DNA of 64,000 nucleotides from Firmicutes bacterium CAG:321_26_22 (GCA_001916775.1 MNTB01000030.1:33962-97961), one strand, 5' to 3'. Shown: positions 1 to 64,000, numbered from the stretch's first letter. The notes: generated by a model from the sequence alone, not told the origin. Translations and numbers: made by a program.

Positions 1-715
1 TTGGTCTATATTTTCTAAATTCTTCTTCAGCTTGTTCACCTAAGTTTTTAGTATCAACTAAGAAAAGAATTCTTTTTGCTTTTGCATATTTTAACAATCT
101 ATATACGGAAGTTATAGCAGTAAATGTTTTACCAGCACCTGTTGCCATTTGAATTAAGGCTCTAGGCTTATTTTCAGAGAATGATTTTTCCAAATTAACA
201 ATAGCATTAACTTGGCAATCTCTAAATCCTTTAGCATCAAGTTCTGGAAATTGCTTCATTCTATTTCTTAAAGTGTCATTATCTTTTAATAATTGTTCTA
301 ATTCTTCTGGTGTATGAAACATAAATATTTCTCTTGATCTTGCTTTTTCATCCTTATAGTCACAAAATCTAATTATAATATTTGTACATTCATAGGCAAA
401 TCTTATTTCAGGTTGTTCTTTTAATCCTCTTAATCCACTCTTAATATATCTTAGTGATTGTTCCGCTACAACACCTAGCGTAGTTCCTCTTTCTTCTTTT
501 TTAGCTTCAATAACACCAACAGGTTTACCTGCTATAAATATTAAATAATCTACAGGTCCACTATTGGTTTGTGCCTCTCTTAAAATAACACCTAAAGAAG
601 CTGTAGGATTAAACGAATCAACATTTTGAATTACAAAACCTGCTTCTCTTAATTTTTTATCAATATCTATTCTTGCTTTGGCTTCGGGATTTAAATTTAA
701 ATCTTCTAATTCCAT
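1..715 (-). CDS. hsdR: Type I restriction enzyme R subunit (HsdR), N-terminal fragment; gene continues beyond window start
   Basis: Manual minus-strand translation from the ATG at 715 gives MELEDLNLNPEAKARIDIDKKLREAGF... (HsdR N-terminal domain), then a Walker A helicase motif (LIQMATGAGKTFTAI). The reading frame stays open to position 1. Confidence 0.75.
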   Translation of the reverse strand, partial: MELEDLNLNPEAKARIDIDKKLREAGFVIQNVDSFNPTASLGVILREAQTNSGPVDYLIFIAGKPVGVIEAKKEERGTTLGVVAEQSLRYIKSGLRGLKEQPEIRFAYECTNIIIRFCDYKDEKARSREIFMFHTPEELEQLLKDNDTLRNRMKQFPELDAKGFRDCQVNAIVNLEKSFSENKPRALIQMATGAGKTFTAITSVYRLLKYAKAKRILFLVDTKNLGEQAEEEFRKYRP

Positions 716-886
716 ACTACTACCTCTTACTTCCCATTTCATCTCACATATTCAATAATAATTATAACATATAATTTGACATTTGACAAATAGATTTTCT
801 CGGCATAAAATCGTATTTGCGACAATTATTATAACTATTCAAAAGTTGCACTTGACTTTTTAATTAATAAGAAAGTTGGTAAAATA

Positions 887-1995
887 ATGGCAGTTTATAA
901 AGAGCCTAAGCCTACTAAAAATGGTAGAGATTGGTATTTTAAGTTTAGCTATAAAGATGAATTTGGTGCTACTAAGCAGTATAGATCTAAAAGATATTTA
1001 ACTAAAAAGGAAGCATCTGATGCGGAGAGAATGTTTTTAGTTACTTCTACTGATAAAGTTGAAGATAATAATATGACCTCTAAGGATTTATATGATGAAT
1101 TTAGAATGCATAACGATGAAATAATGAAAGATGCTACTAAGTATGGTTATGATAATAAAGAAAAATTTATAGAATGCTTCTATACTGTTAAATTGAAAGA
1201 TTTTAATATCATGCAGTTTGAACAATGGAAACGAGAAATAAATAAACTTAATATATCTCTTAGATATAAAAATGATATTTATAAATTTCTTAAATCTATT
1301 TTAAACTTTGGTGTTAAATGGCATAATTTAAACTTTCAAGCAGTATATAATAAAATGACAAAGTCCCAAGATCCTAATGAACGTAAAAAAAAATGTCTTA
1401 TTATACTTATGATGAGTTTAAAAAGCTTATTTCTTATGAAGAAGACTTAAGATGGAAATGTGTATTTGAAATATTATATTACTGTGGATTACGTAAAGGT
1501 GAATTAAAAGGACTTACTTGGAAAGATATTTATTTTGATAAAAAAGTTTTATCTGTTAATAAACAAATAACCCAGAGAAATAACCGTGTTAAGTTTGAAT
1601 TTTCAGATACTAAGGCAAGAGATAGTAGAAGAATAGTTCCTATTACTAAAGTCTTGCTAAATGACCTTAAAATGCTCTATGAACAGGATAAAAAAGATTA
1701 CTATGGATTTAACGACAATTTCTTTGTCGTTTCTGATTCTAAACCTATAGCTGATTCTAATATATATCTTAGAAGAACTAAATTAGCTACTCTTGCTGGT
1801 TTAAAAGTTATTAGGATCCATGATTTTAGACATTCATGCACATCATTACTTATTAATAATGGTGCTAATGTTACATTAGTTGCAAAATATTTAGGACATA
1901 CAAAAATCGAGGAAACACTAAATACATATTCACATATGTTTAGTACTGCCCTCGACTCTGTTGTTTCTGTTATAGATAGCTTGGAAGATAACTAA
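887..1995 (+). CDS. Tyrosine recombinase / phage-type integrase, split into two ORFs (887-1450, 1393-1995) by a frameshift inside an A9 tract (1385-1393); pseudogene or slippage-prone
   Basis: ORF1 is an N-terminal SAM-like domain. ORF2 carries the catalytic box (HDFRHSCTSLLINNGANVTLVAKYLGHTKIEETLNTYSH). Adding one A (A10) fuses the frames as ...NERKKKMSYYTYDEF... Confidence 0.7.
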
Positions 1996-1996
1996 G

Positions 1997-2887
1997 CTAT
2001 TTTTCTTTTATCATTTTATTAACTAATAATCCCACATTAGTTCCTAACCCATTTTTAATCTTTGTAATATCTTCTGCTAAATCTTTTTCTCTTCTGATTG
2101 CATTTTTTATTCCAGGTTCAAACTCTTTAAAATTTAAAGAGTTTTTTCTATAGCCACATGCATCATGCAATCTCTTTTCAATATATCTTCTTCCAGAGTT
2201 ATTCATTTTTTTATTTATTATCAAATCTTCTTTGTTTTCAGAATCAAATTCATCAAAATGCATATATAACCATAATTCAAAGCTTGGATTACTAACATAC
2301 AAATTAACATTATTCTTCTTGCAGAATTCAACTACTTTATCATATTGTTCTTCTGTAAAACTATCTTTATCTCTATCGACTACCATATTAAGTGAATCAA
2401 CATCAGACGAATAAGTAACATCCTGCGCCTCAAAATACTTTTCAAAGTTTTTAGCCATATCTTCGTATGCCTCATTTTTAAATAGATACATAAATACTGA
2501 ATCTAAATCTTTATACGGTATTCTATAATTATCACCTTTATACATTTCATCTAATTTTGTAAAAGCACTATCTAAATCAATTTTACCAGGATTTTCATGA
2601 TCCCAATTTGATAATTTGTTTTTCAATTCTCCTACTGTTACTTCATTAGCAGAATTATCAATAAATGTTTGCAGTAATTTAATGACATGTGTTGGATTAC
2701 TGTGTCCTTGATTTGCATAATCTCTCAAAATATTAATAACAGTTACATTTTCTTTTATTAGTGATTCATTCAGTTTTTCAAAATATTTTGGTTCAGTTGC
2801 AGAACCTTCGGAAGCTATAAAATACTTTTTTCTATAATCACTAATTTCAGATTCTCTTTCTGTAGCAAATGGTTCTTTAATCCTCAT
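1997..2887 (-). CDS. RloB-like (Toprim-like) protein, AbiLii-like partner of the upstream ATPase
   Basis: N-terminus MRIKEPFATERESEISDYRKKYFIASEGSATEPKYF is typical of the RloB family. The gene is translationally coupled (11-nt overlap) to the AAA_21 ATPase gene. Confidence 0.55.
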   Translation of the reverse strand: MRIKEPFATERESEISDYRKKYFIASEGSATEPKYFEKLNESLIKENVTVINILRDYANQGHSNPTHVIKLLQTFIDNSANEVTVGELKNKLSNWDHENPGKIDLDSAFTKLDEMYKGDNYRIPYKDLDSVFMYLFKNEAYEDMAKNFEKYFEAQDVTYSSDVDSLNMVVDRDKDSFTEEQYDKVVEFCKKNNVNLYVSNPSFELWLYMHFDEFDSENKEDLIINKKMNNSGRRYIEKRLHDACGYRKNSLNFKEFEPGIKNAIRREKDLAEDITKIKNGLGTNVGLLVNKMIKEK

Positions 2888-4193
2888 AATTAGTATCTAT
2901 GTTGGCTATAGCACCAAATCTACCTTCCAAATATGCTTTATCAATTTTTCTATCAAATCTTGCTACATCTTTGAATTCTTCTAGAGAGAATATTCTTGTG
3001 TTTCCTTCTTCTGATTTTTCTGCAAACCATATTTCATCACGTCTAACTAAGTCAAAATCTAAAGTCTTTAATTCATGCGTAGTTATTATCAATTGGTTAG
3101 TATTATTTGACTCTAAAAATAATTTTAGTAATCCCTCAACAAGCAATGGATGTAAGCTGCTATCTAATTCATCTATTAAATAAACTTTATTATCAGTTAA
3201 TAGTATATCAAGTAATTCTAATACTCTAATTGTACCATCTGATTCTTCATATGCTCCAAAAGAATATTCACTATTATTGTGCATGAATTTTAAACTTTTT
3301 ACTTCAAATTTATTATTTTCATCTTTCTTAACAAGATATAAATCATTTTCAATTCTCAATGTACAACTATTTATTTTTGCCTTTTTAGAAATCATTTCGA
3401 AGTCATTAATAAAATTAGCAAAATCAACATCTGACATTCTTGATCTAATGCTATTAATATCATAATCATCAGCTTTAATATTATTAATATTTATATCCAT
3501 TTTATTTAAATACTTAATTATTTTATCTTTTTTATCAACATAATCTAATGGTAATAATTTATGTGATGCAGGTCTAATAATTATCATTTCATTCGCTAAA
3601 AAATTAAATACATTTATAATATCTTTAAAGAAAATATCATTATTTTTTGACATTATTAATCTTCTTGACATTTCAAGTAAAAATAAATCTGAATTATTAT
3701 TTTTCATTTCCTTTAAACAAGTATTAAAATATTCATTTTTTTCTTTTATATCTGATCCAATTGTCTTTTTCTTTAAATCTCTTTCAAAAATAATTTTTTC
3801 TGTAGGTTTAGTCATATCAATCAACCATTCAGAAACTAACTCATTTCTTGAAAAATTTAACTCAAATCCATATGAATATAATTTTTTGTCTATTTCTATC
3901 TCATATTCAAAGTATGAATCCTTATTTGGATCACCATTTTTTCCTCTATAAAATTGATTATTTATTAAAGTTCTTATTCCACCATTAAAAATACCTTTAA
4001 TAATACTTATAGCAATTATTAAATTAGACTTTCCTGAACCATTAGCTCCAAACAATCCAGAAAATTTTAGAATCTTTTTATTATTTGTTTCAATAATATG
4101 ATTCTCATTATTTCTAACCTTCCCTGCCAACATTGAAAAATGTTGTAATTCATCAAAAGATCTAAAATTCTTAACTTTAAATCCCATTAGCAT
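2877..4193 (-). CDS. AAA_21-type ABC-like ATPase (AbiLi / RloA-like)
   Basis: Walker A GANGSGKSNLIIAI, Walker B LIDELDSSLHP, and an ITTHE motif. It forms an operon with the RloB-like gene. Confidence 0.65.
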   Translation of the reverse strand: MLMGFKVKNFRSFDELQHFSMLAGKVRNNENHIIETNNKKILKFSGLFGANGSGKSNLIIAISIIKGIFNGGIRTLINNQFYRGKNGDPNKDSYFEYEIEIDKKLYSYGFELNFSRNELVSEWLIDMTKPTEKIIFERDLKKKTIGSDIKEKNEYFNTCLKEMKNNNSDLFLLEMSRRLIMSKNNDIFFKDIINVFNFLANEMIIIRPASHKLLPLDYVDKKDKIIKYLNKMDININNIKADDYDINSIRSRMSDVDFANFINDFEMISKKAKINSCTLRIENDLYLVKKDENNKFEVKSLKFMHNNSEYSFGAYEESDGTIRVLELLDILLTDNKVYLIDELDSSLHPLLVEGLLKLFLESNNTNQLIITTHELKTLDFDLVRRDEIWFAEKSEEGNTRIFSLEEFKDVARFDRKIDKAYLEGRFGAIANIDTNYED

Positions 4194-4516
4194 ATTAACA
4201 ATCCTCCTATTCTTAATATAATTATATTACAATTTTTCTCATTTGTGAAGGTTATTATACATCTTTTTTATAAAAAATCAATACTTTTATGTGATTTTTC
4301 CACATTTAATGCTGTTTTTTTAATTATGTTGTGATATAATTGTTATGAGGAAATAAAAAGAAGTTCTGCAAAACTTCTCCTCAATGTGTAAGATAATACA
4401 TCTCGCAAACTAATTTTGGATTAACATCCTATTATTAGTATATCACACTTTTGTGATCTTAAAACATTTTCTTTTAATAGGATTGTAAATTCATTTTAAA
4501 GAAAGGAAGTGTTATT

Positions 4517-4732
4517 ATGGCAACAGTTAAGGCTATACATCAAACAAGTACAGGCAAAAACGATTTGTTCATTAACACTGGGAATCATCACAAAATGACA
4601 CTTAATCAATTTGTAAAAAGAATTGAAAGTGACAGCTCTGTTTATAGTGATAGATATTACATTAAACATGATAGCAGTGGTAAAACTCCAGTATCAAAAC
4701 CAAACGGCAATAAAAAAGACAATCTCGAATAA
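4517..4732 (+). CDS. hypothetical small protein (71 aa)
   Basis: Shine-Dalgarno GGAAG sits 8 nt upstream of the start. A clean rho-independent terminator follows at 4757-4781. Confidence 0.45.
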   Translation: MATVKAIHQTSTGKNDLFINTGNHHKMTLNQFVKRIESDSSVYSDRYYIKHDSSGKTPVSKPNGNKKDNLE

Positions 4733-4756
4733 CTGTGGTTTATTATCTTACACAAG

Positions 4757-4781
4757 CACTAGCTTTGGCTAGTGTTTTTTA
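4757..4781 (+). terminator. rho-independent terminator (cactagc-tttg-gctagtg followed by T6)
   Basis: 7-bp GC-containing stem followed by a T-run, directly after the stop of the 71-aa ORF. Confidence 0.6.
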
Positions 4782-4963
4782 ATTATAGATAATTCTTTGT
4801 AATCTTCTTCATTACCAACTCTTTTTAAATAATCTATACCGCCATCAACTGCTACTGCTCCACATGAACATCTTTTATAATCATTAGTACTTTTTGATTC
4901 TATAATATCTCCACATTTTTTACATTTAATTTTATTTCTAATTATTTCTTCTTTCTTTTTCAT
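4769..4963 (-). CDS. small zinc-ribbon protein (CxxC...CxC), 64 aa
   Basis: The motif CKKCGDII-x15-CSCGAVAVDGG has four Cys. AAGGAG-like RBS is present upstream. Confidence 0.5.
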   Translation of the reverse strand: MKKKEEIIRNKIKCKKCGDIIESKSTNDYKRCSCGAVAVDGGIDYLKRVGNEEDYKELSIIKKH

Positions 4964-5218
4964 AAGTCATCTCCTCATAATGTATTATACCATGATCTTA
5001 TAACAATTATATCCTACCGTTTGCGGTATAATACCACTGCAACCATACGGATAAAATCTATATTGTCCATATCACTGTAAAAAAATCCATTGAGAATTTT
5101 TGCCACTTTCGGCACTTTTTCTCAATGAACTATTTTAAAACTCAATTTTTTTGTACCTAAATTGTACCTAAAATTATTTCAGCAAAACTGATGCCTTGCA
5201 ACCCCTTATAAAATGGGC

Positions 5219-5249
5219 ATAAAAAATGAGAGCACGGTTAAATGCTCTC
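5219..5249 (-). terminator. rho-independent terminator (gagagca-loop-tgctctc, then U-run on minus strand)
   Basis: The hairpin overlaps the stop codon of the Mrr-like ORF and is followed by TTTTTT on the minus strand. Confidence 0.6.
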
Positions 5250-5525
5250 TTCAGGGGGGCAACTTAGTTCTAATTCTTTTTTTAAAATAGACTTTAGATC
5301 CGAAAATTTCTTAATATGTTTGCACTGGCAAATTATGCCATTTTCTTTATTTCTTAAATCAATTCCACCATCCTTACCCATTTTAAAACTTTTAAACTCC
5401 AAATTTAACTTTTTTGAAATAATATCCTTTGACAATTTTTCAAACTCCAACGGACTTAGTACATCTAAATTGTATTTCATACATATAACACTTCCTTTAC
5501 TACCAAAAAACCTGTAAATTAACAA
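5238..5525 (-). CDS. mini Mrr-type restriction-endonuclease-fold protein (Mrr_cat N-terminal core; possibly truncated)
   Basis: LSPLEFEKLSKDII...GKDGGIDL...ICQCKHIKK matches the Mrr_cat catalytic core (D-GGID ... QxK). The likely start is the internal Met (MKYNLDV). It is the last gene of a three-gene operon and is followed by a terminator. Confidence 0.5.
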   Translation of the reverse strand: MLIYRFFGSKGSVICMKYNLDVLSPLEFEKLSKDIISKKLNLEFKSFKMGKDGGIDLRNKENGIICQCKHIKKFSDLKSILKKELELSCPPEESI

Positions 5526-5557
5526 AACTATAATATAATTCTATTCTGTCATTCACT

Positions 5558-6343
5558 TTATCTCTCCAAGCTTTCTAATTCATCTAATTCATACTTAATA
5601 TTTTTATTAAACTTAATTTTGGAAACATTATATATAGCTGCTAATGGATATCTTACTTTAGGAAATGACTTAAATATTTTAAATGGTGTTATCCATATTA
5701 AATAATCTATATTTGAATCTTTTAATATATTTAACATGTTACTATCCTTCCACCAACAATGTAGGTCTCCTGTCATTAGTTCGCCCGGCCCTTTAGGAAC
5801 TTCGCAATCTATAAGTTTAATATATGGTGTTGATTCATCAAAAACAAAAAACATTGTCTTAAATCCTGGATGATTATTTTTATATTTTTCTATTTTTTGT
5901 ATATGTTTTTCTATTACCCTTTTAAAATTATCAACATAAAGTTTATAGTTATGATCATTATGTCCTTCAAGTCCACAATAAGGATTTATGAACAAATTAC
6001 CAGCTTCTGCTATTTCCTTAATGGTTTTATTTTTATCTATTAATTGTTTTGTTATTTGACTTTCTTGCTCATTATGTCGATTAATTACTCTACCATTTTT
6101 ATCAACAAATGTATGATCATCAATTCTCATTACATCCATCATTAATTTAAATTTATTATTATAAAAGTCCGGCGGTAAAGCATTTTTAGAAGAGGCATCA
6201 GTCCATGTTTTCCATAACAATTTATTATGTATTAATCTATATAATAGTATATTATTAAAATTTAATGGAAATATTTTTATCCTCCTTCTTTTTAAGTCTT
6301 GAAAAGTTTGTATTATTCTTTCTTCTTTATCATACCTATTCAT
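5558..6343 (-). CDS. hypothetical protein (261 aa), middle gene of the TM-protein / unknown / mini-Mrr operon
   Basis: Long ORF lying 16 nt downstream of 6359-7132 on the same strand. No recognisable motif. Confidence 0.55.
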   Translation of the reverse strand: MNRYDKEERIIQTFQDLKRRRIKIFPLNFNNILLYRLIHNKLLWKTWTDASSKNALPPDFYNNKFKLMMDVMRIDDHTFVDKNGRVINRHNEQESQITKQLIDKNKTIKEIAEAGNLFINPYCGLEGHNDHNYKLYVDNFKRVIEKHIQKIEKYKNNHPGFKTMFFVFDESTPYIKLIDCEVPKGPGELMTGDLHCWWKDSNMLNILKDSNIDYLIWITPFKIFKSFPKVRYPLAAIYNVSKIKFNKNIKYELDELESLER

Positions 6344-6358
6344 TTATACCACCCCTAA

Positions 6359-7132
6359 TTATGCAGAAAAGCACTGATATTTTTTTCTTGTCTCTAGCTT
6401 TAGAGATTCAAAAAATTTATATGGCTTAAATTTAATATTATTGTAAATTTTTATATCTTGCCACTGTTCAATATATTGTGTGATATCCTCATTTATTACA
6501 TCAAATATTTTAAAAAAACTTTCTGTTTCTTTATTTATTTTCAACTCTTCCTCTGCGCAATAAAATTCAAATTTAAAATCTTTTATAATAAAATTAAGAT
6601 CATTATTATACAAATCATGAATTTCAAGTATATTTCTTTGTGACATTATATAATTGATATGTTCATTAATATATTTTATATTGTTACTTAATATATTTTT
6701 TAAAAAGTCTAATAGTTCGGGCTTTTTATTTTCACCGTAGTCAGCAAAGATTTCTTTTGTTATTTCATACCATTCTTTCCATTTGAATTCTTTATTGCGA
6801 TAGTCTTTTTTTCTTCCTGCTACTGAGCAAAATTCTGACCAACCTTCTATATATTTCATAATACTAAATTGTAAATCACTATAAACTAACATATAAATAT
6901 CATTATGTTTTTCATTTTTTTCCTTAACATTTCCAAATTCAATAATTAAGGCTACTATTGTTGATGCAAAACAACCTAACCCTATATTTAAAATTATATC
7001 TGCTAATATTTTGTCTTTTGCTTCCTGTAAGTAAATCCCCCATACCATAAGCATTATGGACATAAACAGCAAGCTTAAATATAAATGCCAATTTAGTTTG
7101 TATGGTTTATTTATTTTATTATTCATTTTCAA
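6359..7132 (-). CDS. hypothetical membrane protein (2 N-terminal TM helices, 257 aa)
   Basis: Hydrophobic segments LYLSLLFMSIMLMVWGIYL and LGCFASTIVALIIEF, followed by a soluble domain. Confidence 0.55.
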   Translation of the reverse strand: MKMNNKINKPYKLNWHLYLSLLFMSIMLMVWGIYLQEAKDKILADIILNIGLGCFASTIVALIIEFGNVKEKNEKHNDIYMLVYSDLQFSIMKYIEGWSEFCSVAGRKKDYRNKEFKWKEWYEITKEIFADYGENKKPELLDFLKNILSNNIKYINEHINYIMSQRNILEIHDLYNNDLNFIIKDFKFEFYCAEEELKINKETESFFKIFDVINEDITQYIEQWQDIKIYNNIKFKPYKFFESLKLETRKKYQCFSA

Positions 7133-7144
7133 CTTCTCCTACTT

Positions 7145-7206
7145 CTAGTTAATACAAAAAGACGCAGTACAAAAAATCTATTAAATAGACCTGTACTAGC
7201 GTCTTT
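7145..7206 (-). terminator. long-stem rho-independent terminator downstream of the acidic micro-protein gene
   Basis: aaagacgcagtac...gtactagcgtcttt nested stem, followed by a U-run on the minus strand. Confidence 0.55.
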
Positions 7207-7267
7207 CTTTAACTAAATTAAGTATATCAAATTATTTTTATTTATTCAATATATTTTGACAAATTTC

Positions 7268-7450
7268 TTATTCATCATCATCTTCTGAATAATAGTCATC
7301 ATCTTCTAGTTCTTCCTCTTCAAAGTTAAATGTATCATACTTCTTTTCTTTTACTAATTCTTTTTGCCAATCTTCTAAATAATTATTATCTTTTTTATTA
7401 TCATCTTCTGTATCTGCAAATGCTTTTATTAAGTTCCATATTAAACACAT
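7268..7450 (-). CDS. highly acidic small protein (60 aa, C-terminal EEEELEDDDYYSEDDDE)
   Basis: ORF with its own terminator. Extreme Asp/Glu content. Confidence 0.45.
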   Translation of the reverse strand: MCLIWNLIKAFADTEDDNKKDNNYLEDWQKELVKEKKYDTFNFEEEELEDDDYYSEDDDE

Positions 7451-7726
7451 AATCTCACCACCTGAAATTATTATATCATAGTTTTTCGTTATGTATGACT
7501 ATATGCTTATTTTTCTACTCTTATTTATATAATTACTTCTTTATACTAAAATAATATTAGTATATATCTACTGCTTATATATAATAAGTATCTTGGATAC
7601 TTTTAATTAAGATAAGTTTACTTAGCTTAATTAAACACTAATAAGACTTACATAGTAAGGCTTATAGTGAATATAATAAAGATAATATATAGGTATATTA
7701 AAACTAAGACTTGATATCTTAGTTTA

Positions 7727-8530
7727 TTATTTAGTCAATGTTAATGTTTTTACTTTGAATTCTTTAGTATCATAACCCCATGGATTAGATACTAATCTTG
7801 TATTATTTATTATTATGTCTTCTTCTTTATGATCATGACCATATATCCATACTGGTGATTTATATTCTTTTACTTCTGTATAATAACAAGAGTTATTACC
7901 CCTACTATTACTTTTATTTCTAAATGGTGGTACATGAGTTATTATTAAATCTATATTATTTGGTAAGTTATTATACCAAGATATGCTATCATTATGTAAT
8001 TTTAATATTTTATCTTTCTTAGATAATTCTGATAAGATAAATCTTGAATCATTCTGCATAGGATAGTTATATAGTTTATCTACTAATGTTACTGGTTTAT
8101 ACCAAAGGGTATCTCCCGCTAATAAGAAGGTATTATAGGTATATAGTCCTTTAGTATTATTTGTTTTATCTAGTATGATTATATCGTTATTATCTTTAAA
8201 TATTTCATTTAATCTATATACTTTATTCATACTATTATAGTTATATTCTTTAGCCATAGGATTAGTATAGATATATTTTATTACTGGTATATAGTATTCA
8301 TGATTACCTAGGACGAATATTATTTTTTTATAGTATTTTGAACATGAATATAATAGTTCACTCACTCTATTTATATCTTCATCGATATCTCCCGCTACTA
8401 CAAGGATATCTCCTTTTACTTGCATACTTATTTTATCTTGGACTAATTTATCTATTTTAGTTATGCTTTCTTTTTTACTTATGTAGTGAGTTAAGTGTAA
8501 ATCAGATACGTAGTCAATGTTTAATTCCAT
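7727..8530 (-). CDS. calcineurin-like metallophosphoesterase
   Basis: Motifs DLHLTH, GDIDED, GNHEYY and GHDH. Confidence 0.75.
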   Translation of the reverse strand: MELNIDYVSDLHLTHYISKKESITKIDKLVQDKISMQVKGDILVVAGDIDEDINRVSELLYSCSKYYKKIIFVLGNHEYYIPVIKYIYTNPMAKEYNYNSMNKVYRLNEIFKDNNDIIILDKTNNTKGLYTYNTFLLAGDTLWYKPVTLVDKLYNYPMQNDSRFILSELSKKDKILKLHNDSISWYNNLPNNIDLIITHVPPFRNKSNSRGNNSCYYTEVKEYKSPVWIYGHDHKEEDIIINNTRLVSNPWGYDTKEFKVKTLTLTK

Positions 8531-8633
8531 GGTATTTTTCCTTTCTAGATGCTTATATTATATAGAAAGATGCAAATTATGTCAAATAAAAAACTATTGA
8601 CACTTTTGCCTGTCAACAGTTTCTGTGGATAAG

Positions 8634-8744
8634 TTATTTATTATTACATTTACTTATAAACTCTTCTTCATGTTCTTTTATTTCTTTAATAATAGTTTCT
8701 TCAAGAGTTAAATATTTAAATTTTAATTTTGGTATGTTATTCAT
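8634..8744 (-). CDS. small ORF (36 aa, MNNIPKLKFKYLTLEETIIKEIKEHEEEFISKCNNK) with a perfect AGGAGG RBS
   Basis: Found by manual translation. SD aggagg lies 7 nt upstream of the ATG. The ORF is too short to appear in the ORF track. Confidence 0.35.
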   Translation of the reverse strand: MNNIPKLKFKYLTLEETIIKEIKEHEEEFISKCNNK

Positions 8745-8765
8745 ATTTCCTCCTATTTAATTATA

Positions 8766-10409
8766 TCATATTTTGTTTATTTTCTCACGATAATCATCAT
8801 AATTACCAATATATTTAGTGATGTTTTTATTTTTTATTTCGATTATACTAGTGGCTATTTTATTTATGAAATATCTATCATGAGATACAAATAATATAGT
8901 ACCAGTAAACTCCCTTAGTGACTCTTCAAGCATTTCTCTTGTATCAATATCAATGTGATTAGTTGGTTCATCTAGAATTAAGAAGTTATATGAATTTTGG
9001 ATTAGACAGAATATTTTTAATCTTACTTTTTCTCCTCCGGATAAATATTTTATTTTTTTATGAATGTTTTCTCCTGCAAAGAGGTATTTGAATAAGGCAC
9101 TTCTTAAATATTGTTCTGGTCCAATGAAATATTTTCTGGCTTCTTCTAGTACTGATAAATTAATATCTTCAAACTCTATCTCTTGAGGAATATAACCTAT
9201 CTTGATATTACTTCCTAGTTTTATACTATTATTTCCTTTTAATATTTCTTTGATTAAGGTTGATTTACCGACTCCATTATCTCCGACTAGACATAGTCTA
9301 TCTTGATATTTAATACTTAGATTAAGATTATTAAATATTTCTTTAGTACCATAAGATAGATTTAGATTATTTATTGTTAATACATCTTTTCCTGATCTAC
9401 TAGCGGTATCAAAAGTTATATTTAGTTTTTTCTTGTCTTCTGGTTTATCTAACTTTTCTAGTTTTTCTAATCTTTTTTCGATACTAGCGGCTCTTCTAAA
9501 AAATATTTCTCCACCACTTGGTCCACAAAGCTTACCATACTCTTTTAATCTTTTGATACTATTTTCCATAGCGGTTATTTGTTTTTGTTGGTCTTTATAG
9601 TTTTTTAATTCTAGTAATAGTCTATTTTCACTTTCTTTAATATAGTAACTATAATTACCATGATATACTTCTATTCCTCTTTTGGTTAATAAATATACTT
9701 TGTTTATGACATTATCCATGAAATAGCGGTCATGGGATACTAGTATTATTGTACCTTTATAGTTCTTTAATGTTTTTTCTAACCAAATCATTTTATTTAT
9801 ATCTAAATGGTTAGTTGGTTCATCTAATAATAAGACATCTGGTTCTTGTAATAATAATCTTATTAGAGATATGATGGTTTTTTCTCCTCCAGATAAGGTA
9901 TTGAAATTTCTATTTAATATTTCTTCAGTTATATTAAATACTGGTAGTATTTTTTGAATCTTTGTTTCGTATTCATATCCTCCTAGTGAGATAAACTTCT
10001 CTTGCAGATTCATATACTTTGTTATTACTTTATAATCCTCAGTTAAGAGTTTATCTTCATATCTTTCTAATTTTTCTTTTAGTTCTATTATTTCTTTAAA
10101 GGCACTATTTATATAGTCTTTTACTATTATATCTTTTTCTTCAGGTATTTGACTTAAATAGCCTATACTTATATTATTTCTTATTGAAAGGGAACCGGAA
10201 TCTATACTTTCTTGGCCTGCGATTATTTTTAGTATAGTACTCTTTCCACTTCCATTTGTTCCAATTAAGCCTACTTTTTCTCCTTTTTGTACTGTTATAT
10301 CTATATTATTTAATACTAAGTCAAAACCAAATGACTTACATACTTTACTTATATTTATATCTATCATAATATTCCTCCCATCAAAAAAAGTTATATGAAT
10401 ATATTGCAT
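8766..10409 (-). CDS. ABC-F family ATPase (two ABC domains, no TM); probable true start at 10367 (MIDINISK, RBS GGGAGG)
   Basis: Two sets of Walker A, signature and Walker B motifs (GTNGSGKST / LSGGEK / LLLDEPTNHLD and GDNGVGKSTL / LSGGEKVRL / LILDEPTNHID) joined by a charged linker. Confidence 0.85.
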   Translation of the reverse strand: MQYIHITFFDGRNIMIDINISKVCKSFGFDLVLNNIDITVQKGEKVGLIGTNGSGKSTILKIIAGQESIDSGSLSIRNNISIGYLSQIPEEKDIIVKDYINSAFKEIIELKEKLERYEDKLLTEDYKVITKYMNLQEKFISLGGYEYETKIQKILPVFNITEEILNRNFNTLSGGEKTIISLIRLLLQEPDVLLLDEPTNHLDINKMIWLEKTLKNYKGTIILVSHDRYFMDNVINKVYLLTKRGIEVYHGNYSYYIKESENRLLLELKNYKDQQKQITAMENSIKRLKEYGKLCGPSGGEIFFRRAASIEKRLEKLEKLDKPEDKKKLNITFDTASRSGKDVLTINNLNLSYGTKEIFNNLNLSIKYQDRLCLVGDNGVGKSTLIKEILKGNNSIKLGSNIKIGYIPQEIEFEDINLSVLEEARKYFIGPEQYLRSALFKYLFAGENIHKKIKYLSGGEKVRLKIFCLIQNSYNFLILDEPTNHIDIDTREMLEESLREFTGTILFVSHDRYFINKIATSIIEIKNKNITKYIGNYDDYREKINKI

Positions 10410-10804
10410 CCATATAACTTCTATTTATATATATAGATGCAGGCACGACAAAAACTCACACCCACATCTCATTTTTTTTACTTTTATTTTTGATGAGATA
10501 AAGGTGTGATATTTATAGTAAACATGATTACATTACCTACATATTTATACATAAATATCCCTCCACTTATAATATATTATAGTTTTTTATTTTTGTCAAT
10601 TGTTTTTACACTGCAAGCCATTTGTCTTGCTAGTGTTATTTGGAGTCTTTGGTCTCCAAATAAGTATTAATTATACTTATTATATATAAGTATGAAATAT
10701 ATACTTAAAGTAGTTTATTATTGGTATTTTTTTTGTTATTTTGAGTATAATAATAGTGCAATATACTTGACTTTTTATGATAGTTATAGTATCATTGTAT
10801 TACC

Positions 10805-10917
10805 GGAGAGAAATCTCGTCAGGTCGATAGCTCAATGTCGATTTTATTAAATTAAGTGTATGTTAAGTACACCGCTTGAGTTGGGGAGAGACTACTAGAT
10901 AGTCTCTTTTCTTTTTA
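10805..10917 (+). ncRNA. candidate ~110-nt small RNA (promoter TTGACT-17-TATCAT at 10769-10797, terminator at 10888-10917)
   Basis: Promoter-like hexamers and a terminator bracket a non-coding stretch. Convergent with the DUF3800 gene. Confidence 0.3.
10888..10917 (+). terminator. plus-strand rho-independent terminator (agagact-actagat-agtctct + TTTCTTTTT)
   Basis: Hairpin followed by a T-run on the plus strand. No plus-strand CDS ends here. Confidence 0.55.
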
Positions 10918-11703
10918 TGGGAATAATAGTTTATGATCGATAATATCAATATCAGAATCAATATTTGATAATGCTCTTCCTCTAGTAGTACCTGCTATTA
11001 AATCTGCTGCTTGCACTAAGTAACTCTTACCTGAATCTTGATATGTTAATCTTATTTCTAATTTTCCATATAATATATTTTTGTATATTATGTCATAATT
11101 AAAATTAGATATTCCATGTAGTAATTCTTCTGTTAGACCATCTTTTAAATTATAATAACCATTACTTTTTGTAGATTGTTCATCTATATTTATTATTAAT
11201 CTCACATTTTTATGTGGGTCTATTTTTTTATCTTTTATTAATTCTTCAATGGTACTTTTAATTAGTCTTCTTATTGTGTAATCTATGTATCTTCCTTTTG
11301 AGGCTTTATTATTTATAATATGATTATATACTTTTGTATTATTTATTACTAGGGCAATAGTATAATATTTACTTATGTAGTTCATAATCCTTCTTTTATG
11401 ACCTTTCTTGATATTTGTATTTTTTATTTCTTTACATTTTTTAGTACATTCTCCTTTTGTTTGGTCACAGTAAGAACATTTTATTTCATTTATTATTTGG
11501 CGATACTGCGTTATAAATTTATCTTTTTCTTGTTTTGATAAAAAGACTATTCCTGCATATACTGATACTTTTTCTTTTTTTGTTAATTTACCTGAATCAT
11601 CTAAATTTATATATATTTCTTGATATTCTTCTTTTTTATTCATGTAAGCGCTCCCTTCAATTGTTTTAATGTTTATTATAGCACTTACTTTTACTCTTGT
11701 CAT
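10915..11703 (-). CDS. DUF3800-family protein (likely start at the internal Met, MNKKEEYQEIYINLDDSG)
   Basis: N-terminal INLDDSG motif and C-terminal LVQAADLIAG motif, both hallmarks of DUF3800. Confidence 0.55.
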   Translation of the reverse strand: MTRVKVSAIINIKTIEGSAYMNKKEEYQEIYINLDDSGKLTKKEKVSVYAGIVFLSKQEKDKFITQYRQIINEIKCSYCDQTKGECTKKCKEIKNTNIKKGHKRRIMNYISKYYTIALVINNTKVYNHIINNKASKGRYIDYTIRRLIKSTIEELIKDKKIDPHKNVRLIINIDEQSTKSNGYYNLKDGLTEELLHGISNFNYDIIYKNILYGKLEIRLTYQDSGKSYLVQAADLIAGTTRGRALSNIDSDIDIIDHKLLFP

Positions 11704-11789
11704 TAGTTTTTAAGTAATTTTGTTTATCAACAATATATGTGGATATAAGAAAAACTATAGACATTAATCTATAGCTTATATAAATACTT

Positions 11790-11877
11790 TTATTTCAGAG
11801 ACATTTGGCCCAGTAAATTTTTTTGAAAGACTTTTGGCTTTCAAAAACCTCGAACAATGTAATGTGAGAGGGATATA
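11790..11877 (+). repeat. intergenic double-hairpin repeat, copy A (core CGAACAATGTAATGTGAGAGG)
   Basis: Shares the hairpin-T-run-hairpin-core architecture with copies at 17160, 21431, 43073, 48870 and 51867. Confidence 0.7.
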
Positions 11878-12303
11878 TTACCTTCTACTTTTTCCTTTAG
11901 AAGATAATAGTTCTTCTCTTAAACATCTATAATATTCAATACAATTAACATATCTATTTTCTTTTTCATTAAATATCCATATAGCAGTTAAATCTTCTAA
12001 CGAGATAGCTCCCATTTGACCATCTTGTACTTTGGTATAAGGTGCTTCTAGTACTGGTCTTTTATCGTAGTAAAATAGTTTATCTCCACCTCTAGTCCAA
12101 AATAATTCATTATTATGACCACCTTTTACTTTATCTTTACTTCTTGCATATCCACTAGTTATAATATCTTCTACTTGATCCATACCGGTTACTCTATATA
12201 CAAAATTATCATTTGTCTTCATAGCAATAGGACTATCTTTCCCAAAAGCTAATTCTCGGACAAATACTCTATTTCTAGTAGTTTCTATTCTATCGTCTTC
12301 CAT
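11878..12303 (-). CDS. hypothetical protein (141 aa), last gene of the Ca-ATPase operon
   Basis: ORF lying 3 nt downstream of 12306-12680. Confidence 0.5.
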   Translation of the reverse strand: MEDDRIETTRNRVFVRELAFGKDSPIAMKTNDNFVYRVTGMDQVEDIITSGYARSKDKVKGGHNNELFWTRGGDKLFYYDKRPVLEAPYTKVQDGQMGAISLEDLTAIWIFNEKENRYVNCIEYYRCLREELLSSKGKSRR

Positions 12304-12305
12304 AT

Positions 12306-12680
12306 TTATTCCTTTTCTATAGTAGTTCTACCACTTATTCTATTATCACTATCTTTAATCCAAAGATAATATTTTTTATATGTAAAGTAATTACTCTCTA
12401 CTTTATTATTTTCTATTTTATTCCAGCATAATGAATCTATACTGGGAACACTCTTAGTTGTTTTTAAACAGTATTCAGTTGGATCTCCTGTTGTTGTTAT
12501 TATAAGTTTATTATTTTCTTTAGTAATACTTTCTATTTTAGCTATCATATTTTCATTAGGTTTAGCATAATACTGATTATTATCACTATCTGGTAAGATA
12601 TTTTTTGCTACAATGAAACTAAATACTGATAAGATGAATATACCTCCAAGTACTATAAATGTACTATTATTATTTTTCAT
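12306..12680 (-). CDS. hypothetical secreted or membrane-anchored protein (124 aa, N-terminal signal/TM)
   Basis: N-terminal hydrophobic segment. Overlaps the ATPase stop. Confidence 0.5.
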   Translation of the reverse strand: MKNNNSTFIVLGGIFILSVFSFIVAKNILPDSDNNQYYAKPNENMIAKIESITKENNKLIITTTGDPTEYCLKTTKSVPSIDSLCWNKIENNKVESNYFTYKKYYLWIKDSDNRISGRTTIEKE

Positions 12681-15285
12681 TTTTAACCTCCCTGTAATCT
12701 TTAAATAATTTTGTATATATTGGTTTTACTAACTCTCCTAATACAAACATTATAAAACATATTCCGATAGTTATCAAGATATAATTTATTTTTATATTTG
12801 GTACTATAAAGTATTTACTTATTGGGGTTACTAATACTATGATTTGAACTAATAGTATTAAGAATACTCCTAATGTTAGTTTTTTATTTGAAAAGATATT
12901 TTTATTTAGTACTGACTTTTTAATATTACGACAAGAGAACGAGAATAGTAATTCATGAGTTACTAAGTAGATAAATAATAATGAACCTGCAGTATTTACA
13001 TCTGCTTCTTTTGCAAAATAGATAAATATTATTAACATTACTATTGATTTTATGATTGCTCCGATTACTATTTTAGCTGTTAATAATGGGGTGAAGAAAC
13101 TTTCATTGTATTTATTAGCAAGAGTATTTTCCATTTGGTCTTCTGTTTTCTTTTCGAAAGCTAACATAATAGCAGGTATACTATCTGTTACTAGGTTTAT
13201 CCATAGTAGTTGTAATGTTGTAAACATTTCCATATTTAGTACCATGGATATGAATACTAGTATTACTTCGATTATATTACCTGCGAGTAAGTATAGTATT
13301 ATTTTCTTGATATTAGAAGTTATTCTTCTTCCTTCTTCAACTCCATCTACGATGGTTGAAAAACTATCATCTACAAGAATACAATCTGCTACTTTTTTTA
13401 CTACTTCAGTTCCGGTTATGCCCATGCCTATTCCAATATCAGCTTTTTGAATAGCGGGTGCATCGTTTACGCCATCACCGGTCATAGCTACAACATAACC
13501 ATTACTTTGAAGTGCATCTACTATCCTTAATTTGGTACTTGGTGATATTCTAGCATAAACATTATATTTTTTTACTGCTTCTTTTAATTCATCGTCTGTT
13601 AACTTATCTATTTCTTTTCCTGTTGTGGCTCCTTCATCGGTATCGATAATACCAACACTTTTAGCTATTGCACGAGCAGTATTTATACTATCTCCAGTTA
13701 TCATAACTATTTTTATACCAGAATTTTTACAAGTATTAATAGCATTTGGTACTGATATTCTTGGTGGATCCATCATTCCTATTAATCCTATAAATATCAT
13801 ATTATGTTCTGGATCACTTGTGTTTTCTGTTTTATAGGCTAGTGCTAAGATACGAAGGGATTTTTCTGATTCTTCTTCTTCTATTTTAAATATTTTTTCT
13901 TTATATTCAGTAGTTATATTATATAACTTATTATCTTCTAGATAATAGGAACAGTTTTGTAATACTGAGTCTAAACTTCCTTTAGTAAATGAATATTCTT
14001 TACCTTCAATGGTATTGATAGTACTCATCATTTTTCTATCTGAGTCAAATGGATACTCTTTCACTCTTGGAATATTTATTAATATATTTTTTTCTTCAAG
14101 GTATTTATAGATGGCTACTTCGGTTTCATCTCCTAGATATTTGTCGTTATTCTTTGTTACATTTTGACAACTTGATAAACAATAATTATATAGATTTATG
14201 TTTTCGATATTATCTTTTTCGGTATATAATTTATTGTTTACATAGATACTTTTTACTTGCATTTTGTTCTCAGTAATAGTTCCTGTTTTATCAGAACAGA
14301 TTATGTCAGTAGAACCTAGTGTTTCAACAGAAGCCATCTTTCTTATGATTACATTTCTTTTAGCCATTTCGGACATTCCTAGAGATAATATTATGGTTAT
14401 TACTGATGACATTCCTTCAGGGATAGCTGCTACTGCTAGGGAAATGGATAACATTAGGATATCAAAGAAATCATTCTTTTTAAGTAGGCCTACGGCCATC
14501 ATAACTATTATTATTGCTATTATTATATAGGTTAATACTTTACTTATTTGATTTACTTTCTTTTGGAGTGGAGTTAGTTCATTCTTATTATTCATAAGGC
14601 TTGCTCCTATTTTACCTAGTTCTGTATTCATAGCGGTACTACATACTACTACAAAGGCATGTCCATTTGTTACATTACAGCCAGCATAAACCATATTTTT
14701 TCTTTCGTATAATTCTTTTTCTTCGGTTATATCTATATTATCTTTCTTGATACTTTTTGATTCCCCAGTTAGGGTTGATTCATTTACTTCTAAGGCTTCT
14801 GATGATATTATTCTAGCATCAGCAGATACATAGTCTCCTGCTTCTAACTCTATTATATCTCCTGGTACAATCTTTCTTACATCAATTGTTTCTTTTTTAC
14901 CATTTCTTATGACATTATTATTTGTTATAAACATTTTATTTAGTTCTTCGATTGCTTTATCGGCTTTCTTCTCTTCAATATAACTTAGAGTAGCATTTAT
15001 TATGACGATTATTAGAATTATTACTGAGTCAGCATATGATTCTTTTTGAATATAAGATATTACTGCAGAAAATACTGAAGCAAAGATAAGTAAAATTATC
15101 ATTAGATCATTAAACTGATTTAAAAAGATTATTAAATTTGATTTTTTCTTTCGTTCTGCTAATTTATTTTCGCCATACTCCTCTAATCTCTTACTTGCTT
15201 CTTCTTCAGTTAATCCATTTATATTGGTATCTAATTCTTTATATAGTTCTTCAACTTTTTTATTATAATAATTATTTTCTTTCAT
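12670..15285 (-). CDS. P-type cation-transporting ATPase (P2-type, Ca2+-ATPase-like)
   Basis: DKTGTITENKM phosphorylation site, MITGDS, GDGVNDAPA, about 10 TM segments, 871 aa. Confidence 0.85.
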   Translation of the reverse strand: MKENNYYNKKVEELYKELDTNINGLTEEEASKRLEEYGENKLAERKKKSNLIIFLNQFNDLMIILLIFASVFSAVISYIQKESYADSVIILIIVIINATLSYIEEKKADKAIEELNKMFITNNNVIRNGKKETIDVRKIVPGDIIELEAGDYVSADARIISSEALEVNESTLTGESKSIKKDNIDITEEKELYERKNMVYAGCNVTNGHAFVVVCSTAMNTELGKIGASLMNNKNELTPLQKKVNQISKVLTYIIIAIIIVMMAVGLLKKNDFFDILMLSISLAVAAIPEGMSSVITIILSLGMSEMAKRNVIIRKMASVETLGSTDIICSDKTGTITENKMQVKSIYVNNKLYTEKDNIENINLYNYCLSSCQNVTKNNDKYLGDETEVAIYKYLEEKNILINIPRVKEYPFDSDRKMMSTINTIEGKEYSFTKGSLDSVLQNCSYYLEDNKLYNITTEYKEKIFKIEEEESEKSLRILALAYKTENTSDPEHNMIFIGLIGMMDPPRISVPNAINTCKNSGIKIVMITGDSINTARAIAKSVGIIDTDEGATTGKEIDKLTDDELKEAVKKYNVYARISPSTKLRIVDALQSNGYVVAMTGDGVNDAPAIQKADIGIGMGITGTEVVKKVADCILVDDSFSTIVDGVEEGRRITSNIKKIILYLLAGNIIEVILVFISMVLNMEMFTTLQLLWINLVTDSIPAIMLAFEKKTEDQMENTLANKYNESFFTPLLTAKIVIGAIIKSIVMLIIFIYFAKEADVNTAGSLLFIYLVTHELLFSFSCRNIKKSVLNKNIFSNKKLTLGVFLILLVQIIVLVTPISKYFIVPNIKINYILITIGICFIMFVLGELVKPIYTKLFKDYREVKNEK

Positions 15286-15297
15286 CTTTTTACTCCT

Positions 15298-15474
15298 TTA
15301 TATTAGATATGATAGAACAAACATTACTATCATTATTATTAAGATTATTATTAAGAGTACTTTGGTTATGTTTATTAAGATATTTTGATATGGTTTTAGT
15401 ACTCTTATGCCACAGTTACGACAATACTTATCACTATCTCTTACTACTTTTTTACAATTTATGCATTCTTTCAT
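15298..15474 (-). CDS. small zinc-ribbon + TM protein (58 aa, MKECINCKKVVRDSDKYCRNCG...), start overlaps the upstream stop (ATGA)
   Basis: Found by manual translation. CxxC-x10-CxxC followed by a hydrophobic helix. ATGA coupling to 15471-16592. An AAGGAG RBS for the ATPase follows. Confidence 0.45.
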   Translation of the reverse strand: MKECINCKKVVRDSDKYCRNCGIRVLKPYQNILINITKVLLIIILIIMIVMFVLSYLI

Positions 15475-16592
15475 TGTTGTAACCTCTCTTTTATGATATT
15501 TATTATTTCTAATGAACTAGGACTAGATAATTCTCTATGTAGGTAATAGTCATGAATGGCTTCGGCGATTACTTCATCATAATTTACACTTTCTTTTACT
15601 TTTTGACTAGCATATCCTGATATATTTTTGGTAAAGTCTTCAAGTGAAATATTGGTATTATACTTTTTGTTATAACTATCTATGGCTTCTTCGACTAGTT
15701 CTTTTGAGTATGTTCCTTCTTTTAAGATATTTAGAATATTTTGATAACTATTTATATTATCTTTTGTTACTAGTGTTATGTTATCAATATTATTTTGTTT
15801 TAATAATGTTACAAATGTTATGTAATGGCCTAATTCATGGGCTATTAGTGATTCATAACTGGCATTATTTGGATACCAGTTTTCTTTTAATCCTTTACTT
15901 AGGATATCTTTATTTAAGAAATAATAACTATTTAATAAGATTTCGGTTTTATTTACTTTGTTATATTCTTTTATATCTAAGTTATTATTTACAAAAGTAT
16001 TAGTAGGATTAAAATAAGCTATATAATCCTCATTACTTGGAGCATTGGTTACTGTTATGTTTGTTAGATAGCCTTTTATATTAGGAAATAACTGATAGGT
16101 TGCACTTATTACTTCTTTTATTTTGTTTGATACATCTTCATCAACATCGCATAAACTTACACTGGGAATGTTATAGCTTTCACTTATTTCTTTTTCAATT
16201 ATGGATACATTTATATTTCTTTTACATTTCCAAGATTGTTTTGTGATATCTTGTTTTATTAGGTTTATGGCTTCTTCTTTGGTACTCAAAGTTACATTTG
16301 TATATTTATTATTGGTATTCATAATGGATACTTTATAACCATATTTTAAGCTAGATATTTCTTTTTGTAATTCTATGTATGGTCTAAACATATCTTTACC
16401 ACTTATTAAAGTCATAGTAATAAAACTTATTATGATAATAGAAGTTAAGGTAAATAATGAGCCAATATTATTTTCTTTATATCTTAATTTATTATCTTTT
16501 AGAGATAAATAACCATGAGGAGTTAGTTCTCCGCAGGTGGGACAGAAGTTATCATCTACTTCTAGTTCTTCATTACACTTTATACATTTCAT
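15471..16592 (-). CDS. membrane-anchored zinc-ribbon protein with an HExxH zinc-metallopeptidase motif
   Basis: N-terminal CIKCNEELEVDDNFCPTCG, one TM helix, and HELGHYI near residue 243. Confidence 0.6.
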   Translation of the reverse strand: MKCIKCNEELEVDDNFCPTCGELTPHGYLSLKDNKLRYKENNIGSLFTLTSIIIISFITMTLISGKDMFRPYIELQKEISSLKYGYKVSIMNTNNKYTNVTLSTKEEAINLIKQDITKQSWKCKRNINVSIIEKEISESYNIPSVSLCDVDEDVSNKIKEVISATYQLFPNIKGYLTNITVTNAPSNEDYIAYFNPTNTFVNNNLDIKEYNKVNKTEILLNSYYFLNKDILSKGLKENWYPNNASYESLIAHELGHYITFVTLLKQNNIDNITLVTKDNINSYQNILNILKEGTYSKELVEEAIDSYNKKYNTNISLEDFTKNISGYASQKVKESVNYDEVIAEAIHDYYLHRELSSPSSLEIINIIKERLQQ

Positions 16593-16690
16593 AAATACCT
16601 CCTTTGCTACTTTATTTAATTATATCATATTTTGTCGTATTTGTTTGTAAAAAAATGATATTTTTATTTTTAATGGGAAAATTATATTAG

Positions 16691-17137
16691 GTGTTAGATA
16701 TGAATTTTCAAAAACTAATAGAATTAAGAGAAAACTTTAATCTTAAACAAAAGGATATTGCTAAGATATTAAACATTACTCAGCAGACTTATTCACTATG
16801 GGAAAATGGCAGTAAAATTATTCCTTTAAAGCATTTGAATTCTTTATGTAACTATTATAATGTTAGTATGGATTATATGCTGGGGCTTTCTAATAAGAAT
16901 AGTTTTAATAATGGTAAATATAATATTGATAAAAAGATTATTGGTAGGAGATTAAAAGAATTTAGAAAAGAAAAAAATATTACCCAAGAAGAACTAGCTA
17001 GTACTCTTAATACTACTCATTCAACGATTAGTGCTTATGAAAGTGGTAAAACTACTATTCTTACAGCTTTTGCTTATGAGATATGTAAAAGATATAACAT
17101 TTCTATGGATTATTTATGTGCTAGAATACTTATTTGA
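16691..17137 (+). CDS. tandem HTH_XRE transcriptional regulator (two Cro/C1-type HTH domains); start probably at 16700
   Basis: Two repeats of the QxxLAxxLxxSxxTISxxExG pattern. Divergent from the metallopeptidase/ATPase operon. Confidence 0.75.
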   Translation: MLDMNFQKLIELRENFNLKQKDIAKILNITQQTYSLWENGSKIIPLKHLNSLCNYYNVSMDYMLGLSNKNSFNNGKYNIDKKIIGRRLKEFRKEKNITQEELASTLNTTHSTISAYESGKTTILTAFAYEICKRYNISMDYLCARILI

Positions 17138-17159
17138 TATTTTTTATATTATATATACT

Positions 17160-17241
17160 TTTATTTCAGAGACATTTGGCTCTGAAATTTTTTTGAAAGA
17201 CATTTGGCTTTCAAAACCTCGAACAACATAGTGTGAGAGGC
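17160..17241 (+). repeat. intergenic double-hairpin repeat, copy B (core CGAACAACATAGTGTGAGAGG)
   Basis: tcagag-ACATTTGG-ctctga, then T7, then gaaag-ACATTTGG-ctttc, then the core. Confidence 0.75.
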
Positions 17242-17382
17242 ATATAATTTTTTTATTCATATTTTTTTGTGAAGATATTTATAAATGAGAATTAAGGTTT
17301 ATGATAAAGTTTAAGAAACATCTATAGTTTTTTGCAATTTTATTATATACAATTATTTATTTATGTGGTAAAATTATAATAG

Positions 17383-19155
17383 GTGAAGAAGAATATGCTG
17401 GGGAGAATTATTGCTATTAATGATAATATTGTTTCAGTACAATTATCTGTTAATATTTATGATTATGATAGTTTAATTAGTAAGAATGTTATATTTAAAG
17501 ATACTACTGCAATTAGTATTGGAGAAGTTATTGCTATCGGTAATGGTATTATGCAGGTATCTTTAGTGGGAGAAATTAGGAATAATAAGTTTTTATTTGG
17601 AGATATTTCTAAGCCTTCTTTTAAGGCTACTTGTAATTTGATTGATAATAGTGTTCTTGATATTATTTTAAATAATGATGGACCTAATAGTATTAAACTT
17701 GGTAAGTCTTTTATTTATCCTGATTATGATATTAAACTTGATGTTGGTAATTTCTTTTCTAATCATTTTGCTATACTAGGTAATTCTGGTAGTGGTAAAT
17801 CTTACTCTGTTGCTAAGATTCTTCAGAGTGTCTTCTACCAATGTAAGAGTTTACCTTTCTATTCTAATATATTCTTATTTGATGCTTATGGAGAGTATCA
17901 AAGAGCTTTTTCTAGGATACATGAAGTTAATGATAATATTAATTATAAGGTATATACTACTGATTTAAATAGTACTGAATTTGATATTTTACAATATCCT
18001 TTTTGGTTACTTGGTATTGATGATTTAGCTTTACTTATGGGTGTTACTTCTAAAGAGCAATTACCAGTTATTGAGAAGGCTTTAAAATTAGTTAGTTATT
18101 TTGCTAGAAAAGAAGAAGAAGTTATTAATCAGAAAAATGATATTATTGCTAGATGTTTATTAGATATTTTATTTTCTGGTAAGAGTGCTAGTATGATTAG
18201 AAATAAGATTGTTTCTATTCTTACTAAATTTAATACTAGTAATCTTAACTTAGAAGTTAAACTTGTTAAGGGTGGATGGACTAGAACTATTAGACAATGT
18301 TTATTCGTAGAGAATACTGGTGAGTTTTCGGATGTTGAGGTTGTTATTGAATACTTAGAAAGTTTATGTTTGGATAATTTTGAGCTTTCTCTTCCTAATG
18401 GGGAATATATGTATACTATGAAAGACTTTAGTACGGCTTTGGAGTTTGCTCTTATATCTGAAGGTACGTTAAATAGTGATAAGGCTTTTGAACTTACTAA
18501 TATTCTTAAAGTTAGATTTAACAATTTAATGAATAGTAATTATGCTAGATACTTTGAATTTGATAATTATATTAATAGAGAGAGTTTTATTAATTTACTT
18601 CTTACTACTAATGATGGTAAGAAAGCACAGATTGTTAATTTTAATATTAATTATGTTGATGATAGATTTGCTAAGAATTTGGTTAAAATATTTTCTAAAC
18701 TTTTATTTGATTATATTGTATCTCTTAATCAGAGGGCTTCAATGCCATTTCATATTGTTCTTGAAGAGGCTCATAGATATGTTCAGAATGATGAAGATGT
18801 CACTATACTTGGATATAATATTTTTGAAAGAATTACTAAGGAAGGTAGAAAATATGGATTACTTCTTGGTATTGTTTCTCAAAGACCTTCTGAGCTTTCT
18901 GAAACTACAATATCACAGTGTAGTAACTTCTTAGTGTTTAAGATGTTCCATCCTAGAGATCTTCAGTTTATTAAAGATATTATTTCTAGTGCAGATATTA
19001 CTTTGACTAATAAGATTAAGACTTTACATCCTGGTACTTGTATTATGTTTGGTACGGCTTTTAAGATGCCTACGATTGCTATTCTTGATAAACCTAATCC
19101 TGAACCTCTTAGTCAGAGTTGTGATATTAATAAGACTTGGTATATTCATAATTAG
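17383..19155 (+). CDS. HerA/FtsK-like ATPase (DUF87, HAS-barrel N-terminus)
   Basis: Walker A GNSGSGKSYSVAKIL, HIVLEEAHRY, and the C-terminal GRKYGLLLGIVSQRPSEL arginine-finger region. Confidence 0.7.
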   Translation: MKKNMLGRIIAINDNIVSVQLSVNIYDYDSLISKNVIFKDTTAISIGEVIAIGNGIMQVSLVGEIRNNKFLFGDISKPSFKATCNLIDNSVLDIILNNDGPNSIKLGKSFIYPDYDIKLDVGNFFSNHFAILGNSGSGKSYSVAKILQSVFYQCKSLPFYSNIFLFDAYGEYQRAFSRIHEVNDNINYKVYTTDLNSTEFDILQYPFWLLGIDDLALLMGVTSKEQLPVIEKALKLVSYFARKEEEVINQKNDIIARCLLDILFSGKSASMIRNKIVSILTKFNTSNLNLEVKLVKGGWTRTIRQCLFVENTGEFSDVEVVIEYLESLCLDNFELSLPNGEYMYTMKDFSTALEFALISEGTLNSDKAFELTNILKVRFNNLMNSNYARYFEFDNYINRESFINLLLTTNDGKKAQIVNFNINYVDDRFAKNLVKIFSKLLFDYIVSLNQRASMPFHIVLEEAHRYVQNDEDVTILGYNIFERITKEGRKYGLLLGIVSQRPSELSETTISQCSNFLVFKMFHPRDLQFIKDIISSADITLTNKIKTLHPGTCIMFGTAFKMPTIAILDKPNPEPLSQSCDINKTWYIHN

Positions 19156-19175
19156 TTATAATAAAAAGATAATTC

Positions 19176-19215
19176 TTGATATTTAGAATTATCTTTATTT
19201 TTTATGCCACTTCAG
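19176..19215. terminator. bidirectional rho-independent terminator (aaagataattct...agaattatcttt flanked by A/T runs)
   Basis: 12-bp perfect stem, T-run on plus and A-run upstream. Serves the convergent genes at 17383-19155 and 19263-20315. Confidence 0.7.
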
Positions 19216-19262
19216 CCTATAGTCTTACGTGGTAAATTAGAGCCCTGTAGTCTCTAATTTAG

Positions 19263-20315
19263 TTATTTGGTTTTTCTTTTTACTTTTATTTTTGATAGTT
19301 CTTCAGCAATATCACTATATAGTTCTTTTTGACTTTGATAGTAGGCTTCAATTATATCTTTATTACTTGAATATATTCTCGTAGTCATGTCTATATATTC
19401 TCTATCTTCACTTGGTGCTGTTACTGCATCAGTTAATGTTGCAAGCACTTTTTTATTTTTCTTTTGTTTTGGTAGTATGTTAGTATATCCTGCTGCTGAT
19501 GTATCTATTAAGATATTTTCTTTTATACTACTTGGTTTATATATTCTAGATTGAGTTGGATCTAAATAATATGTATCTCCTTGGTAGACTGCTGTTGTTA
19601 TTTTATGATTACCTATTATAGTTAGTTTTTTATCTTTTTTAGGTATAGTATACTCATAATATTTATTTAGTTCTTCTTCATATTGATATACTAAATCTAA
19701 AAGATGAATGTTTGTTCTTTGATGTTCATTATGAATTTCTTCTAGCAGACTTATCATATTTTCTACATTATCTTGCATTACATCAAAATCACTTTGATAT
19801 ACAGTTAAAGTATTTCCTTCTATTCCATAAGCATTATATATTTCTTTTAACATAGTAGCTATATGACGACATACTGCTTCACCATTCATTATATTTGATG
19901 AGTATATATCTTTAATATCTCTAACTGTTGCTTCTCCAAAATGAAATTCTTTATTTTTAGATAAATAACCATCATATAACATCTTATTATAAAATGTATA
20001 TATCTCTATAGGATTTTGAAATTCAAATATTCTATTTAATTTTACATATTCAGAAAGAAATTCTTGATAAAGAATTTTTATTTTTTGAACTTCTTTTGTA
20101 TGTGATTCTGAATTTCTTGAAAATATTGCATAACTAACATTTATAATATTTGCTCCTAGTAACAAAAGACTTGCTAATAAACTATCACTTACGTTAGGTA
20201 AAAGAGATGTTCCTATTCCACATGACATGATTGCTATAGTATTAGCTTTAGATATTATTTCATTAGTATTATAACTTATGTTTCCATATATTTTATCTTT
20301 TAAATTATCTCTCAT
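19263..20315 (-). CDS. transglutaminase-like cysteine peptidase-fold membrane protein (paralog 1)
   Basis: NGEAVCRHIA (Cys), a His further on, and YYLDPTQ (Asp), consistent with a TGc Cys-His-Asp triad. N-terminal TM helices. Confidence 0.5.
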   Translation of the reverse strand: MRDNLKDKIYGNISYNTNEIISKANTIAIMSCGIGTSLLPNVSDSLLASLLLLGANIINVSYAIFSRNSESHTKEVQKIKILYQEFLSEYVKLNRIFEFQNPIEIYTFYNKMLYDGYLSKNKEFHFGEATVRDIKDIYSSNIMNGEAVCRHIATMLKEIYNAYGIEGNTLTVYQSDFDVMQDNVENMISLLEEIHNEHQRTNIHLLDLVYQYEEELNKYYEYTIPKKDKKLTIIGNHKITTAVYQGDTYYLDPTQSRIYKPSSIKENILIDTSAAGYTNILPKQKKNKKVLATLTDAVTAPSEDREYIDMTTRIYSSNKDIIEAYYQSQKELYSDIAEELSKIKVKRKTK

Positions 20316-20316
20316 A

Positions 20317-21345
20317 TTATCTTTTTTCCTTTCTCTTTACTTTTATATTTGACAATAGATTTGATATATAATTATATAATTCTTGATGTTCTTTATAAAA
20401 TCTTTCTAATATATCTTTATTTTGTTTATAAATATTAATAGTGCTTTTGACATATTTTAAATCTTCACTAAATGGTGTTGATGGATTTGCTTTCATTGCT
20501 TTAGAAGAATTTGCTCTTGGTATTATTTTAGTATCTATTCGACCATCTTCAGATATTAAAATTTTTTGATTATTCATACTTGGCTTATACATTCTTGTTT
20601 GAGTTGGATCTAAATAATAGTCTTTACCTTGATAAGTGGCTTTAGTTATACGATGATTTGTTAATTTACCTATGTCTTCTGGTGATATATAATAACTAAA
20701 AGCTTCCTGTATTTTATCTTCGAGTAAGTAGGTTAAATCTTCTACTGGGATACCTTTTATATCACTTACTTTTTGTAATTCTTTTTGATAATATGATAAC
20801 ATACTTTTATCTGTTGTAGTATCTTTTTGAAATACACTAATATCATAACTTGTTATGCCATAGTCTAAATAAATATCTTTTAACATTTGTGCTATATGAC
20901 GACATACTGCTTCTCCATTTATTATATTTGTTCCTTGTATAGTCGTTATGTCTTTAACTTTATCTTTTCCAAAGTGAAATTCTTTATCTTTAGATAAATA
21001 TCCAGCATATAACATTTTATTATATAATGTATATATTTCTACAGGATTTTGAAAGTCAAATATTTTATTTAGTTTATTATAGTCCTTTATTAAATTATTA
21101 TATAATTTTCTTATTTCTATTATATCTTTTGTATGTAATGATAATCTTTCTTCTTCACTATATATATAATATATCATATTTAATATGCTTAACATCATTA
21201 ACGATGCGGCATTATTTAAATTTGCTCCTAGTGAGAAGAAGCCTGTACCAAAGGTTGTTAATATTAGTCCTAGATTTATATCACTTATTAATTCACTAGT
21301 ATTATAGTTTATATTACTATATATTTTCTTTATTATTTTATCCAT
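20317..21345 (-). CDS. transglutaminase-like cysteine peptidase-fold membrane protein (paralog 2)
   Basis: Same motifs (INGEAVCRHIAQ, HRITKATYQGKDYYLDPTQ). Tandem paralog with conserved motifs and the same domain order. Confidence 0.5.
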   Translation of the reverse strand: MDKIIKKIYSNINYNTSELISDINLGLILTTFGTGFFSLGANLNNAASLMMLSILNMIYYIYSEEERLSLHTKDIIEIRKLYNNLIKDYNKLNKIFDFQNPVEIYTLYNKMLYAGYLSKDKEFHFGKDKVKDITTIQGTNIINGEAVCRHIAQMLKDIYLDYGITSYDISVFQKDTTTDKSMLSYYQKELQKVSDIKGIPVEDLTYLLEDKIQEAFSYYISPEDIGKLTNHRITKATYQGKDYYLDPTQTRMYKPSMNNQKILISEDGRIDTKIIPRANSSKAMKANPSTPFSEDLKYVKSTINIYKQNKDILERFYKEHQELYNYISNLLSNIKVKRKEKR

Positions 21346-21430
21346 AACAATTCCCCTTCATATGTGCTGGGTATTATACCATATATTATAAAAAAAAGCA
21401 AATTTTTGTTTGCTTATGATAAAACTTAAT

Positions 21431-21506
21431 TTAAAGACTTTGGCTTTAAATTACTATAGAAAGACCTTAGGCTTTCTATAGCAGTGAACAACGAAGTGTG
21501 AACTCT
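21431..21506 (+). repeat. intergenic double-hairpin repeat, copy C (core GTGAACAACGAAGTGTGAACTC)
   Basis: ttaaag-ACTTTGG-ctttaa, then ctatagaaag-ACCTTAGG-ctttctatag, then the core. Confidence 0.75.
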
Positions 21507-21539
21507 AAAAAAATAGTCTAGTATAATTTACTAAACTAT

Positions 21540-24395
21540 TTACTTTTTTAATATTTCTTTTAAGAATTCCCCAGTATAAGAATTTGGATTATCGGCGACT
21601 TGTTCTGGAGTACCTACTGCTACTACTGTACCTCCACCAGAACCTCCTTCAGGACCTAAATCAATTATATAGTCTGCTACTTTGATAATATCTAGATTAT
21701 GTTCTATTATTATTACAGTATCGCCATTATCAACAATTCTCTCTAGGATAGCAAGTAATTTTTTGATATCGGCTTGATGTAAACCAGTAGTAGGTTCATC
21801 TAGAATAAAGACAGTCTTACCAGTAGGTTTCTTTTGAAGTTCTTTGGCTAATTTGACACGAGCAGCTTCTCCTCCGGATAGCGTTGGAGCACTTTGACCT
21901 AGGCGAACATAACTTAAACCTACATCATCTAGTACTTTTAATTTATTTAATACTTTAGGATGATTTTCAAAGAAAGGTATAGCTTCTTCAACACGCATAT
22001 TTAATACATCATATATATTTTTTTCTTTATATTTTATTTCTAATGTTTCACTATTATATCTTGTTCCATTACATACTTCACATGGTACATAAACATCTGG
22101 TAAGAAGTGCATTTCTATTTTTTTAACACCATCACCCCAGCAAGCTTCACACCTTCCACCTTTAACATTGAAACTAAATCTTCCTTTGTCATAACCTCTT
22201 ATTTTAGCTTCTTTGGTTTCAGCAAAGATATCCCTTATATCATCAAATACTCCAGTATAAGTAGCGGGATTACTACGAGGTGTTCTTCCTATTGGTGCTT
22301 GAGATATTTGAACTACTTTATCAACATTCTCTAAGCCTTTTATTTCTTTATATTTACCTGGTTTATCTTTAGAACCATATATTTTTTGAGCTAAGGCTTT
22401 ATATAGTATTTCATTTATTAAACTTGATTTTCCTGAACCTGATACTCCTGTTACGAGAGTCATTGTGCCTAGTGGTATTTTTACATTGATATTCTTTAAG
22501 TTATTTTCTTTGGCACCTTTTATCTCTAGATATTTTTTATTACCTTTTCTTCTTACTGAAGGTACTTCAATTCTCTCTGTTCCTTTTAGGTATCTTCCAG
22601 TAATACTATTTTCATTATTCATTACTTCTTCAGGAGTACCTGCCGCTACTACATTTCCACCTTCTAGTCCAGCACCTGGTCCTATATCAATTAGGTAGTC
22701 TGCTGCTAGCATTGTATCAGTATCATGTTCTACTACAATAAGGGAATTGCCTAAGTCACGCATTTCTAATAGAGAATTTATTAGTCTTTGGTTATCTCTT
22801 TGATGTAAACCTATACTTGGTTCATCTAAGACATATAAGACTCCTGTTAATCTTGAACCTATTTGAGTAGCTAATCTTATTCTTTGACTTTCACCACCGG
22901 ATAAGGTGCCAGCTTCTCTTGATAGTGTTAGATATGATAGGCCAACATTTATTAAGAAATTTAATCTTGAATCTATTTCTTTTACTACTATTTCAGATAT
23001 TTCTTTTTGTTCTTTTGTTAATTTTAGATTAGTTATAAATGTTCTTAGATCTCCTATTGACAGACATGTTACTTCATAGATATTTTTGTTATTTATTAGA
23101 ACATTTAATACTGATGGTTTTAGTCTTGAGCCATGACAAGTAGGACACTCTAGTTCTGTCATATAGCCTTCAATCCAATCTCTTATCCAAGTACTTTTGG
23201 TTTCGATATATCTTCTTTCAAGATTAGTTATTATTCCTTCATAGTAACTTGTTGTCTTTCTAGTATTTCCATTTTTGGCTTTATAATTAAAAGTTAGAGG
23301 TTCGGTTGAACCATATAATATTAAATTTAATTCTTCTTTGGTTAGGTCTTTAACGGGTTTACTCAAATCAATATGATAATAGTCCGCTAGTGTTGTTAGT
23401 TCAGTATACATAATACTTGATTCTTCATCTAGATTTATTGGTTTGATAGCACCATCTAGAATAGAGATATCTTTATTTGGTATTACTAAATCAACATCTA
23501 TTTTATATTTTACTCCTAAGCCTTTACAATCAGGACATGAACCATATGGAGCATTGAAAGAGAAGATTCTTGGTTCTAGTTCTTCAAGAGAATAATCACA
23601 ATATGGACAAGCATAGTCTTCACTCATGGTTATTTCTTCTTTACCTACAACATCGATTACTACTTTACCATGACTTAATTTACTAGCAGTCTCTAGTGAT
23701 GAATATAGTCTACTTCTTATTCCATCTTTGATTACTAGTCTATCAATTATTACTGATACATTATGTTTTTTATTTTTTTCTAATTCTAAATCGATTGTTA
23801 GTTCTTTTATTTCACCATCTACTTTTATTCTTATATATCCTTCTTTTCTTAGCTTTTCAAATAAATCTTTTTGAGTTCCTTTTTCACCTTTAACTACTGG
23901 TGACATAACCATTATCTTGGTATTTTCTTCTAGTTCTAAGATTTTATTGGTCATTTCTTCGATTGACTGAGATGAAATAGGGATATGATGATTAGGACAA
24001 TGGGGAACTCCTACTCTAGCAAACAATAGTCTTAGGTAATCATATATTTCGGTTACGGTTCCAACAGTACTTCTGGGATTTTTGTTAGTGGTTTTTTGGT
24101 CAATAGAAATACTTGGGGATAGACCTTCGATGACATCAACATCAGGCTTACCAGATGAACCTAAGAATTGTCTAGCATAAGCAGATAAACTTTCAACATA
24201 TCTTCTTTGGCCTTCGGCATAAATTGTATCAAAGGCAAGGGATGATTTTCCTGAGCCTGATACGCCAGTCATTACTACTAGTTTATTTTTAGGTATTTCT
24301 ATATTTATATTTTTTAAATTATTTTCTCTAGCACCTTTTATTATTATTTTATCCATATTATCACTGCTTCCTTTTCCTTTGGTATTATACCACAT
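21540..24395 (-). CDS. uvrA: Excinuclease ABC subunit A (UvrA); likely start at 24356 ([13 protein letters not shown])
   Basis: Two ABC ATPase halves ([27 protein letters not shown]), zinc-finger Cys clusters and LSGGE signatures. About 940 aa. Confidence 0.95.
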
Positions 24396-24449
24396 TTTTT
24401 TAAATTTTTAAACAAGAAAAAAATGCTAATTGATAGCACTTTATATTTA

Positions 24450-24995
24450 TTAAAAATTTAATTCGCCAGGGGATACGGTTCTAGCACCAGAGTCGGCCCA
24501 TGGGTTGTTTATTTTTCTTTCTAGTACTTTATGTTCCTCTTGCTCTTCAGGAATAAAGTTTTCTAGGTCTGGGCTTGTGTAGTTTGCTTCTTTTGTTTCT
24601 TCTTTTACCTTGCTAGAATCTTCTTTATCTGAATTATCAAGTTCTTTATCAAAAGTAACCGCAAGTTCATTTATAGGTTCTTCTGGTATATCCATGGTTA
24701 GAACTTCATCACGAGGATGAGTTAATTTATCTTGGTTTACTAAGTTAGTATATTTTGAATCATAAATACTTGCTTCACCTGGAGTACTTGATAAAGGTTC
24801 TTCTTTAGGAGAATCCTCTAATACTTTGGTATCTTCAGGTAATGGTATACTCTCTTCTTGTGGAGGCAATGTTTCTTTTTTTGATTTTTCAGATAGTAAT
24901 TTATTTACTGCATCTAAAAATTCTTCTTTACTTTGAGTAACCGCTAGTAAATCTATTATTCTTAACTTTTCTTCTGGGGTAAAATTATTATTCAT
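24450..24995 (-). CDS. acidic low-complexity hypothetical protein (181 aa)
   Basis: ORF rich in E/D/P/S. No recognisable domain. Confidence 0.4.
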   Translation of the reverse strand: MNNNFTPEEKLRIIDLLAVTQSKEEFLDAVNKLLSEKSKKETLPPQEESIPLPEDTKVLEDSPKEEPLSSTPGEASIYDSKYTNLVNQDKLTHPRDEVLTMDIPEEPINELAVTFDKELDNSDKEDSSKVKEETKEANYTSPDLENFIPEEQEEHKVLERKINNPWADSGARTVSPGELNF

Positions 24996-25055
24996 ACTTG
25001 TGCCTCCTTTACACTTATAGTATATATTAGAAAAGAAAAAAAGTAAATATTATAG

Positions 25056-25637
25056 TTAGTAATTATTTTTATTTGACACTATACTTGATACTTTTTTTCT
25101 TATCTTATTAATTATATTATATACAGTTCTTTGATTATTATCTATTATTTCAGATATTTCTTTTGGTTTATAGTTTTGTTCTTTTAATTTAAAAACTAAT
25201 TCTTCTTGCCAAGTTAATTTACTTATGATTGTTTTCTTTAATTTATTATAGTTATATTCTTCAAATACTTGTAGTTCTGGGTCATACTTTTTATCATATG
25301 AGGCTATATTTAAATAATCAGTACTATTAAGTGATGTTGCTTCACTTAGAATTCTACTCTTTTTGGTATTATTTTTTCTAAAAGCATTTTTTAAAGCATT
25401 ATCTAAGCATCTATTTAAATAGATATTATAGGGAGTAGTATCGCGATAATTATCTATTGTTTCATATAATGCTAAAGTTCCTTCACTTATATAGTCCTCT
25501 AGCTCATTATTAGTGTTATTTCTTTGTGAATATTTTCTAGCTTTATAATAAATTAGATTTTTATATTTTTGATAAATTAGGTCTTTTACTTGATCATCAT
25601 CTTTAGCTAAATATAATAGTTCATAATCATTATCCAT
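25056..25637 (-). CDS. sigH: sigma-70 family RNA polymerase sigma factor, SigH-like
   Basis: Region 2 (QKYKNLIYYKARKY...EDYISEGTLALYETIDNY) and a C-terminal region 4 HTH. Lies downstream of rlmB-mrnC, the usual sigH position. Confidence 0.55.
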   Translation of the reverse strand: MDNDYELLYLAKDDDQVKDLIYQKYKNLIYYKARKYSQRNNTNNELEDYISEGTLALYETIDNYRDTTPYNIYLNRCLDNALKNAFRKNNTKKSRILSEATSLNSTDYLNIASYDKKYDPELQVFEEYNYNKLKKTIISKLTWQEELVFKLKEQNYKPKEISEIIDNNQRTVYNIINKIRKKVSSIVSNKNNY

Positions 25638-25638
25638 A

Positions 25639-26346
25639 TTATACTCCTCTTGATCTATTTATTTCTGCTAGAAAGATGCCACAAGCTACGGAAGCATTTA
25701 AACTATTTACTGTTCCACTCATAGGTATTTTGGCTAAGTAGTCACAATTTTCACTTACTAATCTACTTATTCCCTTACCTTCATTTCCTATTATTAGAGC
25801 AGTTTTCATTTTATAATCAATATCGGTATAGACTGTTCCTTCCATATCAGTACCTACAACCCAATAACCATAGTCTTTTAATTTTTTGATGGTATTATTT
25901 AGATTTGTTACTTTGATTATTTTTACTTTTTCAATGGTACCTACTGATGCTTTTACAACAGTTCCGGTTATATCTACTGAACGATCATTAGGTATTATTA
26001 TGGCATCTACGCCAAAGGCTTCGCATGATCTTATGATGGCTCCAAAGTTATGAGGGTCTTCAATATGATCTAATAGGACCACTAGTGGATACTCTTTATC
26101 GATATTTGGTATGATATCTTCTAGTGAATAGGTTTTAACATCTTCTACTTCTAATATTATACCTTGATGTAAACCTTTACACATTTTATCTAAATCACGC
26201 ATATCTAGAAGAATAGGATTTATATTTTTCTTTTTGATTAGAGTGATTATTTCATTATCTTTAAATTTATTACTTAGATATACTTTTTTTATTTTATCTT
26301 TTGTTTGTAATTTTTCTCTTGCTACATTCTTTCCATATATTTGCAT
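25639..26346 (-). CDS. rlmB: 23S rRNA (guanosine-2'-O)-methyltransferase RlmB/TrmH family (YacO)
   Basis: SpoU motifs (VVLLDHIEDPHNFGAIIRSCEAFG, LIIGNEGKGIS, SLNASVACGI). Confidence 0.8.
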   Translation of the reverse strand: MQIYGKNVAREKLQTKDKIKKVYLSNKFKDNEIITLIKKKNINPILLDMRDLDKMCKGLHQGIILEVEDVKTYSLEDIIPNIDKEYPLVVLLDHIEDPHNFGAIIRSCEAFGVDAIIIPNDRSVDITGTVVKASVGTIEKVKIIKVTNLNNTIKKLKDYGYWVVGTDMEGTVYTDIDYKMKTALIIGNEGKGISRLVSENCDYLAKIPMSGTVNSLNASVACGIFLAEINRSRGV

Positions 26347-26726
26347 TATTTCACCTCTATTTGCTCTAATATTTCTTTTAATCTATCTTTATTATTTAAG
26401 TATAAGTCTCCTAGTAAAGCTTCAAAACCAGTAGATAATTTATAGGTTATGATATCGGTATTTTTGGGGTGATTTTCTTTTTTGTTATTTCTTCCTCTTT
26501 TTACGATATCTAATTCTTCTTCAGTTAAGAAGTTATCTTTAGTTAATTTATCTAATATTTTTACTTGTCCTTTAGCGGATACATAAGGAACTGCTGATGC
26601 ATTTAATTTATTGGCATTATTGATACCTTGTTTTAATAATTTTTCTCTTATATATAAGGATAATACAGCATCTCCTAGCAAGGCTAATACTTGAATATTT
26701 ATTGTTTTAGTATTCATTTTATACAC
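26346..26726 (-). CDS. mrnC: Mini-ribonuclease 3 (MrnC)
   Basis: ALLGDAVLSLYIRE matches the RNase III-like catalytic helix. 126 aa. Sits directly upstream of rlmB. Confidence 0.75.
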   Translation of the reverse strand: MYKMNTKTINIQVLALLGDAVLSLYIREKLLKQGINNANKLNASAVPYVSAKGQVKILDKLTKDNFLTEEELDIVKRGRNNKKENHPKNTDIITYKLSTGFEALLGDLYLNNKDRLKEILEQIEVK

Positions 26727-26840
26727 TTCTTTCTTTGAAAAAAATATTGTTTTTCTTCATATTTAAATGACACATATAGTTTATCATATATAGTTATCTT
26801 TGTCTATAATTTGGTAAAAGAAAAGTAGCATTTTTATCTG

Positions 26841-27641
26841 CTACTGATTATTTTGCATTATTTGTCCAAACATTGATGGTCCAGTTGTTGTTTGTCCTCC
26901 TACTGGGATGGGATTATTTACTTGATTAGACTCATTTACTGGATTACCAAAGAATGGATTACTATTTAAATTAGTATTAACTCCCGAATTCATGTTTGGA
27001 GTACTATTTATATCTATTTTGAAATTATCTGTTGTATCCATTAGATTGGTTGGTTCTGGCGTAGGTTGTTGATACAAATTACCACTGAAGTTTACTGGTT
27101 CATTACTTTGATTATTTACTACTTGATTATCTAATTTAGGAATTTGTTCTCCCATCGGTTGATAATTAGTTGGTTCTAGAACTGGTGTTGGTACTTCAAA
27201 GTTATTTGTTTGTAAATTTGGCATAGCCTCAGTTTGATTCATGTTAGGAATATTTAAATTATTTGGTACTTGTCCTTTTTGACTTGATACTTCTACTGGT
27301 TCTGGTGTTGACATTTGAGGTGTTACTTCTACAGCAGGACTACTTGGAGCATTAAATGCTGGTACTTCAAAACTTGGAGTACTTACAGGAATACTTTCTG
27401 TATTTACTGGTTTCTCTTTTGGCATATCGAATGCTCCTGAATTAAATGTAGGAACTTCAAAACTAGGCATGTTATTTGCTACACTTTCTTTAGGTGGATT
27501 AAATACTGACTCCTGAACAGGTAACTCTACTTTTTCTTCTTTATTATATTTGTTATTAAGATTTTTTAATGTCTCACGAGTAGGTTCTTGTAATAACTCA
27601 TTCGTTATATCCTCTAACTCTTCTTTTGTAAAATATTTCAT
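26841..27641 (-). CDS. Pro/Asn/Thr-rich low-complexity protein (266 aa) with repeated PSFEVP(T/A)FN motifs
   Basis: ORF with a terminator hairpin at 26815-26838. Confidence 0.45.
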   Translation of the reverse strand: MKYFTKEELEDITNELLQEPTRETLKNLNNKYNKEEKVELPVQESVFNPPKESVANNMPSFEVPTFNSGAFDMPKEKPVNTESIPVSTPSFEVPAFNAPSSPAVEVTPQMSTPEPVEVSSQKGQVPNNLNIPNMNQTEAMPNLQTNNFEVPTPVLEPTNYQPMGEQIPKLDNQVVNNQSNEPVNFSGNLYQQPTPEPTNLMDTTDNFKIDINSTPNMNSGVNTNLNSNPFFGNPVNESNQVNNPIPVGGQTTTGPSMFGQIMQNNQ

Positions 27642-27732
27642 ATTAGGCCCCTCCTTATTATAAATAAATTATAATATAAAAAAGATAAAAAGTAAATAGA
27701 AATATCACTTTTTATCTAGAATAATTTTTGAA

Positions 27733-28935
27733 TTAGTCTGCTAATTTTTTGTTATGCTTTATTTCTTCCCAACCTAAATTTCTTTTAAATATTGATATCA
27801 TAAGGCATAAGATATAGCTTAATAAAAATAATGGGTTATATAACGTTAATTTTGTTTTTGATACATTTAAATTTAATTTATTTTTTTCACTTTTAATTAT
27901 TATATAGGTTATACCCGCTAATTCTAAGTAGATTAGTAATAAGACTACTACTAAAGTTTTTATAAATGCTGTAATATCATTTATTGTTAATGAACTTACT
28001 ATTAATAAAAGAACTCCTATTAAAAGGTATATTAGTGGTTGTACTCCTATTACGGTACTTATTTTTGAACCATAGTTTTTATCTTTATAATCTAGACTTC
28101 TTCTAATTTCTTTGATATATATTTTACGAGCTTCAAAATAACCTTTTACCCATCTTGTTCTTTGTTTCATAGATACTTTAAAACTATCTGGTTGTTCATC
28201 ATAAAAGATAGCTTTCTCATTATAGGTTGTAGTTAAGTTATTCAAAGTACTATATAGAGTTAATTCATAATCTTCAGTTAAGGTATTAAAAGGGAAACCT
28301 TGCCAATCTTCCACTAAAGAACCTTTGATATAATATCCTGTTCCTGATATGGTTAAATTATTGGTATATTTACTTTTTAATTGATTACCAATTGTATTTA
28401 TCATAGAAAAGGTTAAGGCAGAAGAAGCTGCTACTAAGGTAGAACTATTTTTAGTATTACGATAACTTATGCCAATATCATAACCTTCTTCAATACTATT
28501 TATCATTTCTTTGATATAGTTTTTATCTAAGATATTATCGGCATCAAAGATAAAATAGGCATCATATTTTTTATTTTTTGATAATATCTCTTTAATAGCA
28601 TCATCTAAGGCATAGCCTTTTCTTTTTTTAGTTAAATCTTTTCGATAGATGATATTCATATTATGTTTTTTGACTATTTCTACTGTAGGATCTTCTTTTG
28701 ATTCTACAATTATATAGACATCTTTGGAATTTATTTTTTTAGTTTGCTTTTCAATACTAATTAGAAGTTGTTCTATTACTTGAGATTCGTTACGTGCAGG
28801 TATTAAAATACAATATTTATTAGTTACTGTATCTGACTTCTTGGGACTATTGTTATTTCTTGTCATTACAAAGAAACTATATACTAACAAGAATAGTGAA
28901 TAAATTATTAATAAAAAACTTATTATTGTTGTCAT
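27733..28935 (-). CDS. family 2 glycosyltransferase, membrane-bound
   Basis: ILIPARNES and FDADN (DxD) motifs. N- and C-terminal TM helices. Confidence 0.7.
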   Translation of the reverse strand: MTTIISFLLIIYSLFLLVYSFFVMTRNNNSPKKSDTVTNKYCILIPARNESQVIEQLLISIEKQTKKINSKDVYIIVESKEDPTVEIVKKHNMNIIYRKDLTKKRKGYALDDAIKEILSKNKKYDAYFIFDADNILDKNYIKEMINSIEEGYDIGISYRNTKNSSTLVAASSALTFSMINTIGNQLKSKYTNNLTISGTGYYIKGSLVEDWQGFPFNTLTEDYELTLYSTLNNLTTTYNEKAIFYDEQPDSFKVSMKQRTRWVKGYFEARKIYIKEIRRSLDYKDKNYGSKISTVIGVQPLIYLLIGVLLLIVSSLTINDITAFIKTLVVVLLLIYLELAGITYIIIKSEKNKLNLNVSKTKLTLYNPLFLLSYILCLMISIFKRNLGWEEIKHNKKLAD

Positions 28936-28981
28936 CTTACCACCATATTCGTATAACCATTCTTCATTCTGCTAACTCCTT

Positions 28982-29959
28982 TTATATTAAATTATTTCTT
29001 TCATATATATTGATATCATATTTAGTATATATATCAACTTTTCCTTTTTTAGTAAACTTTATGAAACATAAATCTTCAATTACGATATCTTTATCTTTTT
29101 CTAGATTGAATGTTATTTTTTTACATTCTTTTAATTTTGGATTATTATGAGTCATTTTTGTTATATTTAAGTTATTAGCTATATATATAGTAATATTATT
29201 ATCTGTATAATAATCTAATCTAATATAGTCTTCAATTACTAGAGAACCTTTTCCTTTTAACTGATAACTTCTTGGTTTTATCTCTTTTTTAGGAGTTATT
29301 TTTTTTATTTCTTTTAGAGATAGACTATTTAGAATACTACCTTCATTTAATAAGCCCGGTGTATCTATTATTTTTAAATTATCTAAGTTTATTTCTATTT
29401 TATTTAGGGTTGTTGAAGGATATAGACTAGTTGTTATTTCTAGTTGTTTGTCGGTATAGTTTTTTATTAGTTTATTTATTAGAGTTGATTTACCTGAATT
29501 AGTCATTCCTACAAAGTATATTTCTTTATTACTTTTATTATATTTTTTTATTTTGTTTAATAAGCTATCTAGATTGTAATTTTTTATTGAACTTATTATT
29601 TCAATATCTAGATAGTTATTAGTTATATTAGATATATAATTTATTAATTTATAGTCCTGAACTGATTTTGGTAATAAATCTTTTTTGGTTAATACTAATA
29701 TTACATTATTAAATTTATTTATATATTCTAAATTAATATTTAATAATGATGTTAAATAGACTACTAACGCATCTTTAGGGATACTATTTAAAATATCAGT
29801 ATAGTCTTTATTATTTAATGTTACAGCTTTGTATTCACCATAATTTTTTAATTTAAAGCATCTTAAACATAGTTCATTATCTATATTTTCTGTATATCCT
29901 TCTTTATTTATATCTTCTGTTTGAAGAGTAATGCCACATCCTGTACACTTCTTAATCAT
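28982..29959 (-). CDS. yqeH: ribosome biogenesis GTPase YqeH (zinc ribbon + circularly permuted GTPase)
   Basis: N-terminal CTGCGITLQ...CLRCF, GMTNSGKSTLIN and DTPG. Overlaps yqeG. Confidence 0.8.
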   Translation of the reverse strand: MIKKCTGCGITLQTEDINKEGYTENIDNELCLRCFKLKNYGEYKAVTLNNKDYTDILNSIPKDALVVYLTSLLNINLEYINKFNNVILVLTKKDLLPKSVQDYKLINYISNITNNYLDIEIISSIKNYNLDSLLNKIKKYNKSNKEIYFVGMTNSGKSTLINKLIKNYTDKQLEITTSLYPSTTLNKIEINLDNLKIIDTPGLLNEGSILNSLSLKEIKKITPKKEIKPRSYQLKGKGSLVIEDYIRLDYYTDNNITIYIANNLNITKMTHNNPKLKECKKITFNLEKDKDIVIEDLCFIKFTKKGKVDIYTKYDINIYERNNLI

Positions 29960-30473
29960 AATATTCTCCTACTTTAAATATTCCTTTTTTATTCATTTTA
30001 TTTATTTCTTTTCTTTCTATATAACGATGTATTTTAGTAAATGGCATATCAATATCAGACATTGGATTTACTAATACTGTTGTTATACCTACTCTATTAC
30101 CACCATAGATATCTGTTACTAATTGATCTCCAATGATTGCTACTTCAGATAAGTCTAATTTGTATTCTTTTAATACTTTTATGAATTTTGCTTTTCTTGG
30201 CTTTCTAGCAGATGGGCAACAATCAACATTTAAATATTTTTTAAATGGTTCAAGTCTATTTCTTGGTGAATTAGAAAATATTATTACTGTAAAACCTGAA
30301 TCTTTTAGTTTATCAAAATGATTTTTTAATTTTTTAGTTGGTTTTTTATCTACATATGGTACACAAGTATTATCTAAATCAAAGAGTAAACATTTTATAC
30401 CGTTTTCTTTTAATTTATCATAGTTTATGGTATAGATACTTTTTTGATAAACATCTGGATAAAAATAATTCAT
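29952..30473 (-). CDS. yqeG: HAD-superfamily phosphatase YqeG
   Basis: LLFDLDNT and IFSNS motifs, then GDQLVTD. Conserved yqeG-yqeH pairing. Confidence 0.75.
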   Translation of the reverse strand: MNYFYPDVYQKSIYTINYDKLKENGIKCLLFDLDNTCVPYVDKKPTKKLKNHFDKLKDSGFTVIIFSNSPRNRLEPFKKYLNVDCCPSARKPRKAKFIKVLKEYKLDLSEVAIIGDQLVTDIYGGNRVGITTVLVNPMSDIDMPFTKIHRYIERKEINKMNKKGIFKVGEYYD

Positions 30474-30526
30474 ATATAATTCACCTCACTATAAATATTA
30501 TACTATATTTTTTTTATTATTGAAAG

Positions 30527-31759
30527 TTAATAGTTATTTTTCTTTACTTTAGTTAAATTTATGCTCATAACTAAAAGGGATAAAGTTAAAATTATAGTAA
30601 CTATATTTAATACTACCGCACTTTGAGTTAAACCCGCTAGTAGGAGGAGAGTATAACCTGTAACTCTTCCAACATTTAATGTTACTTCTCTTATGGCATT
30701 AAATTCACATTGATTACTTTTATTTACTATTTTGCTATTAGATAAATTAAATATTTTAATTTTTCTAACTAGAGATAGTATTTCTGCAAATATTACATAA
30801 CTAAATTTATATATTATTACTGTAGTATTTGTTTTTAATATTAAAAATATTATTAAAGATATTACTGGTATTATACTTGATATTATTATTACTTTTTTAT
30901 CATCTCTTTTATTATAAATTAAACCATATATTTTTACTACTAATATTGATAATAATGTTGCTATGGAGGTTATTATTCCTAGATTGATATTTGTTTTAAA
31001 GGAATTTAATATTAAAATTACCATTACTGTTTCTAAAGCACCATTACAAATATTCATACCAATAAAGAATTCTCCTGCTAAGCAATTTATTACTTGTTTA
31101 TTCTTTTTGAGTTCTAGCCAAGCTTTTTTTAAATTGTACTCTTCTAAATCTCCATTATGATTATCAGTTATGAAAAAAGATAATATTATTTGGATAAGTG
31201 ATATAAATAATACTATAACTGCTGTTAATATATAATTGGTTATAGTTATTATACTACCGAAAATTATTGGAAATAGAATACCTACTACTGATATGGTTAT
31301 AAATAATTTTACCATGTAGTTTGTTCTTTCGGTATTTTTTACTTTATTTATAATGAATAAATTATATGGAAAATAATAACAACTTGCTGATATACCATAT
31401 AGTATTGATATGATTGGTAAATAATTTATTATTTTTTCTTTTAATAATATTATTATTAAAATACAAATAAAGTTTAATATTATTCCTATTCTAAATATTT
31501 TAATTCTATTTCTTTTTTCTGCTAGGACTGCTACTACTAACGTGCTTAATGCCATTGTTGCATATGTAAATATATAGTATATAGCTATATTTAATATACT
31601 ATTAGTAGATGGACTTATAAAGTACGCTGTTAAGAATGGGCCAAGAAATATGGTCATTATTTTTTTGATTGCATCCATTATTATTATTATATTTTGTTCA
31701 CTTTTTATTTTTTCTTCATTGTTATACCTCTTATTTAATATATATTTATATTGTATCAT
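30527..31759 (-). CDS. polytopic membrane transporter (MFS-like); likely start at the internal Met (MDAIKK)
   Basis: About 12 hydrophobic segments. Confidence 0.55.
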   Translation of the reverse strand: MIQYKYILNKRYNNEEKIKSEQNIIIIMDAIKKIMTIFLGPFLTAYFISPSTNSILNIAIYYIFTYATMALSTLVVAVLAEKRNRIKIFRIGIILNFICILIIILLKEKIINYLPIISILYGISASCYYFPYNLFIINKVKNTERTNYMVKLFITISVVGILFPIIFGSIITITNYILTAVIVLFISLIQIILSFFITDNHNGDLEEYNLKKAWLELKKNKQVINCLAGEFFIGMNICNGALETVMVILILNSFKTNINLGIITSIATLLSILVVKIYGLIYNKRDDKKVIIISSIIPVISLIIFLILKTNTTVIIYKFSYVIFAEILSLVRKIKIFNLSNSKIVNKSNQCEFNAIREVTLNVGRVTGYTLLLLAGLTQSAVVLNIVTIILTLSLLVMSINLTKVKKNNY

Positions 31760-31808
31760 ATATTTTGGTATAATTAAATGTTTATTTTTATATTATTTAA
31801 TAGGTGGT

Positions 31809-32510
31809 ATGATGTTATTTAATTTATTTAATCTTTTATTTGGTAACCTTACTTTTTTTAGTGGTGCTTACTCTAATAATGTTTTTCCTGATCCTTTATC
31901 TAAAGAAGAAGAGGAAAAATATATAGAAAGAATGATAAATGGAGATAAGGAGGCTAGAAGTAAACTTATTGAACATAATCTTAGACTAGTAGCACATATT
32001 GTTAAAAAATTTGAATCTACTTATAATGATGTTGATGATCTTATTGGGATAGGAACTGTTGGACTTATTAAGGGTATTGATAGTTTTTCTCCTAACAAGA
32101 ATGTAAGACTTACTACTTATATTGCTAAATGTGCAGAAAATGAAATTCTTATGCATTTTAGAGCAGATAAAAAGAATTCTAAGAATGTTAGTATTTATGA
32201 TGGTATTAGTTATGATAAGGAAGGAAATGAGGTTACAATACTTGATGTTTTAAAAACTGAAGATCCTGATTTTAATGAAGAAATATATAAAAATGATAAT
32301 ATTAAATTATTAAAAGAATATATGAATATTCTTTCTCCTAGGGAGAGGGATGTTCTTACTAAAAGGTATGGTCTTGATAATAACGATGAAATAACACAGA
32401 AGGAAATTGCTAAAAATTTGGGTATATCGAGAAGTTATGTTTCAAGAATTGAAAAAAGGGCAATAACAAAAATTTTAAGAGAATTTATTAAAAATGATAC
32501 TAAGAAATAG
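31809..32510 (+). CDS. sigK: RNA polymerase sporulation sigma factor pro-sigma-K (intact, no skin element)
   Basis: YSNNVFPDPLSKEEEEKYIERMINGDKEARSKLIEHNLRLVAHIVKKF...GISRSYVSRIEKRA aligns closely with B. subtilis SigK including the pro-sequence. RBS TAGGTGGT upstream. The ORF-track start at 31650 is an upstream extension. Confidence 0.9.
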   Translation: MMLFNLFNLLFGNLTFFSGAYSNNVFPDPLSKEEEEKYIERMINGDKEARSKLIEHNLRLVAHIVKKFESTYNDVDDLIGIGTVGLIKGIDSFSPNKNVRLTTYIAKCAENEILMHFRADKKNSKNVSIYDGISYDKEGNEVTILDVLKTEDPDFNEEIYKNDNIKLLKEYMNILSPRERDVLTKRYGLDNNDEITQKEIAKNLGISRSYVSRIEKRAITKILREFIKNDTKK

Positions 32511-32586
32511 TAAAATCATAAATAATTGTTGACTAAAAGGCAATTTTATGGTAAAGTTAATTACGAACTGATGAGGAGGGAATACG

Positions 32587-32766
32587 ATGAAGAAAGTAAC
32601 AACTAAAAAAACTAGATCTGTAAATAATAGACCTAACTGTTTAAAAATAACTAAAGGTACTCAAAAAGTTAACTTTACTACTGTTACTGACAAAGATGGT
32701 AACAAAATTAAGACTAGTGTTAGAGAAGCTAGAACTATGAAGAAGAATAATAAGAAAGATGCTTAA
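32587..32766 (+). CDS. rpmB: small basic protein (59 aa), possibly a divergent ribosomal protein L28 (bL28)
   Basis: RBS GAGGAGGG and a terminator at 32768-32797. TTKKTRSVNNRPN resembles the L28 TGKKTRAGNNRSH motif. Synteny matches (rpmB lies opposite the rpe operon in Bacilli). Confidence 0.4.
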   Translation: MKKVTTKKTRSVNNRPNCLKITKGTQKVNFTTVTDKDGNKIKTSVREARTMKKNNKKDA

Positions 32767-32767
32767 T

Positions 32768-32797
32768 GAAATGGATTTATATCCATTTTTTTATTTA
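32768..32797 (+). terminator. rho-independent terminator (aatggat-tta-tatccatt + T7)
   Basis: Hairpin followed by a T-run after the 59-aa ORF. Confidence 0.6.
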
Positions 32798-32845
32798 TCC
32801 ACAGAAGTTGTTGATAAATAAAAAGAAGACTAGTTACTAGTCATT

Positions 32846-33433
32846 CTATTTAAAATACTCATCAAATATACTTTCATTATATTCTTCTATTGAATAGTAA
32901 TAGAAGGCACCTGCTTGATTTTTATATTCTGTATTTCTTTCTTCATAGTTACTATTATTAAAAATATTTTTTATTTCTTCATCAGCAGAATCTAATACTA
33001 TTGAACCTGCAAATACTTCAAAAGTATAATTTTGATTATTTATTTGATAAGATACAGTTAAGTGATCTCTATCTTGTCCACCCCTTCCTAGACTATATGT
33101 TTTTACTAATTTATTTGTACTTATTTTATCTAGTATTTGTTTAAGTTCTTCTTTAGATAAAGTTACTTCTTTATCTATATCTTGAGAGTCTCCTAACTGA
33201 GTATTTCTTTTTCTAGATAATTTTATTTCTGATATATTATAAGATAATAATTTTTCAGCCCAGTTTACTTCAGTATTATTATTTTCTATTACATCATTTT
33301 TATTGTCTAATTTGTCATTTTTATTATTTACATTTACTTTACCAGTTAATACTAATGTAAGAATTATTAATAATAAAATTATAATTATTGTTAGCATTAT
33401 GATTATAACATTTTTACTTTTATCTTCTTTCAT
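32846..33433 (-). CDS. membrane-anchored hypothetical protein (195 aa)
   Basis: N-terminal TM helix, then a soluble domain. Confidence 0.5.
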   Translation of the reverse strand: MKEDKSKNVIIIMLTIIIILLLIILTLVLTGKVNVNNKNDKLDNKNDVIENNNTEVNWAEKLLSYNISEIKLSRKRNTQLGDSQDIDKEVTLSKEELKQILDKISTNKLVKTYSLGRGGQDRDHLTVSYQINNQNYTFEVFAGSIVLDSADEEIKNIFNNSNYEERNTEYKNQAGAFYYYSIEEYNESIFDEYFK

Positions 33434-33525
33434 TTGCTTTTATTCATCTCCTTACTTTCTTTTATTTTATTATATCATATTATAATTATAATTACCAGTG
33501 TTTATAAAAAAAATATGACTATTTT

Positions 33526-33648
33526 CTAGTCATACTTTTCTTTATCTTTTGGCATTTCTTTTAATAGTTTGTTATAGTATTCTTTACCTAGTCGATATTC
33601 TTCCTCAATTATTTCTTTACTTGGTTCCTTTTTATTTTCATTATTCAT
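33526..33648 (-). CDS. small ORF (40 aa, MNNENKKEPSKEIIEEEYRLGKEYYNKLLKEMPKDKEKYD) with an AAGGAG RBS
   Basis: Found by manual translation, located between rpe and the downstream membrane protein. Confidence 0.3.
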   Translation of the reverse strand: MNNENKKEPSKEIIEEEYRLGKEYYNKLLKEMPKDKEKYD

Positions 33649-33693
33649 ATTAAAAGCTCCTTTCTTTATTTATTATAAAGAGAGGAGCTATAT

Positions 33694-34317
33694 TTATACT
33701 AGTGTTTTTACTTTTTCTATCATGTTATCACTAGTAGTTATGTATGAACCTACTACTGCTATGTCAGCAGTATTTACTAAGTTTATGGTTTTATCATTGA
33801 TACCACCATCTACTTCTAATAAAATATTTTTATCTTTTATTAAGTTCTTTATTTCTTTTATTCTATTTGGACTGTTTTCTAGGAATGGTTGGCCACCTTG
33901 ACCTGGTTCGACAGTCATTATTAATATTAAATCGATATTATCTAAATATGGTATTAACTTATTTATGTCAGTATTTGGCTTAATCGATATTCCTCTTTTA
34001 AAACCATATTCTTTTATTTTGTTTAATATATTTTGAATATTCTCTTCTATTTCTAAATGAATTGTTATATATTCAATATTTTTTAAGTCTTTTATTTGTT
34101 CGATATATGATAGAGGTCTACTATGCATTAGGTGGATATCTAGTTTTTTTTCTGATACTTTAGATAGTTCTAATGTTTCTTTTGCTGGTATAGATATTTG
34201 TTTAACAAAATTACCATCCATTACATCGACATGAAAATATGATATATCAGTGTTATTTAATATTTTTATTGTTTCTTTTTTATCTTTGGCATTTAGTATC
34301 GATACTGATATTTTCAT
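33694..34317 (-). CDS. rpe: ribulose-phosphate 3-epimerase
   Basis: HVDVMDG..., HLMHS and MTVEPGQGGQPF motifs. Confidence 0.9.
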   Translation of the reverse strand: MKISVSILNAKDKKETIKILNNTDISYFHVDVMDGNFVKQISIPAKETLELSKVSEKKLDIHLMHSRPLSYIEQIKDLKNIEYITIHLEIEENIQNILNKIKEYGFKRGISIKPNTDINKLIPYLDNIDLILIMTVEPGQGGQPFLENSPNRIKEIKNLIKDKNILLEVDGGINDKTINLVNTADIAVVGSYITTSDNMIEKVKTLV

Positions 34318-35150
34318 TTTTGACCTCCTATAAATGATTTATAATTGTTATATCTAGATAATAATATTTTATTTTGTTCTACTAGTTTCTTTACTTCACA
34401 GTCATCTTCTTTGATATGCATACAATCTTTATACTTACAATTATGTAAGTTATCAAACATATCTTTCATATTATCACGGATATCTATTTTAGTCATTCCA
34501 CGGAAATCTACTGATGAGAAACCAGGGGTGTCTGCGACTAAAGATGAATCTATATCATATAAAGTTGTACATCTTGTTGTATGTTTTCCACGACCTAGAG
34601 CCTTGGATATTTCATTTGTTTCTAGATTTAGATTTTTATCTAGTTTATTTAATAGAGATGATTTGCCTGCTCCTGATTGACCAGCAAAGACTACTATTTT
34701 ACCTGTAATTAGTTTTTTTATTTCTTTGATATCATTATTTGTTACTACTATGTAACCAATACTTTGATAGTAGTTAAATATCTCTTTAATATTCTTTTCT
34801 TCCTCTTCATTTAGTAAGTCTGTCTTTGTTAAGCATATTATTGGTTCTATATTATTATAAGATATTATTGTTAGTAGTTTATCTAACAAGTTGCTATCAA
34901 AGTTAGGCTCTTTTACTGATGTTACAATTAATGCTATATCAACATTAGCTATTTGAGGTCTTATTAGGGAGTTTTTTCTAGGTTTTATTTCTAGTAAGTA
35001 ATTATTTATATCATCTATTATTACTTTATCTCCTACTAAAGGAGTTATTTTATCTAGTCTAAACTTTCCTCTTGGCTTACAGATATTTATCCCCTTATTT
35101 GTTCTTACTGTATAATTATTACTTTCGTTTTTGATTATTATACCTTCCAT
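34314..35150 (-). CDS. rsgA: ribosome small-subunit-dependent GTPase RsgA (CpgA)
   Basis: Circularly permuted GTPase (VFAGQSGAGKSSLLN; TKTDL) and a C-terminal zinc-finger Cys/His cluster. Confidence 0.85.
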   Translation of the reverse strand: MEGIIIKNESNNYTVRTNKGINICKPRGKFRLDKITPLVGDKVIIDDINNYLLEIKPRKNSLIRPQIANVDIALIVTSVKEPNFDSNLLDKLLTIISYNNIEPIICLTKTDLLNEEEEKNIKEIFNYYQSIGYIVVTNNDIKEIKKLITGKIVVFAGQSGAGKSSLLNKLDKNLNLETNEISKALGRGKHTTRCTTLYDIDSSLVADTPGFSSVDFRGMTKIDIRDNMKDMFDNLHNCKYKDCMHIKEDDCEVKKLVEQNKILLSRYNNYKSFIGGQK

Positions 35151-35159
35151 ATTTTATTC

Positions 35160-36935
35160 CTATTCTGTTTTTTTATCTTTTTTATCATCTTTTGGCATTA
35201 ATGAATCTGTTGGTTCTGTTTTATCTTCTGGTTTCTTTGATATAGTTATTTTTAAAGTATAACCATTATAAATTGGATCTCCAGGATCTCTGCCTTGTGA
35301 TAATACGATATTTTCTTCTACATCTGTTGTTTCTTTATATGTTATATCTAACGTTAAATTATTTTCTTTAGCAAAATCTTGTACCTTTGATAAAGTCCAT
35401 TTTTCTTTAACCATATCTGGATATACATCTACTTCTGGTATGTATAGTATTACTGAATCATTAGCATATAATTTTGTTTCTTTTTCTTTATCAAGTTTTG
35501 GCTCTTGATCTATTATTTGTTCTTCTTTGTCTTTATAATCAGATGTATTTTCTACTTCTTTGGTTTTCATTTCTACTTTGATACCTTTTAATTCTAGTTT
35601 TGCTTTTATTTCATAATAATTTTTACCAGTATAGTCTTCTAGTAATAGGTATTCTTTACCAGAAGATTCTACTATTGTGATAGTACTTCCTTTGGTTTTT
35701 GTTGAACCAGCTTTTGGTTCTGTTCTTATTACCTTTCCTTCTTCAATATCAGCATTTTCTTCATCTTTTGTAGTATATTTTAAACCTTGTTTTTCTACTT
35801 TCTTTATGGCTTCTTCTAAGGTAAGACCTGTTACATCTGGTACTTTTACTTCTTTAACATCATGATTACTTATTAGTAGATATACTACTGCTAATACTAT
35901 TAGGAAGGCTAATAATATACCTGCCAATATAATTGGTAGTTTATTTTTTTCGTCTTTTTCTTTTAGTATTGAATCATCTGTTTCAGTAGTTTCTTCTTTA
36001 TCAAGAGGTTTATCTACGACGGGCTTCTTTGGCTCTTTTGGTATAGGAGCTATTACTTTGGTTTCCTCTAAATCATTTTCAGGATATTCATATACTATTC
36101 TTTTTTCGTTATCTCTTTCTAAAGCAGTTTGTAAATCATTATACATTTCTCTTGCAGAGTCATATCTATTTTTTGGATTTTTAGCAGTTGCTTTTAGAAT
36201 TATATTTTCTACTGATTGTGGTATTGTTGGGTTTTGCTTTCTAACACTAGGAATTTTTTCTTTCATGTGTTTTAAGGCTATTTCAACAGCAGTGTCTCCT
36301 TTGAATGGTACGGAACCGGTTAATAACTCATACATTAATATTCCTAATGAATATATATCACTTTTTACTGTTGATCCCTTACCGTTAGCCTGCTCCGGTG
36401 GTAGATAGTGGACTGAACCCATTACTGAGTTTGTTTGAGTTAATTGGGTTGAATTTAAAGCCATTGCTATTCCGAAGTCGGTTATTTTGATACGACCATT
36501 ATCTTCAATCATTATATTTTGTGGTTTTATATCTCTATGAATTATATAAGCTTCATGAGCGTGAGCTAAACCATCTGTTAACTGACTCATTATATCTATT
36601 ACTTCTGTTAGGGTTAAGGCTCCTCTTTTTTGAAGTAATTGTTTTAATGTCTTTCCTTCGATATATTCCATTACAATATAATAGTTTCCATCTTCTTCTC
36701 CAACATCATATACTTCAACGATATTTGGATGTGATAGGTTTGATACTGATAAGGCTTCTCTTTTGAAACGGCGAATAAATTTTTCATCGTTTGAAAGATC
36801 ACCTCTTAAAACTTTTATAGCTACTTTTCTTTCAAGAATGGTATCTTCTGCTAGATAGACATTGGCCATTCCTCCTTCACCGATGGTTTTTATTATTTCA
36901 TAACGATCATTTATTTTTTGACCTTTAGTTAGCAT
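35160..36935 (-). CDS. prkC: Ser/Thr protein kinase PrkC (kinase + TM + PASTA repeats)
   Basis: HRDIKPQN, DFG and GSVHYLPPE motifs. Extracellular PASTA-like repeats. Confidence 0.85.
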   Translation of the reverse strand: MLTKGQKINDRYEIIKTIGEGGMANVYLAEDTILERKVAIKVLRGDLSNDEKFIRRFKREALSVSNLSHPNIVEVYDVGEEDGNYYIVMEYIEGKTLKQLLQKRGALTLTEVIDIMSQLTDGLAHAHEAYIIHRDIKPQNIMIEDNGRIKITDFGIAMALNSTQLTQTNSVMGSVHYLPPEQANGKGSTVKSDIYSLGILMYELLTGSVPFKGDTAVEIALKHMKEKIPSVRKQNPTIPQSVENIILKATAKNPKNRYDSAREMYNDLQTALERDNEKRIVYEYPENDLEETKVIAPIPKEPKKPVVDKPLDKEETTETDDSILKEKDEKNKLPIILAGILLAFLIVLAVVYLLISNHDVKEVKVPDVTGLTLEEAIKKVEKQGLKYTTKDEENADIEEGKVIRTEPKAGSTKTKGSTITIVESSGKEYLLLEDYTGKNYYEIKAKLELKGIKVEMKTKEVENTSDYKDKEEQIIDQEPKLDKEKETKLYANDSVILYIPEVDVYPDMVKEKWTLSKVQDFAKENNLTLDITYKETTDVEENIVLSQGRDPGDPIYNGYTLKITISKKPEDKTEPTDSLMPKDDKKDKKTE

Positions 36936-37675
36936 TACTTATCACCACTTTCCTTCTTCAGATAAGCTATTGATATGTTATCTGTTCCGCCTCTTATATT
37001 ACTCTTTTTTATTAATTTTTCTACTTGTTCTTCGATTGAAGATTTACTATTTAATACTTTTTCTATTTGTTCATCTGTTACCATATTAGTTAATCCATCA
37101 CTACATAGGAATAAACCGTTTATGGTATTATCGATATCGAAGATATCTATTTCGATTGGATCATTAGCTCCTAGTGCTCTTGTAAGCAAGTTCTTTCTTG
37201 GATGAAACTTGGCTTGTTCAGGAGTTAGTTCTCCGGTTGAGACTAATAAATTTACTAGGGTATGATCTTTGGTTACTTTATGTAATTTTTCATTTTTTAC
37301 TACATATCCTGATGAATCTCCTATATTTCCATAAAGGATATAGTCATCTGTTTTGATGGCTATTACTAGAGTTGTTCCCATTCCTTTACTTTCTGGATGA
37401 ATAGAGGTATATTCAAATATTTTTTCATTTATTTCTTTTACTATTTTTCTTAACCAATCTATTCCTTCTTCTTTTTTCCCTATTGTTTCCATACTTTCGA
37501 AACTTTGAACAATATGTTCTATTGCTATATTTGAAGCTATTTCTCCAGCTTTATGTCCACCCATTCCATCTGCTACTGCGAGAATGAATTCATTATTTTT
37601 ATTGCCAACTATTATTACACTATCTTCATTATGTGTTCTTACTTTTCCGGCATCTGTCATATAAAATGTTTGCAT
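36935..37675 (-). CDS. stp: PP2C-family Ser/Thr phosphatase (Stp/PrpC)
   Basis: AVADGMGGH, GMGTT and CSDGL motifs. Confidence 0.85.
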   Translation of the reverse strand: MQTFYMTDAGKVRTHNEDSVIIVGNKNNEFILAVADGMGGHKAGEIASNIAIEHIVQSFESMETIGKKEEGIDWLRKIVKEINEKIFEYTSIHPESKGMGTTLVIAIKTDDYILYGNIGDSSGYVVKNEKLHKVTKDHTLVNLLVSTGELTPEQAKFHPRKNLLTRALGANDPIEIDIFDIDNTINGLFLCSDGLTNMVTDEQIEKVLNSKSSIEEQVEKLIKKSNIRGGTDNISIAYLKKESGDK

Positions 37676-37689
37676 TATTTCACTTCCTC

Positions 37690-38703
37690 TTAATTATTGG
37701 CTCTTAGTTGACCACATGCGGCATCAACTGAACCTCCAAATTCTTTTCTTATTGTTACATTTATCTTATTTTTCTTTAGTATATCATAAAACTTCATAAT
37801 TTTCCACTCTTTTGTTCGTTTAAATTCAATATTTTCTGTTTCATTATATGGTATTAGGTTAACATAGCAATTTATTCCTTTTAATAATATGGCTAATTCT
37901 TTAGCATTTTCTTCGCTATCATTTACATTATCAAGCATTATATATTCAAAGGTTACTCTACGATTTGTCTTATTTATATATTCTTTTATTGTTTCCATTA
38001 ATTCATTTAAAGGATATGCTTTATTGATAGGCATTATTCTACTTCTAAGGGTGTCATTAGGAGCATGTAAGCTTATGGCTAGGTTTACTTGGCCTTCTTC
38101 ATTCATAAACTTCTTTATACCAGGGATTACTCCACATGTTGATATGGTTATATGTCTTGAACCGATATCGATTCCTTTACCACAGTTTATTATTTTTACA
38201 AATCTTAAAACATTATCATAGTTATCAAATGGTTCTCCTATTCCCATTAATACTACATGAGTTATTCTTTTATTTATGTCTTCTTCTATTTGAAGTATTT
38301 GCTGTACTATTTCATAAGCTAATAGATTTCTTACTTTTTTTAATCTTCCGCTTTCACAAAAAGCACACGTCATATTACAACCTACTTGAGATGATACGCA
38401 GATACTTGTTCCGTAATCGTGAAACATTAATACGGATTCTATCTTGTTTCCATCTTCTAATTCAAATAAATATTTATTGACATTCTTGCCTTGCTGTTTT
38501 ATTAACATTTTTATTTTATAGAAAGAGAAATCTTGTTTTAGTTTTTCTCTTACTTCTTTACTTATATTGGTCATATCATCAAATGATGTTATTCTTCTTT
38601 TATATAGGGCTTCATATACTTGAACTGCTCTAAATTTTTTTTCATTTATTGATATGAAATAGTCTTCTAATTCTTTTATTGTTAAATCATATATATTTCT
38701 CAT
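37690..38703 (-). CDS. rlmN: 23S rRNA m2A2503 methyltransferase RlmN (radical SAM)
   Basis: CNMTCAFCESG radical-SAM cluster, MGIGEP, and GQL near the C-terminus. Confidence 0.85.
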   Translation of the reverse strand: MRNIYDLTIKELEDYFISINEKKFRAVQVYEALYKRRITSFDDMTNISKEVREKLKQDFSFYKIKMLIKQQGKNVNKYLFELEDGNKIESVLMFHDYGTSICVSSQVGCNMTCAFCESGRLKKVRNLLAYEIVQQILQIEEDINKRITHVVLMGIGEPFDNYDNVLRFVKIINCGKGIDIGSRHITISTCGVIPGIKKFMNEEGQVNLAISLHAPNDTLRSRIMPINKAYPLNELMETIKEYINKTNRRVTFEYIMLDNVNDSEENAKELAILLKGINCYVNLIPYNETENIEFKRTKEWKIMKFYDILKKNKINVTIRKEFGGSVDAACGQLRANN

Positions 38704-38768
38704 TTTTTCACTTCTAACTTTCCATTATTATTATACCAAAAAAAATATGTTATTAAAACATATTTTGA

Positions 38769-39308
38769 TTATTTTTTTTTATGTTCATGATGAGAATGTC
38801 CTCTTATTCCATATCTTTTGGTTATTGGATCTTTGAATAAGAAGTTTTTTATTGGTAATAATGTTAATACCATATAGGAACCGAATATTATAAATAATAC
38901 TATTACTGATATGTATGTATAGAAGAAATGTAATGATTCCATATTTATTATATAGTAAAATACTAGATTACTTATAATAATAGTTAAATAGAATATTGTG
39001 ATATCTATTGGTAATATGGCTTTTTTGGTTATTAATTGATAGGCATAAAATAGTAATGGTATTAGTACTATTATTACTAATATACTTAAGGCTTTGGCTT
39101 CAAAGTAATTGGGATTAAGGCCATATACTGCTCCATCATATAATGTCCATATAAAGGTTGGTGTTAAGGCTATTTTGATATGTTCCCAAGTACTTTCATT
39201 AACTGCGGCAAAAAGGGATACTACTTTATTATGTCCTGACCATTCATACATGAAATGTAAAAGTGTTCCTATTACCGATATAAAAATTATGGCTATTACT
39301 ATATTCAT
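38769..39308 (-). CDS. polytopic membrane protein with a His-rich C-terminus (GHSHHEHKKK)
   Basis: Five to six TM segments. Confidence 0.5.
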   Translation of the reverse strand: MNIVIAIIFISVIGTLLHFMYEWSGHNKVVSLFAAVNESTWEHIKIALTPTFIWTLYDGAVYGLNPNYFEAKALSILVIIVLIPLLFYAYQLITKKAILPIDITIFYLTIIISNLVFYYIINMESLHFFYTYISVIVLFIIFGSYMVLTLLPIKNFLFKDPITKRYGIRGHSHHEHKKK

Positions 39309-39444
39309 ATATCCTCCTATTTATAATATAATTATATATTATTTTTTTATTTATTACAACTAGTTATTTTAATGAAATCACAACAATTAAAAAATGAGTA
39401 ATTCCTTATGATATATGGTTTTACTCATTTTTGATGTCAAATAG

Positions 39445-41481
39445 TTATTTATTATTCTTTAATAATCTTAGAGTATTTAGAATACATAATACTGTTACTC
39501 CGACATCAGCAAAGACAGCCTCTAGCATTGTTGATACTCCTAGTAGAGTTAAGATTAGTACTAATAGTTTTATGCCTATAGCAAAGATTAGATTTTGATT
39601 TATTATCTTTCCTGTTTTCTTAGATATGTTTATAGCAGTTATTATTTTATCTAGGTTATCATTCATTATTACGATGTCTGATGCTTCGATAGCAGAGTCT
39701 GTTCCTAGATGCCCCATAGAAATACCTAGATCTGCTAGTTTTAGAACTGGGGCATCATTGATACCATCTCCAACAAAGGCTACGATGGTTCCTTCTTTTT
39801 TGTTTGTGATTATTTTTTCTAAATAGTTATATTTATCATTTGGTAACATACTATAGTTTACATCTTCGATATTTAGTTCTTTTGATATTTCTTCGGCTTT
39901 TTCTTTGGTATCTCCAGTAAACATATGAACTGTTATATTCATATCTTTTAATTTTTTTATTGTTTCTTTAGCAGTACTTTTTATTTCATCTTTTATTTCA
40001 ATATCTGCAACTAGACTATTATTTATTGTTAGATATATATTACTACTTTCTTCTTTGATACCACAGTATTTAGGGTTTCCTATTTTTACTTTATCTTTTT
40101 TATAAGTAAATTCTATTCCTTTTCCTGATACTTCTTTGAAATCTTTGATATCATTATGTGATACTTCTTTATTATATTTTTTTAATACTGATTTGGCAAT
40201 TGGATGGTTTGAAAGTGATTCTCCTTTAGCAAAAATTTCCATTATTTTATCTTCAGTATATTCTTTGTTATGGATATTTATTTTTGATATATAGAACTCA
40301 CCTGTTGTGATAGTTCCTGTTTTATCAAAAGCTATTTCTTTGATATTTTTGATACTATCTAGGTAATTACTTCCTTTTACTAGTATTCCTTCTCTAGATG
40401 ATGCTCCAATACCTGAAAAATATGATAATGGTATTGATATGGCTATAGCACATGGACAAGATATTACTAGTATTGTTAATCCTTTATAAATACTTTCACT
40501 ATATGTTAGACTTGTAAATAATGGTAATAAGACTGCTGTTAGAATGGCAATTATAATTACTCCTAATGTATATTTAGATGAGTATTTGGATACTACTTTT
40601 TCGGTTTTGGTTTTTCTTTCGGTAGCAGTTTCTACTAATTCTAGTATTTTATTTACTGTTGAATCTTTATAGATTGATGTTACTTTTACTTCTAGTAGGC
40701 CTCCTTTATTTATACTTCCCGACAGGATATTATCACCAACTTTTACTGATATTGGAAGTGATTCTCCGGTTAGAGCACTTGTATCTAACATGGAAGAACC
40801 TTTTACTATGGTTCCATCTAGTGGTACTCTTTCTCCTTCTTTGACTACGATTATATCTCCGACTTTTATTTCGGTTGTTGGAACTACTATTATTTTATTA
40901 TTTTCTTTTAGATTTGATGTTTCTTCTTTGATATCCATAAGTTCGGCTACTGAGTTACGACTTTTATTTACAGCCATGCTTTCTAATACTTTTCCTAAAT
41001 CATATAAGAATAGGACCATTAATCCTTCATGGGAATCTCCTAGAGCAAAGGCACCGAGAGCAGATATTGTTACTAGGAAGTTTTCATTTATTACTTTCTT
41101 TCTTAATTGTTTAATAGCGGTTAATAGTGTTTTATATATTAGGATTATGTAGGCTACTACTATTAAGATAGTACTTAAATAGTTTGGTAATTTTAGTACT
41201 ATTCCAAGTAATCCTATTAATCCTCCTAGTACTATTCTATAGATATCTGTATTTTTATTTTCTTTTATTTTATCTTCACTTAAAATAGCATCTGGTTCTA
41301 TTTCACTTACTATTTTTTTTATATAAGTAAAAGCATCTTTTAAGTCTGTCTCCACAGTTACTGTTGATGAATTAAAATTAACGATTGCTTTTTTGATATT
41401 TTTATCTTCATTTAATTTATTTTCAATGGTTTTAGCACAATTAGCACAGTCTAGATTTTTGATATTATATTTATATTTCAT
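39445..41481 (-). CDS. cadA: P1B-type heavy-metal ATPase (Cd/Zn/Pb-type, CadA/ZntA-like)
   Basis: N-terminal HMA domain (CANCAKTIE), CPC transduction motif (SCPCAIAIS), DKTGTIT, GDGINDAP. Confidence 0.85.
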   Translation of the reverse strand: MKYKYNIKNLDCANCAKTIENKLNEDKNIKKAIVNFNSSTVTVETDLKDAFTYIKKIVSEIEPDAILSEDKIKENKNTDIYRIVLGGLIGLLGIVLKLPNYLSTILIVVAYIILIYKTLLTAIKQLRKKVINENFLVTISALGAFALGDSHEGLMVLFLYDLGKVLESMAVNKSRNSVAELMDIKEETSNLKENNKIIVVPTTEIKVGDIIVVKEGERVPLDGTIVKGSSMLDTSALTGESLPISVKVGDNILSGSINKGGLLEVKVTSIYKDSTVNKILELVETATERKTKTEKVVSKYSSKYTLGVIIIAILTAVLLPLFTSLTYSESIYKGLTILVISCPCAIAISIPLSYFSGIGASSREGILVKGSNYLDSIKNIKEIAFDKTGTITTGEFYISKINIHNKEYTEDKIMEIFAKGESLSNHPIAKSVLKKYNKEVSHNDIKDFKEVSGKGIEFTYKKDKVKIGNPKYCGIKEESSNIYLTINNSLVADIEIKDEIKSTAKETIKKLKDMNITVHMFTGDTKEKAEEISKELNIEDVNYSMLPNDKYNYLEKIITNKKEGTIVAFVGDGINDAPVLKLADLGISMGHLGTDSAIEASDIVIMNDNLDKIITAINISKKTGKIINQNLIFAIGIKLLVLILTLLGVSTMLEAVFADVGVTVLCILNTLRLLKNNK

Positions 41482-41797
41482 TTATATGTTCCTTTCCAAT
41501 ATTAAATAGTTTTTTCACATGATCATCACTTAGTTTGTAGTAGACTGTTTTTCCTATTTTGGTATATTTTACTAATTTTGCTGATTTTAGTATTCTTAGT
41601 TGATGTGAAATGGCGGACTGTGTTCCTCCAACTAGTGTTGCTATATCACTAACACATAATTTATTTTCTAATAGAACATTTATTATTTTTACTCTTGTTG
41701 AATCTGCAAATACTTTGAATAGTTCTGCTATATCAATAATTGTATCTTCTTCAATTAATTCTTTTTGTATTTTATTTATATCTACATTATCTATCAT
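41471..41797 (-). CDS. cadC: ArsR/SmtB-family metalloregulator (CadC-like); start assigned to the Met with an AAGGAGG RBS
   Basis: ELFKVFADSTRVKIINVL...CVSDIATLVGGTQSAISHQLRILKSAKLV matches the ArsR HTH. The ORF-track start at 41851 is an upstream extension. Confidence 0.8.
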   Translation of the reverse strand: MIDNVDINKIQKELIEEDTIIDIAELFKVFADSTRVKIINVLLENKLCVSDIATLVGGTQSAISHQLRILKSAKLVKYTKIGKTVYYKLSDDHVKKLFNIGKEHINEI

Positions 41798-41812
41798 ATT
41801 ATTCCTCCTTAT

Positions 41813-41840
41813 TATATATGAATATATATTCATATATTTA
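41813..41840. promoter_or_regulatory. perfect palindrome ATATATGAATATA/TATTCATATAT, probable ArsR/SmtB (CadC) operator
   Basis: TGAA-N6-TTCA in 12-2-12 style inverted repeat, about 15 nt upstream of the cadC start. Confidence 0.55.
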
Positions 41841-41948
41841 AATAATATCACTGTTACTAAAAGATGTCAATATGTTTATATTATTTTTTATCAACCATAT
41901 TTATTATATATAAGTTAATTATTATATACTATTATATGTTAAAAATAA

Positions 41949-41976
41949 AAACCACTTGTATTTTTTTACAAGTGGT
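41949..41976. terminator. bidirectional terminator (aaccacttgt-T7-acaagtggtt)
   Basis: 10-bp stem flanked by A/T runs on both sides, just downstream of the lipoprotein gene stop. Confidence 0.65.
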
Positions 41977-41984
41977 TAATTTTA

Positions 41985-42923
41985 TTATCTAGTTAATGTT
42001 CTTGTTTTAGCTTTTTCTACTGTATTAATATCATTAGATAATGATAATTCTTCTAACTCTTCTTTTGTTAAATCACTTAATGGTACTATGTAAAGATTAT
42101 CGTTAGTTATAAATCCTCTTACTACATTAGTATTAGTTTTCCATATTCTTGTATAATAGATACCATCATTGTCATAGTAGAAAGAAATGTCTGTAGCAGA
42201 ATTTATTGGTGAAGAAAGGTTTTCTTCTGTACCAAAAAACTCATATTGAACTGAATTACTATTAAATAATACACCTATTGCTTCTAAATAACTACCTTTC
42301 AATAATATGTATTTTGGTAATTCTCCTTCATACTCAAGAAAATCTTTATTATTTAATCTATTTTCATAACTTTCTCTCAATTTTAGAACAAAGTACTGTC
42401 CATCTATATCTTCTTTTTTACCTGTATTTAGTATATTATTGATGCCTTTGTCTACGTATTTGCTAGTACTGATATTATCAATTATCATACAGTCGCTTTT
42501 CCATCCAGATGATGGATTGATAGTCCAAGTATTTTTATTTCCTGCAACCACATAACCTTCTGGTGCAGCAACTTCAGTTAATGTATACAATCCATCCTTT
42601 ATATTTTCTATTCTATGTGCTTCTTTTGAACTACTAATCCAACTTTCTATTAAGTTATTATTTTCATCTCTAAGTTCAAATTTAGCACCATCTAGTAACA
42701 TACCATTTTCAACGTCTGTAACGGAAACTTCGCAAAACCAAGATTCTTCTATTTTAGTGTGACCTTCAATTGTTTCTTGTTTTGTTGTTGGCTCAAAAGA
42801 ATCACTTTCTTGTTTCTTTTTGCCACATCCTGTTAATCCAAATGAAGTTAATGTTAAACTAGATGCAAGCATTAATGATATTAGTCTTCTTCTTGTAGTT
42901 TCATTAATATAATTATTTTTCAT
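41985..42923 (-). CDS. lipoprotein (lipobox LTGC), 312 aa
   Basis: Signal peptide followed by Cys (SLTLTSFGLTGCGKK). Confidence 0.6.
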   Translation of the reverse strand: MKNNYINETTRRRLISLMLASSLTLTSFGLTGCGKKKQESDSFEPTTKQETIEGHTKIEESWFCEVSVTDVENGMLLDGAKFELRDENNNLIESWISSSKEAHRIENIKDGLYTLTEVAAPEGYVVAGNKNTWTINPSSGWKSDCMIIDNISTSKYVDKGINNILNTGKKEDIDGQYFVLKLRESYENRLNNKDFLEYEGELPKYILLKGSYLEAIGVLFNSNSVQYEFFGTEENLSSPINSATDISFYYDNDGIYYTRIWKTNTNVVRGFITNDNLYIVPLSDLTKEELEELSLSNDINTVEKAKTRTLTR

Positions 42924-42989
42924 TTTTTATCTTCTCCCTCTTAAAGTGATTAGTATTATATATTAATTTATTTGTTTTGTCAAGGTATC

Positions 42990-43037
42990 TCCGCTTATTT
43001 CCACTTATTTATCTCCGCTTATTTCCACTTATTTAGC
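42990..43037. repeat. tandem direct repeat, 2 x 24 nt (TCTCCGCTTATTTCCACTTATTTA), upstream of the lipoprotein gene
   Basis: The two 24-nt units are identical (position-by-position check), about 70 nt upstream of the start at 42923. Confidence 0.6.
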
Positions 43038-43072
43038 AAATAAATGAATTATTCTAAGAAAAAATAATTTTA

Positions 43073-43151
43073 GTTTTGAGATGACAAGCTCAAAACTTTT
43101 TTCTAATGACCTTAGGCATTAGAAAACGGCGAACAACATAGTGTGAGACGA
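43073..43151 (+). repeat. intergenic double-hairpin repeat, copy D (core GGCGAACAACATAGTGTGAGACG)
   Basis: tttgag-ATGACAAG-ctcaaa, then T6, then ctaatg-ACCTTAGG-cattag, then the core. Confidence 0.7.
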
Positions 43152-43165
43152 TACTGAAAAAGAAT

Positions 43166-43723
43166 CTATTTAATAGACTCTTTATCTTTATATTCTTCTA
43201 GTGTTAGGTTATTGTTATAAATACTACTAGCTATATTTCCTACATATCTTAAATGCCATGGTTCATAACTATATTTGGTTATATCTTCTTTTCCTTCGGG
43301 ATATCTTATGATAAAACCATATCTATGACTATTTTGATGTATCCATTTGGTTTCTATTTTATCTTCAACATCATGTTCTATATAACATTTTCCATCTTTA
43401 TATATACAAAAATCTAAAGCTAATCCTGTTTGATGTTCACTCTTACCAGGAGATGCTATTCTTGTTATGGCATAGGTAAATCCTTTTTCTTCTAGTAATT
43501 TATTATATATTTTTTCTTGATAATCATAGTCTCGATAGCCACTTACTATATCAATATGATATCCATATCTTAAGGCTTCTCTTTTTAGTTCTTGAAATGC
43601 TTCTAGGGCTTTATTGTCTAGTAATATGTTTTCTTTATATTCACTATGAACATTTTCTAATGTATTTGGTATATATGCTCTTGGCAGGGGATTATCTTTA
43701 TTTACTAAAATACTATAATCCAT
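43166..43723 (-). CDS. VanY-type D-alanyl-D-alanine carboxypeptidase (peptidase M15B)
   Basis: SGYRDYDYQ, SEHQTGLALD and EPWHLRYVG, the LAS metallopeptidase His/Asp/His ligands. Confidence 0.75.
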   Translation of the reverse strand: MDYSILVNKDNPLPRAYIPNTLENVHSEYKENILLDNKALEAFQELKREALRYGYHIDIVSGYRDYDYQEKIYNKLLEEKGFTYAITRIASPGKSEHQTGLALDFCIYKDGKCYIEHDVEDKIETKWIHQNSHRYGFIIRYPEGKEDITKYSYEPWHLRYVGNIASSIYNNNLTLEEYKDKESIK

Positions 43724-43768
43724 AGATACCTCCTACTGTATTATATGTTATAAAAAAAGAAATAGATA

Positions 43769-44086
43769 CTATTTTAATTTATCTATATCTTTCTTTACTT
43801 TATTTATTTTTGTATTTAGAGTAGTTATTTTATCTTCTAAGTCTTGTTTTTGTTTTTCCAGATTTTGATTATTTTCTTTGATTAATTCATAATTTTCTTT
43901 AATGTTTTTTAGTTCTTCTATCTCTTCAGTTAATTCTTGATGTTCTTTTAGGTAGTTATTTAATTCTTTATTTTTGTTATTTAAATTTATTTTTTGATAT
44001 ATGGTATATACTAGAAGGCTAAATATTATTAGGGTTATAATTATGATGATAGGTGGTAATATTTTGTTTACTTTTTTATTTCTCAT
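43769..44086 (-). CDS. membrane-anchored coiled-coil protein (105 aa)
   Basis: N-terminal TM helix, then heptad-rich K/E sequence. Confidence 0.45.
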   Translation of the reverse strand: MRNKKVNKILPPIIIIITLIIFSLLVYTIYQKINLNNKNKELNNYLKEHQELTEEIEELKNIKENYELIKENNQNLEKQKQDLEDKITTLNTKINKVKKDIDKLK

Positions 44087-45039
44087 TAGTAATATAACGC
44101 CTTCTTTCCATAATAGTTATATCTTTCTTTGAAGATAATTTTTGATTGGTATTTGGCTTTACCATTTATTGGGTCTGATATTATGACTTTATCTTCGGTA
44201 TAGCCTATTATTACTACAGCATGCTCATTGGCCTTCCAGTAAATTGTTTCTCCTGTTGGTTCATATATCCAAGACTGTGATATATAAGGTACTGCTAGAT
44301 ACATGGAAGTCCATACCATAACTGGTTTGCCTGTTTTTACTACTTCTAGTATTTTTTCAAAACTTGTTCCTGTTGCTATTTTGATACCGCTTTTATATTG
44401 GTTGGCAACATTAGCAATTGGTTTTTCATATACTCCGTAAGCATTTAAACTATAAGGATTACCTATAAACTCTACCTCAGGATTACCTCCATATAGTTTG
44501 CCATTTTTGGTTACGGGAACACTTCCCTTTGGTAATTTATTTATGATATCGTCAGGAGTTACGGATACTCCATAGTATTTTAGAAGAATAGTTAAGGCTA
44601 CTGATTCACAACCAGTTGGATAGTTGGGATACTGATTGATAAAGGGTACATTTGAGATATAGAAACTATTTTTTTCAGCATTCTCTTTGACTAGTTTATA
44701 GTATTCTTTTTGAAGACTTGATAATTTGTCTTCGAGGTCTATGATGGTATTTTCTAGTGATGTTATATTGTCTTCAAGATCTTTTGAGATTGTTTTTTCA
44801 CTAGTCATTATTTCTTCTATATCTTCATCACTGAAGGTAGAGACTGCGAGTAAATTGGATACTGAGGTATTTAATTCTTCTTTTTCTTCTTTTAAAGTAC
44901 TTATATTTTTCTTATCTTTTAGGTCCTCTTGTAATATCTTATTTGATGCTTTTAGTGATGCTATATCGTTATTTAGTATTAGTATTTCTGATATCATTAA
45001 TAGTAATACTATGGTAAAACCTAGTAGTGTTTTTTTCAT
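44086..45039 (-). CDS. C39-like (YvpB-type) papain-fold cysteine peptidase domain protein with an N-terminal TM/coiled-coil
   Basis: Cys in YPTGCESVALT and His in HAVVIIGY. Confidence 0.55.
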   Translation of the reverse strand: MKKTLLGFTIVLLLMISEILILNNDIASLKASNKILQEDLKDKKNISTLKEEKEELNTSVSNLLAVSTFSDEDIEEIMTSEKTISKDLEDNITSLENTIIDLEDKLSSLQKEYYKLVKENAEKNSFYISNVPFINQYPNYPTGCESVALTILLKYYGVSVTPDDIINKLPKGSVPVTKNGKLYGGNPEVEFIGNPYSLNAYGVYEKPIANVANQYKSGIKIATGTSFEKILEVVKTGKPVMVWTSMYLAVPYISQSWIYEPTGETIYWKANEHAVVIIGYTEDKVIISDPINGKAKYQSKIIFKERYNYYGKKALYY

Positions 45040-45059
45040 AACTACTCCTCTTTTCTTTT

Positions 45060-47141
45060 TTATAATTTGGTTATGTTTGGATGGCCTTTCATTAGTTTTC
45101 TTATACCAAATGGATGTGGAAAGGCTACGGTTATGATGGATTTATCAACACTTATTACTATTCCTTCACCAAACTCAGTATGTAAGATATGTTCTCCTAC
45201 TTCATAAGTGGCATTTTTGTCGACAGTCTTTTTTACTTTAGTTATTATTTTTTCTAGTTTTTTTGGTCTTTCTTTATCGATATATTCTTTATCTATTTCA
45301 TCAATAAATCTACTAGGTTGATTTCTCATTGGATTACCAAATAACATTCTGGTATCTGCTGATGTTATATATAATTCTTTTTTGGCTCTTGTTATAGCGA
45401 CATAACATAGTCTTCTTTCTTCTTCAATAGCGGAATTACTTCCATCATTAATAGCATTATAGTGAGGGAATATTCCTTCTTCCATACCGACAATGAAGAC
45501 ATAATCAAACTCTAGTCCTTTTACTGAATGAACGGTCATTAGGCTTACTCTATTTGAACTATCTTGATGTTCGGACATGTCACTTACTAATGAGATTTCG
45601 TCTAGGAAGTCTCCGAGTGAGGCAGTTCCGTATTCTTCTTCATAACTTTTGGTTACACCTTTGAACTCATTTAGGTTCTCTAGTCTTATTTCATCTTCGA
45701 GTAATTTGGATGTTGATAGTTCTTTTTTGATACCGGTTTTTTCTAAAATTTCATCTATTAATTCAGTTAGTGATAATGATTCACTAGCTTTTGTTAGGTC
45801 TTCGATTAGGTTTTTGAACTCTAGTTCTTTTCCTTTACTTATTGTTTCATATAGAGATAATTCTCTAGTTGTTGCTTCTTCAGTTAGAGTCTCAATTGTT
45901 TTATCTCCGATTCCTCTTCTTGGGGTATTTATTACTCTAAGCAAACTTACATCATCTTTATGATTATTTATTAGCCTTAAGTAACATAATAGGTCTTTTA
46001 TTTCTTTTCTGTTATAGAAGTAGAAACTTCCTACGACTCTATATTTAATATTTTTCTTTAGCATTTCTTCTTCAATAACACGAGACTGGGCATTAGTACG
46101 ATATAATACCGCTATATCTTCTTCGTTTATGCCTTCACTTAATAGTCTTTTTATTTCAGTTCCGACGAATGATGCTTCTTCTTTTTCGTTTGCTACTTCT
46201 TTATATTTTATTTTATTACCAGTTGCATTATTACTCCATAGGTTTTTATCTTTTCTTTCATGATTGTTTTTGATTACGCTATTAGCGGCATTTAATATGG
46301 TTTTGGTTGAACGATAGTTTTCTTCAAGTAGGATTGTTTTGGCCTCAGGATAATCTTTTTCGAAGTTTAGGATATTCTTGTAGTTGGCTCCTCTAAAGGC
46401 ATATATTGCTTGATCATTATCTCCTACTACGAAGATATTTCGATACTTTGCTGATAGTAATTTACTAAAGGTATATTGGGCTTCATTGGTATCTTGATAC
46501 TCATCTATTAGGATGTATTTATATCTATCTTGATATTCTTCTAATACACGAGGATAGTTTCTGAATAGTTTTATTGGTAGTATTAGTAAGTCATCAAAAT
46601 CTACGGAATTACCATTTTTTAGTTTTTGCTGATATTCTTTATAGACTTCTACTACTTTGTGATCAAACTCTACTTTAGCAAATGAATCTATACTCATCAT
46701 TTCATTTTTAGCAGAACTTATTTTATTTTTTATTTCTCTTGGGTTATATCTATCTTTAGACATATTTTTATCTTTTAATATTTTCTTTATGATTGTTAGG
46801 ACATCATCGCTATCTATAATAGTAAAGTTTTTTTCATAGCCTAACATGCTATAGTTTTCTTTTAATATTTTTAGGCCTAAGGAATGGAATGTTGATATTT
46901 GGATATTATAGGCTTCTTTTCCTATTAATCTTACTACTCTATCTTTCATTTCTTTAGCGGCTTTATTAGTAAATGTTATAGCTAATATGTTATATGGACT
47001 TATACCATTTTCGATTAGATTTGCTATTCTATTTGTTAATACTTTGGTTTTTCCTGAACCAGCTCCTGCTAAAACAAGCATTGGTCCATCTATATGATTA
47101 ACTGCTTTTTGTTGTTCTTTATTTAATTCTTGTATTTGCAT
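45060..47141 (-). CDS. pcrA: ATP-dependent DNA helicase PcrA (UvrD family)
   Basis: AGAGSGKTKVLT, DEYQDTN and VGDNDQAIYAFRGA helicase motifs. C-terminal Tudor-like domain. Confidence 0.9.
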   Translation of the reverse strand: MQIQELNKEQQKAVNHIDGPMLVLAGAGSGKTKVLTNRIANLIENGISPYNILAITFTNKAAKEMKDRVVRLIGKEAYNIQISTFHSLGLKILKENYSMLGYEKNFTIIDSDDVLTIIKKILKDKNMSKDRYNPREIKNKISSAKNEMMSIDSFAKVEFDHKVVEVYKEYQQKLKNGNSVDFDDLLILPIKLFRNYPRVLEEYQDRYKYILIDEYQDTNEAQYTFSKLLSAKYRNIFVVGDNDQAIYAFRGANYKNILNFEKDYPEAKTILLEENYRSTKTILNAANSVIKNNHERKDKNLWSNNATGNKIKYKEVANEKEEASFVGTEIKRLLSEGINEEDIAVLYRTNAQSRVIEEEMLKKNIKYRVVGSFYFYNRKEIKDLLCYLRLINNHKDDVSLLRVINTPRRGIGDKTIETLTEEATTRELSLYETISKGKELEFKNLIEDLTKASESLSLTELIDEILEKTGIKKELSTSKLLEDEIRLENLNEFKGVTKSYEEEYGTASLGDFLDEISLVSDMSEHQDSSNRVSLMTVHSVKGLEFDYVFIVGMEEGIFPHYNAINDGSNSAIEEERRLCYVAITRAKKELYITSADTRMLFGNPMRNQPSRFIDEIDKEYIDKERPKKLEKIITKVKKTVDKNATYEVGEHILHTEFGEGIVISVDKSIITVAFPHPFGIRKLMKGHPNITKL

Positions 47142-47213
47142 CTTGTTACCTCACTTTTCTCTATTTCATTGTATCATATTTTAGAGATATTATAAAGGGT
47201 AAGATGTTTATTT

Positions 47214-47268
47214 TGTTATTTTTTGTCACTTTAAGTCTTGAGTCTTAAAGTGCTATTTAAAGCCAATT
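47214..47268. repeat. hairpin repeat, family 2 (cactttaagtcttgagtcttaaagtg-CTATTTAAAGCCAATT); second copy at 56567-56617
   Basis: About 80% identity over roughly 50 nt between the two intergenic copies. Confidence 0.5.
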
Positions 47269-47382
47269 TTTTTATTGTCTTTAAATAGGATATCAGCCAT
47301 ATTTATTATAGAGTAGTTAGGGTTATATACTCTTTTTATTGGTTTATTAATAAAAAAACTTAATAGTTTGTTGTCTATTAAG

Positions 47383-48423
47383 TTATTTTTTACTTTTTTT
47401 GTAATGGCATTTCGGATAATTACTGCAGCCAATGAAAATTCCATATTTTCCTTTACGCTCTATTAATTTACCTCCACAATCTGGACAGATCATACTATTT
47501 TTCGAACTATAATCTTCCATTTTATTACTTTTACCCATATTACATCTATCACATAGGGTTTGAAGATTACTCATGACAGTTTTTCCGCCTTTAGATACTG
47601 GAATAATGTGATCAACGTGAAGTTTTGCTCCGTCTTTAGCTGATATACCACATAATTTGCAAGTAAAGTTATCTCTTTTCAAAACATTATATCTAATATC
47701 ATCATTCATAATTTTTCTTTCCTGCTTTATGGTTTCTTCGTATTTATTACCATTTTGCCATTCTTTATACAATTTAACTAAATCTTCAAAAGAATAGTTT
47801 CCATATCTAGTTTCATTAACCTTTCCTGCATTACTTCTATAATAAACTTCTAGCTTTAATTTTATTAAAAACTCTTTTCTTTTATGAATAGAATCATTTA
47901 ATACTCTATTTTCTATTTTTTGAAATTTTTTTGATGAATAATTTGTTTTATTTTTAGATTTATAATTAATAATTTTATCTACTTCTTTGGTATATTCTTC
48001 TAATAAATCGATATTATATATAGCATTTTCTATATCAGTTCTAATTAAATCAATATTATTTTCTATATGATATTTTATAATACTTGATCCTGTCACTCTC
48101 TCTAAACTTTTTCTTGAGTATTCGCGGTCTATAATATTATGTTTTTTCTTTGTTATCCTTTTAAAATGATATTTTTCGTTTAATTTATTCAATTCTTGTA
48201 TTTTTATACTTGATTTTGATACTTCTTCATTTTCTTTTTTTATCATTTTTCTTATTACAAATATATATAATATTAGTGGAAACAATCCTATCAAAGTGCT
48301 GATGACTACAATTGTTTGTTCATTTAATGCTAATAATTTAAATAATATATATGATGTATAATAACTAATATAACCACTAATGATAATTAATGTTGTTTTT
48401 TGCCATTTCTTCATATTTGACAC
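47383..48423 (-). CDS. membrane-anchored HNH endonuclease with a C-terminal topoisomerase-type C4 zinc finger
   Basis: Two N-terminal TM helices. HNH motif LHVDHIIPVSKGGKTVMSNLQTLCDRCN. CPDCGGKLIERKGKYGIFIGCSNYPKC matches the zf-C4_Topoisom pattern. Confidence 0.65.
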   Translation of the reverse strand: MSNMKKWQKTTLIIISGYISYYTSYILFKLLALNEQTIVVISTLIGLFPLILYIFVIRKMIKKENEEVSKSSIKIQELNKLNEKYHFKRITKKKHNIIDREYSRKSLERVTGSSIIKYHIENNIDLIRTDIENAIYNIDLLEEYTKEVDKIINYKSKNKTNYSSKKFQKIENRVLNDSIHKRKEFLIKLKLEVYYRSNAGKVNETRYGNYSFEDLVKLYKEWQNGNKYEETIKQERKIMNDDIRYNVLKRDNFTCKLCGISAKDGAKLHVDHIIPVSKGGKTVMSNLQTLCDRCNMGKSNKMEDYSSKNSMICPDCGGKLIERKGKYGIFIGCSNYPKCHYKKSKK

Positions 48424-48514
48424 CTCTTTTTTATTATAACATACATTTTAAATAATCAATATATAATTTAACTAAGCAATTTGACAAAAGTATATATTTA
48501 TGCTATTATTAGTA

Positions 48515-48628
48515 TGTAAGCAAGGGAACTTGCATAAAATAAAAATAGGAAACATTCAATAGTCACAATTGAGTGTTGCCAATAATTTGGTTTCACCTGA
48601 CTTAAAGCATTAAGTTAGGTGATTTTCT
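48515..48628 (+). ncRNA. candidate type I antitoxin antisense sRNA (promoter TTGACA-17-TATTAT at 48481-48509; terminator hairpin 48585-48614 + T-run)
   Basis: Promoter and terminator bracket about 110 nt of non-coding sequence. Its 3' end lies 3 nt from the stop of the convergent 27-aa hydrophobic ORF. Confidence 0.45.
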
Positions 48629-48630
48629 TT

Positions 48631-48714
48631 TTAATTAAATGTTTTAAATAACAATATAATCAAAAGGAAGATTGTCATAGTTTGAAAGAAAATTAAAAAA
48701 GCTTTCTTGCTCAT
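48631..48714 (-). CDS. candidate type I toxin: 27-aa hydrophobic peptide MSKKAFLIFFQTMTIFLLIILLFKTFN
   Basis: Found by manual translation. Strong RBS GGAAGGGAGG 7 nt upstream. Promoter TTGTTT-18-TATAAT at about 48781-48815 (minus). Single predicted TM helix with a KK N-terminus. Confidence 0.5.
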   Translation of the reverse strand: MSKKAFLIFFQTMTIFLLIILLFKTFN

Positions 48715-48869
48715 AATATCGCCTCCCTTCCTTAATAGAAGTTCGGCAAGCACCCAACTTATTTGAATATCTCCTAATACAATTATAACATTTTTTATAT
48801 CTTAAAAACAAGCGAACACCTTAATATTTATGGTGTTTTCTTTAATATTTACTATAACTTTACAAACAA

Positions 48870-49009
48870 TGTAAATAATTCATAGACTTCTACTGATGGC
48901 TATGAATTACTATAGAAAGACATTAGGCTTTCTATAGCAGTGAACAACGAAGTGTGAACTCTAAAAAAGAAGGATTTATTTTTTCCTTCTTTTAAATATT
49001 TTTACTAGT
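48870..49009 (+). repeat. intergenic double-hairpin repeat, copy E; 48910-49009 is 100% identical to 51899-51998, and 49010-49046 is a degraded copy of the amidase 3' coding end
   Basis: Base-by-base comparison with copy F. Includes the last 6 codons plus stop of the Amidase_2 gene. Confidence 0.8.
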
Positions 49010-49040
49010 CTCTCTAATTATTTATCTAAGTCATTATTAT

Positions 49041-49934
49041 TTATATTTTTTCTAAGACTCCTAATTCTAAATCTTTTATTGTATATAAGTGCTCAATTTT
49101 ATCATAGGCATCTTCTAGATTCAGTCTAGATTTGTTCCAACCATTTCCATCTGTAATCCAAACAAATTTAACACCATTTAGTTTATTAATTTCATTATTT
49201 AGTTCTACATAACTTTTTGCAGTTTCATTCGGTTTAGATCCTTGTGTTCCATAAAAATTCACTTCCATTACTATTAATTCGTTATTTGAAGGACTCTTAA
49301 AAACAAAATCAAACTTCTTTGTTGCCTTTCCTATTGCACATAGATTTGTTCCATATTCTTTATCAATATCTTTATATTTCATTTGTTTTTGATATGGTAC
49401 TCCAAGTTTTTTTATGAATTCCTCTACTAAGTCTTCCATTATTTTTCCACTGCGATTTTTTCTACTATTTGAATCTAATCCCACTTCTATCCCTATCGCA
49501 TAATCAACAAGATTCTTAATTTTTCTATTACTTATTAAGTCAAATAATCCACTATTTTTTAAAAAATCTGCATAATTGTTGATCGGCTTGTCAATTTCTT
49601 TAAAATCGTAACAAATAAATTTTTCTTCTAGAAATTTAAAGTCCATATCTTTTATGGAATTTAACATATCTACTGTTGATGCATTAATTATATGAAATTT
49701 ATATTCGTGAGTTGCTAATAAAATCGGTATTGATTTCATTATTTCTGGATACTCATTTATTAAGTCAACAAATTCTTCCTCTATATTTTCTTTTCCAATC
49801 AGGCTATTTAATAAGTTTAAATGTCTTTCATAATCTTTGATATTTAAATAAACTTTAGAAAAATCAACAAAAAAATCCGCTGGGGTTATACTTTTTTTTA
49901 ATGATAACATTAGGTCATTAAAATTTCTTTTCAC
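49041..49934 (-). CDS. putative Type II restriction endonuclease (DpnII/MboI-like, GATC-specific) - third gene of the R-M cassette
   Basis: The gene order Dam-like MTase, N6_N4 MTase, then a roughly 290-aa protein mirrors the S. pneumoniae DpnII cassette (dpnM-dpnA-dpnB). Start overlaps the upstream MTase. Confidence 0.5.
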   Translation of the reverse strand: MKRNFNDLMLSLKKSITPADFFVDFSKVYLNIKDYERHLNLLNSLIGKENIEEEFVDLINEYPEIMKSIPILLATHEYKFHIINASTVDMLNSIKDMDFKFLEEKFICYDFKEIDKPINNYADFLKNSGLFDLISNRKIKNLVDYAIGIEVGLDSNSRKNRSGKIMEDLVEEFIKKLGVPYQKQMKYKDIDKEYGTNLCAIGKATKKFDFVFKSPSNNELIVMEVNFYGTQGSKPNETAKSYVELNNEINKLNGVKFVWITDGNGWNKSRLNLEDAYDKIEHLYTIKDLELGVLEKI

Positions 49935-50697
49935 TTATATCACTTTCCTTTCTTCTTATTGTTAAATCTAAATATTCTTTTTCTTTTTCTATTCCTATAT
50001 ATCTTCTTTTTAATCTGCTTGCCGCTATTCCTGTTGTACCGCTTCCATTAAATGGATCTAATATTAAATCATTTTCCTCTGTAGAAGCAAGTATTATTCT
50101 TTCTAATATTTCAATTGGTTTTTGTGTTGGATGTTTACCACAAGTCTTTTCGCTAGGCTTTGTTAAACTAGTTTCCCATACATCTTTCATTTGCTTATTA
50201 TTATTTATTTTTTTCATTAGTGAGTAATTAAACTTATGTTTATTTTTTTTGTCGGCTTTTTTAGCCCAAAGTATTGTTTCAGTAGAATGAGTAAATGCTC
50301 TGCAACTAATATTTGGCGGTGGGTTTAATTTTCTCCAAGTAATGTTATTTATTATTTTAAATCCCTCTTCTTCTAATGCCATTCCTATTGAATAAATATT
50401 ATGCATGGTTCCACTAATCCAAATAGTACCATTTTCTTTTAGTATTTTTTTACATAGTCTAATCCATTTTTTATTAAATTCGTGTTTTTCTTTTATACTA
50501 ATTGCATTGTCCCATGGACCTTTATTAACTGATACCATCTTTCCAGCACTACAAGATATTCCATTATTTGATAAAAAGTATGGTGGATCTGCAAATACCA
50601 TATCAATACTATTTGGCTCTATATTTCTTAGTACTTTTAATGAATCTCCTTGTATTAATTTGAAATTATCTTCTTCATAATAATATTTTTTTATCAT
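49918..50697 (-). CDS. DNA methyltransferase, N6_N4_Mtase family (DpnA-like second methylase)
   Basis: Motif IV DMVFADPPY precedes motif I ILDPFNGSGTTGIAA (beta-class order). Confidence 0.8.
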   Translation of the reverse strand: MIKKYYYEEDNFKLIQGDSLKVLRNIEPNSIDMVFADPPYFLSNNGISCSAGKMVSVNKGPWDNAISIKEKHEFNKKWIRLCKKILKENGTIWISGTMHNIYSIGMALEEEGFKIINNITWRKLNPPPNISCRAFTHSTETILWAKKADKKNKHKFNYSLMKKINNNKQMKDVWETSLTKPSEKTCGKHPTQKPIEILERIILASTEENDLILDPFNGSGTTGIAASRLKRRYIGIEKEKEYLDLTIRRKESDISEKKF

Positions 50698-50714
50698 ATT
50701 ATTTATCCTATATA

Positions 50715-51569
50715 TTATAGGTCAAAGCCTCTTTTATTTTCATAATTTGTAATAATAACTTCTTCTACTTTGCCTCTTTTTTTACCATTGGCGTTGATAC
50801 TTCTCTTTGCTTCTATTAAATGTATATTATAATCTTTATAAAGTTCATTTATTAGTTCAGTATTATGATTAGATAACATTACGTAGCAGCCTTTGTCTGA
50901 TAATTCCCTATATACTCTGGCTAACCTCTTTTGTTGTTCTTTACCAAAGCCATCCTCTGTATAACTATTGAAAGTTGAGGTATCTGAATCATATGGTGGA
51001 TCAAAATATATAAAATCTCCTTTTTTTGCTTCTTTTACTGCTTCTTCAAAATCTGTTGATAATATTTTTATATCATTGTAATTTAAAAATCCACATATAA
51101 TTCCTAAGTTTTGTCCTTCATAGGTATTTACTTTTGTTTTTTTACCAAATGGTACATTAAATTCGTTTTTACTATTTACTCTGTATAATCCATTAAAACA
51201 AGCTTTATTTAAATAAATTGTTCTTGCTGCTCTTTTATAATCTACTACTTTATTAAATTTTTTCTTATCTCTATCCATATTCCTTATTGTATAATAATAT
51301 TCTTCTGAATGTTTCATTTCATGATTATTTAGTTCTCTGCACATTGCTTCAAATTTTTTTTCATCTTTAATGCATTCGTATACATTCATAAGTTCTTTAT
51401 TTGAGTCATTAATAACTGCATTCTTTGGAGATAATTCAAATAGTAATGCTCCCCCTCCAACAAATGGTTCATAATATGTATTAAACTCATCAGGAACATA
51501 TTTTTTTAATTTATCTATTATTTGTCTTTTTCCGCCTGCCCATTTTACAAATGGCCTTCCTTTTATCAT
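50715..51569 (-). CDS. Dam-family (D12 class) DNA adenine methyltransferase, GATC-type (DpnM-like)
   Basis: FVKWAGGKRQI N-terminal hallmark, EPFVGGGALLFEL SAM site, IYFDPPY motif IV. Confidence 0.85.
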   Translation of the reverse strand: MIKGRPFVKWAGGKRQIIDKLKKYVPDEFNTYYEPFVGGGALLFELSPKNAVINDSNKELMNVYECIKDEKKFEAMCRELNNHEMKHSEEYYYTIRNMDRDKKKFNKVVDYKRAARTIYLNKACFNGLYRVNSKNEFNVPFGKKTKVNTYEGQNLGIICGFLNYNDIKILSTDFEEAVKEAKKGDFIYFDPPYDSDTSTFNSYTEDGFGKEQQKRLARVYRELSDKGCYVMLSNHNTELINELYKDYNIHLIEAKRSINANGKKRGKVEEVIITNYENKRGFDL

Positions 51570-51866
51570 TATTTCACCATCCTATGTTTATTATAATCTT
51601 GCTTTCTATACAATTATAACATTTTTTACATGCTAAAAACAAGCGAACACCTAATATTTATTATATTTTTTGCTATGTTTGATAAATGTTTTTATTTATC
51701 CTATTATTTATTAGTATGTAAACAATAAAATTTATATAAAATAAAAAACAGGAAACGTTTAATAGTAATAATTGAGTGTTATTAATAATTTAGTTTCAAC
51801 TGTAAATGCAATATAGTCAATCACAATTCGGTTATTTGTAGAATTTATAATAATTAATATATACTT

Positions 51867-51998
51867 AAAATCAGAGACTATTAAGAGGCTCTGATTTTCT
51901 ATAGAAAGACATTAGGCTTTCTATAGCAGTGAACAACGAAGTGTGAACTCTAAAAAAGAAGGATTTATTTTTTCCTTCTTTTAAATATTTTTACTAGT
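51867..51998 (+). repeat. intergenic double-hairpin repeat, copy F (100-nt perfect direct repeat of copy E)
   Basis: aatcagag-ACTATTAAGAGG-ctctgatt, then ctatagaaag-ACATTAGG-ctttctatag, then GTGAACAACGAAGTGTGAACTC. Confidence 0.8.
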
Positions 51999-52664
51999 TT
52001 TATCTATAAACCATAACAATGGATTTTGTCTCTCTAATTCTTTATCTAAGTTATTATTATTTGTATCTTTATTATCTTTATTGTCATTTCTTTCTCTATT
52101 TTCATCTTCTTTTTCTGGCTCTTTAGTTGTCTCTTTATTATCTTCTTTTAGTTCTTCTACTGGTGGTTTAGTAGTTGTAAACTTACTATAATTATTAGTC
52201 CATGCTGCATCATAATATGTATTTTCTGTTCCTAATGCCATATATAATCCTTTATTATAGTGGTATTTTTTTACTATTGACTCAGTATTTTTAGTTAGTA
52301 ACATTTGCCCTCCGCCATAACCTGCAGTTTCAGTTAGGTAGATATCTTCAGTGTTATATATCTTTGTTCCTACTATGAAAGGTCTGGCTCTAGTTTCTGA
52401 TAGTTTTTCATTTATCATATTTAGAAATCTATCCCACCCCATATCTAGTGTTCTATGAGGACAATATTTATTAGTGTAATCCTGGTGTTTTGTTACTTTA
52501 TCGATATCCCAATTATATCTATTTAATATGTCTACGATTAGGTCAACTGCATTCTGTTCGGCTTTAATAAATCGGTCTCCTCCTGATAATGAATAACATA
52601 TTTCAATGGCTATTCCTTCTCTATTTCCTTTACCATTTCCATCCATATAATCTAATGTTTCCAT
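51981..52664 (-). CDS. N-acetylmuramoyl-L-alanine amidase (Amidase_2/PGRP), exon 2 (C-terminal part) of an intron-split endolysin
   Basis: REGIAIEICYS and KYCPHRT continue the Amidase_2 fold that begins in 53462-53698. The C-terminal linker is rich in K/E/D/N. Confidence 0.7.
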   Translation of the reverse strand: METLDYMDGNGKGNREGIAIEICYSLSGGDRFIKAEQNAVDLIVDILNRYNWDIDKVTKHQDYTNKYCPHRTLDMGWDRFLNMINEKLSETRARPFIVGTKIYNTEDIYLTETAGYGGGQMLLTKNTESIVKKYHYNKGLYMALGTENTYYDAAWTNNYSKFTTTKPPVEELKEDNKETTKEPEKEDENRERNDNKDNKDTNNNNLDKELERQNPLLWFIDKTSKNI

Positions 52665-53467
52665 TAGTACTGACTATCTCTTACATTTTAAAATGCACAC
52701 CCGTTTCGAGTTATGTATCAATAATAACCCTACGAAGCGATTGGGCTTCTAGTCGATACAGGTTCCTTTTTGACAAATTTATATCCACCAATTTGTTTTC
52801 CTATACCATTTATATTTCTTGAAATATGTCTTATATCTAAATTTGTTTCTTTACTTGCTTCATTAATACTCTTATATTCTCTTATAAAGTTGCCTTCTAA
52901 ATCATATTGTAGAATCGGTGTAATATCGGTTGATTTTCTCAAACCAGTCTTATAAGCATGAGTATTATTTTGATAAAGAGTACACCATTCCAAATTATCA
53001 ATATAATTATTTTGTTTATTTCCATCTATGTGATTTACGTATGAATAATTATTTGGATTGGGTATAAACGCTTCAGCCACAAGTTTGTGAATATGTTTGT
53101 TTTTTTCTACCTTGTTTTTTGTTAAACATATTCTCCTGTAGCCTCCATTTATTGTTCCTTGTGTTATTTTTTCTTTTACTTTTATAATATTATATCTTTT
53201 TGTCAAATAATTATATCTGGTGTAATTTCTAGCAAGTATTTTTACATTTCCAAAGTTAGATATTTCGTATAGTCCTTCATAATCTTTTATAGGTTTCCAT
53301 ATTTCTTTCATCACCATCACCCATAAAGATTATATAAAAATAGTAAATATATGTCAATAGGCTTCCCACGGGATTGCCATATCTTAAAGACTTAGGTTTC
53401 CCCGTTAGCACACAAAAATGTGTACCCCACTGATTAATGGAAAAAGTGTGTTCAGGCAATGTTACTT
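52662..53467 (-). mobile_element. group I intron (about 806 nt) carrying an HNH homing-endonuclease ORF, inserted in the endolysin gene
   Basis: Exon 1 ends ...CAGGU. The intron segment GCCUG 10 nt downstream forms P1 with a terminal U-G wobble. The intron ends in G (omega) and an exon 1 + exon 2 join is in frame (...NGWHAG/ETLDYMDGNGKGNREGIAIEI). A P7-like GACTA/TAGTC pair and an AAGAgATAGTC S-like element sit near the 3' end. Confidence 0.65.
52730..53320 (-). CDS. HNH homing endonuclease (NUMOD4 + HNH_3), intron-encoded
   Basis: WKPIKDYEGLYEISNFGNV (NUMOD4) and HIHKLVAEAF...VNHIDGNKQNNYIDNLEW (HNH). Confidence 0.8.
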   Translation of the reverse strand: MMVMKEIWKPIKDYEGLYEISNFGNVKILARNYTRYNYLTKRYNIIKVKEKITQGTINGGYRRICLTKNKVEKNKHIHKLVAEAFIPNPNNYSYVNHIDGNKQNNYIDNLEWCTLYQNNTHAYKTGLRKSTDITPILQYDLEGNFIREYKSINEASKETNLDIRHISRNINGIGKQIGGYKFVKKEPVSTRSPIAS

Positions 53468-53698
53468 ACCTGCGTGCCAACCATTTCTATTTTCAGCCAA
53501 TCCTTGAACTATTTCTTTATCATCTACAGCATAATGAAATGATGTTTCATAGTCATTATTTGTCATATAACTTATTTCATTTCGAGCAGAAGCATCGTTA
53601 GCGGTATTATGAACTACTATTCTAGTTGGTGTCATTTCATAAGGGCATTTTAGATAATATCTACTCTCTGGTACTATCTTCTTTACTATGTTTACCAT
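53462..53698 (-). CDS. N-acetylmuramoyl-L-alanine amidase (Amidase_2), exon 1 (N-terminal part)
   Basis: RIVVHNTANDASARNEISYM...SFHYAVDD...GWHAGK matches the Amidase_2 N-terminus. It stops at a TAA immediately after the predicted 5' splice site. Confidence 0.7.
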   Translation of the reverse strand: MVNIVKKIVPESRYYLKCPYEMTPTRIVVHNTANDASARNEISYMTNNDYETSFHYAVDDKEIVQGLAENRNGWHAGK

Positions 53699-53975
53699 TA
53701 TTTCCCTCCTTTATTAATTTTTCTATATTATGAATAAGATTATATCCTGTTTCGGCGAATAGTCCACTTAAGGTTATGGCTAAATTGAAGTCTTTGGTTA
53801 TTATAAAATAGAATATTGATACTGATAGTCCAATTACTATGTTTTGTATTATTATTAGATTGTTATTTACATAAGGACATCTTTTAGAAATAAAACCAAG
53901 TATCCATGTTAATGTCATAGTAAGTAGGGTTATTACTAGTTCGGTATTTTGATTTATGAATTCCATGTTTTTCAC
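53661..53975 (-). CDS. phage-type holin (104 aa, 2-3 TM helices, charged C-terminus)
   Basis: Hydrophobic helices plus a KEGNNGKHSKEDSTRE tail. Overlaps the amidase start by 38 nt, the classic holin-endolysin arrangement. Confidence 0.6.
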   Translation of the reverse strand: MKNMEFINQNTELVITLLTMTLTWILGFISKRCPYVNNNLIIIQNIVIGLSVSIFYFIITKDFNLAITLSGLFAETGYNLIHNIEKLIKEGNNGKHSKEDSTRE

Positions 53976-54032
53976 CTCTATTCATAATCACTTTATTTTA
54001 TGTGAAATTATTTTTTATTGTAATAGAGATTG

Positions 54033-54062
54033 TCCTTAGAAATAAAAAAAGATTATATTTCT
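54033..54062 (-). terminator. rho-independent terminator downstream of tsaD (ggattata-gaaa-tataatc, then U-run on minus)
   Basis: Hairpin followed by TTTTTTATTT on the minus strand. Confidence 0.55.
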
Positions 54063-54069
54063 ATAATCC

Positions 54070-55086
54070 TTATTTCCACTCTTTATATATGGTGTCTGTT
54101 GCCATAGCATTTAATGTTAGATCAGCAAAGATATTTTTTTGATATGCAAAGTAGGCAGCAGCGGCGATCATGGTAGCGTTATCTGTACAATATTTTAGTT
54201 CAGGGAAAGATATGTGAATGTTTTCTTTTTGACATTCTTCAGTTAGTTTTTCTCTTAAACCGGAGTTTGCTGACACACCACCCGCTACGACAAGATTTGA
54301 TACTTTATATTCTTTTATAGCTTTCATTGTTTTCTTTGTTATTATTCCTACGACTCTATTTTGGAATGTCGTACATAAATTTTCTTTGTTTATGGTGTTT
54401 CCTCTTTGTTCTTCGTTATGTACAAGATTTATGACAGCGGATTTGATACCACTAAAACTAAAGTTATAGGTACTATCGTCTAGAGGATATGGTAAGTTAT
54501 AGGTATCTTTTCCTAGATGGGCTAGTTTATCTACTTTTGGTCCTCCTGGATATTCTAGACCTAATACTTTGGCTACTTTATCGTAACATTCTCCAACAGC
54601 ATCATCTAGAGTACCTCCTATTTTGATAAAGGAATAGTCTTCTTTCATATAGATTAGTTCGGTATGTCCTCCACTTACTACTAAGGCTATTAGAGGGAAT
54701 GTTAATCTTTCTTTTAGGTTGTTGGCATAGATGTGTCCTATGATATGATGAACTGGTATTAATGGTTTTCCTGTTACTAAAGAGATTGTTTTAGCGGCTT
54801 GTACTCCTATTAAAAGACTACCTATTAGTCCTGGACCATATGTTACTCCGATAGCGGTTATGTCTTCTAATTTCATATTTGCTTTAGATAGAAGTTCTTC
54901 TAAAACAATTGTTATGTTTTCAATATGGTTACGACTAGCTATTTCAGGGACTACTCCTCCATAATTTTTATGAATATCTATTTGACTTAGCACAATAGTG
55001 GCTATTTCTTCACTACCATTTTTAACAATACTCATACTTGTTTCATCACAACTTGATTCTATTCCTAATATATATACATCTTTCAT
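54070..55086 (-). CDS. tsaD: tRNA N6-adenosine threonylcarbamoyltransferase TsaD
   Basis: GIESSCDETS, HHIIGHIYAN and VSGGHTEL motifs. Confidence 0.95.
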   Translation of the reverse strand: MKDVYILGIESSCDETSMSIVKNGSEEIATIVLSQIDIHKNYGGVVPEIASRNHIENITIVLEELLSKANMKLEDITAIGVTYGPGLIGSLLIGVQAAKTISLVTGKPLIPVHHIIGHIYANNLKERLTFPLIALVVSGGHTELIYMKEDYSFIKIGGTLDDAVGECYDKVAKVLGLEYPGGPKVDKLAHLGKDTYNLPYPLDDSTYNFSFSGIKSAVINLVHNEEQRGNTINKENLCTTFQNRVVGIITKKTMKAIKEYKVSNLVVAGGVSANSGLREKLTEECQKENIHISFPELKYCTDNATMIAAAAYFAYQKNIFADLTLNAMATDTIYKEWK

Positions 55087-55440
55087 TTACATCACCTGTT
55101 TTTCCATTAGTATAGCATCTTCATCCCCATAATAGAACTTTCTTAGGGCTACTTCTCTAAAGCCAAACTTTTTATAGAGATTTCTGGCTATTTCATTACT
55201 TACTCTTACTTCTAAAGTTATATTTACGACATGTTCTTCGATTGCTATACTTATTAATCTACTCATTAATTTGTTTCCTATTTTTTGACCACGATATTCT
55301 GGCTCAACAAGAATATTATCTATTTCCATGCGATCATAAATAAGGGAATATTTTAGATATCCTAATACTTTATCTTCTTCAATATATTCTATATATTTTA
55401 CATAGGGACTTGGGTCTTCTTTTATTACTTCTCTTAACAT
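55087..55440 (-). CDS. rimI: ribosomal-protein-alanine N-acetyltransferase RimI (GNAT)
   Basis: GNAT acetyl-CoA motif RGQKIGNKLM. Positioned between tsaB and tsaD. Confidence 0.8.
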   Translation of the reverse strand: MLREVIKEDPSPYVKYIEYIEEDKVLGYLKYSLIYDRMEIDNILVEPEYRGQKIGNKLMSRLISIAIEEHVVNITLEVRVSNEIARNLYKKFGFREVALRKFYYGDEDAILMEKQVM

Positions 55441-56018
55441 TTTTTCTCCATAGCTTCGGGTAATTTTAGATAGATTGGGTTCACACCATGTGGATTTTCA
55501 CTTTTTAGTTTCTTAGTATATGATACAATTTGTTCTACTTGATATGGTGTTGTTTGGTCTATAACTACTGGAGAATATTTTTCTTTTAGTTCTTCTACTT
55601 CTTTAAAGGAAGTAAACTTCTCTTCAATAGTATTATATTCTTTGTCATATACGCCAACATAATAATTATTATGTTTGGCATCTATTGTTGTTAGTAAATA
55701 ATTTCCGGTATGACCTAGTACTCTTGCTTTTAAAGATGTTATGGTTACGATTCTTATTTTTTTGATATAAGCAAACATCTTGGCTATGGTTACTCCTATT
55801 CGGATACCAGTAAATGACCCCGGTCCATTTACGACGATTATTTCATCAACATTATCTGGGGATAAGTTATTATTTTTTAGAATATCACTTATATACTTAG
55901 TTACATATATGGAATGTTTTCCTGGTATGTATTCATGTATTTGAGATAATTCTTTTCCTTCTTTTACTAAGGCAATAGATACATCTTCAAGTGATGTATC
56001 TATAAATAAACTTATCAT
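55434..56018 (-). CDS. tsaB: tRNA threonylcarbamoyladenosine biosynthesis protein TsaB
   Basis: N-terminal YgjD-like fold (LFIDTSLEDVSIAL, GPGSFTGIRIGV). Confidence 0.85.
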   Translation of the reverse strand: MISLFIDTSLEDVSIALVKEGKELSQIHEYIPGKHSIYVTKYISDILKNNNLSPDNVDEIIVVNGPGSFTGIRIGVTIAKMFAYIKKIRIVTITSLKARVLGHTGNYLLTTIDAKHNNYYVGVYDKEYNTIEEKFTSFKEVEELKEKYSPVVIDQTTPYQVEQIVSYTKKLKSENPHGVNPIYLKLPEAMEKKC

Positions 56019-56524
56019 ATTATGGCCTCACATATATTTACATATTTTTCCCCATGTGGTTTTAATATTAATACTCTTGTATTATCATCTGCTATTTTGA
56101 TTTTGATATCTAATCTTTCTTCTGGTAAGATATCTTTTATCATATCAGCCCATTCTATTATGGTTACTCCACCTTTATCAAAGTATTCTTCTATTCCTAT
56201 ATCTTCATGTGAATCTTCTAATCTATATACATCCATATGATATAATGGTAATTCTCCGACATACTCTTTTATTATTGTAAATGTTGGAGATGTTATATCG
56301 TCTATTCCCATAGCATGAGCAAATCCTTTAGTAAACATTGTTTTTCCACTACCTAAATCACCATTTAAGCATATTACCATATTAGGAAACTTTTCTGATT
56401 CTATGTTTTGAGCTATTGCTATTGTTTCATTATCACTATGTGATGTTATTTTGTATTCTTCCATCTTTTTTTCACCTTTCTTTTTGTCATATTTATTATA
56501 ACAAATATTACATACAAAATACAA
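56015..56524 (-). CDS. tsaE: tRNA threonylcarbamoyladenosine biosynthesis ATPase TsaE (probable start at the internal Met, MEEYKI)
   Basis: Walker A LNGDLGSGKT, followed by TSPTFTI and YHMDVYRL. Confidence 0.85.
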   Translation of the reverse strand: MYFVCNICYNKYDKKKGEKKMEEYKITSHSDNETIAIAQNIESEKFPNMVICLNGDLGSGKTMFTKGFAHAMGIDDITSPTFTIIKEYVGELPLYHMDVYRLEDSHEDIGIEEYFDKGGVTIIEWADMIKDILPEERLDIKIKIADDNTRVLILKPHGEKYVNICEAII

Positions 56525-56566
56525 TAGTTTTATATTTTTTTTACATTATTATTTTATTTTTAATAT

Positions 56567-56617
56567 CACTGTAAGTCTTAAATAGTCTTACAGTGCTACT
56601 TATAGCCAATTAAATTG
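56567..56617. repeat. hairpin repeat, family 2, copy 2 (cactgtaagtcttaaatagtcttacagtg-CTACTTATAGCCAATT)
   Basis: See 47214-47268. Confidence 0.5.
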
Positions 56618-56779
56618 TCTATAAGTAGTATATCAACCATATCTATTATATAGAAGCAAGAAATATATACTTAAATATTGTTTGTTAGGGAGATAAATAT
56701 TTTTGGCTCACTAACACCACGGAAAACTTAAATTTATTTAAGGCTCCCGTGGAAAAAAATAACCTAGAATTAATCTAGA

Positions 56780-57904
56780 TTATTTTGATTCTTCAAGTGT
56801 TACTTCAGAAGTTAACTCTTTACCATTTCTATTATAAGTAACTGTTACTTTATCTCCTGGATTATGTTTATATAATTCATAACGAAGTTCTGCTACTGAA
56901 GATATTTCTTCTTTTTCTAGTTTAGTTATGATATCACCTTTCTTTAATCCGGCTTTTTCTGCTGGTGAAGATGATACTACTTCTAGAATTGCTACTCCTT
57001 TTTCAACGCCTTTTGGTAAAGTTATTCCAGCCTGCCATAAGTAATAACTATCTGTTATATCTAACATACTTATTCCAATATATGGTCTCTTTACTGATTC
57101 ACCTTTTTCAATGATACCAGCATATGATAGAGCGTCTTCTATTGGGATAGCAAAGCCCATTCCTTCGACACTATAACTTGTTGTTGAACTTGTTTTTTCT
57201 TCTGTAAGCTTTAAAGATGTTACTCCTATTACTTCTCCATTTACATTACATAATGGACCACCACTATTACCTGGATTTAAAGCAGCATCTGTTTGTAATA
57301 CTTTCATATAGTAATCAGAATTACTTCCGGAGAATGATACTGCTACTAAACGATCTTTTCCTGATAGGATTCCTTTAGTTACTGTACCACTATAAGTATC
57401 TCCAAGTGGGGCTCCTACGGCAAAGGTGGTGTCTCCTAATTTTATTTTATCAGTGTTTCCTAACGTTGCTACTTGCTTTATGCTTGCAGCACTTACTGTT
57501 AATACTGCTATGTCTGAATATGTCTCTCCTCCTAAGATTTGAGTATCTGCTGATGTCCCATCACTAAAGATTACTTTAGCAGAATCGCCTCCTGATATAA
57601 CATGATTGTTTGTCATTATATAGGCTGTTGACCCTTCTTTTTTATAGACAAAGCCTGTTCCTGTTGATACTGCTTTACCGTCTTTATAAGTGGCTACTGT
57701 TACAGTGGCATCATATATTTTATCTACTGCTCCGGATATGCTATTTTCGTTTATTGTGTAGTTTCCCCCTTTAGTTACTGAATTTGTTGTACCTCTATTT
57801 AATTGATTTATTACTAGATATGTCCATACTGAACCACCAATAAAAGCTACTAATACTAAAAGAGGTATTATTATTTTATTATTTTTCTTATTCATTATTA
57901 TCAC
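56780..57904 (-). CDS. htrA: HtrA/DegP-family serine protease with a PDZ domain (likely start ATG at 57895)
   Basis: N-terminal TM anchor, GNSGGPL catalytic Ser motif, C-terminal PDZ. Confidence 0.85.
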   Translation of the reverse strand: MIIMNKKNNKIIIPLLVLVAFIGGSVWTYLVINQLNRGTTNSVTKGGNYTINENSISGAVDKIYDATVTVATYKDGKAVSTGTGFVYKKEGSTAYIMTNNHVISGGDSAKVIFSDGTSADTQILGGETYSDIAVLTVSAASIKQVATLGNTDKIKLGDTTFAVGAPLGDTYSGTVTKGILSGKDRLVAVSFSGSNSDYYMKVLQTDAALNPGNSGGPLCNVNGEVIGVTSLKLTEEKTSSTTSYSVEGMGFAIPIEDALSYAGIIEKGESVKRPYIGISMLDITDSYYLWQAGITLPKGVEKGVAILEVVSSSPAEKAGLKKGDIITKLEKEEISSVAELRYELYKHNPGDKVTVTYNRNGKELTSEVTLEESK

Positions 57905-58846
57905 CTACTTATCTATTATTTCTATATAATTTTCTGGAAATCCCATTCTATCTAATACTTTACTTATTGGAATGGTATCCACTCTTCCATCTAACAATTC
58001 TATTTCATATTCTATTTCTTTCATCATTAAACGAAAGGCTTTTTTATTTAGTAATATTTTAAAGATTATAATTACTGCAAATAAGTCATTTTTACCATAA
58101 ATATATTCGCCATCCATTTTTGGTATTTCCATCATATCATGATATTCTGTATCCGGTATTACCCTTTCGGTTTTATGTTCAAACACGATATCTTCATGAG
58201 CACATAAATTTCGATAGTTGGATAATATTATTAGTATATCTGATAAGACACTTGGTGTAGTATCAAAAACTTCTGCCACTTCAATTTGGTCTTCTTTCTT
58301 TAATATGGTATATAATTCACAAACTATTCCGAATGATAATACTTTTACTAAAACCCATAAGGGAATATAACCGTAGTTATTTATGTAGTGTATTGTAGCA
58401 TTATGGGTTGTAGCATTGATTCTTATTTGTCTTTTCATCTTATCAATTAAGTCACGAACACGGCGTGCTTTATCATGATCTTGAGTGAAGTTTTTAGGAT
58501 TTAAATAATCTTTTTCACGATATCCATACTTCTTGGATAATTGATATGATATTACTGATTTTAATTGATTTTCGATAACAAGTACATTTTTAAATATTAT
58601 ATTTCTAAAATTCCTATCAAATGTGAATAATGAGTATATTTCATCAAAAGTTGTACCGGGTATGAATTTTCTTTCTTTTTGTGATATAAGGAAGGCGTGA
58701 CGATAGCCCATTAAAAAGAAATAGTTTTCTCTGAGTAGGGTATCTTTAACGACATTTTCATCTTCAATTATAAGACCTTTGTTTTTTAATATTTCTACTT
58801 GTTCATTTATTGTCTTAAAATTTTTCTCCACAATATCAACTCCCAT
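57905..58846 (-). CDS. Abi_2-family abortive infection protein (AbiD/AbiF-like, HEPN-type RNxxAH motif)
   Basis: YFFLMGYRHAF and the YRNLCAHED motif. 313 aa. Confidence 0.7.
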   Translation of the reverse strand: MGVDIVEKNFKTINEQVEILKNKGLIIEDENVVKDTLLRENYFFLMGYRHAFLISQKERKFIPGTTFDEIYSLFTFDRNFRNIIFKNVLVIENQLKSVISYQLSKKYGYREKDYLNPKNFTQDHDKARRVRDLIDKMKRQIRINATTHNATIHYINNYGYIPLWVLVKVLSFGIVCELYTILKKEDQIEVAEVFDTTPSVLSDILIILSNYRNLCAHEDIVFEHKTERVIPDTEYHDMMEIPKMDGEYIYGKNDLFAVIIIFKILLNKKAFRLMMKEIEYEIELLDGRVDTIPISKVLDRMGFPENYIEIIDK

Positions 58847-58930
58847 TATTCTGTATTAAAGTATATCATAGTTTTGAAAAAAATGATATATTTTTTGTTA
58901 TTTTTTTGAAAAATAAAAGGAATACATCTA

Positions 58931-59287
58931 CTACTGGAGTTTAAAGTATATTCCTTTTTTTATTAGAATATCTGAAGAATTATAGTCTAATGGGACATAG
59001 CCATCTTTTAGTAGTTCTTCAATTACTATCATGTTATAGTTGGCTGCGAATAAGAGATTTATGACAAATAACATTGCAATACATATGATTATACCAATTA
59101 TAAAGGGAATGAAGCACATTATTAGGGTTGAAACTGCTACTTCAGTCATTAACATGATATAAAACATTTTATAATTCTTTTTCTTGATTGGATATAAGAA
59201 TCCTAGGTAAACCATTTCTGGTATAAAACCATAGTCGCATTCTACTGGTGGTGTATATTCATCATATTTTAAATATATTTTTTGCAT
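58931..59287 (-). CDS. small membrane protein (118 aa)
   Basis: Two hydrophobic helices. Confidence 0.4.
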   Translation of the reverse strand: MQKIYLKYDEYTPPVECDYGFIPEMVYLGFLYPIKKKNYKMFYIMLMTEVAVSTLIMCFIPFIIGIIICIAMLFVINLLFAANYNMIVIEELLKDGYVPLDYNSSDILIKKGIYFKLQ

Positions 59288-59352
59288 ATATTATCACCCT
59301 TCTTAGTCTCTATTAGAAGTATACACTATTTTTGTATTTTTTGAAAGTGTTT

Positions 59353-60015
59353 TTATTTATTTTGATAATATTTTTCGATTGAATCACTAATTAGAGTTAT
59401 TAATTTATTTTGATAATTGATATCTCTTAAAAGATAGTTATCGTTTGGATTGGATATAAATCCGGCTTCAATTAATACTCCTGGAAACTTTATATATTTA
59501 TACATGTAGTAAGTATTATCTTTTTTTATTTCTCTAACATTAGATATGTTTTCTTTTAGATGATTAGTTATGGTTTCAGCGATAATTTTATTTTCTTTAT
59601 TATTACCTGTATAAAATACTTGAAGACCTCTCCATGAAGGGGATGGTGAAGCATTTAAATGGATGGATATATACATATCAGGAGAAATATCATTTATATA
59701 TTTAGCTCTATTGTATAAGTCGTTTCGTTTTCTATTAATAGTTGTTGTGGATAAGTCGTTGTTATCTTTACGAGTTAGGTAAACGGTTGCTCCTCTTGAT
59801 ATTAATTCTTTTTCTAATTTTTTTGTAAGAATTAAATTAAGTTTGCTCTCTTTGATGGGACCACTGCTGGCACCTTCATCCTTGCCACCGTGTCCGGCAT
59901 CTAAAATTATTACCTTTCCCAGTAAATTTAAATTTTTTACAGTAGCAGTTACTCTGGGTAAACATAATGTGACAAGAAAAAAGCATATTATTATAAGTAG
60001 TTTATATTTATTCAT
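59353..60015 (-). CDS. cwlD: N-acetylmuramoyl-L-alanine amidase, Amidase_3 family (CwlD-like, germination-specific)
   Basis: Signal peptide, then ILDAGHGGKDEGA...HLNA...IEAGFISN. Confidence 0.75.
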   Translation of the reverse strand: MNKYKLLIIICFFLVTLCLPRVTATVKNLNLLGKVIILDAGHGGKDEGASSGPIKESKLNLILTKKLEKELISRGATVYLTRKDNNDLSTTTINRKRNDLYNRAKYINDISPDMYISIHLNASPSPSWRGLQVFYTGNNKENKIIAETITNHLKENISNVREIKKDNTYYMYKYIKFPGVLIEAGFISNPNDNYLLRDINYQNKLITLISDSIEKYYQNK

Positions 60016-60045
60016 ATTACACCTACTTAAATATATGCTTTTTAT

Positions 60046-61698
60046 TTATTCAAAATAACTTCCTCCAATAAACTCTCTTAATATTGAAGTTTTTGGTACA
60101 GTTTCACTTGGTATTGGTAAAACGAACTTTAATAATTCTATTAGTCTTTGAGCTAATTGATAGTTAGGGTCATCTTCGGATATGGTAAATAACAATGGCT
60201 CAGCATATGTTTTGATGACTGCTAGTTCATAGGCTAGACTGGTGTTAAACATAACATCGGCATTATCTTGATATGGGAAGACATATTTTTCTTCTCCATC
60301 ACGAACATCAGACCATGATTCAAGCGTTTTTGATGGATTATATCCTCTTGTTCGATTATCTCTTACAATTCTTCTTAATAATCTTAAATCAGTCATACCA
60401 ATACGATTATCATTATCAATATTTAGATATATTAATGGACTTATGTATACTTTAAACTTTTTCTTTCTAGGTATATTAGTTAATAATTCTTCATTTAAAG
60501 CATGTAAGCCTTCAATTATTAGAATATCATTATCTTTTAACTGAACTGTTCTTTTATATTCTTTTTTTCCTTCAATAAAGTTAAATGTTGGTACTGTTAC
60601 TTTAGTTCCCTTTAACATTTTACTAACTTGACTATCAAATAATTTTACATCAATAGCATTAAGAGACTCGAAATCCGGCTTACCATTTGGTCCTAATGGA
60701 GTTTCTGATCTTTCTAAGAAATAGTCATCTAATGATAGATGAGTGGGATTTAATCCTAGACTTCTTAAATATAAAGATAATTTCATGGCACTAGTTGTTT
60801 TACCTGAACTTGATGGTCCTGATAATAATATTACTTTATAGTCATCTTTATTTAAAACTATCTGCTCTGCGATACTAAGTAATTTATAGTCCTGCATTAT
60901 TTCTGATAACTGAATGATATCTCCGGCATTATTATTAGTTATAAATTCATTTAATTCTCCTAGGTTGTTTATATTTAAATTATTTCCCCATGTTCCATAT
61001 TCTTCAAGACTATTGAAATAATTCTCATGATGGGTATATTTTACTACTTTGTTATTATCATATATTGATGGGAATCTTACTACGACACCATGGCCTTTAA
61101 TTAATGATAGGTCAAAATATTTTAAAGAACCTGTTGTATATGGAAGGTCTCCAATTATATAGTTATAGGTATCTTCTAGTTTATATAGTGTTACAAAATT
61201 TGTTTTTATATAGAATAATGTTCTTACTTTATCTTCTCTTTTTTTATTCTTGAAATATGCTATGGCATCTGATTTAGATGTTTCTATTTTTGTAAAAGGT
61301 ATATTTTCTTTTATTTTTTCTTTCATTATCTTTTTTATTTTCGTTATATCTTCAGTAGTTAATGGTTTGTTTACTTTGCAATAAATTCCTTTATCAATTG
61401 AATGTTTAACTATTATTTGAGTATCTTTACCTAAAGCTTCAACTGCTGATACTTCAAATAGATAAAGTAATCCTTTTTCATAGATTTTATTTCCTTCTTT
61501 GGTATTTAAATCATATATATATAGTTTACCATTTTTAGTTAGTGTTTCTTCATAGTCAATCATATTATTGTTATAAAGGGCTCCTACTACGGTATTTGTT
61601 AATTTATCTTTTTCTTGTTCAATTATCTCTTTTAATTTTATTCCTTTTACATATTCTTTCTTTTTATTATTATCCAAAGTTATTATTATTGTTTCCAT
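60046..61698 (-). CDS. uridine kinase-like P-loop kinase fused to an N-terminal TGS/ThrRS-like domain
   Basis: Walker A LSGPSSSGKTTSA, followed by ILIIEGLHALN. N-terminal TGS-like region. Confidence 0.65.
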   Translation of the reverse strand: METIIITLDNNKKKEYVKGIKLKEIIEQEKDKLTNTVVGALYNNNMIDYEETLTKNGKLYIYDLNTKEGNKIYEKGLLYLFEVSAVEALGKDTQIIVKHSIDKGIYCKVNKPLTTEDITKIKKIMKEKIKENIPFTKIETSKSDAIAYFKNKKREDKVRTLFYIKTNFVTLYKLEDTYNYIIGDLPYTTGSLKYFDLSLIKGHGVVVRFPSIYDNNKVVKYTHHENYFNSLEEYGTWGNNLNINNLGELNEFITNNNAGDIIQLSEIMQDYKLLSIAEQIVLNKDDYKVILLSGPSSSGKTTSAMKLSLYLRSLGLNPTHLSLDDYFLERSETPLGPNGKPDFESLNAIDVKLFDSQVSKMLKGTKVTVPTFNFIEGKKEYKRTVQLKDNDILIIEGLHALNEELLTNIPRKKKFKVYISPLIYLNIDNDNRIGMTDLRLLRRIVRDNRTRGYNPSKTLESWSDVRDGEEKYVFPYQDNADVMFNTSLAYELAVIKTYAEPLLFTISEDDPNYQLAQRLIELLKFVLPIPSETVPKTSILREFIGGSYFE

Positions 61699-61817
61699 AT
61701 TATTCCTCCTTTTGGATAGTCTATATTATTATTATATCATAGTTTGTTATATTTTGTCATACTTTTTTTGTTATGAATAGACTATCTATATATTATACTA
61801 ATTATGGGTGACTAATT

Positions 61818-62390
61818 ATGAATTTAATTCCTACGATTATTGAAAAGAATGATATGGGCGAGAGAGCATATGATATTTATTCGAGATTATTAAAAGATAG
61901 AATTATTATTTTGAATGGAGAAATTAATGATAATACTGCTAATGTTGTGGTAGCAGAGTTTTTATATTTAGATAGTTTAAATAGTGATGATATTTGTTTG
62001 TATATTAATTCTCCTGGTGGTTCTATTACTGCGGGTATGGCTATCTATGATACAATGAATTTTATTAAAAGTGATGTATCCACAATTTGTGTGGGAATGT
62101 CGGCATCAATGGCTGCTTTTCTATTGGCTGTTGGTAAAAAGGGTAAAAGATGTATTCTTCCTAATGCTGAAGTTATGATACACCAGCCTCTTGGAGGAGC
62201 ACAGGGCCAGGCAACAGAAATAAAAATTGCCGCTGAAAGGATATTAAAACTTAAGAAAAAACTTAATAAAATTTTAGCCGAAGTTACTGGTAAAGATATT
62301 ACTACAATTGATAATGATACGGAAAGGGATTATTTTATGGATAGCAAGGAGGCTTTAAACTATGGTATTGTTGATAAAATATTAAAATAG
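61818..62390 (+). CDS. clpP: ATP-dependent Clp protease proteolytic subunit ClpP
   Basis: GMSASMAAF (Ser), MIHQPLGG (His), and Asp in a TERDYFM-like segment. Confidence 0.95.
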
Positions 62391-62406
62391 AACTTCTATT
62401 GAAGTT

Positions 62407-63546
62407 CTATTCTGTTTTTGTATTTCCTGTTTTAGTATATCCTTCTAATGATGTTTCTGTTGACCATTTTATTTCTTTATTTTTTTCAACATAACGATAG
62501 TATGTTATGGTATCATAATCTCCTGATGGTTTTTCTTCTGTTATTTTAGGAGACATAAATTTAACTGTTACTTTTAATGGTACAAAGTATACATTATTAT
62601 AAGATGATATGGTTGTATTTATATCATTTAATGTAACATCTATGTAGAAAGATCCTTTACGATAGTATGGAGATAATTTATATGTAAAATTGTCTTCAGT
62701 TAATGAGTAATTTTTAATACTATCTGGTAATTTATTTATTTTTGTTCCTTTAGATATTGATGTATTATTACTAGATAAGAATTCTTTTTCATTATTTGAT
62801 AGGAATTCTACCTCTTTAACTATAGTAAAGTAGTAATCTTTATTTGGAACTTTATCTAATTTTATGGTGTAAGAAGCTGATGTGCTGTTTTTAGATACTG
62901 CTCCTAATGTGTAGTATTCTTCAGTTGCAGTACTATAATACTCATACTTATTTTCTATATTATCGCCAGTTTTATTGCCTTTTGCCCATTTACTATATGT
63001 TGTTGTTTCTTTTACATATTCGTAATATGTTGTTTTTGTAGTGTTTGTGCTAGTGTTAGTACTGGTTGTATCTTTGTTAGTATTCTTATTTGTATTATCT
63101 TTTGTGTTATCTTTAGTTTCTGTTTTTGTATTACAGTTTTTGCAATCTTTAAAACTAAATTTTCTTGTTATGGTATCTTTTTCTTTACCACATACTAAAG
63201 TAGTTTCTACTTTATAATCTTTTTTATTTCTAGTTATTTTGGAGTAACTTTTTTTTACGTCACAAGTTGATTTTTTATTTTCATTGATAGAAACAATTAA
63301 TTTTTTTTCTATCATTTCCTCTAATGTTATTTTAGTACTTTTTCCTTTTTCTTGTGGTAAATCTATTTCTTTAAAATAAGAAACTGCTACTTCTTCCATA
63401 TTATTAATATTGTTTTTAAATGTCTCTGATGGTTTACTACTATTTATTATTTTTGATACTAACCATATTAATATTATAGCAAATATGAATATGATTATTA
63501 TTTTAATAAATAAGCTTAACCAATTTATTTGTCTTTCATCTTCCAT
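62407..63546 (-). CDS. membrane-anchored Thr/Asn/Lys-rich protein (379 aa)
   Basis: N-terminal TM helix, then a low-complexity T/N/K region and a C-terminal domain. Confidence 0.45.
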   Translation of the reverse strand: MEDERQINWLSLFIKIIIIFIFAIILIWLVSKIINSSKPSETFKNNINNMEEVAVSYFKEIDLPQEKGKSTKITLEEMIEKKLIVSINENKKSTCDVKKSYSKITRNKKDYKVETTLVCGKEKDTITRKFSFKDCKNCNTKTETKDNTKDNTNKNTNKDTTSTNTSTNTTKTTYYEYVKETTTYSKWAKGNKTGDNIENKYEYYSTATEEYYTLGAVSKNSTSASYTIKLDKVPNKDYYFTIVKEVEFLSNNEKEFLSSNNTSISKGTKINKLPDSIKNYSLTEDNFTYKLSPYYRKGSFYIDVTLNDINTTISSYNNVYFVPLKVTVKFMSPKITEEKPSGDYDTITYYRYVEKNKEIKWSTETSLEGYTKTGNTKTE

Positions 63547-63739
63547 TATATAAAACCTCCCTATTTTGGTGATATTATATTAATTCAACAATGAATATTA
63601 TTAAACATATTATTAATAAAAATATTAGCAGTATGATTTCTTTTATGATGGTATTTATTTCTTTTATCTGTTTAATTATTTCTTTATTTAGCATATAATA
63701 TCTTCCCTAAAATTGTAATTTATTATAGCATAGAGATAA

Positions 63740-64000
63740 TTAGTTGTCAACAGATAAATAAACTATTGTGCATCCATCATTTAAGTTATCGGTATGATAT
63801 TTTGTTACTTCTTTTCTTTTACTTAATACATTATGAACTGATTTTCTTACTACTCCTAGCCCTTTACCGTGTATTATTAATATTTTATCATTTTTTAGTA
63901 TTATATTTTCATCTATAAAATCTTCGGTAGCTACGCGTGCTGTTTCTCTATCATAACCATGAAGATCTAGAGATGGTAAATTCTTTAAAAATATATCTTC
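63740..64000 (-). CDS. mutS2: Smr domain, C-terminus of endonuclease MutS2 (partial; gene continues beyond window end)
   Basis: Manual translation gives LDLHGYDRETARVATEDFIDENIILKNDKILIIHGKGLGVVRKSVHNVL..., the Smr consensus (LDLHG...IIHGKG). Confidence 0.7.
   Translation of the reverse strand, partial: EDIFLKNLPSLDLHGYDRETARVATEDFIDENIILKNDKILIIHGKGLGVVRKSVHNVLSKRKEVTKYHTDNLNDGCTIVYLSVDN

Follow-up and report, generated by a model that had tools for sequence, protein, structure and literature searches.

An amidase gene interrupted by an 824-nt insertion

In the DNA analysed here, a 64,000-nt stretch from Firmicutes bacterium CAG:321_26_22 (the window; positions are counted from its first letter), two parts of an Amidase_2 gene lie on the same strand with an HNH endonuclease ORF between them. 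We therefore asked whether a group I intron splits a single gene, where it would be spliced out, and how it relates to the introns of phages. A prediction made from the sequence alone had proposed an Amidase_2 gene split by an HNH-carrying group I intron, and the gap relative to the intron-less locus L002, the Pfam matches and covariation all uphold that reading. A mobile group I intron of the phage type, 824 nt long (53467..52644), very probably splits the Amidase_2 gene, which comes after a holin-like ORF downstream of tsaD. The host is an uncultured gut member of the Bacilli with a small genome (~1.5 Mb), and the gene order tsaE-tsaB-rimI-tsaD-holin-amidase is found both around the window amidase and at L002. 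As had been noted, the amidase lies downstream of the holin-like ORF and the cassette has no phage genes near it. The locus comprises:

53661..53966, minus strand: holin-like small membrane protein, 101 aa from ATG 53966 (the listed ORF reaches GTG 53975)
53468..53698, minus strand: amidase exon 1, 77 codons, ending TGG CAC GCA GGT (W H A G); boundary from the L002 alignment
52644..53467, minus strand: predicted group I intron, 824 nt, IA2 / Twort-td type; exact insertion relative to L002
52730..53311, minus strand: predicted HNH homing-endonuclease gene in loop L6a, 193 aa from ATG 53311 (the listed ORF extends to GTG 53320)
51981..52643, minus strand: amidase exon 2, starting GAT GGA AAT GGT (D G N G)

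The two exon ORFs matched complementary segments of the Amidase_2 profile, in agreement with the prediction: the exon-1 ORF (53698..53462, minus strand) covered positions 3-66 (Pfam, E 1.2e-9) and the exon-2 ORF (52664..51981, minus strand) positions 66-130 (Pfam, E 3e-6). Joined at the junction established below, the exons formed one continuous Amidase_2 domain (73.6 bits, positions 3-130 of 131), as the proposed comparison of the spliced protein with this profile had anticipated. The spliced product matched PlyG (PDB 2L47; E 6e-54) without a gap across the junction, and PlyL (PDB 1YB0; E 2e-53) with similar strength. All the sequence features named in the prediction are present on the minus strand, far beyond chance expectation. 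Gene callers cut the interrupted gene into three ORFs.

The ligated amidase is predicted to be 297 aa long in the window copy, where an 11-nt deletion in exon 2 (~51999/51998) shifts the frame of the last codons, which encode a conserved C-terminal tail. This deletion is private to the window, being absent from the intron-bearing locus L001, from L002 and from six other intron-bearing loci that cover the region. Because a private deletion frameshifts a conserved tail, the window allele may be impaired, or the assembly may be mistaken at this point.

The end of the upstream ORF overlaps the amidase start by 38 nt, and the two adjoin each other in ~15 species. Its protein is hydrophobic in two segments (residues ~10-26 and ~37-57) and charged at the C-terminus; it matched Pfam Phage_holin_5_2 with 19.1 bits, below the cut-off of 29.2, and had no PHROG match. 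We call it holin-like on the basis of the sub-threshold Pfam match, the two hydrophobic segments and the gene position.

The 3' splice site lies 18 nt beyond the predicted one

Alignment of the window with L002 (MAFFT) left one clean 824-nt gap, which defined the two boundaries with single-base precision. Compared with the intron-less allele, the last inserted base was G52644 and the 3' splice site 52644/52643; the column of this terminal G (omega-G) was invariant in a 24-sequence alignment of relatives (A2). Ligation would join exon positions 53468 and 52643, with a predicted DNA junction TGGCACGCAGGT^GATGGAAATGG and a predicted protein WHAG^DGNGKGN (^ marks the junction). Uninterrupted homologues with 94% identity read NGWHAS-DGNGKGN, with no added residues. 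An in-frame UAA lies at intron bases 4-6.

The original prediction had ended the intron at G52662. That G is present, followed by an in-frame GAA, but the insertion ends at G52644; the intron is accordingly 824 nt and not 806 nt long, since the 3' splice site is 52644/52643 and not 52662/52661, which is 18 nt early. In-frame ligation into a continuous Amidase_2 domain held good, whereas the proposed WHAG/ETLDYM junction did not, the homologues being without ETLDYM. The same intron with the earlier end (806 nt; protein WHAG-ETLDYM-DGNG) has in its favour the G directly ahead of an in-frame codon (52662/52661) and the score of the longer protein, still one continuous Amidase_2 domain (72.7 bits). 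Yet the 18 nt up to 52644 are missing from the intron-less allele, and the ETLDYM residues occur in none of the aligned uninterrupted homologues. These 18 nt are the 3' strand of a covarying P9 helix and a conserved tail that runs to the invariant omega-G. The P10 partner is GAUG at 52643, not GAAA at 52661, and it is the product with the 52644/52643 junction that aligns gap-free to PlyG. We consider the earlier end highly improbable; the true amidase protein is obtained from the corrected junction.

Covariation supports a group I ribozyme around the ORF

A scan of the whole window with Rfam at gathering thresholds returned only DUF3800-I RNA, which is unrelated, and no Intron_gpI (RF00028; gathering threshold 50 bits). 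In E-value mode on the region, Intron_gpI matched as two sub-threshold halves, 53405-53326 (model positions 60-139, 21.4 bits, E 0.0065) and 52832-52651 (18.3 bits); Plastid-atpF and snoRNA matches in the same mode were disregarded as chance. The Intron_gpI scan that had been suggested as a check thus gave two partial matches but not a gathering score. The window lacks a threshold score because a 580-nt ORF inside P6a splits the ribozyme, and an ORF-less relative (L203:5395-5632) scored 60 bits against the cut-off of 50. The prediction had listed the lack of an Intron_gpI hit as a refutation, which is too strict, since the phage K lysK intron fails likewise (two halves, 33.4 and 23.7 bits).

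A search with the P4/P5 motif found at least 120 viral loci, and both non-coding parts of the intron matched dozens of these at 65-80% identity, ORF-less copies included. Covariation was assessed in alignment A2 (24 sequences) for 63 proposed pairs (59 in the first structure), in a model comprising P1, P3, P4-P6, P7, P7.1, P7.2, P8, P9, two extra hairpins and a loop-loop contact. Compensatory changes were seen at 44 of the 63 pairs, and 93.1% of cells were paired, compared with 35-42% in controls with slid partners. The covariation score was 0.565 versus ~0.10 and was reached by none of 500 shuffles. In the window itself each of the 59 first-structure pairs is formed, and an ORF-deleted construct folded with z = -3.1 and reproduced the local helices, the two extra hairpins (hp1, hp2) and P6a among them. 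The alignment establishes the secondary structure of the ribozyme and places it in a widespread phage intron family. The group I core is present, with its P4-P6 and P3-P8 domains and the P3/P7 pseudoknot.

Free-standing HNH genes are frequent in phage genomes, and one could suppose that such a gene, lacking any ribozyme, has come to separate two amidase fragments, which would be made as two polypeptides or not expressed. The structure already contradicts this: in the 242 nt flanking the ORF, covariation supports a group I core common to ORF-less relatives, one of which exceeds the Rfam threshold, and the insertion is bounded exactly by the P1 U-G pair and the terminal G. We give a free-standing gene next to no weight and proceed with the intron.

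Two hairpins separate P3 from P4

The proposed elements of the ribozyme, all on the minus strand, are:

53453..53472, minus strand: P1 and guide; exon CAGGU 53472..53468 pairs with GCCUG 53457..53453 (sequence and covariation)
53461..53458 with 52643..52640, minus strand: P10, guide CAUU with exon-2 GAUG (sequence complementarity)
53445..53450, minus strand: P3 5' strand CACACU, pairing with GGUGUG 52701..52696 (compensatory changes at 6/6 pairs)
53408..53440, minus strand: two peripheral hairpins, from the P3 5' strand to J3/4 (covariation, minimum-free-energy fold)
53440..53427, minus strand: hp1, CCAUU/AGUGG (3 pairs covary)
53425..53408, minus strand: hp2, GUACACA/UGUGUGC (4 pairs covary)
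53434..53431 with 52720..52717, minus strand: loop-loop contact of hp1 loop AUCA with L7.2 loop UGAU
53368..53405, minus strand: P4 (ACGGGG/UCCCGU) enclosing P5, with J3/4 UAA directly upstream (partial Rfam match)
53352..53366, minus strand: P6 (GG) and P6a 5' strand (CCU.UUGACA), pairing with 52775..52761 (UGUCAA..AGG..CC)
52671..52756, minus strand: catalytic 3' domain (partial Rfam match of 18.3 bits and covariation)
52756..52750, minus strand: P7 5' strand, U52756, bulged C52755 and GACUA 52754..52750 (sequence)
52749..52734, minus strand: P7.1 (5/5 pairs covary)
52730..52708, minus strand: P7.2 (7/7 pairs covary)
52701..52696, minus strand: P3', pairing with the P3 5' strand
52695..52684, minus strand: P8 (4/4 pairs covary)
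52683..52677, minus strand: J8/7 UAAGAGA (sequence)
52676..52671, minus strand: P7 3' strand UAGUCA (sequence)
52667..52652, minus strand: P9 hairpin CUAAUG-GAAA-CAUUAG (5/6 pairs covary)
52644..52667, minus strand: P9, tail AUUAUAU and omega-G (52644); end confirmed by the intron-less allele

P1 was found as predicted, with the exon end CAGGT (53472..53468) facing GCCTG (53457..53453) 10 nt into the intron and a terminal U-G. This wobble pair at the 5' splice site, U53468-G53457, is U-G in 19 of the 24 relatives, among which P1 covaries with their differing exons; P10 is formed in most relatives, each with its own exons. The predicted pairing of GACTA (52754..52750) with TAGTC (52676..52672) corresponds to P7, and the predicted element AAGAGATAGTC (52682..52672) to J8/7. 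P7 is laid out as U52756-A52671, bulged C52755 and G52754-C52672; two of its pairs covary, the one beside the bulge changing from U-A to G-C and A-U. At the level of sequence, a guanosine-binding P7 with its bulge and a conserved J8/7 are in place. P4, P5 and most of P7 are uninformative for covariation because they are invariant, the P4/P5 sequence being identical across the 24 relatives. Both P6 pairs covary (GG/CC, UG/CA, GC/GC, AC/GU, UA/UA), and P6a is based on complementarity in the window and comparison with ORF-less relatives and is also present in the computed fold. An alternative P7 using GACUA 53274..53270 inside the ORF, which would put the ORF in P8, was rejected because the ORF-less relatives place the ORF in P6a and P7 at 52754.

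The extra helices of IA2 introns, P7.1 and P7.2, are present between P7 and P3'. The 5' half departs from the canonical order P1-P2-P3-J3/4-P4: the P3 5' strand (53450..53445) directly follows the guide, and two covarying hairpins (53440..53408) separate it from UAA-P4. A canonical P3 directly upstream of UAA-P4, pairing with the bases after GACUA, was also considered, and no complementarity was found there. The hp1-L7.2 contact showed compensatory changes at 3 of 4 pairs and pairing in 97.9% of cells. A literature search on P3.1 in group I introns returned no relevant description of post-P3 hairpins. As a tentative proposal, which we hold to be possible rather than likely, the ribozyme may be an undescribed structural sub-type of IA2 that is common in Gram-positive phages and entered a vertically inherited, autolysin-like host gene at the site where phage K carries a canonical IA2 intron. 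The traits of such a sub-type would be the lack of P2 before P3, the two hairpins between the P3 5' strand and J3/4, and the four-bp hp1-L7.2 contact. If the proposal is true, homing endonucleases of related specificity brought different ribozyme scaffolds to one site.

The intron encodes an I-HmuI-like HNH protein

The predicted NUMOD4-HNH ORF (53320..52730, minus strand) was borne out by Pfam, where NUMOD4 (48.5 bits), NUMOD1 (31.2 bits) and HNH_3 (30 bits) each exceeded the cut-off and I-HmuI_NUMOD-like (25.2 bits) came slightly under its 27-bit cut-off. The protein matched PHROG 59 (HNH endonuclease, 1e-47), is 40-48% identical to phage homing endonucleases and resembles PDB 1U3E (chain name 'HNH homing endonuclease'; E 7e-10), which we take to be I-HmuI. 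It is an I-HmuI-like HNH protein with NUMOD DNA-binding modules. Site-specific nicking or cleavage of the intron-less allele would fit, indirectly, with the presence/absence polymorphism at one site and with an invariant intron inside diverged exons. The last ~14 codons overlap P6a', P6', J6/7, P7 and P7.1, with the stop UAG at 52732..52730. The ORF is intact in all intron copies, and both amidase exons retain open frames.

An invariant ribozyme in diverged exons

Intron-bearing copies numbered 14 (the window, L001, UMGS1739 and 11 metagenome contigs), every one in this amidase gene, whereas the amidase is uninterrupted, beside tsaD, in ~15 related species representatives. The intron is therefore polymorphic for presence and absence at one chromosomal locus. 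Among 13 intron-bearing copies, the ribozyme-only part had no variable site in 242, compared with 8 of 231 sites in exon 1 and 71 of 663 in exon 2. An invariant ribozyme in diverged exons is the pattern expected from recent homing, here in human-gut populations. Intron-bearing alleles differ from close intron-less ones at exon bases -4 and -3 (GCAGGT versus GCCAGT), and both substitutions restore P1 pairs. Eleven shorter amidase protein matches that could be taken for exon 2 only were truncated yet uninterrupted genes; P0016 was the sole real exon-2 call.

These data also bear on whether the intron is a decaying relic that has lost splicing and left the amidase a split pseudogene in the strains that carry it. 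The 11-nt deletion, which shifts the frame towards the 3' end of exon 2, would suit such decay, but it is confined to the window allele and absent from the six other intron-bearing loci spanning the region. Moreover, all tested helices of the first structure are intact in the window, 13 copies show no variation in the ribozyme-only part against 3-11% variable exon sites, and every copy retains an intact endonuclease ORF with both exons open. We judge a relic improbable and favour an intron that still splices.

A search for a phage donor found the 80 closest viral amidase lysins (<=89% identity) all uninterrupted, and GCAGGT^GAT in none of the 39 viral lysins with a readable site. With the whole intron as query against cultured phages (blastn), matches were confined to the HNH coding part; an ORF-deleted query found Lactococcus AM1 and Enterococcus relatives.

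Proposed splicing and homing

We infer splicing in vivo, an active and specific endonuclease, and ongoing homing. As the ribozyme folds, the last five exon bases CAGGU would pair with the internal guide GCCUG to form P1, and an external guanosine bound in P7 would attack after U53468, as in standard group I chemistry. P10, between exon-2 GAUG and guide CAUU, would then position the 3' exon, G52644 would swap into the G site, and the exons would be ligated as GCA GGT^GAT GGA to give one amidase. The in-frame UAA would halt ribosomes entering the intron. Close to the insertion site, the endonuclease presumably introduces a cut or a nick into intron-less alleles (GCC AGT^GAY GGA), and repair from an intron-bearing copy would copy in the intron together with a few flanking exon bases. 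The ligated junction TGGCACGCAGGTGATGGAAATGG can serve as a splicing-diagnostic k-mer for gut metatranscriptomes, since the corresponding sequence of close intron-less alleles is GCCAGTGA(C/T).

Comparison with known introns

A group I intron at this Amidase_2 site is already known from phage K lysK. The phage K RefSeq record annotates the endolysin as a join of two segments that flank an HNH endonuclease gene, exon 1 ending AWHTG and exon 2 starting DGTGANSGN (DNA TGGCACACGGGT^GATGGA). Besides this annotation, the lysK intron is reported in the literature; a paper on a kayvirus describes the lysin gene as interrupted by the I-KsaI intron and records lysin peptides from each half by LC-MS/MS (PMC5618024). 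A tblastn search with LysK first matched intron-less kayviruses.

The insertion in lysK (I-KsaI; kayviruses) is in the same Amidase_2 domain at the identical codon position, TGGCACACGGGT^GATGGA compared with TGGCACGCAGGT^GATGGA here, or WHTG^DG compared with WHAG^DG. In both introns the sequence opens with AA(A/G)UAA..AUUGCC, bases 4-6 being an in-frame UAA. Both possess P7.1 and P7.2, and each has its HNH/NUMOD ORF in the P6 region, the two proteins being 45% identical over 104 aa; each amidase lies downstream of a holin gene (holin-like in the window). The phage K intron, however, is 876 nt long and resides in a lytic staphylococcal myovirus, whereas the 824-nt window intron resides in a bacterial chromosome, in surroundings free of phage genes. 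In phage K the ribozyme follows the canonical P1-P2-P3-J3/4-P4 order, with a UUAUACA..UGUAUAA hairpin followed by UUCUUU pairing with GGAGAA, while the window intron has no hairpin before P3 and two after it; outside the core the two ribozymes are unalignable. Because phage K shares the site, WH(A/T)G^DG of Amidase_2 lysins is a recurrent homing target across distant hosts, and it is a likely route for phage introns into host genes.

Structural counterparts are IA2-like phage introns that share ACGGGGAAACC...GCAAUCCCGU with the window intron. They include an intron that lies, unannotated, in a gene labelled 'DNA gyrase' of Lactococcus phage AM1, and members in many IMG/VR contigs and in the Enterococcus phages VRE9_3 and EF1. 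This family has the same helix-for-helix architecture, the two post-P3 hairpins and the hp1-L7.2 contact included, at 65-82% identity over the non-coding parts; some members carry an HNH ORF in L6a and others are ORF-less. Its members differ in residing in other host genes, all on viral contigs, with none in the 80 closest viral amidase lysins.

In classical IA2 introns such as Twort orf142-I2 and T4 td, which are hosted by orf142 and thymidylate synthase, P2 precedes P3 and L7.2 is short. The 3' domain of the window intron presumably follows their layout (CGACUA, P7.1, GUA, P7.2, GAAA(U/C), P3', P8, J8/7, UAGUC, P9), and we take a P9 with a GAAA loop to be common to all three.

Two points are unusual here: the host gene is chromosomal and not part of a prophage, and the ribozyme family has two hairpins between P3 and P4. 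Group I introns in protein-coding genes of bacterial chromosomes are rare, with recA, nrdE and flagellin listed in a 2014 review (PMC3984707). A further case is nrdF, and the ORF of the B. thuringiensis nrdF intron begins in the P6a loop and crosses P7 (PMC2248736); that intron encodes a GIY-YIG enzyme, whereas the window intron encodes an HNH protein. Chromosomal cases include recA and nrdE/nrdF of the B. cereus group, flagellin of thermophilic Bacillus and cyanobacterial nrdE. The window intron differs from them in host gene and in lineage (uncultured gut Bacilli), and adds a cell-wall amidase gene to the few chromosomal bacterial protein genes with group I introns.

An 824-nt insertion splits an amidase gene

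On the minus strand of the window, a holin-like gene is followed by two halves of an amidase gene that flank an endonuclease ORF:

Features of the split amidase locus
53966..53661, minus strand: holin-like ORF, 101 aa, overlapping the start of the Amidase_2 exon-1 ORF
53698..53462, minus strand: exon-1 ORF, Pfam Amidase_2 first half (profile positions 3-66)
53320..52730, minus strand: endonuclease ORF, Pfam NUMOD4, HNH_3, NUMOD1 and I-HmuI_NUMOD-like
52664..51981, minus strand: exon-2 ORF, Pfam Amidase_2 second half (profile positions 66-130)

The original prediction had read this arrangement as a lysin gene split by a group I intron, and its motifs (CAGGT, GCCTG, GACTA, TAGTC and AAGAGATAGTC) were all found on the minus strand where it had placed them. 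When the joined exons were used as a protein query, hundreds of uninterrupted homologues were retrieved, the nearest 94% identical over 306 aa. We then aligned the window with two contigs, L001, which carries the same split gene, and L002, an intron-less allele of the same chromosomal locus in which the gene is whole and the order tsaE-tsaB-rimI-tsaD-holin-amidase is kept. The three-way DNA alignment contained one clean 824-nt gap (window 53467..52644), across which the intron-less allele reads CACGCCAGT / GACGGAAAT and the interrupted alleles read CACGCAGGT, 824 nt, GATGGAAAT. This single gap therefore sets the 3' splice site at 52644/52643, 18 nt further downstream than the 52662/52661 first proposed, and the spliced product would be shorter than genomic DNA by 824 nt, not 806 nt. 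The six extra residues (ETLDYM) that the earlier boundary left at the junction are absent from every aligned uninterrupted homologue, all of which read NGWHA(S/G)-DGNGKGNREG.

With these boundaries, the predicted ligated exon junction is TGGCACGCAGGTGATGGAAATGG and the two unspliced junctions are GCAGGTAAGTAACATTG and TTATATGGATGGAAATG. The predicted ligated protein (WHAG/DGNG) aligns without a gap across the junction to the PlyG catalytic domain 2L47 (WACGDGNGSGNR), matches PlyL (1YB0) about as strongly, and scored 73.6 bits against the Amidase_2 profile, the protein check that had been suggested. We hold it very probable that the element at 53467..52644 is truly a mobile group I intron, and we infer that it is spliced from the amidase transcript in vivo.

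Near the 3' end of exon 2, at about 51999/51998 on the minus strand, 11 nt (ATAATAAAATT) are missing from the window; L001, L002 and six further intron-bearing loci all retain them. The resulting frameshift converts the conserved C-terminal tail ...DKIIKLLVKIFKRRKK to ...DKTSKNI and a stop. Either the window's copy carries a private mutation that inactivates or truncates the gene, or the assembly is wrong at this point. In another variant, protein P0002 (386 aa; ENA contig of 2438 nt), the holin-like ORF and amidase are read in one frame (…NIEKLVKKIVPES…), which implies a deletion where the two genes overlap.

Relatives and covariation identify a group I ribozyme

At the Rfam gathering threshold, a scan of the window gave no match at the intron. 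With relaxed thresholds, the Intron_gpI model that had been proposed as a check did match, in two halves, the P4-P6 part (53405..53326; 21.4 bits, E 0.0065) and the P7/P8/P9 part (52832..52651; 18.3 bits). The match is split and sub-threshold because the model cannot span the 580-nt ORF; used as calibration, the lysK intron of Staphylococcus phage K, a joined CDS in its RefSeq record and also described in PMC5618024, likewise yielded two halves (33.4 and 23.7 bits). Since Rfam was sub-threshold, we sought relatives in viral contigs using a P4/P5 motif (ACGGGGAAACC-N(6-30)-GCAATCCCGT), which occurred in at least 120 of them. Two queries, the intron's 5' non-coding segment and its 3' segment starting at P6a', each with a short stretch of adjoining exon, hit dozens of these contigs at 65-80% identity. 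The two halves are separated by ORFs of 0.6-1.1 kb in some relatives and by just 3-40 nt in others, and one ORF-less relative on a viral contig (L203:5395-5632) passes Rfam with 60 bits against a threshold of 50.

P1 is formed by the guide GCCUG and exon CAGGU, with a U-G pair at the splice site, and P10 by the exon-2 start GAUG and CAUU just upstream of the P1 guide bases. Exon 1 reads into an in-frame UAA at intron bases 4-6; a 2014 review describes in-frame intron stops as a means of stalling ribosomes so that the RNA folds (PMC3984707). The ORF is housed in L6a, closed by P6a (CCU.UUGACA, 53361..53352, with UGUCAA..AGG, 52775..52765), and its final ~14 codons, ending at UAG (52732..52730), overlap P6a', P6', J6/7, P7 and P7.1, a layout also reported in the nrdF intron of B. 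thuringiensis (PMC2248736). Similarity of the ORF product to other endonucleases stops near residue 182, in agreement with an ORF tail that runs through ribozyme helices. The 3' domain is ordered P7, P7.1, P7.2, P3', P8, J8/7, P7' and P9 with a GAAA loop, which we take to be the order of the Twort and td introns.

To this structure, drawn from the window sequence, we applied covariation tests in an alignment of 24 introns (A2) from which the P6a loop and, where present, the ORF were cut in silico, with controls in which pairing partners were slid by 1-3 columns.

Covariation in the 24-intron alignment
Cells paired: proposed structure 93.1%; slid controls 35-42%
Pairs changed on both sides: proposed structure 44/63; slid controls 22-29
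Covariation score: proposed structure 0.565; slid controls about 0.10
Shuffles reaching the observed value: 0/500
Compensatory pairs by helix: P3 6/6; P6 2/2; P7.1 5/5; P7.2 7/7; P8 4/4; P9 5/6; P7 2/6 (one adjoining the bulged base)

P4 and P5 were invariant and therefore uninformative for or against the fold. All pairs of the first structure tested (59/59) form in the window's own sequence, the column of the terminal intron G is invariant, and most relatives form P10 with their own, unrelated exons. An ORF-deleted, GAAA-capped construct folded at -67.4 kcal/mol (z = -3.1) with the local helices recovered.

The P3 5' strand (CACACU, 53450..53445), which pairs with P3' (GGUGUG, 52701..52696), lies immediately 3' of the guide sequence, so there is no P2 ahead of P3. 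Two covarying hairpins, hp1 (53440..53427) and hp2 (53425..53408), separate it from the UAA-P4 junction. This P3-first layout is common to the whole phage intron family, in contrast to the canonical P2-then-P3 order of the phage K lysK intron; a single literature search on post-P3 hairpins turned up no relevant description. The hp1 loop (AUCA in the window) and the conserved L7.2 loop (UGAU, 52720..52717) covary, with 97.9% of cells paired and the combinations AUCA/UGAU, GCCA/UGGC, ACCA/UGGU and GUCA/UGAC among relatives, a pattern that suggests a tertiary kissing contact.

The intron is polymorphic at a conserved chromosomal locus

The 193-aa endonuclease (from ATG 53311) matched PHROG 59 at 1e-47 and PDB 1U3E, whose chain is named 'HNH homing endonuclease' and which we recognise as I-HmuI, at E 7e-10; many phage homing endonucleases are 40-48% identical to it. 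Metagenomes scanned with a 26-nt probe from the intron yielded 11 further intron copies, every one in the amidase gene.

Variable sites among the 13 copies compared
Ribozyme-only: 0/242
ORF: 12/582
Exon 1: 8/231
Exon 2: 71/663

These counts fit recent homing, which would predict an invariant insert within diverged exons; the invariance would be reinforced if the ribozyme were also under strong purifying selection. Intron-bearing alleles all read GCA GGT/GAT at the site and close intron-less alleles GCC AGT/GA(T/C), and the two differing exon bases (-4 and -3) are those required for P1, as would be expected had they been co-converted from a donor or selected for splicing. No intron donor was found among the best 80 viral lysins (catalytic domain up to 89% identical), all of which are uninterrupted.

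In a genome scan, the gene's hosts were uncultured gut 'Bacilli' or 'Tenericutes' MAGs (e.g. CP091726.1, 1.46 Mb; Clostridium sp. CAG:302), presumably of order RF39. About 15 species representatives carry a whole amidase copy, with TsaD 81-99% identical and the tsaD-holin-amidase order nearly always kept, and one representative, UMGS1739, carries an identical intron. The UMGS1739 assembly (uncultured Tenericutes; L148 and L097) is broken within the HNH gene, spreading the amidase over two contigs, perhaps through repeated HNH sequence or mixed strains with and without the intron. Four contigs from related species (L090, L091, L092 and L095) have ~1.3-1.5 kb of additional DNA between tsaD and the holin-like gene.

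Upstream of the amidase-holin pair lie tsaD, rimI, tsaB, tsaE, an HtrA-like protease and an Abi_2 protein. Directly downstream is a complete DpnII-type (GATC) restriction-modification cassette (49041..51569, minus strand; D12 and N6_N4 methyltransferases, DpnII endonuclease), then an HNH_5/zinc-ribbon protein and a UvrD/PcrA helicase. As first noted, no phage structural or replication genes lie near the locus. The amidase catalytic domain is ~56% identical to Bacillus phage endolysins. The cassette keeps its place beside tsaD from species to species, which speaks for long residence and a host (or domesticated) origin and against a recent prophage remnant. The 346-aa HNH_5 protein with a topoisomerase-type zinc ribbon (47383..48423, minus strand) and the abortive-infection-like Abi_2 protein (57905..58846, minus strand) flank the region and could be defence genes that surround the cassette. 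The sole gathering-level Rfam family match in the window is a DUF3800-I RNA motif (10795..10919, plus strand; 65.6 bits against 44.2).

Comparison with phage introns

In Lactococcus phage AM1 (L272; KY554768.1 53329..54285), the 'DNA gyrase' gene is annotated as a pair of CDS flanking a 'hypothetical protein'. Over its 5' portion the gap is 82% identical to the window's intron family, so it appears to hold an ORF-bearing group I intron that escaped annotation.

The phage K lysin, cited as precedent in the original prediction, proved to be interrupted at the same position. In the phage K RefSeq entry, the endolysin is joined from two segments that flank an HNH endonuclease gene, and the holin gene lies directly upstream; exon 1 ends ...AWHTG, then K and a stop, and exon 2 begins DGTGANSGN. 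These exon ends and the site DNA (TGGCACACGGGT/GATGGA in phage K, TGGCACGCAGGT/GATGGA in the window) make the insertion site identical. The intron 5' ends are also similar and the endonucleases homologous (45% identity over 104 aa), the phage K enzyme being named I-KsaI (PMC5618024), whereas the ribozyme periphery differs. The phage K-type lysin intron is thus known; the chromosomal host gene, host lineage and population polymorphism are new, and the ribozyme sub-type may be.
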